A DNA stretch of 40,413 bases. Origin: a virus. Lineage: Duplodnaviria > Caudoviricetes. The stretch spans positions 1-40,413 of IMG/VR virus record IMGVR_UViG_3300049138_000107; one strand, written 5' to 3'. The notes below the pieces were generated by a model that was given only the letters and a program-made list of their open reading frames with translations, did not search any database and was not told where the DNA came from. The translations under genes were made by a program, and so were the position numbers. Below are positions 1-40,413 of this stretch, one piece after another (position 1 is the stretch's first letter; the number at the start of each line of letters is the position of its first letter).

Positions 1-31
1 CCCCTACTCCGAACCGCCACAAGGAAAACCG

Positions 32-1330
32 ATGCCACGGATCGCCCCGACCCTTCAAAAGCTCGCCGTCCCGATCGACGGGCTCGTCCACTACGGCAAG
101 AATCCGCGCCGAGGGAACCTCCAGAAGATCAAAGACAGCCTGGAGCACCACGGCCAGTACCGGCCGATCGTCGTCCGGGCCAGGACGATGGAAATTCTCG
201 CCGGGAACCACACGGTCAAGGCGGCGAGGGAGCTCGGCTGGGATGAAATCGCCGCCACGTTCGTCGAATGCGACGACGACCAGGCCGCCCGCATCGTTCT
301 GGTGGATAACAAGACCAACGACGACGCCGAATATGACCAGGCAGCCCTCGCGGAGCTGCTCCAGGAGCTCCCGGATCTCGACGGCACTGGCTTTTCTGGC
401 GATGAATTCGAGCGGATTCTGGCCGATGTCGGCCCGGAACCGGAGCAGGCTACGGCCGCTGACGACGAATTACCGGCCGCTCCGCCGCCGATTTCCCGGC
501 CCGGAGACGTGTGGGAGCTCGGAGATCACCGCCTGGTCGTCGGCGACGCGACCGATCCGCGGGTCCTGGAGCAGCTCATGGGCGGCGAGCGGGCCGACTG
601 CCTGTGGACCGACCCGCCCTACGGCGTCGACTACGAAGGCGGCACCGAGGAACACCTGAAGATCCAGAACGACGGCGCCGCCGGGCTCGACCTGCTGCTG
701 CTGGACTCGTTCACCGCAGCCCTGGACGTGCTGCGGCCCGGCGCCCCGATCTACGTCGCCCACGCCGACACGCACCGCGTGATCTTCGAGGAAAGCATCC
801 AGCGGGCCGGATACGTGATCCGGCAGAACCTGATCTGGGTGAAAAACGCGATCGTGCTCGGCCATAGCGACTACCAGTACCAGCACGAACCGATCCTGGA
901 GGGCGAGGTCCCGGCAGCAGCGGCCGACGGGAAGGGGAAGGCCCACACGCCGCTGCTGTACGGTTTCGCCCCGGGCGGCGAGGGCAGGCTGGGCCGCGGC
1001 GGGCCCCGCTGGTACGGCGCCAATAACGCCTCCACGGTCCTCGAATTCCCGAAGCCACCGGCCTCCCGGGAGCACCCGACGATGAAACCTGTGGCTTTGG
1101 TCCAGGCCATGCTCGCGAATTCCTGCCGACCGGGCGGGCTGGTGCTGGACCTGTTCGCGGGCTCTGGCTCGACCCTGATCGCCGCCGACTACCAGCGGCA
1201 GCGGGCCCGCCTGGTCGAACTTGATCCGAAATATGCCGACGTGATCTGCGCCCGATGGCAGCGGCACTCCGAGCAGCAGCCGGTCCGCGGCGGGCAGCCC
1301 CACGACTTCCTGAAGGATGGTGACGACTGA
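32..1330 (+). CDS. ParB/Srx-like N-terminal domain fused to an N6-adenine/N4-cytosine DNA methyltransferase
   Basis: N-terminal NPR...GQYRPIVV...ILAGNHT ParB-like motif; catalytic TDPPY; HPTMKP; SAM-binding VLDLFAGSGST (beta-class motif order). Confidence 0.9.
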   Translation: MPRIAPTLQKLAVPIDGLVHYGKNPRRGNLQKIKDSLEHHGQYRPIVVRARTMEILAGNHTVKAARELGWDEIAATFVECDDDQAARIVLVDNKTNDDAEYDQAALAELLQELPDLDGTGFSGDEFERILADVGPEPEQATAADDELPAAPPPISRPGDVWELGDHRLVVGDATDPRVLEQLMGGERADCLWTDPPYGVDYEGGTEEHLKIQNDGAAGLDLLLLDSFTAALDVLRPGAPIYVAHADTHRVIFEESIQRAGYVIRQNLIWVKNAIVLGHSDYQYQHEPILEGEVPAAAADGKGKAHTPLLYGFAPGGEGRLGRGGPRWYGANNASTVLEFPKPPASREHPTMKPVALVQAMLANSCRPGGLVLDLFAGSGSTLIAADYQRQRARLVELDPKYADVICARWQRHSEQQPVRGGQPHDFLKDGDD

Positions 1331-1803
1331 TGGCCAGCACTGCACGGCAGGCCGGTGGTCCAGGCCGCCCGCCGAAGCCCAGGGCCCTGAAGCTCGTCGA
1401 GGGGAACCCGGGCAAGCGCCCGGTCGAACCGGAGGTCCCGTTCATCCGGGAAGCACCGCCGAAGCCCTCCGATCTCAGCCCCGATGCTGGCTGGCTGTGG
1501 GACCAGGTCAGCGAACAGATGACAACGATCGGGCTGCTCAAACCGCTCGATGCGGCGAGCCTGGAAGTCCTCTGCGAGACGTTCGCCCGCTGGCGTGAAG
1601 CCGTCCGCTTCCGGCGCGAGCGAGGCATCATCGGCAAGAACAGCCAGGGCATCGTCAAGGCGTCCTGGGTGACCGCGGAGCAGGAAGCGGGCCGGGAATT
1701 CCGTGCCTGGTGCGCCGAGTACGGGCTGACCCCGGCGGCTGAAAAGAACCTCAGCGGCGAAGACGACGGCGCCGGTGGCGACCGTGACAACCCGTTCAGC
1801 TAG
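1330..1803 (+). CDS. terS: Terminase small subunit (P27 family)
   Basis: GRPPKPRALKLVEGNPGKRP N-terminus and EYGLTPAA motif; directly upstream of TerL. Confidence 0.88.
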   Translation: MASTARQAGGPGRPPKPRALKLVEGNPGKRPVEPEVPFIREAPPKPSDLSPDAGWLWDQVSEQMTTIGLLKPLDAASLEVLCETFARWREAVRFRRERGIIGKNSQGIVKASWVTAEQEAGREFRAWCAEYGLTPAAEKNLSGEDDGAGGDRDNPFS

Positions 1804-3562
1804 AGCCCAGGAGCACGACGGCGCCGCCTTCGGGCTCCCGGCAGCAGCGGTTCTGCGGCGGCTGAAGATCAGCCGCGAGGTCGCCTGGTACATGACCAGC
1901 CGCGGCATCGAGCTGCCGGACTGCCCGCCGCTGGTCAAGACACCCGAACCGTCCTGGGTAAGCGGAGCAGCGTTCGACCCGGAGCGCGTCGACCGGGTCC
2001 TGGCCGCCTTCCACGGCCTGCGCCACACTCAAGGCGACTTCGCCGGGCAGCCGCTGGACCCCGATCCCTGGCAGGTCGCCTACCTGATCGCCCCGGTCTT
2101 CGGCTGGGTCCGGCCGGGCGAGCGCGGCGGCTGGGTGCGGATCATCCGCAACGTCACGATGGACGTACCGAGGAAGAACGGCAAGACCACCTTGTGCGGC
2201 GGCCTCGCGATCTACCTGACCGCCGGAGACGGCGAAATGGGCGGCCAGGTCATCGCGGCGGCGACCACCAGGGACCAGGCCCGCTACGTTTTCGACCCGA
2301 TCCGGCAGCTCGCCGAGCGGGCACCGGCGCTGCGCGGCCACGTCAAGGCCCTCCACTCCCGGATCGTTCACCGCCGGACCGGCTCCTACTTCGGAGTCAT
2401 CAGCTCGAAGGCCGACACGCAGCACGGCGCCAACATCCACGGCGCGGTCATCGACGAGCTCCACGTCCACAAAACACCGGACCTCGTCGAAGCGATCGAG
2501 ACGGGCACCGGCTCCCGGTCGCAGCCGCTGGTCTTCAAAATCACCACGGCCGACGACGGCAAACCGAACACCATCTACGCCCGCAACCGGCACTACATCG
2601 AGCAGCTCGCCCGCGGGATCTTCCGCGACGAATCGACCTACGGCGTGGTGTTCGGCCTGGAGCGAGACGCCGATCCGTTCCTGGAGCGCAACTGGAAGCG
2701 GGCGAACCCCGGATACGGGACCAGTCCGACGAAGGAATTCTTCAAGGCCGAAGCGAACAAGGCCCGGAATTCACCCGCCCAGCTCGCCGCCTTCAAGCGC
2801 CTGCACCTGGGCATCCGCACCAAACAGACCACCCAGTACATCGATACCCGGGACTGGAAGCTCAACGCCGGACCGCCGATCGACGAAGCCGAGCTGGCCG
2901 GGCGGATCTGCTACGGCGGCCTGGACCTCGCCAGCGTTTCGGACCTCACCGCCCTCTGCTGGCTGTTCCCGTTCGAGGACGGCACCCCGGGATACGACGC
3001 CATCTGGCGCTACTGGACGCCGGAGGAAAACATCGCGGCCCTCGACGACCGGACCGCGGGCAGCGCCAGCCGCCTGTGGGTCCCGAACGGATGGCTCATC
3101 ACCACGCCGGGCAACGTCACCGATTACGACTTCATCCGGCAGCAGATCCTGGCCGACGCCGAGACGTTCGAGGTCCAGTCCATCGGATTCGACCGCTGGA
3201 ACTCCAGCCACCTGGTCAACGAGCTGATGGACGAAGGCATCCCGGTCGTCAAGGTCGGCCAGGGATACATGACCATGAGCCCGGCCCTCAAAGAGGTCCA
3301 GCGGCTCGTCAAAATGGGCGCCGGAGGGCGGCCGGGCGACCGCCGCCCCAGGATCCGGCACGGCGGGAACCCCGTCACCCTCTGGAACTTCGACAACCTC
3401 GCCGTCGACATGGACCCGGCCGGAAACGTGAAGCCCTCGAAGGCCAACAGCGCCGACAAAATCGACGGCGTCTCCGCCATCTGCGACGCCATGAGCGAAG
3501 CGATGGCCGCCCCTGAACCCAAGAAATCAGCATACGAATCCGGCGGCCTGCGAGCCGTATGA
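1775..3562 (+). CDS. terL: Terminase large subunit (exact start uncertain)
   Basis: Walker A VPRKNGKT, Walker B VIDELH, nuclease GGLDLAS and KIDGVSA motifs. Confidence 0.95.
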   Translation: MATVTTRSARAQEHDGAAFGLPAAAVLRRLKISREVAWYMTSRGIELPDCPPLVKTPEPSWVSGAAFDPERVDRVLAAFHGLRHTQGDFAGQPLDPDPWQVAYLIAPVFGWVRPGERGGWVRIIRNVTMDVPRKNGKTTLCGGLAIYLTAGDGEMGGQVIAAATTRDQARYVFDPIRQLAERAPALRGHVKALHSRIVHRRTGSYFGVISSKADTQHGANIHGAVIDELHVHKTPDLVEAIETGTGSRSQPLVFKITTADDGKPNTIYARNRHYIEQLARGIFRDESTYGVVFGLERDADPFLERNWKRANPGYGTSPTKEFFKAEANKARNSPAQLAAFKRLHLGIRTKQTTQYIDTRDWKLNAGPPIDEAELAGRICYGGLDLASVSDLTALCWLFPFEDGTPGYDAIWRYWTPEENIAALDDRTAGSASRLWVPNGWLITTPGNVTDYDFIRQQILADAETFEVQSIGFDRWNSSHLVNELMDEGIPVVKVGQGYMTMSPALKEVQRLVKMGAGGRPGDRRPRIRHGGNPVTLWNFDNLAVDMDPAGNVKPSKANSADKIDGVSAICDAMSEAMAAPEPKKSAYESGGLRAV

Positions 3563-3582
3563 CCGGCAGGAAGGAGAACCCG

Positions 3583-3795
3583 ATGAACCACTACAGACTC
3601 ACCACCGGGCAGCGGGTCCTCATCAACCTCCGCAGCGGCGACGGGCTCGTCGGCGTGGTGCGCGAAGTCAACCGCGGCGCAGTGTTCCTCGGCGAGCCCC
3701 AGATGTTCCGCGGGCCCAGGGGGGAGAAAGACCGCCTCGACGGCGAGGTCATCGTCCCGGCCGACAACATCGCCTGGCTCCAGGTCGTGGTTTAG
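3583..3795 (+). CDS. Small Sm/LSm-like fold protein, putative RNA-binding
   Basis: RBS AGGAGA then ATG 3583; pattern GQRVLINLRSG-x-LVGVV...GEVIVPADNIAWLQV resembles Sm1/Sm2 motifs. Confidence 0.6.
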   Translation: MNHYRLTTGQRVLINLRSGDGLVGVVREVNRGAVFLGEPQMFRGPRGEKDRLDGEVIVPADNIAWLQVVV

Positions 3796-3797
3796 CG

Positions 3798-5801
3798 ATG
3801 GGATACGGATTCCGCGACGGAGACATCATCAGCCTGGCCAACGACAAGGCCGGAGCCCTGACGATGTCCACGAACCTGCTCGACTACCGCGGCACCGAGC
3901 TCGACCCGGAGACGCTGTGGGAAACGCAGCCCGCCGTGCGCACCGTCGTCGACTTCATCACCACGACGATCGCCGGAATCCCCTTCGACCTGTACGAACG
4001 GCAGGCCGACGGCGGCCGCACCCGCAACTACCAGCACCGGGTCGCCCGCGCCCTTTCCAAGCCCGGCTACCGGCTCGGGCAAAAGCGCTGGGTCCAGCAA
4101 CTCCTCCACGACCGGATGGTCCACGACCGATGGGCGGTCATCATCCAGGAACTCGAAGGCGGCGGCCTGGAGCTGATCCGCATGCCAGCCGAGCGGATCA
4201 CCCTCATCACCGACGGAATCGGCCGCTTCACCGAGCTCGGGATCTGGACCGAGGGCAGCCTGCGCACCCGCCCGCTCGACGATGTGATCTTCGACGTCGG
4301 CGTCGGCCCCACGAAGAAGGACCGCAAGCCCGGCCATTCGGTGCTCCGAACCCTCTCCGACCTCGCCCGCGAGCTCGACGGCATGAGCGAATACCGGGCA
4401 AACCTGTTCCGAAACTCCGCGATGGTCCCGGCCGTCATCGAGCGCCCGACCGACGCCCCGAAGTGGACCGACGACGCCTGGAAACGCTTTAAAAGCGAAT
4501 TCTCCACATACCGTGCGGGCGGCGGCAACGCAGGCGGCACCCCGATCCTCGAAGACGGCATGCAGCTCAAGCCCGTCGATGTTTTCAACCCGAAAGACAG
4601 CCAGTACATCGAGGTCCGCCAGCTCGCCCTCATCGAAGCCGCGCAGGCCGTCCGCATCCCGCCGGAGCTGGTCGGCGCGAAGGACGGCACCCACAGCAAC
4701 ATCGTGGCGCTGCGCGAGCAGCTGTACGTCGACGTCCTCGGCCCCGAAATCGGATTCTTCGAAGACGCCCTCAACACCGGCCTCGCCGACTACATGGGCC
4801 CGGAGCAGTACATCGAAGCGAACATCGCGGTCAAACTCCGCGGCAGCCTCATCGACCGGGCCAAGATCTACCAGACCGCCTCCGGCCGCCCCTGGCTGAC
4901 CACGAACGAAGTCCGGGCAATGGAAAACAAGCCCGCGATCGAGGGCGGCGACGAACTCGCGACCCCGCTCAACGTCGCCTCCGGCGCCCAGGCTTCACCG
5001 ACGGACACTGCCCCGGACGACGACGAACGCGACGACGACGACGACGAACTCAAGGCGGTCGGCACCGGCCCAAAAGGGTCCGGCCGTAAGGCGGCCGCCC
5101 CGAAGAATAAATGGGCGCCCGTCGACCGGGCCGCCGCCAGGCTCGAACAACAGGCCCTCGAATGGTGGCACCAGGCGGCCAGGAACATCGCCGACTACTT
5201 CGGGGTCGACCTCGAAGCCGAGCCCGGCGGCAAGGCCCTGAACAACGACGCGCTGCCCGCCCTCCCGGACCGGGAGGAAACGCTCTGGGAAGCGCAGGTC
5301 CTCGCCAACACCCTCCTGACCGCGACCAAAGACGTCGCCGAAGCCGGAGCGAACGTCGTCCTCACCGAATTCAACCCGGATTCCGAAGGCTTCGACATGC
5401 AAAAACAGGCCGCCTGGCTTGCGCAGGCAGCCAAGACCAACACCCAGAAACTCGACCAGTGGATCTGGGATGAGCTCGCCAACGTGATGCACGATCCGTC
5501 GGCGTGGCAGGAAGGGCTCCGCCGGGCCCTCAACTCCGACGCCGAGGTCCAACGGTGGGCGACCGCGGCAGCGACCGAAGCCGCCAGCTTCGGCGGCCTG
5601 GACGCAGCGAAAGCATCCGGCCTCACCCGCAAAACCTGGATCACCGTCAGCAAGAATCCCCGCCCCAGCCACCAGCGCCAGAACGGAATGACCGTCGACC
5701 TCGACGATTCCTTCCCGAACGGGCAGCGATACCCCGGCGACTGGTGGGGAGAAATCAACGAAGTAGCCAACTGCAACTGCCGGATGGATTACGGAAAGTA
5801 A
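3798..5801 (+). CDS. HK97-family portal protein fused to a C-terminal MuF-like minor head domain
   Basis: Portal motifs (NAGGTPILEDGM, IPPELVG, LTTNEVRAMEN); acidic linker; C-terminal KTW...RPSH...YPGD...NCNC typical of MuF. Confidence 0.88.
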   Translation: MGYGFRDGDIISLANDKAGALTMSTNLLDYRGTELDPETLWETQPAVRTVVDFITTTIAGIPFDLYERQADGGRTRNYQHRVARALSKPGYRLGQKRWVQQLLHDRMVHDRWAVIIQELEGGGLELIRMPAERITLITDGIGRFTELGIWTEGSLRTRPLDDVIFDVGVGPTKKDRKPGHSVLRTLSDLARELDGMSEYRANLFRNSAMVPAVIERPTDAPKWTDDAWKRFKSEFSTYRAGGGNAGGTPILEDGMQLKPVDVFNPKDSQYIEVRQLALIEAAQAVRIPPELVGAKDGTHSNIVALREQLYVDVLGPEIGFFEDALNTGLADYMGPEQYIEANIAVKLRGSLIDRAKIYQTASGRPWLTTNEVRAMENKPAIEGGDELATPLNVASGAQASPTDTAPDDDERDDDDDELKAVGTGPKGSGRKAAAPKNKWAPVDRAAARLEQQALEWWHQAARNIADYFGVDLEAEPGGKALNNDALPALPDREETLWEAQVLANTLLTATKDVAEAGANVVLTEFNPDSEGFDMQKQAAWLAQAAKTNTQKLDQWIWDELANVMHDPSAWQEGLRRALNSDAEVQRWATAAATEAASFGGLDAAKASGLTRKTWITVSKNPRPSHQRQNGMTVDLDDSFPNGQRYPGDWWGEINEVANCNCRMDYGK

Positions 5802-5814
5802 AGGAATACCAGCC

Positions 5815-6618
5815 ATGCGAACAATGGACTTCAAAGCCGCCGTCCTCGGCGCCGGAGACGGAGATCTGAAGGACGGCGAGATCATCGCCCTGGTTTCCGT
5901 TTTCAACAATGTCGACACCTACGGCGACGTCGTCATGCCCGGCGCCTTCAAGGCCGACCTTCAGGAATGGGCAGACCGCGGCGACCCGATCCCGTTTATC
6001 TGGGCCCATGACTGGTCCGATCCCTTCGCCCACGTCGGCGTGGTCAAGGCCGCCGATGAAACCGACGACGGGCTCCGGGTCCGAGCCTTCATCTCCCCGG
6101 AGGAACGCGAAAGCAACCCGAAGGCCAACCAGGTCTACCGGCTGCTCAAAAACCGGCGCGTAACACAATTCAGCTTCGCGTTCGACGTGATCGAAGGCGG
6201 ATTCGGCGACCGCGACGGCCGGGAAGTCTTCGAGCTGCGGCAGCTCAAGATCCACGAAGTCGGTCCCTGCCTGCTCGGCGTCAACCAGGAGACGGAGCTC
6301 ATCGCAGCCAAAGCCGCCCGGCTCGCATCGCAGCCCGGCGACACCGGACCGGAGATGCTCACCCAGCTCAAGGCGGCCAGGGACCACCTCACCGCCATCG
6401 TTGCCCGCCAGGAATTCAAGGCGGAGCAGCTCACAGAACCCCTGGCAGAAACCTCTGCCGGGACCGGCAACGGGCAAAAGTCCGACCTTCCAAACACCGG
6501 CGACCCGGACCGCGCTCCGGGCGAGGATCCCCGCGAGGATCCACCGATGTCCGCCCGGAAAGGTCTGACCCCGGCCAGCTGCCAACTGCTTGCCGACATC
6601 GAGCAGGCACTCACCTAA
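5815..6618 (+). CDS. Capsid maturation (prohead) protease
   Basis: SVFNNVDTYGDVVMPGAF, WAHDW, FSFAF and EVGP motifs; lies between portal and capsid. Confidence 0.9.
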   Translation: MRTMDFKAAVLGAGDGDLKDGEIIALVSVFNNVDTYGDVVMPGAFKADLQEWADRGDPIPFIWAHDWSDPFAHVGVVKAADETDDGLRVRAFISPEERESNPKANQVYRLLKNRRVTQFSFAFDVIEGGFGDRDGREVFELRQLKIHEVGPCLLGVNQETELIAAKAARLASQPGDTGPEMLTQLKAARDHLTAIVARQEFKAEQLTEPLAETSAGTGNGQKSDLPNTGDPDRAPGEDPREDPPMSARKGLTPASCQLLADIEQALT

Positions 6619-6635
6619 ATCCGAAAGGAAAGACC

Positions 6636-7949
6636 ATGACTGACAAGCCAGAAGATGCGCGGATCGGAATGCTGAAGGAGGTCCGCGACCTCGCAGCGAA
6701 GTGCGAAGCCGAGGGCCGCGACTTCACCGACGACGAACGCGCCACCGTTGCGGATCGCTTCGAAAAGATCAAGGCCGCCACCGAGCAGAAGCACCGGGCC
6801 GAACGCTCCGCCCGCGAGGTCGCGCAGGTCGAAGAATGGCTCAAGGCCGAAGACGCCGGAGACATGAACGAGGAAGCCCTCCGCGGCACCCGCCTCGGCA
6901 TGGGCGGCAACCCGCTGAAGTCCCTCGGCCAGTGCTTCGTCCAGGGCGAGCAGTACAAGGCCCTGATGGGCCGCTTCAACGGCGGCCAGATCCCGGAGAC
7001 AGCGAAGGGTATCCACTCGGACCCGTCGCCCGTCCCGGGCGGCATGAAGGCCCTGCTGACCTCCGGCAGCGGCAGCGGCAGCGACGCCGGAGTGCTGGTC
7101 CAGCCGCAGCAGCTCGGCCTCATCCCGTACCCGCAGGTCGACCCGAAGCTGCGCCAGATCATCACGACCGGCACCACCGGCACGGACCGCATCGAATACG
7201 CCCAGGTCCTGCCGCTCGGCAGCCCCGGCGTGGTCAACGCGGCCAAGACCGTCGCCGAAGCGACCGGCACGAACGACGGGTCCGGCGTCAAGCCCGAATC
7301 CGGCATCGCGTTCAAGAAGGAATCGGCGAACGTGGTCACGGTCGCGCACTGGATGCCCGCAACCAAGCGGGCCCTTTCCGACGCCGCCCAGGTCCGCACC
7401 CTCATCGACGAATTCCTGCGCCGCGGCCTGGAGCTGGAGATCGACCGGCTCATCCTGACCGGCAACGAAGCTGCCCCGGTCGGCGACGAGGAATGGAACG
7501 GCATCCTCAACACCACCGGCGTCCAGGCCCAGGCATGGGACGGCGACGTCGTGCGCACGATCCGCCGCGCCATCGGCCGGATCACCCGGCTCGGCGCCCC
7601 GGTCACCGGCGTGCTGGTCAGCCCGGAGCTGGATGAGGAACTCGACCTGATGCGAGACGCCAACGAGCGGTACTTCTCGAACGGCCCGTTCGGCCAGGGC
7701 CCGACAACGATCTGGGGTCGGCCCCGGATCGTGCTGCCGGGACTTTCCGGTCGAAACACCTTCATCCTCGGCGACTTCAGCACCTGCGTGCTGTGGGACC
7801 GGGAGCAGGCGTCCATCACGGTCACCGATTCCCACGCCGACTTCTTCATCCGAAACCTGATCGCGATCCTGGCCGAAGCCAGGGCCGCCTTCGGGATCTT
7901 CAACCCGAACCTGCTCATCACCGGCACCGAGACGGCGCCGACCCCGTAA
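6636..7949 (+). CDS. Major capsid protein, HK97 fold with N-terminal delta domain
   Basis: Coiled-coil N-terminus; VKPES, TVAHW, ILTGNE...GILN, FIRNLIAILAEAR motifs. Confidence 0.95.
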   Translation: MTDKPEDARIGMLKEVRDLAAKCEAEGRDFTDDERATVADRFEKIKAATEQKHRAERSAREVAQVEEWLKAEDAGDMNEEALRGTRLGMGGNPLKSLGQCFVQGEQYKALMGRFNGGQIPETAKGIHSDPSPVPGGMKALLTSGSGSGSDAGVLVQPQQLGLIPYPQVDPKLRQIITTGTTGTDRIEYAQVLPLGSPGVVNAAKTVAEATGTNDGSGVKPESGIAFKKESANVVTVAHWMPATKRALSDAAQVRTLIDEFLRRGLELEIDRLILTGNEAAPVGDEEWNGILNTTGVQAQAWDGDVVRTIRRAIGRITRLGAPVTGVLVSPELDEELDLMRDANERYFSNGPFGQGPTTIWGRPRIVLPGLSGRNTFILGDFSTCVLWDREQASITVTDSHADFFIRNLIAILAEARAAFGIFNPNLLITGTETAPTP

Positions 7950-7988
7950 CGCGAGCAGGGCATGACACCCCGAAGGAGCTACATAGCA

Positions 7989-8204
7989 ATGGCAACTGAC
8001 CAGGAAATCAAGGCGGCCGAGCAGGACACCATCGAGATCATCGACGGCATCCGCTACCAGAAGGCCGACGCCGAAAAGGTCCGCAAAGCCAAAGCCGCCG
8101 AGGGCGACCAGGCCGAGGAAACGAAGCCGGTCACCTCCGGCGACGTCAAGGCCCGCCCCACCACGGCGAACAAGGCCCGGACCACCGCCGACGGCGATAA
8201 GTAG
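7989..8204 (+). CDS. Small charged hypothetical virion-associated protein
   Basis: RBS AAGGAG before ATG 7989; follows the capsid gene. Confidence 0.7.
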   Translation: MATDQEIKAAEQDTIEIIDGIRYQKADAEKVRKAKAAEGDQAEETKPVTSGDVKARPTTANKARTTADGDK

Positions 8205-8210
8205 CCGATC

Positions 8211-8759
8211 ATGGCCGAGCCGATCCTCCTCGCCGCCCTCACTGACCTCAAGACGCTGCTCGACGGCGAACCGGTCAGCGATGCGGCACTGACGCTCGCC
8301 CTGCAACGGGCCAGTGATCGATTCCGCGGGCTGGTGGGCCATCCGGTCCACCTCGTGACCGCAGAGAGGATCTGGCTCGGCGGCGACGGCACCGCGGTGC
8401 TGCTGCTGCCCGCCGCACCCGTCACAGACATCACCGTGACGGTCGACGGGCGGCAGCTCACCCCGGCCGACTTCGAGATCGCCCGGCGGCACGGCATCCT
8501 GCGCCGCAAGGGCGGCCAGGCCTGGCCCCGCGGGCTGGACAACATCGAGATCGTCTACAGCCACGGATACGAGACGATCCCCGGAATGATCGCCGACGCG
8601 GTGCTCGAACACGCGGCGACGCTGGCCCTGGTCCACGCCCACGTCCAGCAGGAATCCGCGGGCAGCATCAGCGCCAGCTACGGCGCCGCAGCGACCATCG
8701 GCACCACCCAAAAATGGGCCGACGCCGTCAACGCCTACCGGCTGCGAGGACAGGTATGA
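8211..8759 (+). CDS. Head-to-tail adaptor
   Basis: Synteny; WPRGLDNIEIVYSHGY...P and QESAGSIS-x-SY motifs. Confidence 0.8.
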   Translation: MAEPILLAALTDLKTLLDGEPVSDAALTLALQRASDRFRGLVGHPVHLVTAERIWLGGDGTAVLLLPAAPVTDITVTVDGRQLTPADFEIARRHGILRRKGGQAWPRGLDNIEIVYSHGYETIPGMIADAVLEHAATLALVHAHVQQESAGSISASYGAAATIGTTQKWADAVNAYRLRGQV

Positions 8760-9100
8760 GCCTGCCCAAATTCGCCCGCCGCAACACCATCACAATCCAG
8801 GACCCCGGCACCCGCACCGTTTACGGCAGCGAGGTCGTCGACTGGGACAATCCCGGCCCGCCCAGGACCGCCCGCGGCATCGCGGTCCCGGCCCGGACCG
8901 AGGAAACCGAGGACAACCGGACCAGCATCCGAACCGGCTGGGACGTCTATCTGGAGCCCGGCACCGTCGTCCATTCGAGCTCGAAGCTGACGCTGCCCGA
9001 CGGGAACGACTACGGCGTGGTCGGCGACCCGGCCGAGCTGCGCAGCCCCAGCGGACGCCTCGACCACATCTACCTCTACGCCGAAAGGTGGACCGGCTGA
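8756..9100 (+). CDS. Head-to-tail stopper
   Basis: ATGA overlap with the adaptor; YG...DWDNP and YGVVGDP motifs; synteny. Confidence 0.75.
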   Translation: MSLPKFARRNTITIQDPGTRTVYGSEVVDWDNPGPPRTARGIAVPARTEETEDNRTSIRTGWDVYLEPGTVVHSSSKLTLPDGNDYGVVGDPAELRSPSGRLDHIYLYAERWTG

Positions 9101-9366
9101 TGGCCGTCGAGAAACTCAAATTCAATAACCGCGGATTCCAGAAACTCCTCAAGGACCGCGCCCTGACCGGCCTGATGATGGCCGAAGCCCGCAAGCTCGC
9201 CGCCGAAGCGGGCGACGGATTCGAAGCCGCCCGCAGCTTCTCCCGCACCAGGCGGCCCCGCGTCGGCGTCTACACCGCGACCGACAAGGCCCGCCAGGCA
9301 GAAGCGACCGACCGCAGCCTGACCCGCGCCGTCGGCCGACACCCGGCAGCCAGGCGGCGGCGATGA
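9100..9366 (+). CDS. Putative neck/tail-completion protein
   Basis: TGATG overlap; position between stopper and tail terminator. Confidence 0.6.
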   Translation: MAVEKLKFNNRGFQKLLKDRALTGLMMAEARKLAAEAGDGFEAARSFSRTRRPRVGVYTATDKARQAEATDRSLTRAVGRHPAARRRR

Positions 9367-9758
9367 CCCCGGCGCCCCTGCTCGCGTTCCCCTCCGCAAC
9401 CGGATTCGTTATCAACCACCTCGCCGCCGCTGTCAGCCCGGTCCCGGTCAGCAGCCGGGTCCCGGCCGCAAAGGGCCCCTTCGTGCGGGTCCTGCGCACC
9501 GGCGGCCCCGCCAGCACCCCGATCCTCGACCCCGCCCAAATCACGCTCGACTGCTACGCCGCCTACGAAGACCAGGCCGAGCAGCTCGCCCAGGATGTGC
9601 GGGCCCACCTTCACGCCCTCGAAGGATCCAACGGGATCAAACGGGTCCTCGAATACAGCGGCCCGGCGAACTTCCCCGACCCCAGGACCCCGGACATGCA
9701 CAGGTTCACATTCACCATCGCGCTGGAGCTGCGCGGCACCCAGGAAGGAACGCCATGA
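9363..9758 (+). CDS. Tail terminator
   Basis: FVRVLRTGG, ITLDCYA and PDP...RFTFT pattern; synteny. Confidence 0.8.
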   Translation: MTPAPLLAFPSATGFVINHLAAAVSPVPVSSRVPAAKGPFVRVLRTGGPASTPILDPAQITLDCYAAYEDQAEQLAQDVRAHLHALEGSNGIKRVLEYSGPANFPDPRTPDMHRFTFTIALELRGTQEGTP

Positions 9759-9943
9759 GAATCACCTTCGCCGTCGACCACGTCACCTCGGGCGGCCGCC
9801 ACTACAAGGCGGGCAGCACCCATGAGGTCAACGACAACGACGCCAGGGCCCTGGTCCACCGCGGCCTGGCCCGCCCGGAAGATTCGGCGACGGCACCCGC
9901 CGACGCTGACACCTCGGCCACGGCCGGGACAACAGAGGAATAA
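9755..9943 (+). CDS. Small hypothetical protein
   Basis: ATGA overlap, RBS GAAGGA, operon context. Confidence 0.7.
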   Translation: MRITFAVDHVTSGGRHYKAGSTHEVNDNDARALVHRGLARPEDSATAPADADTSATAGTTEE

Positions 9944-9955
9944 GGAGGGCCCACC

Positions 9956-10522
9956 GTGGCTAAGAACTACGACAACATCCGCGTCTACGGCGACCTGGCC
10001 AGCGAGGTTTACCTCGCGCCCAAGGGGAGCACACTGCCGACGGTCATCACCGAGGAACCGGCGGCACCTTTCGATCCGCTCGGCTGGCTGTCCGACGGCG
10101 GCATCAACCTCGCCGTCTCCACCGAGATCCAGAAATTCAAGGGATACCAGGGCGGCACCACGGTCCGCGTGAAGGTCACCTCCACGGAGAAAACGATCTC
10201 CATGCAGGCCCTGGAGGAAACGCCCGGCGTGACCGAGCTCTACTTCGACCACGGCGCCCCGGTCGTGACCGGCACCGGCGAGACGGCGGTCGCCCGGATC
10301 GACCTGCCGGAAAGCATCGGCAACGTCGAGCGCACCGGCATCTTCCGCTTCGTCGACAACGACGTGCAGAAGTGGCTCTGCGCCCCGCTGGTCCAGGTAA
10401 CGGAGCGGGAAGAAATCCCGCACACCAACGCCGACATGACGATCTACGGATTCAGCCTGGAGATCATCGGCGCCGCCTACCTGCTGACCAACAACCCGGC
10501 CTACCTGCTGGGAGCAGCCTAA
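9956..10522 (+). CDS. Major tail (tube) protein
   Basis: RBS AAGGAGG; VYLAPKG and LGWLSDGGI motifs; position before the chaperones. Confidence 0.88.
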   Translation: MAKNYDNIRVYGDLASEVYLAPKGSTLPTVITEEPAAPFDPLGWLSDGGINLAVSTEIQKFKGYQGGTTVRVKVTSTEKTISMQALEETPGVTELYFDHGAPVVTGTGETAVARIDLPESIGNVERTGIFRFVDNDVQKWLCAPLVQVTEREEIPHTNADMTIYGFSLEIIGAAYLLTNNPAYLLGAA

Positions 10523-10527
10523 CCGCC

Positions 10528-10603
10528 GGGCGGCGGGTCGGCGCTTTCCGTGGCGGTTCTGCCGACCGGCCGCCCTCCCAAACTTCACGCCACGAACCGC
10601 CAC
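10528..10603 (+). promoter_or_regulatory. Structured intergenic RNA (hairpin plus loop pairing, possible pseudoknot) upstream of the tail chaperone
   Basis: 10528-10542 pairs with 10561-10575 (14 of 15 positions); loop GTGGCGGTTC 10550-10559 is the exact complement of GAACCGCCAC 10594-10603. Confidence 0.6.
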
Positions 10604-10626
10604 ACCATCTTTGAGAGGAAACCGCC

Positions 10627-10992
10627 ATGACACCCACACCAGACAAGGCCGCCGCCAAACGGTCCGCAGCCGAGCGCCGCAGCGCCATCCCGGCCGATGT
10701 GAAACAGCCCAGCGACCACCGGCCGCCGCAGGACGATGTCGACGGCCCGCCGGACCTTCACCTCGTCTGGCACGGCAACGAGTACGACATCCCCGGCGAG
10801 AACCTCGACGACGTCGAGGTCCTCGAATACCTCACGGATGACAACTTCGTCGGCGCCTTGCGCCTGATGCTCGGCGATAAGGGCTGGGCCGATTACAAGG
10901 CGAACGAGCGCAACGACCGAGGGAAGGTTACCGCTTCCGGCGCCGCCGAATTCCTCAACCACATCCTCACGGTGGGTGACCGAAAAAACTAG
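10627..10992 (+). CDS. Tail assembly chaperone (gpG-like)
   Basis: Between major tail and tape measure; ends in the slippery sequence A AAA AAC TAG. Confidence 0.85.
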   Translation: MTPTPDKAAAKRSAAERRSAIPADVKQPSDHRPPQDDVDGPPDLHLVWHGNEYDIPGENLDDVEVLEYLTDDNFVGALRLMLGDKGWADYKANERNDRGKVTASGAAEFLNHILTVGDRKN

Positions 10993-11363
10993 CGAGCCTC
11001 GCGTACCTGCTCAAGCACTTCGGCGACGCCGTCGAAGCCGACCTCATGCGCTTTTACCAGGTCGATCTGCCGGGCATGTACCGAGGGAAGTACAGCGCCC
11101 GGCAGATTTCGATCTTCGTGAAGTACCTGCCCAGGGGAGCGCAGACCTGGCAGCTCCTCGGCGGGCCGCAGGCGATCACCCAGGAAACCGAGGACCTCTG
11201 GATCGTCGCGCACCTGCTCAGCGGCATCGCCTGGCAGAACGCAGGCAGTAAAGGGCAGCCGCCGAAGCCCCGCGAGTACCCCAAGGGAGTCCTCGAACAG
11301 CGGGCCGAGATGAACCGCATGCTCAGCCAGGCCGAAGCGTTCCGGCGCAAACACCACAAATAA
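10983..11363 (+). CDS. Tail assembly chaperone frameshift extension (gpGT-like), reached by a -1 ribosomal frameshift
   Basis: X XXY YYZ heptamer A-AAA-AAC at 10983-10989; the -1 frame is open (KKLASLAYLLKHFGDAVEADLMRFY...) to TAA at 11363. Confidence 0.85.
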   Translation, partial: KKLASLAYLLKHFGDAVEADLMRFYQVDLPGMYRGKYSARQISIFVKYLPRGAQTWQLLGGPQAITQETEDLWIVAHLLSGIAWQNAGSKGQPPKPREYPKGVLEQRAEMNRMLSQAEAFRRKHHK

Positions 11364-11381
11364 CCCGGGAAGGGAGGACCA

Positions 11382-14300
11382 ATGGCAACACCTTCAGGCG
11401 TGGAGCTGGCGACCGCCTACGTTTCGGTCATCCCTTCCCTCAAGGGCAGCAAGACCACGATCGCGAAAGAGCTCGGCGCCAAAGCCGACCCGGCAGCCGA
11501 GCGGGCCGGGAAATCCGCAGGCGAGAAATTCACCAGCGGGCTCAAGACCGGCATCGGCAAGGTCGGCCAGGTCCTCAAGCTCGGGGTCCTGGCCGGTGGA
11601 GCCGCGGTCGCCGCCGCCGGAGTGGTCGGTATCAAGACCGCCGCCGAGATGGAGACGGCGAACATCGCGTTCACGACGATGCTCGGATCCGCCGAGGAAG
11701 CAAAGAAATTCCTCGGCGACCTCTCCAGCTTCGCGGCGAAAACGCCGTTCGACCTTCCCGGCCTCCAGCGCAGCGCCCAGTCCCTGGTTTCGATCGGCAT
11801 CGAATCGGACAAAGTGATCCCGATCATGACCACGCTCGGCAACGTGACCAGCGGCATGGGCACCGGCGCCGAAGGCGTGCAGCGGGCGACCACGGCGATC
11901 CAGCAGATGAACGCCGCCGGGAAGATCTCGGCCGAGGACCTTAACCAGCTCCGCGACGCAGGCGTCCCGGTCTTCGACCTGCTCACGGCGGCCACCGGCA
12001 AGACCACGGAAGAGATCGCCGAGATGGCGAACAAGGGCAAGCTGGGCAAGGAAGAACTCGAACAGCTCATGTCGGCCCTGGAGTCCGGCAAGGGACTCGA
12101 GAAATTCAACGGCATGATGGAGAAGCAGTCCACGAGCCTCACCGGCCTCTGGTCCACGCTTCAGGACACCTTCAGCGTTGGCATGGCCGAAGCGATCCAG
12201 CCCTTCATCCCGGCCCTCAAGGAAGGGCTCGGCGGCGCCATCACCTTTATCGCCGACCTGCTCCCGAAGGTCCAGACCGGGATCACGGAATTTATCGGCG
12301 GCATCGAAGCCTTCGGCGCGTCCTGGGCATACAACGACGGCGAGGTCACCAGCTCAGGCTTCCCCGGATTCATGGAGAGGCTCGCCTACGCCATCCGGCA
12401 GGCGGTCGACCGCGCCGTCGAATTCGGCCGCTGGCTGGATGAGAACAAAGGGACCATCGCCGCGGTCGCCGCGGTTATCGGCACCCTCCTGATTCCCGTT
12501 TTCATCCGGGCCGGAGTGCAGGCAACGATCTCCGGCGTGAAGCAGGTCGCCGCCTGGGCCGCGAGCAGCGGCGGAGCGATCAAAACCGCCGCGGTCTACG
12601 TGATCCAGAGCTACAAGATCATCGGCGCCTGGGTCGCCCAGGGAGCAGCCGCGATCAAGTCCGGCGCCCAGACCGCAGCGATCTGGCTGATGTACCGGCT
12701 CGACGCCATCAAGGCCGCCGGAGTCTACGCCGCGCAGTCCGCCCGGATCGCTGCCGCCTGGGCGGTCCAGTCCGCGGCCGCCATCGGCTCCGGCATCAAG
12801 CAGGGAGCAGTCTGGACCGGCACGATGATCCGCAGCGCCGTCACCGGAGCCGCGACCTTCGTGGTCCAGGCCGCCCGCGTCGTCGGCGGCTGGGCCCTCA
12901 TGGGAGTGCAGTCGCTCATCCACGCCGCGAGGATGGCCGCCGCCTGGTTCATCGCGCTCGGCCCGATCGGCTGGATCACCGCAGCCGTCATCGGCATCGC
13001 CATTCTCGTGATCGCAAACTGGGAAAAAATAAAAGCGTTCACGATCGCGATTTTCACGAACGTGGCGAATTTCGCCCGCGACACCTGGGCAAATATTCAG
13101 AAATGGATAACCGGCGCGATCGAATATGCCCGAGCCTGGATCAACCAAAAGATCCTCTGGATAAAGGCAGCCTGGCACCTGGTCTGGACGACCGTGAAAA
13201 ATAAGGCCGTCGAAATTTGGACCGGAATACGAAATACAATAACCGGCGCCATCGAATCGGTCCGAGCCTGGATCGACCAAAAAGTCCAGTGGATCCGCGC
13301 AGCCTGGGCCCTGGCCTGGGGAATTATCCGCGATAAAGCGACCGCGATCTGGACCGGAATAAAGGATTCAATTTCCAACGTCTGGCGGCTCGGACTGAAG
13401 CCGATTTGGGACACGATCATGCGCGTCATAACGGAGGACGTGCCTGACGCCTTCCGAAAAGGCGTCGATTTCGTGAAGGAAATCTGGTCCGGGATAAAGG
13501 CGATCGCCAAAAAACCAATTTCTTTCATCATCGACACGGTCCTGAATAAAGGGCTCATCGGCGCGTACAACACCGTCGCCGACTGGCTAAAGATCGGGAA
13601 GATCGACGAAATCAAAATCCCCGGATTCGCCCGCGGCGGCATCCTGCCCGGCTACGAGAGCCGGAAGCGGGACACCGTCCTTACCCCGATGCGGGCGGGC
13701 GAGGGAGTCCTGGTGCCGGAGGTCGTCAAGGGCATCGGCGCCGCGACCGTTCACGCGCTCAACGCCGCAGGTAACCGCGGTGGAGTCGCCGCGGTCCGGG
13801 CCCTGCTGCATCCGGGCCGGGCGAAGGGCGGGCTCATCCACCCGATGGCCGGGCCCTACACCGTCAGCTCCGGCTACGGGCCCCGCGCCGACGTCGGCTT
13901 CCATGACGGCCTGGACTTCGCTGCGCCGACCGGCACCCGGGTCCTGGCCGCCGCAGCAGGCCGGGCACTGGCAGCCGGATGGGGAGCAGGCGGTGCGGGC
14001 AACATGGTCAAGCTTGCCCACGGCGGCGGGCTCGAAACGCTCTACTACCACCTCAGCCGGGTCGCGATCCGCGCCGGGCGCCAGGTCCGCGCCGGAGAGC
14101 TCATCGGCAACGTCGGCTCGACCGGCAACAGCACCGGCCCGCACCTGCACTTCACGGTGCGCCAGGGCGGCGCCCACGTCAACCCGGCCAGCTTCCTCTC
14201 CGGCAAGCTCGGCACCGGCGACGGCGGCGGCGGCGGATTCTTCAACCCGTTCGGCAAGCTGATCGCCTGGGCGAAAGAGAAGATCACGGCAGCGTTCCCG

Positions 14301-15134
14301 CAGGCCGGGAAGTTCGTCGACCTCGCCGCGGCGACCGGCACGAAGCTCATCAGCTCCGGCATCGAATGGGCGAAGAAGAAGATCGCCTCGCTCACCGACT
14401 GGCTGCGGCCCGACGCCGGGCGGCGCAACACCTCGGCCGGGCCGCTGGCCCCGCTGCCCGGCGAAGCCCCCTGGCAGGCATCGCTGTCGAAAGACATCCG
14501 GGCCGCCCGCGGCCTGAACGTCAAGCCGAGCCCGGAGGTGCTGCGCAACTGGTCGATGGGCGACGCGGTCAACACCTGGGACCAGCTCAGCTCGCTGCGG
14601 ATCCGCCAGGGCAGCACCGACCCGCTCGCGACGGCCCAGGAAATGAGCATGGGCACGGGCATCCTCGGCAGGGCACTGGAGGACGGCGGCATCCTCCTCA
14701 ACAAGGACTACCTGCACCATTCCAGCGCTGACCGGCGGGCGACCGCGCTGCACGAACTCGGCCACGTCCTCGGGCTGCCCCACACAAACCGGGCATCGAT
14801 CATGCAGCCGGTCATCCGCAACCACCACAACCCCACGCCCTTTGACACCGAGAACCTGCGCCGCCTCTACCCCACGATCTACGACGGCGGCGGCTGGCTG
14901 GAGAACTACGGCGGCCCGCAGCTCATCGACCACCAGGCACGGAAGCCCGACGCCATCCTGACCGACGGGCAATGGGACACCATGCGCACGATCGCGGCCA
15001 ACAGCGCCACCGGCGGCGACACCTACCACCTCCATAACGTGCCGATGGACCACGCCGAAGAAGTGGCCCAGGCAATCATGTTCGAGCGCCGCCGGGTCGC
15101 CCGCGGCGGGAAATACTCAGGAGCCCGGCGATGA
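11382..15134 (+). CDS. Tape measure protein with C-terminal M23 peptidase and zincin metallopeptidase motifs
   Basis: 1250 aa; tape-measure domain (FAAKTPFDL, GKISAEDLNQL); Trp-periodic repeats; M23 motifs HDGLD and HLHF; HELGHVLGLPH at 14751-14783. Confidence 0.92.
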   Translation: MATPSGVELATAYVSVIPSLKGSKTTIAKELGAKADPAAERAGKSAGEKFTSGLKTGIGKVGQVLKLGVLAGGAAVAAAGVVGIKTAAEMETANIAFTTMLGSAEEAKKFLGDLSSFAAKTPFDLPGLQRSAQSLVSIGIESDKVIPIMTTLGNVTSGMGTGAEGVQRATTAIQQMNAAGKISAEDLNQLRDAGVPVFDLLTAATGKTTEEIAEMANKGKLGKEELEQLMSALESGKGLEKFNGMMEKQSTSLTGLWSTLQDTFSVGMAEAIQPFIPALKEGLGGAITFIADLLPKVQTGITEFIGGIEAFGASWAYNDGEVTSSGFPGFMERLAYAIRQAVDRAVEFGRWLDENKGTIAAVAAVIGTLLIPVFIRAGVQATISGVKQVAAWAASSGGAIKTAAVYVIQSYKIIGAWVAQGAAAIKSGAQTAAIWLMYRLDAIKAAGVYAAQSARIAAAWAVQSAAAIGSGIKQGAVWTGTMIRSAVTGAATFVVQAARVVGGWALMGVQSLIHAARMAAAWFIALGPIGWITAAVIGIAILVIANWEKIKAFTIAIFTNVANFARDTWANIQKWITGAIEYARAWINQKILWIKAAWHLVWTTVKNKAVEIWTGIRNTITGAIESVRAWIDQKVQWIRAAWALAWGIIRDKATAIWTGIKDSISNVWRLGLKPIWDTIMRVITEDVPDAFRKGVDFVKEIWSGIKAIAKKPISFIIDTVLNKGLIGAYNTVADWLKIGKIDEIKIPGFARGGILPGYESRKRDTVLTPMRAGEGVLVPEVVKGIGAATVHALNAAGNRGGVAAVRALLHPGRAKGGLIHPMAGPYTVSSGYGPRADVGFHDGLDFAAPTGTRVLAAAAGRALAAGWGAGGAGNMVKLAHGGGLETLYYHLSRVAIRAGRQVRAGELIGNVGSTGNSTGPHLHFTVRQGGAHVNPASFLSGKLGTGDGGGGGFFNPFGKLIAWAKEKITAAFPQAGKFVDLAAATGTKLISSGIEWAKKKIASLTDWLRPDAGRRNTSAGPLAPLPGEAPWQASLSKDIRAARGLNVKPSPEVLRNWSMGDAVNTWDQLSSLRIRQGSTDPLATAQEMSMGTGILGRALEDGGILLNKDYLHHSSADRRATALHELGHVLGLPHTNRASIMQPVIRNHHNPTPFDTENLRRLYPTIYDGGGWLENYGGPQLIDHQARKPDAILTDGQWDTMRTIAANSATGGDTYHLHNVPMDHAEEVAQAIMFERRRVARGGKYSGARR

Positions 15135-15991
15135 TCCTCAGCGACGGCGACCTCGAACTCGACGGATACCCGATCGGCCAGGACTGGCCCGTGTTCGCCG
15201 AGGGACTCGACCCCGGACACCCGGAGGTCCGAACCCAGGATGCGGATAACCCGGTCGGCGACGGCCGCCTGTTCGGCCGGGACTTCCTGACCGGGCCGAC
15301 CTGGACCCTCGACCTCGTCGTCAACACCGGCAGCAGCGCCGAAGCCCGCCAGGTCCTCGGCGAGCTCGCCCGGCGCTGGCGGGCGGCCAGGACCGTGGCA
15401 GGAAAAGAATCCGTGCTGCGCTACCGGATCGGCGGCGAGACACGCCTGGTCTACGGGCGGCCCCGGAACCTCGCACCCGACCCGGCCGGAATCGAGTCCG
15501 GCGCGATCACGGTCACCGGCACGTTCGTGTGCAGCGACCACCTCCAGTACGGCGACGACTTGAGGGTCCTGGCCCAGCTCAAGCTCATCCCGCCGCCGAC
15601 CGGCGGATTCGTCGCCCCGTTCACCGCGCCGATTGTGACCGCTTCGACCGGCGAGCTCCAGGGGGTCATCGCCGACGTCGGCGGCAACGCCCCGGCCCCG
15701 TTCACCGCCAGGATCAAGGGCCCGGTCACGAACCCGTACCTGACCGGCGACGGCTGGCGGATCGAGCTGCGCACCACGCTCGCCCATGACGAAACCGTGA
15801 CCATCGACACCCGGAAAAACACGGTCATCAGCAACCTGCGCGGCTCGCTCGGCGGAACCCTGACCAGGTACTCGCGGCTCGCCGCAGCCCGGCTGCTGCC
15901 CGGCCCGGACCGCGTCAGCTTCGGCGGCACCGACGCGACCGGCACCGCGACCGCAAACATCACCTGGCGCCCCGCCTTCGACGGATTCTAA
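15131..15991 (+). CDS. Minor tail protein (distal tail, Dit-like)
   Basis: First gene after the tape measure; GPVTNP and LLPG-x-RVSF motifs. Confidence 0.75.
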   Translation: MILSDGDLELDGYPIGQDWPVFAEGLDPGHPEVRTQDADNPVGDGRLFGRDFLTGPTWTLDLVVNTGSSAEARQVLGELARRWRAARTVAGKESVLRYRIGGETRLVYGRPRNLAPDPAGIESGAITVTGTFVCSDHLQYGDDLRVLAQLKLIPPPTGGFVAPFTAPIVTASTGELQGVIADVGGNAPAPFTARIKGPVTNPYLTGDGWRIELRTTLAHDETVTIDTRKNTVISNLRGSLGGTLTRYSRLAAARLLPGPDRVSFGGTDATGTATANITWRPAFDGF

Positions 15992-16004
15992 GGAGAACAA
16001 CAGC

Positions 16005-16976
16005 ATGGCACTCGATCCCGTCCCCTGGATGATCGGCGGCGGCGAAGCCGTCCACTCGGCCGACGTCGCCCGGTCCGCCCTGTATTCGGTCAACGGCGGC
16101 GCCAATGGCATCACCCGCCCCGGAGACTTCCGCTGCACCGCCCTGCCCGTCCCGGGCGCCGCCGTGCGCATCGGCCCCGGCGGCGGCACGTTCGACAACC
16201 GCTACCCCGGCGGCGCGGGCCAGTCCTACAGCGCCAGGGCGGGCGAGAGCACCGACGTGCCGGTCGCCGCGACGGGCTCCAGCGGCGCCGCCGTGAAGTA
16301 CGTCATCCTGCGCATCGACGACCCGCAGTACGGCGGCCAGGCGACCGGGCCGACCGGCCCCTATGTCCGCGCCGAGATCGTCACCAGCATCAGCAACCTC
16401 GCGTACCCATTCATCGAGCTCGCCCGGATCAATCAGCCCGCCAACACCGCCACGATCACGCAGAGCATGATTACCGACCTCCGCCAGGTCGCCAGGCCCC
16501 GGATCAAAACCGAGATGCGCACCCTCTCCGTGGTCACCGGCCAGGAAGACGTGCTCAATGTGACCAGCAACTATCCCGACGGCGGCGAGACATGGCCCGA
16601 AGCCGCCGAGAACGCCTGGTCGTTCCTCGACATTCCGAGTTGGGCGACGCGCTGCAAAATCATCATGCACTGGTCCGGCGTCGTCGCGCCCGGCGGCGAC
16701 ACCTGGGGGTGGGCATGGGTCCAGGTCGGCTACAGCGTGAACCCGGACAACTTCAAAACCCAGGGAGTCTTTTACGACACCACCGGGATCCCGAACCGCT
16801 CCCGCATCCACCTCATGGCCGCCGACGAAAAAGCGATCCCGGCTGCGCTGCGCGGCGGAGCGCATAAGTTCTACCCGCGGGCCAACGTGCTCGGCGGCCC
16901 GACCGCAGCCCGCCTGAAGCTCGACGCCGGGAGCACGATGGCCCTCCACGTCGAATTCATGGAACGGCCGGACTGA
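16005..16976 (+). CDS. Minor tail protein
   Basis: RBS AAGGAG; ILRIDDPQY...ELARINQPANTATITQSMITDLR pattern seen in actinophage tail proteins. Confidence 0.75.
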   Translation: MALDPVPWMIGGGEAVHSADVARSALYSVNGGANGITRPGDFRCTALPVPGAAVRIGPGGGTFDNRYPGGAGQSYSARAGESTDVPVAATGSSGAAVKYVILRIDDPQYGGQATGPTGPYVRAEIVTSISNLAYPFIELARINQPANTATITQSMITDLRQVARPRIKTEMRTLSVVTGQEDVLNVTSNYPDGGETWPEAAENAWSFLDIPSWATRCKIIMHWSGVVAPGGDTWGWAWVQVGYSVNPDNFKTQGVFYDTTGIPNRSRIHLMAADEKAIPAALRGGAHKFYPRANVLGGPTAARLKLDAGSTMALHVEFMERPD

Positions 16977-18520
16977 TGAGCTGGCGCTTCCTTGCCACCA
17001 GGCTCAACGGCGACGGCACGGAAACGGTCCTCGATTACGACATCCCGCTCACCGGCGCCGAGATCACCGAAGACCTGTCCGGGCCCGGCGGCATCACCGG
17101 CAAGATCACCCCGGAGATCGCCCGGCTCACCGTCAACGGCCGCCGCCCGCTGTTTGAACCCTGGTCCACCGCGATCTACGCCGAGACAAACGGAGTGATC
17201 CGGGCCGGAGCGATCCTCGCCGAGATGAACGAGAACGGCGCCGACCTGGAGCTCGACTGCGTCGGATTCAGCGGATACCCGACCGGGCAGCCCTACACCG
17301 GCGCCCGCTCCATGATCGGCACCGACCCCCTGGATGAAGCCCGGCACATTTGGGAGCACCTCCAGTCGCAGCCCGGCGGGAACCTCGGCCTGGTCCTCGA
17401 CGACACGATCAGCCCCGTCCGGCTCGGCATCCCGGAGGACCCCAGGCTGACGTCGGCCAGGACCGGCGAGCACAAAGCGAGGACCGCCTACGAAGCCGAC
17501 AAGGCGACCCGGATCAAACTGGACAACGCCGTGAAGGACGGCGAGACGGACGTCCTCAACGCCGAGAAATCGATCTTCGGCGCCGCCGGAGTGACGTGGG
17601 CCGAGGACAGCCGGATCATCGAACAGTCCTCGGCGCCGACCGGATCCGGCGCCGACGTGAACAACATCTGGATCGATAAGGACGACGGGAAGGTCTACAA
17701 GTACAGCGGCGGCAAGTGGGTCGTCCTGTCGACGGCGACGGCCACCGCGGTCAAGTCCCGCCAGGCCATCTGGGAGAAAACGAAGCTCACCCTGGTCGAG
17801 CTGAAGAAAGACCGCGACGCCGCCAAAACCGTCGAAGCGAGATCGAAAGACGTCTGGGACAAAGCGAAACAGGCCCTCCAGGACCAGGCCGGTGGCGAGG
17901 CACAGCCCTACGTCCTCGGCTACTGGGAGACGCATGACCTCGGCCAGAGCTTCGATGACCTCGCGGCCGAGACACCGTTCGATTACCGGGTCGTCCACTC
18001 CTGGGCGGGCGACCAGATCGTCCACCGGATGGTCCTCGGATACCCGCAGCTCGGCGCCCGCCGACCGAACCTGCGCTTCATGACCGGCGAGAACATCATG
18101 GCCGCGCAGACGATCGAATACAGCGGCGCCGGGTACGCCAGCCAGGTCCTCGTCCTCGGCGCCGGAGAGGGCCGGGCAATGGTCCGGGCCATGTCCACCG
18201 CGGGTACGACGGGCCGCCTGCGCCGGGTCGCCGTTGTCAGCAACAAAGCGCTCCCCAACTCCGCGGCGGCCCGCAAGCTCGCCGAGCAGGAAGTGAAGCT
18301 GCGCTCCGGCGCCGTCGACTTCGGCGACGACATCGTGGTCCGGGATCACCCGAACGCGCCGCTGGGATCTTACGGGCCGGGAGACGAAATTCTCATCCAG
18401 TCCGACGGCAGCGGCTGGACCGGGCAGCTCGCGATCTGGTGCCGGGTCCTGACCATCACGATCGACACCGCCCAGGACACTGCGACGCTCACCGTGGCCA
18501 GGGCGGAGGAAGTGAGCTGA
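16976..18520 (+). CDS. Minor tail protein (baseplate hub-like) with internal coiled-coil insert
   Basis: LSGPGGITG and YASQVLVLGAGEG motifs; synteny. Confidence 0.75.
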   Translation: MSWRFLATRLNGDGTETVLDYDIPLTGAEITEDLSGPGGITGKITPEIARLTVNGRRPLFEPWSTAIYAETNGVIRAGAILAEMNENGADLELDCVGFSGYPTGQPYTGARSMIGTDPLDEARHIWEHLQSQPGGNLGLVLDDTISPVRLGIPEDPRLTSARTGEHKARTAYEADKATRIKLDNAVKDGETDVLNAEKSIFGAAGVTWAEDSRIIEQSSAPTGSGADVNNIWIDKDDGKVYKYSGGKWVVLSTATATAVKSRQAIWEKTKLTLVELKKDRDAAKTVEARSKDVWDKAKQALQDQAGGEAQPYVLGYWETHDLGQSFDDLAAETPFDYRVVHSWAGDQIVHRMVLGYPQLGARRPNLRFMTGENIMAAQTIEYSGAGYASQVLVLGAGEGRAMVRAMSTAGTTGRLRRVAVVSNKALPNSAAARKLAEQEVKLRSGAVDFGDDIVVRDHPNAPLGSYGPGDEILIQSDGSGWTGQLAIWCRVLTITIDTAQDTATLTVARAEEVS

Positions 18521-18524
18521 CCGC

Positions 18525-19394
18525 ATGAGCGCGATCCGCGACCTCGCCGCCCGGCTGGAACGACTGGAGTACGCCGAGCGGGCCAGGAACAAGCCGCAGC
18601 TTCACGCCAGCAGTATCGAGGATGGCGCGATCACCGAGTACGACCGCGACGGGAACCTCACGGCGACGATCGGCCGCCAGTACGACGGCACCCACGGCAT
18701 CACGGTCCAGACCGGGCCGATCCCGCCGACCGCGACCCGGCCGATCCTCACCCCGGGCCGGAACCAACTGACCGCCCGCTGGGACGGCATCTTCATGGGA
18801 ACCAACGGCGCCCCGGACATCCTCGTCGTCGCCCCGATGGACTTCTCCCGGGTCGAGGTCCATGCCAGCACGGCGGCCCCGGACTTCGAGCCGACCTCCG
18901 AGACACTGGTCGGCACGATCGAGACACCCCGTGGCGGCGACGTCGTCATCACGCCCTGCCCCGGCGGCCCCTGGTATGTCCGCTTCCTCACCCGCAGCCT
19001 GGCCGGGAAAGCGAGCCCGGCGTCCTTCGCCGCGGCAGCGACCCCGCTGACCGAGGGCAGCATCGTCCTCGACCGGATCGACGCAGCCGAGACGGCGATC
19101 GTCAACGCGGGCGACATCATGCTCGGCCCCGATGAGCTGCCGCTGGGAGAAAAGCTCGAACTTACCGACCAGGAGGTCAACGGGCTGAGCGGGCGGCTGG
19201 ATAACGAGATCGTCCCGGCCATCAACGCCGCCGCGGCGAGCCCGGTCACCGACGCCCGGCTGGCCGAAGGATCACTGACCGTCTGGCCCTTCGCGCCCAA
19301 CACGATCCCGGCCGGAACCATCGGCAGCACCGAGCTGGAGGACTTCAGCATCCTCGTCACCAAGCTCAGAACAGACCGGCACCACCTCTACTGA
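18525..19394 (+). CDS. Minor tail protein
   Basis: SSIEDGAI; fibronectin-III-like RWDG...DFSRVEVHAS...WYVRF segment. Confidence 0.7.
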   Translation: MSAIRDLAARLERLEYAERARNKPQLHASSIEDGAITEYDRDGNLTATIGRQYDGTHGITVQTGPIPPTATRPILTPGRNQLTARWDGIFMGTNGAPDILVVAPMDFSRVEVHASTAAPDFEPTSETLVGTIETPRGGDVVITPCPGGPWYVRFLTRSLAGKASPASFAAAATPLTEGSIVLDRIDAAETAIVNAGDIMLGPDELPLGEKLELTDQEVNGLSGRLDNEIVPAINAAAASPVTDARLAEGSLTVWPFAPNTIPAGTIGSTELEDFSILVTKLRTDRHHLY

Positions 19395-19409
19395 AACGGA
19401 GCACCCGCT

Positions 19410-20588
19410 ATGTCGGCAGCACGCAAAAACAGGAAACTCGAAAAGCAGATCGCCGGGATCGTCGACGACGTGATCGTGTCCAGGTTCGGGCACTTCCTCG
19501 ACGATCTGACCTTCAGGATCGGCCAGGCATACGACGTCGCCGGGCGGGCCGCCGGGAGCAGCTCCGGCAAGGTTTACGCCGAGGACCTGAACCTTCTCAA
19601 CCGGCACCAGATGACCGGCTACGCCGTGGCGAACAACACGCCGAGCGCCGGGTCCGTGGCCTGGACTGACGTCAACATCGTCTACGCGGGCCAGAAGTAC
19701 ACGCTGACCAACGGCAACACCTCGAACAAATACCTTTACTGGTCGCCGACCACGACGCCGACGACGATGCTGACCTCGAACACTAAGCCGACCCTGGCGC
19801 CGGGCGAGGTGCTGCTGTTCACGAACAACGCCGGAACGCACACCGTGATGCTTTCGGACACGAACCAATCCCTGCCGCAGCTCGTCTCGAACAACGCCGT
19901 CGACCGCGGAGCGATCCTGGCCAACGCTGTCGGCACCGTCGAAATTGAGAACGGCGCGGTCACGAAAGACATCCTCGGCGCCGGAGCAGTAGTCGCCGGG
20001 AAGGTCGCGGCCGGAGCGATCAACGCCCAGGACCAGATCGCCTCGGGCATGGTTTCCTCCACGGCCCTCGCGGGCGGCGCCGTCGTCGCGGGCAAGATCG
20101 CCAGCGGCGCGATCAACAACTCCAACGTCTTCCAGGCCGGAATCGTCAACACCGCAGCCATCGGAGACAACCAAATCCTGGCCGCCAAGATCGCGTCCGG
20201 GCAGGTCACCGCTGGCAAGCTCGGCACCGGAGCGATCAACAGCTCAACAAACTTCGCCGCCGACGTCGTCGACACCGCCGCGATCAAGCCCGGCAACGTG
20301 ACCTCCGCCTCGCTCGGCACCGGCGCGGTCACGGCCGGGAAGATCGGCACCGGAGCGATCAACGCCTCAACCCTGTTCACGGCCAACGTGGTCGACACCG
20401 CCGCGATCAAGGGCGGCGCCGTCACTTCGACCGAGCTCGGACCGAACGCCGTGATCGCCGGGAAGGTCGCCGCCGGAGCGATCAACAGCGCAGGCATCCT
20501 CGCGGCCGGGGTGGTCGGCACCGCAGCGATCGAGCCCGGAGCAGTGGATGCGCAGCGCCTGAACGTGATGAAGCACTTCATCTTCTAG
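19410..20588 (+). CDS. Tail fibre-like protein with Gly/Ala-rich repeats
   Basis: Repeated GAVVAGKIAAGAIN / VVDTAAIK units. Confidence 0.7.
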   Translation: MSAARKNRKLEKQIAGIVDDVIVSRFGHFLDDLTFRIGQAYDVAGRAAGSSSGKVYAEDLNLLNRHQMTGYAVANNTPSAGSVAWTDVNIVYAGQKYTLTNGNTSNKYLYWSPTTTPTTMLTSNTKPTLAPGEVLLFTNNAGTHTVMLSDTNQSLPQLVSNNAVDRGAILANAVGTVEIENGAVTKDILGAGAVVAGKVAAGAINAQDQIASGMVSSTALAGGAVVAGKIASGAINNSNVFQAGIVNTAAIGDNQILAAKIASGQVTAGKLGTGAINSSTNFAADVVDTAAIKPGNVTSASLGTGAVTAGKIGTGAINASTLFTANVVDTAAIKGGAVTSTELGPNAVIAGKVAAGAINSAGILAAGVVGTAAIEPGAVDAQRLNVMKHFIF

Positions 20589-20605
20589 CCCGGCGGGAGC
20601 CCCCG

Positions 20606-23600
20606 ATGTCTAACATCCTCACCAGCAACTCGCCCGCGCCCGGATCAATCGCCTGGCGGGAATTCACGCATACCTTCGGCGAGACAAAAACCGTGTTCCC
20701 GGCCGGGAGCACGAACAAGAAACTGGTCTACCGGCGCGGCAGCTCGACGACGCTCACGGCGGCCGACGCGCTGCCCGGCGACTGGAAAGACGACGACGTC
20801 CTGTTCTTTGCGAACCGCGATGGCTTCGCGATCAACGCGACGTCGGCGACCGGCCTGTTTGGTGACCTCATCGTGCCGGGAACGATTATTAGCCAGAACC
20901 TCGCGACCGGCGCGGTCAAGGCGAGTCACATCGACGCCGACGCCGTGACGGCCGACGCGATCGGCGCCGGGCAGATTTACGGCGAGCACATCAGCGCCGG
21001 AGCGATCAGCACCTCGAAGCTTTCGGTCGGCACCGTCTCGGACAACCTGGTGGCGAACGGATCGTTCGAGGACATCGTCGACGGGCAGATCGAAGGCTGG
21101 ACCGCGACGGCCACCTCGAATGGCACGATCACCCCGGTCAGCGGCACCGGCGTCACCGCTTCGGGCGCCGTTGCGATCCGGCTCCAGGCGACCAGCACGG
21201 CGGCGAACCTGCGCATGCGCCAGACCCCGGACAAGTTCATCCCGGTCACGAACATCAGCAACAAGCGCTGGTACTTCTCGGTCCGGGCCGGAGCAGCGGC
21301 GACCACCACGTCAGGCTTCTATTTCCGGGTCCTCTGGATGGATGCCAACAAGGTCCAGCTCACCACCGGCACCACGCAGAACGACATCGCCGGGAACGTC
21401 GGCCTCTCGACCACGTACACCGTGCGTGAGGGCCAGCTCACGCCGCCCGCGGGAGCCAGGTACGCCTGCGTGGAAATCATCGTGACGAACCTGAACGTCG
21501 CGACTTCGATCTTCATCGACGAAGTCAACAGCCAGGAAGTCACGGTCGGCGCCCAGATCCAGGACAGCGGCATCACCACGGCGAAGCTGGCCACCGGCGC
21601 CGTCGTGGCAGACAAGGTCGCCGCCGGAGCGATCACCACCGCCAAGCTCTCGGTCGGCGACTTCACGAATCTGCTCGATAACCCGGACTTCCTCCACGGC
21701 AAAACCAGCTGGTCCGGCTCCGGCGTGGTTGAGGTCCGCGCAGGCGAGCCCAACGTCCTGAAAGTCACGACGGCGGCATCGGGAAACAATGACCAGGGAA
21801 ACGCCTACACACTGATGTTCCCCGCCGAGGGCGAGGAATTCTACGGCGAGATCGAAGTCTTCGGAGCAGCCACGAACGTGGGCGGCGGCGGCCCGAACAT
21901 CCACATGACCGTGCGCCGCAACGACGGAACCAACACCTGGCCCTCATTCCAATCGACGACCCGCGCAGCGGTCCAGGGCCAATGGACGAAACTGTCCGGC
22001 ATCATCACGATCCCAGCCAACGTCGAATGGGCGAAATTCGAACCCGCCGTTTCCTATGCGGCCGACGCCGTCGGGAACGTCTACTACTTCCGCAACCCGC
22101 GGCTGCGCCGGATGGCGGCCGGGCAGCTCATCGTCGACGGAGCGATCCTGGCCCGGCACATCACCGCGAGCGAAAGCATGTGGGCGAAGGTCCTCGGCGC
22201 CCATAAGATCACCGCCAACGAGATCGACACGGTGAGCCTGACCGCCAGCACCGCGTTCATCACCGACCTCGAAGCGAAGATCATCACGGCCACCGCGTTT
22301 CAAGGTAAGACGTTCACCGGCGGAACATTCACCGGCGCCCTGCTCCAGACCGACACCGACCCGAAGCTCGGCGTGAAGGTCGGCGCCGAGGGAATCCAAG
22401 CGTTCGACTCCCGGCCAGCGTTCGTCAGCGAAACCGGGCAGATCACCTCGAACCCCAACTACCAGGCCAGGACGTTCTACGTGGACCCGTCCTCGGGCAA
22501 CGTCTACATCACCGGCACGATGACGGCGACCTCCAAGGTCAAGACCACCGACGGCGCGACGACGACAGACAAGGGCGACGTGACCGTCACGGTCGGCCCC
22601 GATGCGATCCGCGGCGGTCCGATGGGCTCCTTCACGGTCCTCGGCATGCCCGGCATCCGCTGGTCGAATATCAGCAGCACCATGCTGGCCGCGGCCGGGA
22701 TCGGCGGTGACGGCGAGGGGAACCTGGTCCTGGCCTCCGGCGGCGCGGTCAACGACGCACGAAAGAGCCTGCGCCTCACCCCGTGGGGAGCCGAGATGTA
22801 CGGCTCCATCGACCTGATGGAGGGCAACAACCTGTACCTGAACGACGGGCACCTTTGGATGATGGGCTCCGGCAACGCGATCATCGACGGCGGGAAACTG
22901 CTCTTCAACCGGGACCACACCGGCGCCCTCGGATCCAACTGGATCCAATCGAATTTTCCGGTCCGGTTTAGCGGACTCAACACGTCCGCGCTTCAGACCG
23001 TCTACGCCGCGAACTACGAATCGTCCGGGCACGTTCACGTCCTGACCGGAAGCGGCATGGCCCGCCTGGTCGGGAACAACAGCGGCGGCAACAACTGGAT
23101 CTCGCTGCTGCGCGATGACCAGACCGGAGGGCTCGCCGGGCTCCGCCGCTGGTCCGGGAACAATGGCACCGGATTCAACGCGATGCCGGTCTATGACCTG
23201 ACGACGGCCAGCGCAGCCAACGTCAACATTTCCTCCGGCGGCTGGCTCCAACGGTCGACGTCGGCCAGGAAATACAAGCAAGACATTCAGCCCGTCGACC
23301 CGGCGGTCTACGAGGACAACCTGCTGGCCTTGCAGCCGCGGTCCTGGATCGATAAGGGCGAGGCAGCCGCCGTCGCCGAATACAACCGCCGGATCGCGGA
23401 AGGCGAGCCCGTCGTCGACCCGGACACCGGCGAACCGCTGACGGCGGCGCCCTACGAGCTACAGCGGTACTACGGCTACATCGCCGAGGAAGTCCTGGCC
23501 GCCGGGAAGCTCGGCTGGGCGGTCACCCGGCACGACGTGACCGGCGAGGTCGAAGGGCTCGCTTATGACCGGCTGGCCGCCGCCGTCATCCCGATCGTCT

Positions 23601-23716
23601 CCAAATACCGGACCAGGCTGCGCAACCTCGAAACCGCAGCGAACCAGCGCGTGAGCGCTCTCGAAACCAGAGTCACCAATCTGGAAAACCGGCTGAAGGC
23701 AGCCGGGATCCCGTAA
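20606..23716 (+). CDS. Tail fibre/spike with two carbohydrate-binding-like modules and a C-terminal intramolecular chaperone (peptidase S74-like)
   Basis: NLVANGSFE and NLLDNPDF module starts; TSARKYKQDI at about 23258; YGYIAEEV, GLAYDRL; terminal coiled coil. Confidence 0.8.
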   Translation: MSNILTSNSPAPGSIAWREFTHTFGETKTVFPAGSTNKKLVYRRGSSTTLTAADALPGDWKDDDVLFFANRDGFAINATSATGLFGDLIVPGTIISQNLATGAVKASHIDADAVTADAIGAGQIYGEHISAGAISTSKLSVGTVSDNLVANGSFEDIVDGQIEGWTATATSNGTITPVSGTGVTASGAVAIRLQATSTAANLRMRQTPDKFIPVTNISNKRWYFSVRAGAAATTTSGFYFRVLWMDANKVQLTTGTTQNDIAGNVGLSTTYTVREGQLTPPAGARYACVEIIVTNLNVATSIFIDEVNSQEVTVGAQIQDSGITTAKLATGAVVADKVAAGAITTAKLSVGDFTNLLDNPDFLHGKTSWSGSGVVEVRAGEPNVLKVTTAASGNNDQGNAYTLMFPAEGEEFYGEIEVFGAATNVGGGGPNIHMTVRRNDGTNTWPSFQSTTRAAVQGQWTKLSGIITIPANVEWAKFEPAVSYAADAVGNVYYFRNPRLRRMAAGQLIVDGAILARHITASESMWAKVLGAHKITANEIDTVSLTASTAFITDLEAKIITATAFQGKTFTGGTFTGALLQTDTDPKLGVKVGAEGIQAFDSRPAFVSETGQITSNPNYQARTFYVDPSSGNVYITGTMTATSKVKTTDGATTTDKGDVTVTVGPDAIRGGPMGSFTVLGMPGIRWSNISSTMLAAAGIGGDGEGNLVLASGGAVNDARKSLRLTPWGAEMYGSIDLMEGNNLYLNDGHLWMMGSGNAIIDGGKLLFNRDHTGALGSNWIQSNFPVRFSGLNTSALQTVYAANYESSGHVHVLTGSGMARLVGNNSGGNNWISLLRDDQTGGLAGLRRWSGNNGTGFNAMPVYDLTTASAANVNISSGGWLQRSTSARKYKQDIQPVDPAVYEDNLLALQPRSWIDKGEAAAVAEYNRRIAEGEPVVDPDTGEPLTAAPYELQRYYGYIAEEVLAAGKLGWAVTRHDVTGEVEGLAYDRLAAAVIPIVSKYRTRLRNLETAANQRVSALETRVTNLENRLKAAGIP

Positions 23717-23731
23717 CCGAAAGGAACCGCC

Positions 23732-23914
23732 ATGCCCGAACAGAACCAGGCCGAGCGCATCATCAACCGGCAGCTCCAGCAGAACGCCTCGCTGCAATTC
23801 CAGCTCCTGGTCATCCAGGACGAACTCGAACAGGCGCAGGCCGAGAACGAGCAGCTCCGGGCCCAGGTCGCCGAGCTGCAAAACGAGGACCAGGCAGCAA
23901 GGGAACCGGCGTGA
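23732..23914 (+). CDS. Small coiled-coil protein
   Basis: RBS GAAAGGA; Gln/Glu/Leu heptads. Confidence 0.7.
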   Translation: MPEQNQAERIINRQLQQNASLQFQLLVIQDELEQAQAENEQLRAQVAELQNEDQAAREPA

Positions 23915-24219
23915 TCGCGGCCGCAGTGCTCCAGGCGGCAGCCTTCGGATTCGCCCTCGACGCCGTGCGGATCGACCTCGTCGACATCACAGCGAGCGGG
24001 CTGCTGGCCCTCGCAATCCTGCTGCTTTTCTTCGGCAAGCTCCACACGGACAACGCCTACCGGACGCTCGAACGCGCCTACCTGGCCCAAGCGAGCGCCG
24101 CCGAAAAGCTGCGCGACGTCAGCGAGGTCCAGGCGACGACGATCCAAAAGCAACTCATCATCAGCGAGATCGTGTCCCGGACCATCGCCGACCCGCGACT
24201 CAAACCGGAGGACACGTGA
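23911..24219 (+). CDS. Membrane protein of the lysis cassette
   Basis: Hydrophobic SGLLALAILLLFFG segment; GTGA overlap. Confidence 0.65.
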   Translation: MIAAAVLQAAAFGFALDAVRIDLVDITASGLLALAILLLFFGKLHTDNAYRTLERAYLAQASAAEKLRDVSEVQATTIQKQLIISEIVSRTIADPRLKPEDT

Positions 24220-24413
24220 GCCGACTACGCCGCGCCCAAGACGCCGAGCGGGCCGCGATCCGGGCCGAGCTCGAAGCCGAGAAAGACCGGCGCCAGGCCC
24301 GGCAGCTCGCCCGGATCGCCGACCGGGTCGCCGACTACTACGCAAGCCACGCTGACGAATTCACCGAAGCAATCGAAGCCGCAATAGGAGGAAGGAGGAA
24401 CCGCCGTGATTGA
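24216..24413 (+). CDS. Small hypothetical protein
   Basis: Overlaps neighbours on both sides within the operon. Confidence 0.6.
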   Translation: MSRLRRAQDAERAAIRAELEAEKDRRQARQLARIADRVADYYASHADEFTEAIEAAIGGRRNRRD

Positions 24414-24717
24414 CATCATCCTGCCAGCAGCCCTCGCCGCGGCCTGCCTGCTCGTGACGCTTTTCTACGGGATCGGCAGCCCGTGGTGGCGCTCGACGAC
24501 GGGCCAGAGCCTGCTCGCGATGCTCGCCTCGATGACCCTCGTCACCGTGCTGACCGTCCTGGCCCGGCTCGGCATTTACGGCAACGCCTACGGCCGGACC
24601 GCGATCGTCCTGATGACCTGCGCCGTCCTCGGCGTCGGCCTCAACATGGCCGTCCTGCAATACGAAGGACGGAAACGGAACCGGCGGCAGCGGCGCCGGG
24701 CGCCGAGGGAGGACTGA
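24406..24717 (+). CDS. Three-TM membrane protein, holin-like
   Basis: Three hydrophobic helices, PWWRS motif, basic C-terminal tail; directly before the endolysin. Confidence 0.65.
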   Translation: MIDIILPAALAAACLLVTLFYGIGSPWWRSTTGQSLLAMLASMTLVTVLTVLARLGIYGNAYGRTAIVLMTCAVLGVGLNMAVLQYEGRKRNRRQRRRAPRED

Positions 24718-24720
24718 CCA

Positions 24721-25770
24721 ATGGCCACCGGATACTACCTGCTCGACCGCACAAACCGCGTCCTTCAATACACGTACCCGCGCCGCGGCGGTTTCAAACC
24801 GTCCGGCACGATTATCGTCCACACCGCCGAAAACGCGATGGACCTCAGCGGCCCGGATGACAGCGCCGAGAACGTCGCCGCCAACATTGCGAACCGCAGC
24901 GATTACGGGTCCTACCACCGGCTGGTGGACGCCGATTCGATCGTGAAGCTGGCCCCGTTTTGGTACGAGACGTGGCAGGACTCCGAGACAAACAACTGGG
25001 CCATCGGGATCAGCGCCGCGGTCCAGGCCGCCCGCTGGCTCGACATCGAATCCGCCCGGCGCGACCGGATCTACCGGAACCTTGCCAGGGCGGCGGCCGA
25101 AGCCGTGACATGGCTCAAGGGCGAGGGCATCGACGTCCCGATCAAGCGGATCACCGGCGCCCAGGCGAGGGCCCGGCAGCCAGGATTCTGCGCCCACGGC
25201 GACTCCGGGATAGCCCGCAGCGACCCCGGCCGGGACTTCGACTGGAACCTGTTTTTTTACTACGTGCGCCAGGAGCTCGGCACCGCGACCGTCACGGCGG
25301 CAGCACCGGCGGCGCCCCTGGACCCCTTCGACGAACTCATGGAGCAGATCATGACCTGGTACAAAACGAAAGCGGAATTCGAGGAAGCACTCAGGACCCT
25401 GCCCTGGACGTACCAGGGCCAGAAGCCCGGCGGGAAGAAGGGCGAAAAGGACCCGCGAGACGCCTACAGCTACCTGCGGAATATGCCGTACCTGGTGTGG
25501 GCATGGAAGCTCGCCTCGCGGGCTGCGGGCAGCGCAGGCAAAACCTACCAGGCGGCGAGCTACCTGGTGGTCACGAACGCCAACAGCCACGCCAACAAGA
25601 CGACGCTCGGCAAGGTCGTGACGGCGCTGGCCGGGATCGCTTCGAACACCAAGGCGACCGCCAACGAGCTGCGGCAGCAGCTCCGCGCCGCCTTCAACGG
25701 GCTCGACTTCGACGTCACGGCGACGCTGAAGGAAACCGACGCCGACGCCGGGACCGACCAGGCGAAGTGA
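24721..25770 (+). CDS. Endolysin, N-acetylmuramoyl-L-alanine amidase (Amidase_2-like)
   Basis: IIVHTAE, SYH and AHGD...RSDPG-x-x-FDW zinc-amidase motifs. Confidence 0.88.
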   Translation: MATGYYLLDRTNRVLQYTYPRRGGFKPSGTIIVHTAENAMDLSGPDDSAENVAANIANRSDYGSYHRLVDADSIVKLAPFWYETWQDSETNNWAIGISAAVQAARWLDIESARRDRIYRNLARAAAEAVTWLKGEGIDVPIKRITGAQARARQPGFCAHGDSGIARSDPGRDFDWNLFFYYVRQELGTATVTAAAPAAPLDPFDELMEQIMTWYKTKAEFEEALRTLPWTYQGQKPGGKKGEKDPRDAYSYLRNMPYLVWAWKLASRAAGSAGKTYQAASYLVVTNANSHANKTTLGKVVTALAGIASNTKATANELRQQLRAAFNGLDFDVTATLKETDADAGTDQAK

Positions 25771-25783
25771 AGGGAGCACGATC

Positions 25784-26074
25784 ATGGCAGCGACCCAAAC
25801 GAACTATCCGTGGCGGGCGACCCTGCGAACGGCGGTAGCCTTCGTCGTCGCGGTGGCGGCAGCGATGCCCCTTGTCTACGCCGCCGTGACGCTCCAGGAC
25901 CCGGCGACGGCGACCGGCGCGGCCGCGGTGGTCCTGGCGGTTTCCGGCGCCGTGACCAGGGTGATGGCGGCCCCGGCCGTCGACGCGATCATCCGGCAGT
26001 TCCTGCCCTGGCTGGCCCCTGACCCGGCCAGGACCGCCGACGGCGAGACGGAGCAGCCCGACTACGAAATCTGA
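25784..26074 (+). CDS. Holin (two TM helices)
   Basis: PWRATLRT...VTRVMA-x-P-x-V...PWLA motif typical of actinophage holins. Confidence 0.8.
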   Translation: MAATQTNYPWRATLRTAVAFVVAVAAAMPLVYAAVTLQDPATATGAAAVVLAVSGAVTRVMAAPAVDAIIRQFLPWLAPDPARTADGETEQPDYEI

Positions 26075-26084
26075 GCGCATAGCA

Positions 26085-26120
26085 AAGGGCCCGCATGATC
26101 TCCCCATCACGCGGGCCCTT
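26085..26120. terminator. Intrinsic terminator between the convergent late and accessory operons
   Basis: AAGGGCCCGC...GCGGGCCCTT stem; followed by a short T-rich stretch on both strands. Confidence 0.8.
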
Positions 26121-26134
26121 CATTTGCGAGCATA

Positions 26135-26341
26135 CTACTCGCCTTCGATTTTCACCTTCCGGGCGAAATTCCAGTCATCGATTGTGGACTTGTACCAGGC
26201 GGGCGACCGGCCGATCCTGAAGTCCGGCTCCGGCAGCTTTCCCCGGTAGGACCATTGGCGGAGCAGGTTCTGCGAGACGCCGGTCAAGGCTTCGATCTCC
26301 AGGTACGTGACCAGCTCGACGGGCTGCTTTTTCGCGGCCAT
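26135..26341 (-). CDS. AlpA/MerR-like winged-HTH DNA-binding protein
   Basis: EIEALTGVSQNLLRQW..RGKLPEPD...GRSPAW....IDDW. Confidence 0.8.
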   Translation of the reverse strand: MAAKKQPVELVTYLEIEALTGVSQNLLRQWSYRGKLPEPDFRIGRSPAWYKSTIDDWNFARKVKIEGE

Positions 26342-26344
26342 TGT

Positions 26345-26599
26345 TCAGCCCTCCACGTTTTCGTTGTTCCAGTCCAGGATCCAGGCGTAGGTCCCGTCGA
26401 ACAGCTCGGTCCATTCGGGGCCCTCCGGGCAGGATTCCCAGCCGGAGCTGGCGAGCTCGTCCTCGCCGCAGCCGATCTCCAGGCAGAGGGCCCAGCGGTG
26501 GAGCTCGGCGACGGCGGCCTCGGGCAGGTTGTGACCGGCGACGCGGGTCTGGCAAACAGAATCGTCGACCCAGTCGACGGTGGCGGTGATAGTGAACAT
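26345..26599 (-). CDS. Hypothetical acidic protein
   Basis: RBS GAAAGG before ATG 26599 (MFTITATVDW...). Confidence 0.65.
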   Translation of the reverse strand: MFTITATVDWVDDSVCQTRVAGHNLPEAAVAELHRWALCLEIGCGEDELASSGWESCPEGPEWTELFDGTYAWILDWNNENVEG

Positions 26600-26642
26600 T
26601 AGGTGAACCTTTCGAGTAGAGCGGGAGCGGGAGCGGGAGGTT

Positions 26643-26819
26643 TTAGTCGTCGAGGTCGGTGACCAGGTAGCCGGTGGCGACCCGGCGAACACCGAACGAG
26701 TAGCAGACATCCTCGGCGCAATCCTGGAGGTTCAGAGCTTCGGCGCGAGTGGCGACCAGCAGCTCGCCGTCCTTGCGTACCCGGCGGATCATTTCGGCGA
26801 TTTCGGTGGAGGTTTTCAT
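26643..26819 (-). CDS. Hypothetical 58-aa protein, not in the ORF track (MKTSTEIAEMIRRVRKDG...TDLDD)
   Basis: Hand translation; RBS AAAGGA; lies downstream of a predicted promoter. Confidence 0.7.
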   Translation of the reverse strand: MKTSTEIAEMIRRVRKDGELLVATRAEALNLQDCAEDVCYSFGVRRVATGYLVTDLDD

Positions 26820-26860
26820 TTCGGTTTCCTTTGGTTCGGAGCGGGTCGTGCCTACCCCTA

Positions 26861-26882
26861 AAGTGTAACACGACGTTACGGC
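26861..26882 (-). promoter_or_regulatory. Leftward extended -10 promoter (TGnTACACT) overlapped by a GTAAC-N5-GTTAC palindrome, copy 1
   Basis: 19-bp TGTAACACGACGTTACGGC identical to 27691-27709. Confidence 0.7.
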
Positions 26883-26936
26883 CGGTGGATAATTCAGGAC
26901 GGCCGAAGGGCCCCGCCGGAGCAGGGCCCCTGATCG

Positions 26937-27371
26937 CTAATTGCGCTTAGCGAGGTTCTCAGCGATGCGCGGATCGCCGGGCTGAAATACCGGCTTGTGC
27001 TTGCGGAACACGCCGCTCGACAGGATCGCAAGATAGCCGCCGCAGGCCGGGCAGGTGCTGTAGCGGAGCGGGTCGCCGTTGGCGTCCTTGGTGGCGGCCG
27101 GGACCACGTTAGGGCACTTGGCGGCCGGAGCTTTGCCGCGGATCCAAAGGACCGCCGGATCGACCCGCTCGACCTCGTAGCCTGCGGCTTCCAGGATTTC
27201 CGCGGCGGTCGAAGCGAGCCGAGCCGACTGCCGCTCACCGTCGAAATCGGCCGTCACGCGGACCGGATTCTGGCCGGAGACACGCAGCCCGGCCCGGCGG
27301 CTGCGAGGGCCGGAGTACGGCAGCAGGCCGCCGCGGCGGAGCACTGCCGAGACGGCCGACGCGGTGGTCAC
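26937..27371 (-). CDS. Hypothetical protein with a C-terminal putative zinc ribbon
   Basis: GTGA overlap with the upstream gene; C...CPACGG...H. Confidence 0.6.
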   Translation of the reverse strand: MTTASAVSAVLRRGGLLPYSGPRSRRAGLRVSGQNPVRVTADFDGERQSARLASTAAEILEAAGYEVERVDPAVLWIRGKAPAAKCPNVVPAATKDANGDPLRYSTCPACGGYLAILSSGVFRKHKPVFQPGDPRIAENLAKRN

Positions 27372-27646
27372 AGTGCCCACCCCAGCTCCAGCGAGGTGAA
27401 GCCGCGCTCGATGGCGCCGAAGCCCGGCGTCGCCTCGAAAGCGACCATGAGCCAATTCTTCCCGGCCAGCTCCTCGCCGATGCGGCCGCCTTCGTGGACC
27501 AGCGACAGGACGGCGGCCATGACCTCGGCGCCGGAGCAGTTGGTGAAGAACGGGCGGTCCTCGTGGTCCTTGACCTCGACGTCCATGCTGGCCTGGTTGA
27601 GGACGGTAGCGATGGCCCAAGCCTGGGCCCTGGTGATGGTTTCCAT
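27368..27646 (-). CDS. Hypothetical protein (METITRAQAW...)
   Basis: RBS AAAGGA; leader similar to that of the 26819 gene. Confidence 0.7.
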   Translation of the reverse strand: METITRAQAWAIATVLNQASMDVEVKDHEDRPFFTNCSGAEVMAAVLSLVHEGGRIGEELAGKNWLMVAFEATPGFGAIERGFTSLELGWAL

Positions 27647-27688
27647 TTCGGCGGTTTCCTTTGCGAGCGGAGCGGTTGTTGAGCTCCT

Positions 27689-27709
27689 AATGTAACACGA
27701 CGTTACGGC
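27689..27709 (-). promoter_or_regulatory. Leftward extended -10 promoter (TGnTACATT) with GTAAC-N5-GTTAC palindrome, copy 2
   Basis: Identical 19-mer to 26864-26882, at a similar distance from the start codon. Confidence 0.7.
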
Positions 27710-27813
27710 AAGGACGTAATCGGAGGGCGGCCGTGATCGGAATTTAATAAGCATACTTAATGCCGTTATAGCTGATACGGTAGAAATTTCGCCCGGAACG
27801 ACGGCGAGCCGCC

Positions 27814-27823
27814 CCCATATGGG
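27814..27823. promoter_or_regulatory. Palindromic operator candidate CCCATATGGG, copy 1
   Basis: Perfect palindrome, also at 29791 and 32432; all three copies are intergenic. Confidence 0.65.
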
Positions 27824-27979
27824 TACCAGCGAGTAGCGGATTAAACGTAGACGTTAATTTGCGACACGCAAGCGACACAGAATGCTGTCAAATCCCCGAT
27901 AGTGCGTTACCTTACTTTTTGGGGGGTGGCCCTCCGTGGGCTGCCCACATTTGGGAAACACAACAACGAAGGGCAGCCA

Positions 27980-28873
27980 ATGGAAATCGAAGTCGAGCTC
28001 ATCGAGCCACGCATGGCTGAGGAATACCTCGCCGAAAACCCGCTCAACCGCAACGTCAGCACCCGCGTCGTCACGGCCTACTCGAACGACATGCGGGCCG
28101 GGAACTGGCGCCTGGTCGGCGACCCGATCCGCTTCGACGTAAACGGCAAGCTCCTCGACGGGCAGCACCGGCTCATGGCCTGCGTCAACGCAGGCGTCCC
28201 TTTCGAGTCGGTAGTGATCCGAGGGCTCGACCCGACCGACCGCGCCGTCGTCGACTCGGGCCGCAAGCGAACCGGAGCCAACGTCCTGGAGATGGCCGGG
28301 CTCAAGGGCAACAGCATGGTCATGGCCGCCGTCGCCGCGATGGGCTGCTTTGACGACAAAGGCAAGCTCGTCAGCTCCGTCTCCCGCGTCGAGCAGCCGA
28401 CACACACCGAGCTGCTCGAATGGGCCCAAAAACACGCCCCGGAAATCTCAATCCCGTTTCGGCCAGCGATGCGGATCTACCAGCAGCACCGAGGGAGCTG
28501 CGCCGGATACATTTACGGCGCCTACAAGATCTACGAAGCCGACCCGCACCGCGCCTACAACTTCCTCCAGGATGTAGCCGACCTGGCGACCGGCGGGCGA
28601 GGGGACCCCAAAGCCGCCCTGCTGCGCCGCCTCCAGGTCCTGGGCTCAACCCAGCGAGTCCGCGCCAAATCCGCCCGCACCGTCTATGCCTTCTACACGG
28701 CCTGGAACGCCTACCAGCTCGGCGAGGACCTGTACGTCATCTCCGACCCGGACAAGGGACTGCCCATGCCCAAACCGATCGCCAACATCGACCGGCAGCG
28801 GATCGCCTCCGAGGAAGCACAGCGGCTGTTGCAGGAAGAACTGGAACTGGAAGAACTGGAAAAAGCGCAGTGA
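27980..28873 (+). CDS. ParB/Srx-like DGQHR-motif protein
   Basis: N-x-x-NRNVS...YSNDMRAGNW...PIRFD..GKLLDGQHRL; DSGRKRT. Confidence 0.75.
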   Translation: MEIEVELIEPRMAEEYLAENPLNRNVSTRVVTAYSNDMRAGNWRLVGDPIRFDVNGKLLDGQHRLMACVNAGVPFESVVIRGLDPTDRAVVDSGRKRTGANVLEMAGLKGNSMVMAAVAAMGCFDDKGKLVSSVSRVEQPTHTELLEWAQKHAPEISIPFRPAMRIYQQHRGSCAGYIYGAYKIYEADPHRAYNFLQDVADLATGGRGDPKAALLRRLQVLGSTQRVRAKSARTVYAFYTAWNAYQLGEDLYVISDPDKGLPMPKPIANIDRQRIASEEAQRLLQEELELEELEKAQ

Positions 28874-29019
28874 GCCTTGCCCGACTGCTGCGCGAGCTTT
28901 TCGCCGTGCGACGGGACGGCATCGAGGAAGAATTCAGCGAGCACGACTGCGACCCCAATCGCCGCTGCCGCATCTGCATAAGACAACAGCCCGAACCCCA
29001 TAAGGACTCCCCAAAATGA
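28870..29019 (+). CDS. Small Cys/His-containing hypothetical protein
   Basis: GTGA and ATGA overlaps; HDC...CRIC. Confidence 0.5.
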   Translation: MSLARLLRELFAVRRDGIEEEFSEHDCDPNRRCRICIRQQPEPHKDSPK

Positions 29020-29258
29020 CAACACAGACCGCCAAGCTGATCATCGGCGTCTACGCCGGAATCATCCCTGAGCAGCCCGAAGACGAGTACACCAGGGAAT
29101 ACGCCGTCTCATCCGAAGCCTGGTCCGTCGCCGTCCAGACCGGAAAGCAGACCGAGCTCCTCGACGGAGCGACCGAGACAGCCCAAAAATACGCCGCCGA
29201 GCTGATGCGGCAGCCGGACCGGCTCAACTGGGTGCGCACCGATTGGATCTGGCTCTGA
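29016..29258 (+). CDS. Hypothetical protein
   Basis: RBS AAGGA; ATGA overlap. Confidence 0.7.
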   Translation: MTTQTAKLIIGVYAGIIPEQPEDEYTREYAVSSEAWSVAVQTGKQTELLDGATETAQKYAAELMRQPDRLNWVRTDWIWL

Positions 29259-29335
29259 CAGCCACCACATAGACCCCCCAGGCGGCCCGGCCATTTCCTG
29301 ACGCCATTCAGCGGCCGGGCCGCCCTGGGTACGGG

Positions 29336-29374
29336 AAGGACCCCCACCAACATAACGGTGGGGGTCCTTTTTTT
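29336..29374 (+). terminator. Intrinsic terminator, preceded by a second GC hairpin at about 29277-29329
   Basis: AAGGACCCCCACC-loop-GGTGGGGGTCC followed by a run of 7 T. Confidence 0.9.
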
Positions 29375-29378
29375 GCGT

Positions 29379-29762
29379 TCAGCGGCCGACGACTTGCCGA
29401 CGGAGCGAAGCCCAGGCCGCCCGCCGCTGCGCCCGGAGCTGCAAGTAGTGATCGACCCGCGTGGCCAGGAGGAAAGACGCGACCGGCTCCGGCACCGGGC
29501 AGGACTCGCGGATCTTCGCTGCCCGCCAGACACCCGCATTGCGCAACGTCGCGGCCCCGTTGACCAGGACCATCGTGCCGTTCACGGCGACCAGCAGCCA
29601 CATGTGCCAGGGCAGCGGCGCCTGCATCACCAGGGCAGCCGTAGCACCGGCGCAGAACAGCGCCGTGACCCCTGAGAGGATCGCGAGCCAGGCCGCCGTC
29701 CGAGGTTTGAAGTGCGGCCGCTTGTCCGTCCAGGCCGCCCATTGCTTGTCCGTCAGATTCAT
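29379..29762 (-). CDS. Two-TM membrane protein next to attP
   Basis: ATG 29762 after a GA-rich RBS-like stretch; two hydrophobic helices. Confidence 0.6.
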   Translation of the reverse strand: MNLTDKQWAAWTDKRPHFKPRTAAWLAILSGVTALFCAGATAALVMQAPLPWHMWLLVAVNGTMVLVNGAATLRNAGVWRAAKIRESCPVPEPVASFLLATRVDHYLQLRAQRRAAWASLRRQVVGR

Positions 29763-29790
29763 TTGCACCCTATCCACGCCGACCAGCATA

Positions 29791-29800
29791 CCCATATGGG
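29791..29800. promoter_or_regulatory. Palindromic operator candidate CCCATATGGG, copy 2
   Basis: About 30 bp upstream of the leftward membrane-protein gene. Confidence 0.65.
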
Positions 29801-29831
29801 AACGGAGAGTAACGCAATGTGACGGATTTTC

Positions 29832-29884
29832 TGACCGCAATTCTGACCGCAATAGACCCCCTTTGACCGCAATTCTGACCGCAA
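29832..29884 (+). repeat. attP left-arm integrase arm-type sites, 4 x TGACCGCAA
   Basis: Copies at 29832, 29844, 29864 and 29876 (two pairs, 12-bp spacing). Confidence 0.85.
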
Positions 29885-29890
29885 CTGGCG

Positions 29891-29985
29891 AGGCATTCAG
29901 AGGCACCTAGCGGCACCTAAAATACCCCCTACATCCCCGGATTCTAGCGGGTCCCGGGCACCTAGCCGCACCTAGACGCACCTAG
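29891..29985 (+). repeat. 10-bp-phased GCACCTAG repeats, putative Xis binding sites
   Basis: GCACCTA at 29903, 29913, 29958, 29968 and 29978, plus a degenerate copy at 29893. Confidence 0.7.
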
Positions 29986-30005
29986 CGGCAGAACCGCTTT
30001 AACGA

Positions 30006-30049
30006 ACTCATAATCCTTTGGTCCTGGGTTCAAGTCCCAGTCGCCCTAC
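30006..30049 (+). mobile_element. attP: attP common core: 3' half of a tRNA with CAU anticodon (Met/Ile2 type)
   Basis: ACTCATAATCC anticodon loop, T-arm CTGGG-TTCAAGT-CCCAG, 3' acceptor strand TCGCCCT-A; flanked by arm repeats. Confidence 0.88.
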
Positions 30050-30055
30050 GATAAA

Positions 30056-30097
30056 GGCCCAGGTCAGAGCAGGTTTTCACCGGCTAGGACCTGGGCC
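30056..30097 (+). terminator. Hairpin just downstream of the att core; may supply a terminator for the reconstituted tRNA
   Basis: GGCCCAGGTC ... GACCTGGGCC inverted repeat. Confidence 0.5.
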
Positions 30098-30108
30098 GAC
30101 CGACTTTC

Positions 30109-30160
30109 TGACCGCAATTGTGACCGCAACTGCGAGAATTAGACCGCAACCTGACCGCAA
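30109..30160 (+). repeat. attP right-arm integrase arm-type sites, 4 x (T/A)GACCGCAA
   Basis: Copies at 30109, 30121, 30141 and 30152. Confidence 0.85.
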
Positions 30161-30175
30161 CGAAAAGGACCAGCA

Positions 30176-30406
30176 ATGGAGTCGTCACCGCTGACCATTT
30201 GGACCATTTACGACCGGCCCACGGACTACCCCGACAGCTACGTGGTCCGGCCCTGGATCCTAAGCTCCGGCAGCGAGCACCCCATCCCGGGAGCAGCCGT
30301 CGCAGCACCGGACCTTGACGCTGCCCGGGACCTCGTCCCGGCCGGGAGCTTCAGGATGGAACGCAACCCCGACGACGATCCATGCATCGTGGAAACCTGG
30401 TTCTGA
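30176..30406 (+). CDS. Hypothetical protein
   Basis: RBS AAAGGA; IYDRPTDYP...DDPCIVETW. Confidence 0.7.
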   Translation: MESSPLTIWTIYDRPTDYPDSYVVRPWILSSGSEHPIPGAAVAAPDLDAARDLVPAGSFRMERNPDDDPCIVETWF

Positions 30407-30407
30407 G

Positions 30408-30764
30408 ATGCGCGACGACTCCGGCATGTTTTATGACCGCAACGGGCAGCCGATGAGCTTCGAGGAATGGGCCGATAGCAGGGCCCGCGGCGACTTCCAC
30501 ATCGACGACACCTGGATCGGCGACACCCGGATCTCCACGATCTGGCTTGGCCTCGACAGCGGCATCGTTCCGAACGTTCCGCTGACCTTCGAGACAATGA
30601 TCTTCAACGGGCCCGCCGACCTCGACGGGAAGATCATCCGCTACGCGACCGAGCAGCAGGCTGCCCGCGGCCACCAGCTCGCCGTTGCCGAGGTCCGGGC
30701 CGCCCTGGAGACGACGAAGGGCCCTCACCAGGATGGTGAGGGCCCCAGGGCGGATAAGGACTAA
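30408..30764 (+). CDS. Hypothetical phage protein
   Basis: ISTIWLGLD...PLTFETMIF...RYATE...GH; starts 2 nt after the upstream stop. Confidence 0.7.
   Translation: MRDDSGMFYDRNGQPMSFEEWADSRARGDFHIDDTWIGDTRISTIWLGLDSGIVPNVPLTFETMIFNGPADLDGKIIRYATEQQAARGHQLAVAEVRAALETTKGPHQDGEGPRADKD
30719..30745 (-). terminator. Hairpin just downstream of the integrase stop; probable terminator of the leftward transcript
   Basis: GGGCCCTCACCA-GGA-TGGTGAGGGCCC 12-bp stem; weak U tract. Confidence 0.55.
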
Positions 30765-32080
30765 GAGCTGCGGCGCTTGTTGCGGAAGTCCGCCAGCGAG
30801 ACGACGTCGGGCTCCGGCTGCGGCGCCTTGGGAGCAGCCGCATAGAACTCCTGGAGCTTCGCCATCGCGTCGCGCATCGCCTGGTCCGGCGCGTGCTGGT
30901 AGCGCGTGAGCATCGACCGCTGGCTCCAGCCCATCATGCGCATCACGACGCCGTCCGGGACACCCATGACCATCAGAGTTGTCGCCGCCGTATGCCGGGC
31001 ATCGTGCGGCCGCACCGCAGGGACCCCGTTAGCGGCCAGGAACGCCTTCCAGCGCTTGTTAACGAGCGACTGGTCCATCGGCTGGCCGACAGCCTCGCGG
31101 CGCAGGCAGCCGCGGTTCGGGAACACCAGCGAGAACTCCCGGCCGCGCATGTCGGTCCACACCGGCCACTCGGCGCGGGCCGCCCGATGCCGACGGAGCG
31201 CATCGACCAGCATGCCCGGCAGCGGGATCGTCCGCTCCCCGGCGTCCGTTTTCGGCGTGTCGATCGCTGCGCCGCCGCTGTGCCGCTGCGGGCACCAGCC
31301 GCCCTTCTTGCGGCCGCACGACGGAGCGCCGTCATCGTCCTTCGGGCAGCCGTGCTCCCAATCCAGCACGATCAAGCCCTGCCCGATGACGACGGTCCCC
31401 GCGTCGAGGTCGACCAGGTCCCAGGACAAGCCCAGGACCTCGCCCATGCGCAGGCCGAGCGAGAGGAAGGTCAGCCAGAGCGCCTCGTCCTCCGGGTCGA
31501 GCTCGGCTGCGGCGGCGAGCAACACCTTAGCGTTGTCACCGGAGAGCAGCTCAGGCTTGAACGTCCCTGCCTTCGGCGAGTCCATCCGGTCGGCCGGATT
31601 GGAGCCGAGGTGACCGTGCTGAACGGCGACCTTCAGCGCCCGCGACAGGATCGCCGACAGCTGCTTGATCGTGCTGTCCGACAGCCCGCGCTTGCGCATC
31701 GAGACGTAGAGCTTCTGGAGGTGCGCCGGAGTGATTTTTGTGAGCGGCAGATCGCCGAGCGCCGTGCCTTCGACGTACAGCCGGACCTTCGAGCAGTAGC
31801 CGCGATAGGTCAACGGTTTACGGCCGGAGACGTCGTTCTCGAGCCACCAGTGAAGCCAGTCAATGAACTTCATTGACCGACCGACGACCAGGGTCCCGGA
31901 CTCCCGCTCGATAACGGCGGCCTGGATGTTCGCCGAGCACAAAGCCTTGGTGGCGCCGTAGATCGTCTTGCGCCTCGGCAGCCCGGTCTGCGGGTCGGCG
32001 ACCGTGATCTCGGCAGCCCAGCGGCCGTCCTTACGCTGGCGAGGAACGCCGCCCTCGCCGTTGCTTCTCTTAGAGCCCAT
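30761..32080 (-). CDS. int: Tyrosine integrase
   Basis: GLRMGE (R), TPKT (K), HDARH (HxxR), MGW, TRYQH (Y); N-terminal arm-binding domain. Confidence 0.95.
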   Translation of the reverse strand: MGSKRSNGEGGVPRQRKDGRWAAEITVADPQTGLPRRKTIYGATKALCSANIQAAVIERESGTLVVGRSMKFIDWLHWWLENDVSGRKPLTYRGYCSKVRLYVEGTALGDLPLTKITPAHLQKLYVSMRKRGLSDSTIKQLSAILSRALKVAVQHGHLGSNPADRMDSPKAGTFKPELLSGDNAKVLLAAAAELDPEDEALWLTFLSLGLRMGEVLGLSWDLVDLDAGTVVIGQGLIVLDWEHGCPKDDDGAPSCGRKKGGWCPQRHSGGAAIDTPKTDAGERTIPLPGMLVDALRRHRAARAEWPVWTDMRGREFSLVFPNRGCLRREAVGQPMDQSLVNKRWKAFLAANGVPAVRPHDARHTAATTLMVMGVPDGVVMRMMGWSQRSMLTRYQHAPDQAMRDAMAKLQEFYAAAPKAPQPEPDVVSLADFRNKRRSS

Positions 32081-32345
32081 GAGTCGACGTCTCCCGCGTA
32101 AGCACGTTCACGGCCGAAGCGATGAACGCATCCGCGTGGATGCCGAGCGCTTCGCCGATCCTTTGCAGGTCGTTGAGGTTGAACGGCATTTGATCGTTGA
32201 GCCGCTTGGATATGTAGTTCTTGGACAGACCGGTCTCGTCGCTCAGTTGCGCCGCGGTCATTCTTTTGCGGCCGAGGGCCGCCCGGATTTCGGCGGAGAC
32301 GGCCGAAGCAAGGTCCCCGCTTGGTGCTGATTTTCCTGATGCCAT
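32070..32345 (-). CDS. Immunity repressor (XRE HTH)
   Basis: AAQLSDETGLSKNYISKRLN HTH; divergent from the Cro-like gene; overlaps the int start. Confidence 0.8.
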   Translation of the reverse strand: MASGKSAPSGDLASAVSAEIRAALGRKRMTAAQLSDETGLSKNYISKRLNDQMPFNLNDLQRIGEALGIHADAFIASAVNVLTRETSTHGL

Positions 32346-32431
32346 ACCACCAGCGTAGCGGAAGGTACACCCAACGGAAGCATTAACACCCCCATATTTT
32401 GGGAATTATCGTTCAACCATTGTTTTCTGTT

Positions 32432-32441
32432 CCCATATGGG
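32432..32441. promoter_or_regulatory. Palindromic operator candidate CCCATATGGG, copy 3, in the immunity switch
   Basis: Between the divergent repressor and cro genes, next to the cro RBS; related CCCATATTTTGGG at 32391-32403. Confidence 0.7.
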
Positions 32442-32454
32442 GAAGGATTTCCTC

Positions 32455-32703
32455 ATGGACGCACACAACCTGGCCCGCCACGTAGGAGTGGAAGTGGACC
32501 TCATCATGCGCATCCGCAACCGAAAACGAACAGAGCTGGCAGAACTCCTGGGCATCAGCCCGCAGACCGTCATCCGGCGGTTGAACGGAGAGTTCAGCTT
32601 CGATTTGAGAGAGCTGCAAAAAGTCGCCGAGTGGCTGGACGTGCCCGTCCAGCGGCTGACCGACCCGCAGCAGTCCCTCGCCGCCCAGGTAGGGCAGTCA
32701 TGA
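32455..32703 (+). CDS. Cro-like XRE HTH protein
   Basis: RTELAELLGISPQTVIRRLNG; RBS GGAAGGA. Confidence 0.8.
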   Translation: MDAHNLARHVGVEVDLIMRIRNRKRTELAELLGISPQTVIRRLNGEFSFDLRELQKVAEWLDVPVQRLTDPQQSLAAQVGQS

Positions 32704-32909
32704 CCGGCCCCGTCCGCATGTACAGCGTGACCGACACCGCGGAAATTCTCGGGACCAGCACGAACTACGTCCGGGCCAGGATCAAGGACGGCACCCTGCC
32801 GTTCGTCGAGCTCGGCGGCGGCAAAAGCAAGCGCCGCATCCGCGCCGACCACCTGGAGAAATTCATCCAGGCCCGCACCATCGCCGCCAAGACCAGGAGG
32901 ACCGCATGA
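32700..32909 (+). CDS. xis: Excisionase (HTH_17-like)
   Basis: YSVTDTAEILGTSTNYVRARIKDGTLP...RRI; ATGA overlap with cro. Confidence 0.75.
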   Translation: MTGPVRMYSVTDTAEILGTSTNYVRARIKDGTLPFVELGGGKSKRRIRADHLEKFIQARTIAAKTRRTA

Positions 32910-33025
32910 CGCCGAGACACTGCCTCGAACGCGCCCAGGTCTGCCTGACCACCGGGCAGCAGAAGCTCGCCGAGCTTTACATGACCAAAGCACTCGACCT
33001 GCTGCGGGTCGCCGCGGGCCGCTAA
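32906..33025 (+). CDS. 39-aa hypothetical protein, not in the ORF track (MTPRHCLERAQ...)
   Basis: RBS AGGAGG, ATGA overlap, fills the gap between neighbours. Confidence 0.55.
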   Translation: MTPRHCLERAQVCLTTGQQKLAELYMTKALDLLRVAAGR

Positions 33026-33071
33026 CGAGCCCCACAACCGCAGCTCCTTCTTCACGAAGGGATTAATTGCC

Positions 33072-33404
33072 ATGCCCAACCTTCCCCAAGACCCGGCAAT
33101 CGAAGGCACCCAGCTCGTCGCCGAGTACGCCAGACACCAGGCCGCAGCGCAGCCGCACCTCGAAGCGATGGACCGCATCAAGGAACGACTCCGCGAGCTC
33201 TACGACTACGGATCGCACCAGGCCGGGAACCTCACCGTCCAGATCGCCCGCGGTGCCAGCTTCGACGCCTCGGCGTTCACCCGCCAATACCCGCCGGAGC
33301 TCAACCCGACGTTCTACAAGGCGGTCCCTGACTCGAAAGCGATCCCGGAGAACCTCCGCGAGCACTTCATGAAACAGGGAACGGCCAGGGTGACGATCAA
33401 ATGA
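33072..33404 (+). CDS. Hypothetical protein
   Basis: RBS GAAGGGA; operon context. Confidence 0.7.
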   Translation: MPNLPQDPAIEGTQLVAEYARHQAAAQPHLEAMDRIKERLRELYDYGSHQAGNLTVQIARGASFDASAFTRQYPPELNPTFYKAVPDSKAIPENLREHFMKQGTARVTIK

Positions 33405-34156
33405 TCGGGCGCCTGCACCGCCCCGAGGGAGCCACGCCGCAGCAGCTCGCGTGGGCCGAAGCGCTGGCCGAGGAATACATGGACGTCGTCGTCGCGGGCA
33501 TCCATGACCACCCCAGGAGCCACCAGAAGCTGATCGGCCCGTCCGAGCTCGGCGTGCCGTGCCAGCGGGCCCTGCTCCACAAAATCAACCAGGACCCCGA
33601 GCCCGAGCGAGGGCCAGCCTGGAAGCCCGCCGTCGGCACCGCCCTCCACGCACAAATGGAGGAATGGTTCAGCGGCCGGGAGGAATGGCTCGTCGAGCAG
33701 CGAGTCGACGTCGGCATGATCGGCCCCGAGCAGATCAGCGGCAGCACGGACCTGTTCTACCGGGCCGGAGCGGTCATCGATCACAAATTCGTGGGCAAGA
33801 CCAGGCTGCTGCATTACCGGGCCCACGGACCAGGCGAGCAGTACCGCGTCCAGGCCCACACCTACGGCCGCGGCTGGGCCGCCCTTGGATACCCGGTCCT
33901 CATCGTGATGATCGTCTTCATCCCGCGAGACGGCGAGCTGAGCGACGCCTACTTCTGGTGGGAGCCCTACGACCCGATGGTCGCGCTGGCCGCCCTGGTC
34001 AACGCCAACCGCCTGTACCGGCTCATCCAGGAGGTCGGCCTGGAACGGGCCCTCGCCGAATTTCCGCCCTGCGACGACCAGTGGTGCCCCTGGTGCGCCC
34101 CGGACAACGAGATCGCCGCAGCCCGCGCCACCAACCCCTTCGCCATCACCAGCTAG
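33401..34156 (+). CDS. Cas4/RecB-like PD-(D/E)XK exonuclease
   Basis: GPSELG..C, GTALH, GSTD, IDHK, QAHTY, C-terminal C...WCPWC (Fe-S-type Cys pattern). Confidence 0.85.
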   Translation: MIGRLHRPEGATPQQLAWAEALAEEYMDVVVAGIHDHPRSHQKLIGPSELGVPCQRALLHKINQDPEPERGPAWKPAVGTALHAQMEEWFSGREEWLVEQRVDVGMIGPEQISGSTDLFYRAGAVIDHKFVGKTRLLHYRAHGPGEQYRVQAHTYGRGWAALGYPVLIVMIVFIPRDGELSDAYFWWEPYDPMVALAALVNANRLYRLIQEVGLERALAEFPPCDDQWCPWCAPDNEIAAARATNPFAITS

Positions 34157-34172
34157 GAAAGGACCCGAAACC

Positions 34173-35069
34173 ATGTCCATTTTTGCCCCCTCAGTCAACC
34201 GCTACTTTAAGTTCACCAACGTCGGCGACGCCGTCGAAGGCCGCATCGTCGACGTCGGCGAGCCGCGCCAGTCCTACAAGTACGATCCGCGGCCGAACGC
34301 GCCCCGGCAGCTCGACTTCTACGACTCCGGGAAACCGAAGATGGAAGTCGCGATCACGCTCCAGACCGAGCTGCGCGACCCCGAAGACGCCGACGACGAC
34401 GGGCAGCGCAAGATCATCGTGCCCGTCTACTTCAAAGAGCAGTCGCAGCTCACGGCGATCCGCGAAGCCGTGCGGCTGGCCGGAGCGAAGGAACTCGACA
34501 ACGGCGGCTGGCTCGGCGTCGCCTTCGTAGGCTATGACCCGGAATCGCAGAACCCGCAGAACCCGCGCAAGCTCTACCAGGCCCTCTACCGGCCACCGGC
34601 GGGCGGCGGCGGAGTCTTCAGCCAGGGCCAGGACCAGCAGCAGCCCGCGCAGCCGCAGCAACAGCAGCCCGCCCAGGCCACCCCGCAATGGCAGCAGCAG
34701 CCGCAGCAGCCAGCACCGGCCCAGCAGCAGCCCAGGACGGCGCAGGACTACATCCAGGCCGCAGCGAACGGGTCCCATCAGCCGCAGCAGCCCGCCCAGC
34801 AGTGGCAGCAGCCGCAGCCCGCGCAACAGCCGCAGCAGGACCCCTGGCAGCCGCAGCCCGCGCAGCTCAGCACCCAGCAGTGGCAGCAGCCGTCGCAGCC
34901 GCAGCCGCAGACCTGGCAGCAGCCGCAGGCCGCCCCGCAGCAGCAGAGCACCATCGACGGCGACCAGGTCCGGGCCCTCGCCTCCCAGGGTTTCAGCGAC
35001 GACGACATCGCCGCAGCGACCGGCGCCAGCCCCGAAGCGATCCGCACCCTCCGCGGCATCCAGGGCTGA
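34173..35069 (+). CDS. Putative ssDNA-binding protein with Gln/Pro-rich linker and C-terminal HTH-like tail
   Basis: FKFTNVGDAVEGRI...KLYQALY core typical of actinophage SSB-like proteins next to exonucleases; GFSDDDIAAATGASPEAIR. Confidence 0.6.
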   Translation: MSIFAPSVNRYFKFTNVGDAVEGRIVDVGEPRQSYKYDPRPNAPRQLDFYDSGKPKMEVAITLQTELRDPEDADDDGQRKIIVPVYFKEQSQLTAIREAVRLAGAKELDNGGWLGVAFVGYDPESQNPQNPRKLYQALYRPPAGGGGVFSQGQDQQQPAQPQQQQPAQATPQWQQQPQQPAPAQQQPRTAQDYIQAAANGSHQPQQPAQQWQQPQPAQQPQQDPWQPQPAQLSTQQWQQPSQPQPQTWQQPQAAPQQQSTIDGDQVRALASQGFSDDDIAAATGASPEAIRTLRGIQG

Positions 35070-35134
35070 CCCTAGACCGCCGCCGAGTCACGGAAACCCA
35101 AACCCCCCTTATCACCGTGGCTGGCGGCCACCGG

Positions 35135-35174
35135 CGCAGCCCGCGAGATAACCCCCCAACGCTCGCGGGCTGCG
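35135..35174 (+). promoter_or_regulatory. 13-bp-stem hairpin upstream of the Cas7-like gene
   Basis: CGCAGCCCGCGAG ... CTCGCGGGCTGCG; no U tract. Confidence 0.5.
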
Positions 35175-35213
35175 TCACCCCAAAAGAACCGCCACAAAAG
35201 AAGGAAAAACATC

Positions 35214-35843
35214 ATGGAGCACATCCAAATCGACAAGATCGCCGCCGAAACCCTCCGCGTCCCGATCCGCGGCACCTCGCCGCTGCTGATGCATAACTTC
35301 TCCGAAAAAGCGAAGAGGGAAATGCTCGACCGCGCCCAGGGCAAGAAAGCCGTCCGGGAACCGAAGGACCCCCGCGCCGAGTACGAAGCAGCGTTCTACC
35401 GCATCCACGACGAAGACGGCGCCGACCGCTACGGATTCCCGGTAACCGCCTTCAAGGCGGCAACAGTCGGCGCCGCCAGGTTCTACGGCAAGAACGTGAA
35501 GATGACCGAGCTGCGCCAGTTTATGTTCTTCCGCGGGATCCTCACCAAAGGAGACCCCCAGCAACTAGTCGAAATCCACGGCGAGCCGCAGATGCGCGAG
35601 GACGTCGTGCGGCTCGGCGGCATGGCCAAATCCGCCGACCTGCGCTACAGGCCCGAATTCCGGGAATGGACCGCCTCCCTCCAGATCACCTACGTGACGT
35701 CGAGCCTTTCCCGCAGCTCGGTCCTCTCCCTGATCGACGCCGGAGGAATGGGCATCGGCGTCGGCGAATGGCGCCCCGAAAAACGCGGCGAATTCGGCAC
35801 CTACGAAGTGGACCAGACCCGCGAAATCGAGGTGCTGTCATGA
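35214..35843 (+). CDS. Cas7/RAMP-like RNA-binding protein (Vipr-like effector)
   Basis: N-terminal strand plus IRGTSPLLMH, FPVTAFKAA helix, C-terminal Gly-rich loop GGMGIGVGEWRPEKRGEFGTY; linked to the GGYNN array; fold is inferred from motifs only. Confidence 0.7.
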   Translation: MEHIQIDKIAAETLRVPIRGTSPLLMHNFSEKAKREMLDRAQGKKAVREPKDPRAEYEAAFYRIHDEDGADRYGFPVTAFKAATVGAARFYGKNVKMTELRQFMFFRGILTKGDPQQLVEIHGEPQMREDVVRLGGMAKSADLRYRPEFREWTASLQITYVTSSLSRSSVLSLIDAGGMGIGVGEWRPEKRGEFGTYEVDQTREIEVLS

Positions 35844-36253
35844 GCCTGCGCGACCAGCTCACGGCGATCTACCAGGAACATGACCGGCTGACCCCGGACC
35901 TTGTTGTCGAAGCGGCCACACCGCCCGATCATCCGCTGCATGACCGCTTCGAGTGGAACGACAAGCTGGCCGGACATGAGTACAGGAAGGTCCAGGCGGC
36001 GGAGCTGATCCGCAAAGTGAAGGTCGTCTACGCCGACGAAGGAGGACCGAACGAAAAAAGCGTCCGCGCATTCCTGGCTACAAGCCGGGACGACACCGCG
36101 GAACGGACCTACCGCCCGATCGAAGCGGTCATGGCGGATCCATTCAGCCAGAAACTCGTCCTGCAGGAGTGCCTGCGCGAGTGGAAAACCTTTGAACGCA
36201 AATACGGGCACCTAACGGAATTCGCCCGGATCATCGGACGGCCAGCCGCCTAG
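35840..36253 (+). CDS. Partner protein of the Cas7-like gene, function unknown
   Basis: ATGA coupling; LTPDLVVEAA...HPLHDRFEWND motif; its stop codon abuts the array. Confidence 0.75.
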   Translation: MSLRDQLTAIYQEHDRLTPDLVVEAATPPDHPLHDRFEWNDKLAGHEYRKVQAAELIRKVKVVYADEGGPNEKSVRAFLATSRDDTAERTYRPIEAVMADPFSQKLVLQECLREWKTFERKYGHLTEFARIIGRPAA

Positions 36254-36542
36254 GCAGGCATGGCAGGGCTCGGCTCGACCAGGCGCGGCGTGGCAGGGCG
36301 AGGCACGGCAGGTTAGGCAGGGCTCGGCATGGCCTGGCGTGGTCCGGCTTGGCAGGCAGGGCTCGGCACGGTACGGCGTGGCACGGCATGCCTGGGCTGG
36401 GCTAGGCATGGCGCGGCAGGTTAGGCAAGGCCAGGTTGGGCATGGCCCGGCCCGGCGAGGAATGGCACGGCAGGCAGGCAAGGCAGGGCTCGGCGCGGCT
36501 AGGCATGGCTCGGCAAGGCGTGGCATGGCGCGGCAGGCAAGG
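36253..36542 (+). ncRNA. GGY-NN pentamer array, putative guide-RNA locus with five units (10, 8, 12, 10 and 11 pentamers) separated by GGCA
   Basis: Strict 5-nt period with constant GGC/GGT and variable dinucleotides; phase shifts only at GGCA (36253, 36307, 36351, 36415, 36469/36473, 36532). RNA status is inferred. Confidence 0.8.
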
Positions 36543-36578
36543 AAAAAAACGGCACCCAAAAGAACTGGAGGAATTATC

Positions 36579-36815
36579 ATGACCGACCCGATCCCCGCCG
36601 CAGACATCGTCCAGGGACTGCTGCACAACATCCGCGACCGCCAGCAGCAGCGCAGCCGCCTCTACCAGGACATCATCACCGCAGCCGACATCGCCGAACG
36701 CAAAGCCCTCGGCATCCTCATCACCGCCACCCCGGGCGGCACCCTCATGGTCCAGGCCAGCGAGGAAGTCCCGCCCGGCGAAGCCTACGCCCGCCAGGAC
36801 AAGGACAAATCATGA
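36579..36815 (+). CDS. Hypothetical protein
   Basis: RBS GGAGG before ATG 36579. Confidence 0.7.
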   Translation: MTDPIPAADIVQGLLHNIRDRQQQRSRLYQDIITAADIAERKALGILITATPGGTLMVQASEEVPPGEAYARQDKDKS

Positions 36816-37219
36816 GCCCGATCCGCAACCTAATCGACATCCTCCGCCGGGCCCGAATCATCGGCCCGCCCATGACCGAAGCCGCCATCAGGGAGCAGGT
36901 AAACGCCATGACCGACCCCGTCGACATCCTCGCCGCCCTCGACTACACGACACCGTGCCTGGCCGGGCCCGAAGGACTCGTCCTGCGCGAAGACAAGCCC
37001 TGCACCGAGCCCGCCCTGTTCCTCGCCCACGTCCACTATTGCAGCGAACAGGACCGCAGCGGCATGGTCGCGCTCACCTGGTGCCCCGACCACGTCGGCA
37101 TGTACGCGCTCGGCATGCGCTACCTCCTCACCGAATGCCGCGGCATCCTCCCGTGCGGATTCCAGCCCGCCCGGATGAGCGACCTGATCCGCATCCAGAA
37201 ACTGAAGGACCTCCAGTGA
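36812..37219 (+). CDS. Cys-rich hypothetical protein
   Basis: ATGA and GTGA overlaps; several Cys/His residues. Confidence 0.6.
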   Translation: MSPIRNLIDILRRARIIGPPMTEAAIREQVNAMTDPVDILAALDYTTPCLAGPEGLVLREDKPCTEPALFLAHVHYCSEQDRSGMVALTWCPDHVGMYALGMRYLLTECRGILPCGFQPARMSDLIRIQKLKDLQ

Positions 37220-39708
37220 GCAACCCCATCCTCGACACCGCAAAAGAACTCCACGCCGCCGGGATCTCCGTGGTCCCGGTCCAGGCCGACGGATCCAAAC
37301 GGCCCGCAGGCCGGAGCTGGAAGCAATACACCACCGGCCGCGCAACCGCCCCGGAGCTCGACGCCTGGTTCACGACACCCGGATTCGGGCTCGGCGTCGT
37401 CACCGGCGCCATTAGCGGGAACCTGGAAATGGCCGAAGTCGAAGGCCGCGCCGCTGACCGCATCCCGGAGCTCACGCAGCTCGCCGACGCCAGCGGGCTG
37501 GGCGGGCTGTGGCACCGGCTCAACGCCGGATGGGTCGAGCAGTCACCGACCGGCGGCGTCCATTGGCTCTACCGGCTCGACGGCCAGGTCCCCGGGAACA
37601 CGAAGATCGCCAGGACCGCCAAGCGCCTGGTCCTCGCCGAGACAAGAGGTGAGGGCGGATTCGTCGTCGTCGCCCCGTCGGCCGGGACCGTCCACGAAAC
37701 CGGGCGCCCCTGGATCCGGCTCGCGGGCGGCCCGGCGACGGCGCCGAAGCTCACCGCAGAGGACCGTGAAGCCTTCCACCACCTGCTCGCCACGCTCGGC
37801 GAGGACCCGGCCGAACCGGAACCGGAACCGACCCTGGACATCGGCACGACGTCGGTCTTCGGCGCCAACCCGCCCCGCGACGACGACGGGCGGCTCGAAG
37901 GCATCAGCCCGCTCGACGACTACGAGCAGAAAACCGACTGGGCCGACATCCTCGTCCCGGAGGGCTGGACGAAGGTCTTCGAGCGCGGCCGCACCAGGTA
38001 CTGGCGGCGGCCAGGAAAGAACATCGGGATCTCCGCGACCACCGGCAACGCCCAGGACCGCGACCGGCTGTACGTCTTCACCAGCAGCACCGAATTCGAG
38101 CCGGAGCGCCCGTACACCAAACAAGGCGCCTACGCGCTGCTGCACCACGGCGGCGATCACTCGAAGGCCGCCTCCGCGCTCCGCTCGGACAACTTCGGCG
38201 CCGAGCAGAAGATCCGCATCCAGCGCCCCCAGGAACCACCGCAACAGCCCATGACCATCTGGTCGCCGACCGAGGACACCGGCACCGACGGCGCCCTCGC
38301 CCCGGTCATCCAGATCGCCGACCGGCAGCCGAAGGCCGAAGCGACCGTCGCCCACAGCGACGACGGCAACGCCGTCCTCCTCGTCGCCGAGCGCGGCGAC
38401 ATCCTCCGCTACAACCCGGACCGCGGCCGCTGGCTCGTCTGGAACGGCACGGCCTGGAAATGGCAGCCCCACGGCGGCGGCCAAGCCCGCGAGATCGCCA
38501 AAGACGTCATCCGGGCCATGCCCGTCCACAACAACGAAGACCGCAAGCACCAGCGCAAGTCCCTCAACTCGCTCGGCATCTCGAACATGCTCGGCCAGGC
38601 CCAAACAGATCCGGCGATCACCGTGACCAGCGACCAGCTCGACGCCCACCCCTGGGAGCTCAACACCCCGGGCGGCATCCTCGACCTGCGCACCGGCACC
38701 CTGCGCCCGCCGGACCCGACCAGGCTGCACACCAGGACCACCGCCTGCACCCCGGACTTCGAAGCCGACCGCACCCTCTGGCACGGATTCCTGGCCGACA
38801 CCTTCCCCTGCAACGCCGAGCTGGTCGCCTTCATGAAACGCCTGATCGGATACACCGCCGTCGGCGAAGTCCGCGAGCACATACTCCCGTTCGCCCACGG
38901 CGACGGCGGCAACGGCAAAGGCGTCCTCATGGAATCGATCGCCGCGGTCCTCGGCGACTACGCGACCAGCACCGGCAACGGATTCCTCATGGCGTCCTCC
39001 TTCCAACAGCACTCCACCGACATCGCCGGGCTCGCCGGGATCCGCATGGCCATGTGCTCCGAGGTCAACGAAGGCGACCGCTTCGACGAAGCCAAGGTCA
39101 AGCTGCTCACCGGCGGAGACAGACTCACCGCCAGGTTCATGCGACAAGACAACTTCACCTTCACGCCGACGCACACCCTCTGGCTCGCCGGGAACCACCA
39201 GCCGCACGTCACGGCGGGCGGCGACGGATTCTGGCGCCGCCTCCGGCTCATCCCGTTCCTGCACACCGTGCCGGAGGACAAGATCCTTCCCGGCCTCGCC
39301 GACATCCTCGCCAAACAGCACGGCCCCGCGCTGCTCGCCTGGGTCGCCGAGGGCGCCGCGGAATACGCCGCCACCGGGCTGCGCGAGCCCTCCGAGGTCC
39401 GGGCCGCCACGAAGGAATACGCCGCATCCGTCGACACCGTCGGCCGCTTCCTCGAAGACGCCTGCTACACCGGCGCCGCGGGCCGCAGCATGACCGTCAC
39501 GATCGCGCAATTCCGAACCGCCTACGAGGACTGGTGCCGGGCCAACGGCGAGAATCCGCTCAAGGGCAGGACCCTGGCCAAACAGCTCCAGCACCACGGC
39601 GTGCTCGTCGGCCGCGACGCCCCGAAAGGCCCGAACGGCGTCCGCATGTACGGCGGCATCGGCCTGCGCTACCAAGGCGAGCCCAACTGGTGGGAAAGCG
39701 ACCAATGA
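37216..39708 (+). CDS. Bifunctional primase-polymerase fused to a D5/P4-type SF3 helicase
   Basis: Prim-Pol motifs (VVPV..DGSKRP, SPTGGVHWLY, ETRGEGGFVVVAPS); D5_N region; Walker A GDGGNGKG; KLLTGGD. Confidence 0.9.
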   Translation: MSNPILDTAKELHAAGISVVPVQADGSKRPAGRSWKQYTTGRATAPELDAWFTTPGFGLGVVTGAISGNLEMAEVEGRAADRIPELTQLADASGLGGLWHRLNAGWVEQSPTGGVHWLYRLDGQVPGNTKIARTAKRLVLAETRGEGGFVVVAPSAGTVHETGRPWIRLAGGPATAPKLTAEDREAFHHLLATLGEDPAEPEPEPTLDIGTTSVFGANPPRDDDGRLEGISPLDDYEQKTDWADILVPEGWTKVFERGRTRYWRRPGKNIGISATTGNAQDRDRLYVFTSSTEFEPERPYTKQGAYALLHHGGDHSKAASALRSDNFGAEQKIRIQRPQEPPQQPMTIWSPTEDTGTDGALAPVIQIADRQPKAEATVAHSDDGNAVLLVAERGDILRYNPDRGRWLVWNGTAWKWQPHGGGQAREIAKDVIRAMPVHNNEDRKHQRKSLNSLGISNMLGQAQTDPAITVTSDQLDAHPWELNTPGGILDLRTGTLRPPDPTRLHTRTTACTPDFEADRTLWHGFLADTFPCNAELVAFMKRLIGYTAVGEVREHILPFAHGDGGNGKGVLMESIAAVLGDYATSTGNGFLMASSFQQHSTDIAGLAGIRMAMCSEVNEGDRFDEAKVKLLTGGDRLTARFMRQDNFTFTPTHTLWLAGNHQPHVTAGGDGFWRRLRLIPFLHTVPEDKILPGLADILAKQHGPALLAWVAEGAAEYAATGLREPSEVRAATKEYAASVDTVGRFLEDACYTGAAGRSMTVTIAQFRTAYEDWCRANGENPLKGRTLAKQLQHHGVLVGRDAPKGPNGVRMYGGIGLRYQGEPNWWESDQ

Positions 39709-39709
39709 T

Positions 39710-39901
39710 GGCACATCCAGAAAACCCGGCACCAGGTGGCACAACGGGAGCCGAACGAGCCCTCAGCACAGAGCACCTCAGCGCACCTCCAGCAACCCCT
39801 CCTCGACAAAACCCACCAAACACCAAAGGCACATCTAGAGACTTATCAGCTCCCTCACGCGCACGTAGGGAAGGGAATAAGCGAAGTGCCCGTTGTGCCA
39901 C
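39710..39901. repeat. GGCAC-rich direct and inverted repeats, candidate replication origin
   Basis: 13-bp inverted repeat 39736-39748 / 39889-39901; GGCACATC(C/T)AGA at 39710 and 39828. Confidence 0.5.
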
Positions 39902-39950
39902 GCCGCCGCTTTTCGAGCTCGGCGAACCGCACCCGACCGAGCCCGGCAAC

Positions 39951-40331
39951 ATGCCCAAATGGATCACCGAACAGCTCCAGGCCAACCGCAGGCCGACCTA
40001 CCGCCGGGCCGCAGCCTTCGCCCGCTGCCCGGCCTGCAAACAGATCATCCTGACCGGCCTCGACGACGACTGGTGCGCCTTCAACGTCCAGGCCGACCCG
40101 ACACCCATCACCGCCCGCCAGGAGATCGCATGCGCCCTCATCCACCGGCCCACCTACGCCGCCGACATCAGCCGCCGCAACATCGAGCTCGACCGCCGCC
40201 CGTTCCTTGCCCACGGCAAGCCGAGCAGCAGCCCGATCCTTCCCGGACACCGCTGCGGTGCCCGATTCCCCACCTTCCTCTATCCGCCAGAATCGATCAC
40301 CCCAGGAGCCCCCAATGAATGCCCCTTCTGA
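39951..40331 (+). CDS. Cys/His-rich hypothetical protein (start could extend to 39705)
   Basis: CPAC...HRC; protein-like composition from MPKWITEQL onward. Confidence 0.6.
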   Translation: MPKWITEQLQANRRPTYRRAAAFARCPACKQIILTGLDDDWCAFNVQADPTPITARQEIACALIHRPTYAADISRRNIELDRRPFLAHGKPSSSPILPGHRCGARFPTFLYPPESITPGAPNECPF

Positions 40332-40413
40332 GCCGAAGCTCTACATCGCCGGGCCGATGTCCGGCCTGCCAGGATTCAACCGCCCCGCCTTCCACGCCGC
40401 AGCAGCGAAACTC
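40315..40413 (+). CDS. DUF4406 / nucleoside 2-deoxyribosyltransferase-like protein, truncated by the window end
   Basis: KLYIAGPMSGLPGFNRPAFHAAAAKL; RBS AGGAG. Confidence 0.75.
   Translation, partial: MNAPSEPKLYIAGPMSGLPGFNRPAFHAAAAKL

Follow-up and report, generated by a model that had tools for sequence, protein, structure and literature searches.

A staggered VIPR array in a temperate tailed phage contains a predicted guide against the catalytic-tyrosine box of foreign tyrosine integrases

Does the short repeat array that follows two small genes in a tailed phage genome encode guides and, if so, what would they be aimed at? We addressed this question for a whole virus record of 40,413 bases (66.6% G+C) from a soil phage, which is the window referred to throughout, and for which an initial annotation had claimed that the fifth unit of the array decodes to the active-site motif of an integrase foreign to the phage.

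The phage and its VIPR locus

Scanning of 35 proteins from the window against PHROGs detected terminase, portal, capsid, tail, lysin, integrase and primase genes, together with two repressor-like genes, and because of this gene set we regard the phage as temperate and tailed. The terminase (66-67% identity) and the integrase (43%) have their closest matches in Arthrobacter phages, and we infer an actinobacterial host. Repeat scans of the window detected no CRISPR array and there was no cas operon among the 35 proteins, one of which is an exonuclease with a weak Cas-associated match. Elsewhere in the window a 123-bp tandem repeat (2.7 copies, 20205-20539) lies inside a tail-fibre-like gene, and a Gln/Pro-rich repeat (34629-34947) lies within the C-terminal part of a 298-aa gene (34173-35069, PHROG 1911) upstream of vipr. 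An attP-like region at 30007-30049 corresponds to the 3' half of a tRNA with a CAU anticodon, and on both sides of it are arm-type-like TTGCGGTCA repeats (29829-29884, 29958-29990 and about 30110-30160), with a 10-bp-period repeat adjoining. This attP-like stretch was 80-89% like tRNAs in eight of the ten genomes tried, and when up to three mismatches were allowed it was found in none of 221 genomes of the order.

The locus itself is arranged as follows.

35214..35843, + strand: vipr gene, 209 aa; predicted RAMP (Cas7/Csm3-like) fold with a glycine-rich loop; PHROG 4652
35840..36253, + strand: accessory (vap-like) gene, 137 aa; overlaps the vipr stop codon; PHROG 15946; its own stop codon begins the array
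36253..36540, + strand: staggered GGY/NN (vrRNA) array of five units, starting at the stop codon of the accessory gene
36257..36306, + strand: unit 1, 10 NN; target not found
36311..36350, + strand: unit 2, 8 NN; target not found in the window and target loci, where it was sought
36355..36414, + strand: unit 3, 12 NN; target not found
36419..36468, + strand: unit 4, 10 NN; first 8 NN match a primase-polymerase motif, with no exact match for the full unit
36477..36531, + strand: unit 5, 11 GGC-NN pentamers; putative guide whose predicted target is the catalytic-tyrosine box of a tyrosine-integrase family foreign to the phage

The locus is a VIPR system and belongs to a known RNA-guided family that, as set out in the text of bioRxiv 10.64898/2026.04.26.720920, consists of vipr, vap and GGY/NN vrRNAs read by a one-base-skip rule with the skips on wobble positions. 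Both protein genes are intact reading frames, and a Pfam search of the two proteins gave no match. Of 3,589 candidate homologues of the 209-aa protein, 3,433 were kept at E≤0.001, and the protein was modelled with AlphaFold2 at a pLDDT of 83 using a 66-sequence alignment. Foldseek with this model returned Csm3 and type VII Cas7 chains as the best matches (E 3.6e-06, TM about 0.45-0.5), and on the strength of the model we describe the protein as Vipr-like with a predicted RAMP (Cas7/Csm3-type) fold. The predicted likeness to the backbone RAMPs of Class 1 CRISPR systems (Csm3/Cas7) is thus one of protein fold, whereas the guide code of VIPR, unlike theirs, is non-contiguous. Across the 66 Vipr homologues H27, R146, E185, W186 and R187 are invariant or nearly so and the glycine-rich loop is also kept. 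Matched by motif and without alignment, these residues parallel in order and spacing H17, R138, D177, W178 and R179 of SUSP1, which are given as GGY-binding residues in the text covered of 10.64898/2026.04.26.720927. Homologues of Vipr are present in 34 phage records (27 Mycobacterium, 5 Gordonia and 2 others), and identity is 65-70% with the Gordonia phages Pipp, UmaThurman, ODay and Ecliptus and 47-49% with the 27 Mycobacterium phage records.

The array consists of five tracts of 9-13 pentamers each, with the closing GGCAG included, where around 9-16 tandem GGY/NN repeats are expected of VIPR. Every unit ends in GGCAG and the final G is also the first base of the next unit, which produces GGCAG/G phase shifts at 36253, 36307, 36351, 36415, 36469, 36473 and 36532 and 1-nt overlaps between units. 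Staggered VIPR arrays with overlaps of this kind are described in the legend to fig. S18 of 10.64898/2026.04.26.720920. The units abut, no structured 3' tail was found and the RNA that spans unit 5 and continues up to the next gene folds worse than shuffled sequences (z +1.8); because no structured tail follows unit 5, the array does not have the SUSP1-like type II layout. A promoter-like site was not seen within 35000-36700. The array was present without differences in one contig of a single soil DNA run, which may be the window's own source. For a target integrase that run yielded just two pieces of 151 nt, too little to be of use, and no RNA data set was among the sequencing runs listed for the phage. 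GGCAG-staggered arrays were also observed in five fetched phage records, these being Gordonia phages Pipp, UmaThurman and ODay and Mycobacterium phages Donkeykong and Pippy. The arrays of Pipp, UmaThurman, Donkeykong and Pippy underlie genes annotated as hypothetical proteins. Within our array an AG-TC pair of NN dinucleotides recurs towards the 5' end in units 1, 2, 3 and 5 (36257-36536), while in related loci just 2 of 415 adjacent pairs are AG-TC, and 3' ends are common to units 3 and 5 and likewise to units 1 and 4. These recurrences may be a trace of unit making by recombination.

Unit 5 and the integrase box that it matches

The eleven pentamers of unit 5 are all perfect GGC-NN and run without interruption or a degenerate copy, with the NN series AA AG TC GC TA AT TC AA GT AT GC. 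Reverse-complementing this series with one base skipped between dinucleotides reproduced exactly the decoding pattern of the initial annotation, and the rule which had been deduced there from the letters alone (reverse complement, one-base skip, skip on the wobble position) is the VIPR code described in the text of bioRxiv 10.64898/2026.04.26.720920. We scanned sequence collections with this pattern using the single one-base skip of the VIPR rule and obtained 59 exact 22/22 matches, 1 in the viral, 22 in the genome and 36 in the metagenome collection, representing 50 distinct 93-nt contexts. All 59 lie in one and the same frame on the coding strand, and 55 of them read AMTLDIYADLF, the peptide that had been proposed. 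The skipped bases are wobble positions in the frame of every exact match and vary between matches. All matches in genome contigs fall in records titled Actinomycetota or genera thereof, and their number, 22, compares with 0.002-0.07 expected by chance in the genome collection under three simple models. Outside the masked motif, 50 of the 59 matches have integrase homology at E≤1e-3 to another target integrase, and the remaining nine look like truncated remnants, as judged by their downstream residues. Conservation at the three codon positions was 0.92/0.97/0.61 over 26 sites, a circular measure since the sites were chosen on positions 1 and 2, and it is not counted as evidence.

With up to three mismatches allowed, 25 of 121 Micrococcaceae genomes matched at 29 places, a count that includes the centre genome, which was picked because it matched. 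In the same 121 genomes the reversed pattern, one shuffled pattern and the reversed shuffle each gave no match. The regular-expression search suggested with the initial decoding, when run against these controls, therefore gave strong enrichment of in-frame integrase matches over reversed and shuffled patterns. Integrase-type genes account for 24 of the 29 places and an unrelated conserved ORF, matched at 19/22, for the other 5, while every one of the 18 places at 20/22 or better is within an integrase. A wider sample of the phylum, of low power, gave matches in 5 of 201 genomes (including the chosen centre and one unpublished genome, G053, from which we draw no conclusion) and none with the control; two matches in this sample were in non-integrase genes at 19/22.

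The match covers the 11 NN that lie from one phase shift to the next and stops short of the closing GGCAG, whose AG would call for Leu at a residue that is mostly Ala in the matches shown. Target and unit boundary are thus in agreement. The initial annotation had cautioned that AG-TC and AT-GC dinucleotide pairs recur in other units, and that part of the match could therefore be chance. The recurrence is real, with AG-TC in units 1-3 and AT-GC ending unit 3, but it does not explain the match because this spans all 22 bases. We conclude that the guide-target pair is real and, as far as sequence can establish it, well supported.

The phage carries a tyrosine integrase of its own, and this would be spared.

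30761..32080, - strand: the phage's own tyrosine integrase; equivalent box at 30884-30916

The box reads SMLTRYQHAPD, as had been stated, and agrees with unit 5 at 6 of 22 bases, which is no match, while the best self-match of unit 5 anywhere in the window reaches 14/22. Over long alignments the phage's own enzyme is 21-29% identical to the targeted family.

In the targeted family, with the C-terminal half aligned, the Tyr of the catalytic box aligns with that of XerA (5HXY, TQIY, box II), and we take this residue to be the nucleophile of tyrosine recombinases. The Pfam Phage_integrase domain (PF00589) was found on all seven matched integrase ORFs scanned. By this domain and the XerA alignment the targets qualify as tyrosine recombinases, which are marked by an HxxR box, an LGH box and the catalytic Tyr. 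Open frames of at least 300 aa are present at only 20 of the 59 exact matches, the others being cut contigs or remnants, and the 20 long integrases share 35-100% pairwise identity with a median of 43%. Most Micrococcaceae members of the family depart from unit 5 at one to three of the bases that are read, chiefly through Ile to Val, Thr or Arg replacements and TTG to CTN changes, with the commonest variant one or two read bases off unit 5. Because this commonest variant differs at read bases, the real breadth of the guide depends on mismatch tolerance.

The target site is at the extreme 3' end of the integrase gene, and about 130-220 bases beyond it a tRNA gene, a typical integration site, was found in 8 of the first 23 loci. 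Surroundings were inspected for a few loci, among them a 35.7-kb viral contig with an exact match (L001). In Arthrobacter sp. AL12 (L046:248-7308) around 7 kb at a tRNA-Ser gene hold two integrase-family genes, an HTH gene and a lone capsid gene, with a 22/22 site, and we regard this element as a candidate actinobacterial phage satellite. Micrococcus terreus CGMCC 1.7054, like AL12 an environmental strain, also carries a matched element that is intact. A TraG/VirD4-type gene upstream of the matched integrase in Leifsonia aquatica suggests an ICE-like element, a restriction-modification methylase near that of Cryobacterium suggests an island-like one, and around the matched integrases of the Citricoccus and Microbacterium loci clear element genes were not found. 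The elements that carry matched integrases thus appear to resemble prophages, satellites, ICEs and islands. Short remnants of integrase C termini make up many of the exact matches, and several of these remnants are in Mycobacterium-titled or unnamed soil genomes (L080, L091, L095, L097, L103, L114; L004, L008, L011-L013, L018-L021), and these could be decoy sites or simply decayed elements.

The other units and related arrays

Exact viral scans of units 1, 3 and 4 gave no matches, and unit 4 was matched in none of the 121 Micrococcaceae genomes with up to two mismatches. When units 1-4 were scored against 63 target loci the scores were no better than those of 20 shuffles each, and on this account these units are not shown to aim at the elements targeted by unit 5. 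Because the searches with units 1-4 yielded no full-length target, it is unit 5 by itself that supports a code in this array.

A shorter stretch of unit 4 did return matches. Its first 8 NN (36419-36458), up to a non-canonical GGA pentamer, have 39 exact viral matches, and 26 of these are in frame within the SGGIHW[LF]Y motif of phage primase-polymerases, a gene family to which the phage's own gene belongs. The sub-window was picked post hoc, one shuffled control for the same 8 NN gave 11 viral matches, and the last two NN of the unit do not fit the motif. The phage's own primase-polymerase (37543-37566) reads TGGVHWLY and agrees with unit 4 at 13 of 16 bases. We treat the pairing of unit 4 with the primase-polymerase motif as a post-hoc lead from sequence.

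We also searched for other guides against the same integrase box. The guide-form pattern was found in no viral or metagenome contig in an exact search that was strict on the fixed triplets, and hence insensitive, and the box was not decoded from any of the 64 units that we parsed in 16 related loci.

Proposed action, alternatives and relation to characterised VIPRs

What is observed directly is the array, the neighbouring gene whose predicted structure has a RAMP fold, the exact match in frame and in wobble alignment, and the failure of unit 5 to match the integrase that the phage itself encodes. From our analysis of these we think it likely that unit 5 is a VIPR array guide that would lead a Vipr filament to foreign integrase DNA, blocking transcription and hindering the excision or integration of rival elements. 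By extension from published VIPR work in other phages, the array would be transcribed and then cut at the GGCAG overlaps, one Vipr protomer would be placed on each pentamer, and the NN would pair with the coding strand with every third base skipped. The filament on the integrase DNA would then block transcription, which is repression and not cleavage, and loss of the integrase would hinder excision or integration of the rival element. Since reading is confined to codon positions 1 and 2, most synonymous changes would give no escape, with Leu (TTR/CTN) an exception, and residue swaps such as Ile to Val would also create mismatches.

A more far-reaching version, which we put forward tentatively and which may well prove too broad, is that the array as a whole consists of guides against catalytic motifs, with unit 5 silencing an entire integrase family of prophages, satellites, ICEs and islands across Actinomycetota, unit 4 hitting the primase-polymerase of related phages, and the phage's own copies being spared at the read bases.

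The guide and target could also be real while the complex mainly occupies DNA beside the attachment site of the rival, hindering assembly of the recombination complex. Arm-type sites occur near the 3' end of integrase genes, where the matched site also lies, and the tRNA genes beyond it in 8 of 23 loci would fit such a role, but wobble alignment and the choice of catalytic codons suit selection on coding sequence, and published VIPRs, in the texts covered, repress transcription, which leaves this reading improbable. That unit 5 is an idle relic of a once-functional guide, either because the present host has no matching element or because the array is not processed, would accord with the many remnants among the matching integrases and with the failure to find full targets for the other four units. 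We find this distinctly improbable, as unit 5 has no degenerate pentamer, both protein genes are intact and intact 22/22 targets are found in several named actinobacterial genera. Action on integrase mRNA instead of DNA seems very unlikely; the guide is complementary to the sense strand, the paired strand being the coding strand in 59 of 59 exact matches, and an ssRNA ternary complex is among the figure legends of the structure preprint (10.64898/2026.04.26.720927), but natural targets on both strands, with repression working from either, are reported in the text of 10.64898/2026.04.26.720920. Finally, several residues are possible per dinucleotide, five units could be tried in two orientations and the family-sample controls were only one shuffled and two reversed patterns, yet with a per-site probability of about 4e-14 in frame, and with the excess of genome-contig matches confined to one gene family in the matching phylum and absent from the controls, a chance decoding of a low-complexity GGC-rich repeat to a common motif has a negligible probability.

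The locus shares with the VIPRs described in the texts covered a phage two-gene arrangement, a RAMP-fold protein, GGY/NN repeats, a one-base skip on the wobble, mobile-element targets and a 1-nt staggered array. It differs from the characterised systems of SUSP1 and P. fulva (type II), which in these texts have structured 3' tails and gammaproteobacterial hosts, whereas here there is no stable tail and the setting is actinobacterial. The closest parallel to the preferred reading is vrRNA4 of SUSP1, which according to the text covered of bioRxiv 10.64898/2026.10.15.759431 aims in wobble alignment at active-site codons of the F5 satellite serine recombinase, with VIPR suppressing satellite excision. 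Both guides are wobble-aligned on active-site codons of a rival recombinase, and SUSP1 is reported there to keep its rival integrated. As described, vrRNA4 targets a serine-type enzyme of one satellite family, where its 18-bp footprint precedes the catalytic Ser; in contrast, the footprint of unit 5 is 32 bp long with the catalytic Tyr at its centre, and the tyrosine integrase family in question occurs in several types of element across Actinomycetota.

VIPR arrays have been recovered widely (10.64898/2026.10.21.760802, in the part covered). Neither an actinobacterial nor a tyrosine-integrase VIPR target was found in the text passages covered, though the accompanying figures, supplements and data files S1-S4 could list one, and 'Actino' and 'integrase' are absent from the main text and supplementary PDF text of 10.64898/2026.04.26.720920. 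VIPR, staggered arrays, wobble skipping and aiming at the active site of a rival recombinase are, from these texts, already known; what is new is the tyrosine-integrase target, the phylum and the possible breadth. The finding therefore extends a known system and does not open a new one. With it a natural target has been decoded for a staggered VIPR array without tails in Actinomycetota, and the texts covered report none for this form. It also suggests that the published strategy of aiming at a rival recombinase's active site evolved independently against tyrosine recombinases, an unrelated class. Since many elements share the box, several kinds of rival could be kept in check by a single guide. 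Vipr homologues in isolated phages of Gordonia and Mycobacterium smegmatis offer usable laboratory models for the processing of staggered arrays and for mismatch tolerance.

Follow-up and report, generated by a model that had tools for sequence, protein, structure and literature searches.

The VIPR system combines Vipr, a protein of a single RAMP/RRM fold that includes a thumb and a G-loop, with a vrRNA built of GGY and NN elements (Yoon et al., bioRxiv 10.64898/2026.04.26.720920). As that preprint describes them, the guides alternate GGY with a variable NN, typically over 9–16 repeats, and in staggered arrays they overlap by 1 nt, the end of one guide being the start of the next (bioRxiv 10.64898/2026.04.26.720920). 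The surveys in its text report no self match at 80% or above. In the Vipr of SUSP1, GGY is held by residues H17, R138, D177, W178 and R179 of the G-loop and thumb, and the guides end in a 3′ pseudoknot that is the start point of assembly (bioRxiv 10.64898/2026.04.26.720927). The SUSP1 system acts against a satellite recombinase; the preprint text also describes guides aimed at relatives that score lower on self, and guides directed against vipr (Lopez et al., bioRxiv 10.64898/2026.10.15.759431). The system, its code, the targeting of active sites and self-sparing are already published, and the system that a sequence-only reading of this DNA had pointed out is not new.

The DNA analysed here (the window) is a whole virus record of 40,413 bases. 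We asked how its cassette compares with the described systems, what its fourth guide reads, and whether the phage's own copy of the target is spared.

The phage and its vipr cassette

By Pfam, the window encodes a temperate tailed phage with terminase, portal, capsid, tape measure, amidase, tyrosine integrase, two paired repressors and a primase-polymerase/helicase. Its terminase is closest to that of Arthrobacter phage Shambre1 (66.5%), and Arthrobacter phage records make up 19/21 endolysin matches and 17/24 primase matches. These matches make Arthrobacter, or a genus close to it, the probable host. The letters of the array and of the own site discussed below are the same in the run X1 contigs; the window DNA may itself come from that run, so that this agreement is not independent. 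M23 and M10-like peptidase domains lie within the tape-measure protein (11382-15134).

The cassette consists of two predicted genes and an array:

35214..35843, + strand: vipr, 209 aa RAMP-fold effector (PDB sequence match to SUSP1 Vipr 36pp_D; model; PHROG 4652)
35840..36253, + strand: putative vap accessory gene, 137 aa, overlapping the vipr stop (PHROG 15946)
36253..36545, + strand: vrRNA array, five GGYNN guides parted by GGCA tetramers (sequence parse)

Among 177,635 PDB sequences, SUSP1 Vipr 36pp_D was the sole match for the 35214-35843 ORF (E 3e-5), and a profile of 40 sequences improved this match to E 3e-6. The AlphaFold model (pLDDT 75) resembles Cas7/Csm3-type RAMP chains (E 2e-6, TM about 0.5). 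H27, R146, E185, W186 and R187 align with the GGY-binding residues of SUSP1, with aspartate changed to glutamate at 185, and are invariant in 40/40 aligned Vipr homologs. The vipr cluster, PHROG 4652, is of unknown function. The family comprises 3433 proteins, and related loci bear the same GGCA-split arrays. The cassette is very probably a member of the VIPR system.

The putative vap gene has a homolog in 71/81 vipr loci. It has no Pfam family, gives a poor model (pLDDT 40), matches only unnamed viral clusters and was assigned to none of vap1-6. Immediately 5′ of vipr is an SSB-like gene (34173-35069) of PHROG 1911, a cluster of unknown function; it bears a long repeat tail rich in Gln and Pro. 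Vipr homologs are present in 34 cultured-phage records, 27 of them from Mycobacterium and 5 from Gordonia, and these cultured phages are ready experimental models. In Gordonia phage Pipp (MN234179.1), gene 43 is annotated as a hypothetical protein, overlies a GGYNN array (L340:3111-3380) and sits between the vipr and vap homologs.

Structure of the guide array

The array was parsed into five units:

36257..36306, + strand: guide unit 1
36311..36350, + strand: guide unit 2
36355..36414, + strand: guide unit 3
36419..36468, + strand: guide unit 4; NN1-8 read the His motif of the primase-polymerase, and no known allele suits NN9-10
36477..36531, + strand: guide unit 5; reads a tyrosine-integrase catalytic-Tyr motif

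The units hold 10, 8, 12, 10 and 11 NN, respectively (parse of 36253-36545). They are joined only via the 4-nt GGCA, with no tail between them, and the period changes from 5 to 4 at these junctions, which is a one-base register shift. The same build was found in 297 complete units from 60 related loci, and the NN positions of these clade units vary freely. A protein-coding reading of the array was considered, as one plus frame is open throughout (ORF 36339-36815). The 5-nt period and the conserved junctions speak against it, and the gene of this ORF has its own GGAGG and ATG at 36568-36581.

Unit 4 has ten pentamers flanked by GGCA tetramers, nine with GGY and one with GGA (36459). The idea that the GGA scaffold is the end of the working guide, at the point where the match stops, was rejected. 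Among clade scaffolds 58/3037 are GGA, and L048, L060 and L092 have guides whose matches continue on both sides of a GGA.

Long NN runs are common to neighbouring guides within the L091, L095 and L099 arrays, and units 1, 2, 3 and 5 of the window all have AG-TC close to their 5′ end. Both patterns hint at duplication and recombination as the origin of guides. Single guides or further arrays were found 1.5–2 kb away from the cassette (L048:9018-9096, L053:12558-12636 and several in L097); L097 has more than 40 units. A guide that recurs in the arrays of L043, L046, L051 and L054 decodes to about (I/T)AHE(L/M)GHL(V/C), which we take to resemble the HExxH motif of ImmA-type anti-repressor peptidases.

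The code and the other guides

The wobble-skipping code proposed from the letters of the array is the published VIPR 1-nt-skip rule. It was examined with the 297 complete clade guides across 60 related loci, a match being counted if its expected count was below 0.05. Fifteen guides had a match under a 1-nt skip and 3 under a 2-nt skip. The strong matches lie in vipr itself, in integrases and in genes that, as labelled by sequence reading, resemble an excisionase and a capsid gene.

A second sensible motif had been claimed for the same array. The 20-letter pattern of unit 5 gave two viral matches, 2/2 in frame in integrases, which the whole guide fits at 22/22 and 21/22. The second motif is thus real, a tyrosine-integrase catalytic motif matched at 22/22. 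It ends in what is presumably the catalytic Tyr region. Matches to units 1, 2 and 3 (8, 2 and 7, respectively) revealed no common gene, and unit 3 had 0 matches in 151 genomes. A reading of unit 3 as an integrase motif on the template strand failed (0/7 matches).

The primase motif read by unit 4

The reverse-complemented dinucleotides of unit 4 are GT AT TC GG GG AT CA TG TT TA, exactly as decoded in the sequence-only reading, which assigned them to the His motif of the primase-polymerase of related phages. The window's own enzyme is encoded just downstream:

37216..39708, + strand: own primase-polymerase/helicase, 830 aa (Pfam Prim-Pol 11-177, D5_N, DUF5906)

The check proposed there, a search with the 16-letter gapped pattern, yielded 39 exact matches in viral contigs. 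26/39 are in frame on the primase His motif, on the sense strand with the skip on the wobble base, and read SGGIHW(L/F)Y. Their genes are homologs of the own primase (E at most 1e-78). The other 13 lack primase homology, and the pattern frame is open there for only 5–35 codons. A permuted-dinucleotide control gave 4 matches in viral contigs, in unrelated contexts. With 26/39 against 4 control matches, the assignment to the primase-polymerase of related phages is borne out. The 26 collapse to 10, 5 and 4 groups at 95, 80 and 60% identity, and 23/26 form one lower-GC group of unknown host.

The pattern was also searched in the 401 genomes from the family to which Arthrobacter sp. GMC3 belongs, which we take to be Micrococcaceae. 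Fifteen sites had at most one mismatch, and 7/15 are primases in frame, as are 3/4 perfect sites. The backward control gave 9 matches in these genomes. The refutation test set in the sequence-only reading was thus passed in the viral contigs and in these genomes. One of the genomic matches, G003, is the same prophage as viral match L039. The primase frame around the perfect site of L295 (G183:C1:2164717) spans just 377 codons from stop to stop, fewer than in its homologs, and is possibly a broken prophage gene. Two Micrococcaceae prophage regions, L129 and L131, hold a primase site (14/16 and 16/16, respectively) plus an 18/22 integrase site each. No unit 5 site with three or fewer mismatches was found in G003, G004, G005, G147 or G183.

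A set of 165 loci was fetched by protein homology, not via the pattern. These loci have 41 sites at 15–16/16 with a 1-nt skip and none with skips of 0, 2 or 3. When shuffled guides were scored on them, 0/600 reached 16 and 8/600 reached 15. Since the set is primase-enriched by design, these counts test register and code more than the choice of target.

Which phages carry the site? G004 is syntenic with the window phage (terminase 78%, capsid 67%, primase 59%) and has a 16/16 site, and G005 is similar. These two full phages are the most plausible rivals. The window query found no vipr in G001-G005, among which only G004 is a complete virus record. Named Arthrobacter phages score 14/16 in 5/5 cases, and most close relatives score 14–15/16, one or two letters better than self.

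AEP primase motif II (sxH) is described as required for nucleotide binding (Kazlauskas et al. 2018, PMC5862659). The targeted G-x-H fits this motif by its sxH pattern and the Pfam Prim-Pol match. His116 is encoded by CAN in 88/88 representatives. A sequence relative of the primase domain was not found among solved structures.

The primase match could instead be a chance decode of eight dinucleotides, the true 20-letter target lying in an unsequenced element. The core was picked post hoc, redundancy swells the match count (4 groups), and three other guides are without a known target. Against this, no shuffled guide reached 16/16 in the same 165 loci, matches occur in genomes of the probable host's family and in a relative with syntenic gene order, and an 18-letter metagenome scan returned 5 matches with no common gene. 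We regard a chance decode as very unlikely. That unit 4 is directed at the primase-polymerase gene of related phages we hold to be highly probable.

The near-match in the phage's own gene

The own primase gene contains one site that resembles the target:

37543..37572, + strand: own near-match to guide 4, 13/16 in the core and 13/20 in total; Thr112 codon at 37549-37551

The core, ACC GGC GGC GTC CAT TGG CTC TAC at 37549-37572, encodes TGGVHWLY, residues 112-119 of the primase-polymerase. It matches at 13/16 letters (81% of the 8-NN core), and the two further dinucleotides mismatch, with 0/4 letters matching; on both counts the sequence-only reading was accurate. The three core differences are all at codon position 1 (37549, 37558 and 37567), and that at 37558 could form an rU-dG wobble pair. 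With base-shuffled guides, 104/1000 reached 13/16 somewhere in the window (p 0.10), and 987/1000 reached 13/20 (p 0.99). The self match was rejected as evidence, as it is at chance level against shuffled guides. The sequence-only reading had overstated this near-miss, and its 13/16 figure omits two dinucleotides post hoc.

The own site would have 13 Watson-Crick pairs and one possible wobble pair of 16, and the array and this site are 1.1 kb apart. Both facts would suit a guide that weakly binds its own primase gene and brakes its own replication, as autoregulation or in support of lysogeny. At all three differing places, however, the guide letter is that of the relatives and not that of the own gene. 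The published surveys cited above are also without self matches at 80% or above, and unit 5 has no self site, its best match in the window being only 14/22. We hold a self-directed brake to be distinctly unlikely.

NN9-10 of unit 4 present a different difficulty. They would read V-(I/M) before the Ser, where the codon is CCN (Pro) in 88/88 representatives. No 20/20 site for unit 4 was found among the 39 viral core matches or in metagenome contigs; the best of the 39 is 18/20 and out of coding frame. Because NN9-10 fit no allele, the best rival reaches 16/20, just at the published 80% cut-off. Unit 4 might accordingly be a guide that was once aimed at the primase motif and has since decayed or recombined, in which case the self mismatch is functionless, ordinary divergence. 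The unit shares its end, GA..AC-GGCA, with unit 1 and its start, GGT-TA-GGC-A, with unit 2. Recombination between units would produce such a pattern, and unit 4 may be a recombinant of neighbouring units. Other validated clade guides match at 86–100% over their length. Yet an unbroken stretch of sixteen read letters still fits living relatives perfectly. Guides of 8 NN are frequent in the clade (43/297) and include one at 16/16 (L107), and the own allele stands near the bottom among its kin. Decay is unlikely on balance, although less so than the brake or the chance decode.

Possible self-avoidance

The sequence-only reading had suggested that the phage avoids its own guide by mismatch. We compared the own allele with those of relatives, which are not independent of one another. 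Among the 40 nearest distinct alleles, 37 scored higher than self, 2 equal and 1 lower. Among 80 more distant genome loci 56 scored lower, 15 equal and 9 higher, placing self above the median. Residue 112 is a TCN Ser in 24/24 representatives at 52% identity or more, and Thr in the own gene; Thr occurs there in 1/88 representatives overall. Conservation reaches 90% or more in 56 columns; the own gene differs from the consensus in two of these, once silently and once by Thr112. With 5/56 conserved columns under the guide, the probability of coincidence is about 0.09 for one change and 0.17 for either of two. The part of the claim that stands is that the own allele ranks low beside those of its close kin; with a key p of only about 0.1-0.2, avoidance as such is suggestive.

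Other guides of the clade were examined in the same way. 555 parsed units (some parses overlapping) were scored on 81 vipr and 71 vap genes, and 11 reached 85%. Two of these are strong, and both spare self. The anti-vipr guide of L048 scores 25/28 against 20/28 on self, with 9/10 nearest relatives higher and 1 equal. The anti-vipr guide of L107 scores 16/16 against 13/16 on self, with 10/10 nearest relatives higher, including one that is 87% identical. An 8-NN guide of L080 does not spare self, since no other vap outscores its own (14/16, close to what chance gives), and the remaining eight are 7-NN matches attainable by chance. The L048 guide reads the end of the vipr G-loop, where the window's own vipr (35777-35818) scores 24/28; the window phage is therefore a predicted target of a rival's anti-vipr guide.

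The phage's own primase is fairly likely to be spared by guide 4. The data fit an escape of the own gene and a loss of self-matching guides equally. That selection on the own gene caused the mismatch is a tentative proposal at best. It would mean that a near-invariant Ser beside the catalytic His of the primase became Thr in escape from the phage's own guide, and that the owners of the L107 and L048 guides changed likewise in their own Vipr, a scenario that we consider possible and somewhat doubtful. Since VIPR is without a PAM or other self mark, self-tolerance would, in this reading, be written into the phage's own essential genes. If so, guides aimed at kin would drive conservative amino-acid change in active-site motifs, and related phages would split into mutually targeting groups.

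Discussion

The reading that we favour, with some reserve, is that unit 4 is a VIPR guide against the primase motif of rivals that silences their replication gene and spares the phage's own copy. Silencing of the rivals is likely, and so is the sparing of the own copy, in which three of the letters read by the guide are different. By analogy with SUSP1 VIPR, the array would be transcribed and cut at the GGCA junctions into single guides, with each pentamer coated by one Vipr protomer. NN1-8 spell codon positions 1 and 2 of the primase-polymerase His motif of related actinophages. The guide would pair with the coding strand about 330 nt into the gene, skipping every wobble base, and the bound filament would stop transcription of the rival primase gene, again as modelled on SUSP1. 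In a resident or co-infecting temperate phage, guide 5 would block excision and guide 4 replication. Within the rightward block that follows the two repressors, the cassette is flanked by the exonuclease/SSB-like pair and the primase, and this position makes early lytic expression likely.

With these findings, VIPR targets are also predicted for a clade of actinophages whose arrays lack tails. They also add a target class, the replication primase, which was not found in print in the literature searched. The site offers a natural allelic series at 13, 14, 15 and 16 of 16, including cultured Arthrobacter phages (14/16). Examples are the own allele (13/16) and those of Arthrobacter phage Eileen/Bridgette (14/16), L211 (15/16) and G004 (16/16). 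Such a series could measure how many mismatches a system that lacks a PAM needs to tell self and non-self apart.

A literature search found no report of VIPR with a primase-polymerase, and neither 'primase' nor 'actino' occurs in the main text or the supplement PDF of Yoon et al.; 'primase' is likewise absent from the text of Lopez et al. (10.64898/2026.10.15.759431). The data tables of these papers may list such targets. Like the VIPR of Yoon et al., as far as their text describes it, the window has a phage-borne vipr with one accessory gene and a GGYNN array, and it shares the 1-nt-skip code with the skip on the wobble base, targets in competing phages and the lack of a self match at 80% or above. 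Its junctions, with their one-base register shift, resemble the 'staggered' arrays of the fig. S18 legend. It differs from the systems in that text in its actinophage clade and in having a replication primase as target. Unlike type II (SUSP1-like) VIPR as described there, the window guides are without a conserved structured 3′ tail, and no 3′ pseudoknot of the kind reported for SUSP1 Vipr guides lies between the units. The GGY-holding G-loop and thumb residues reported for SUSP1 Vipr (PDB 36pp) are conserved in the window Vipr. Like the guides in the text of Lopez et al., the window guides read codon positions 1 and 2 of an enzyme active site; lower scores on self for guides aimed at relatives, and the existence of anti-vipr guides, are further points in common. 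In that work a satellite is the target and vrRNA loci are what is spared in self. In the window phage, self-sparing would apply to its own replication enzyme, which is essential, and the elements matched include the full tailed phages G004 and G005.
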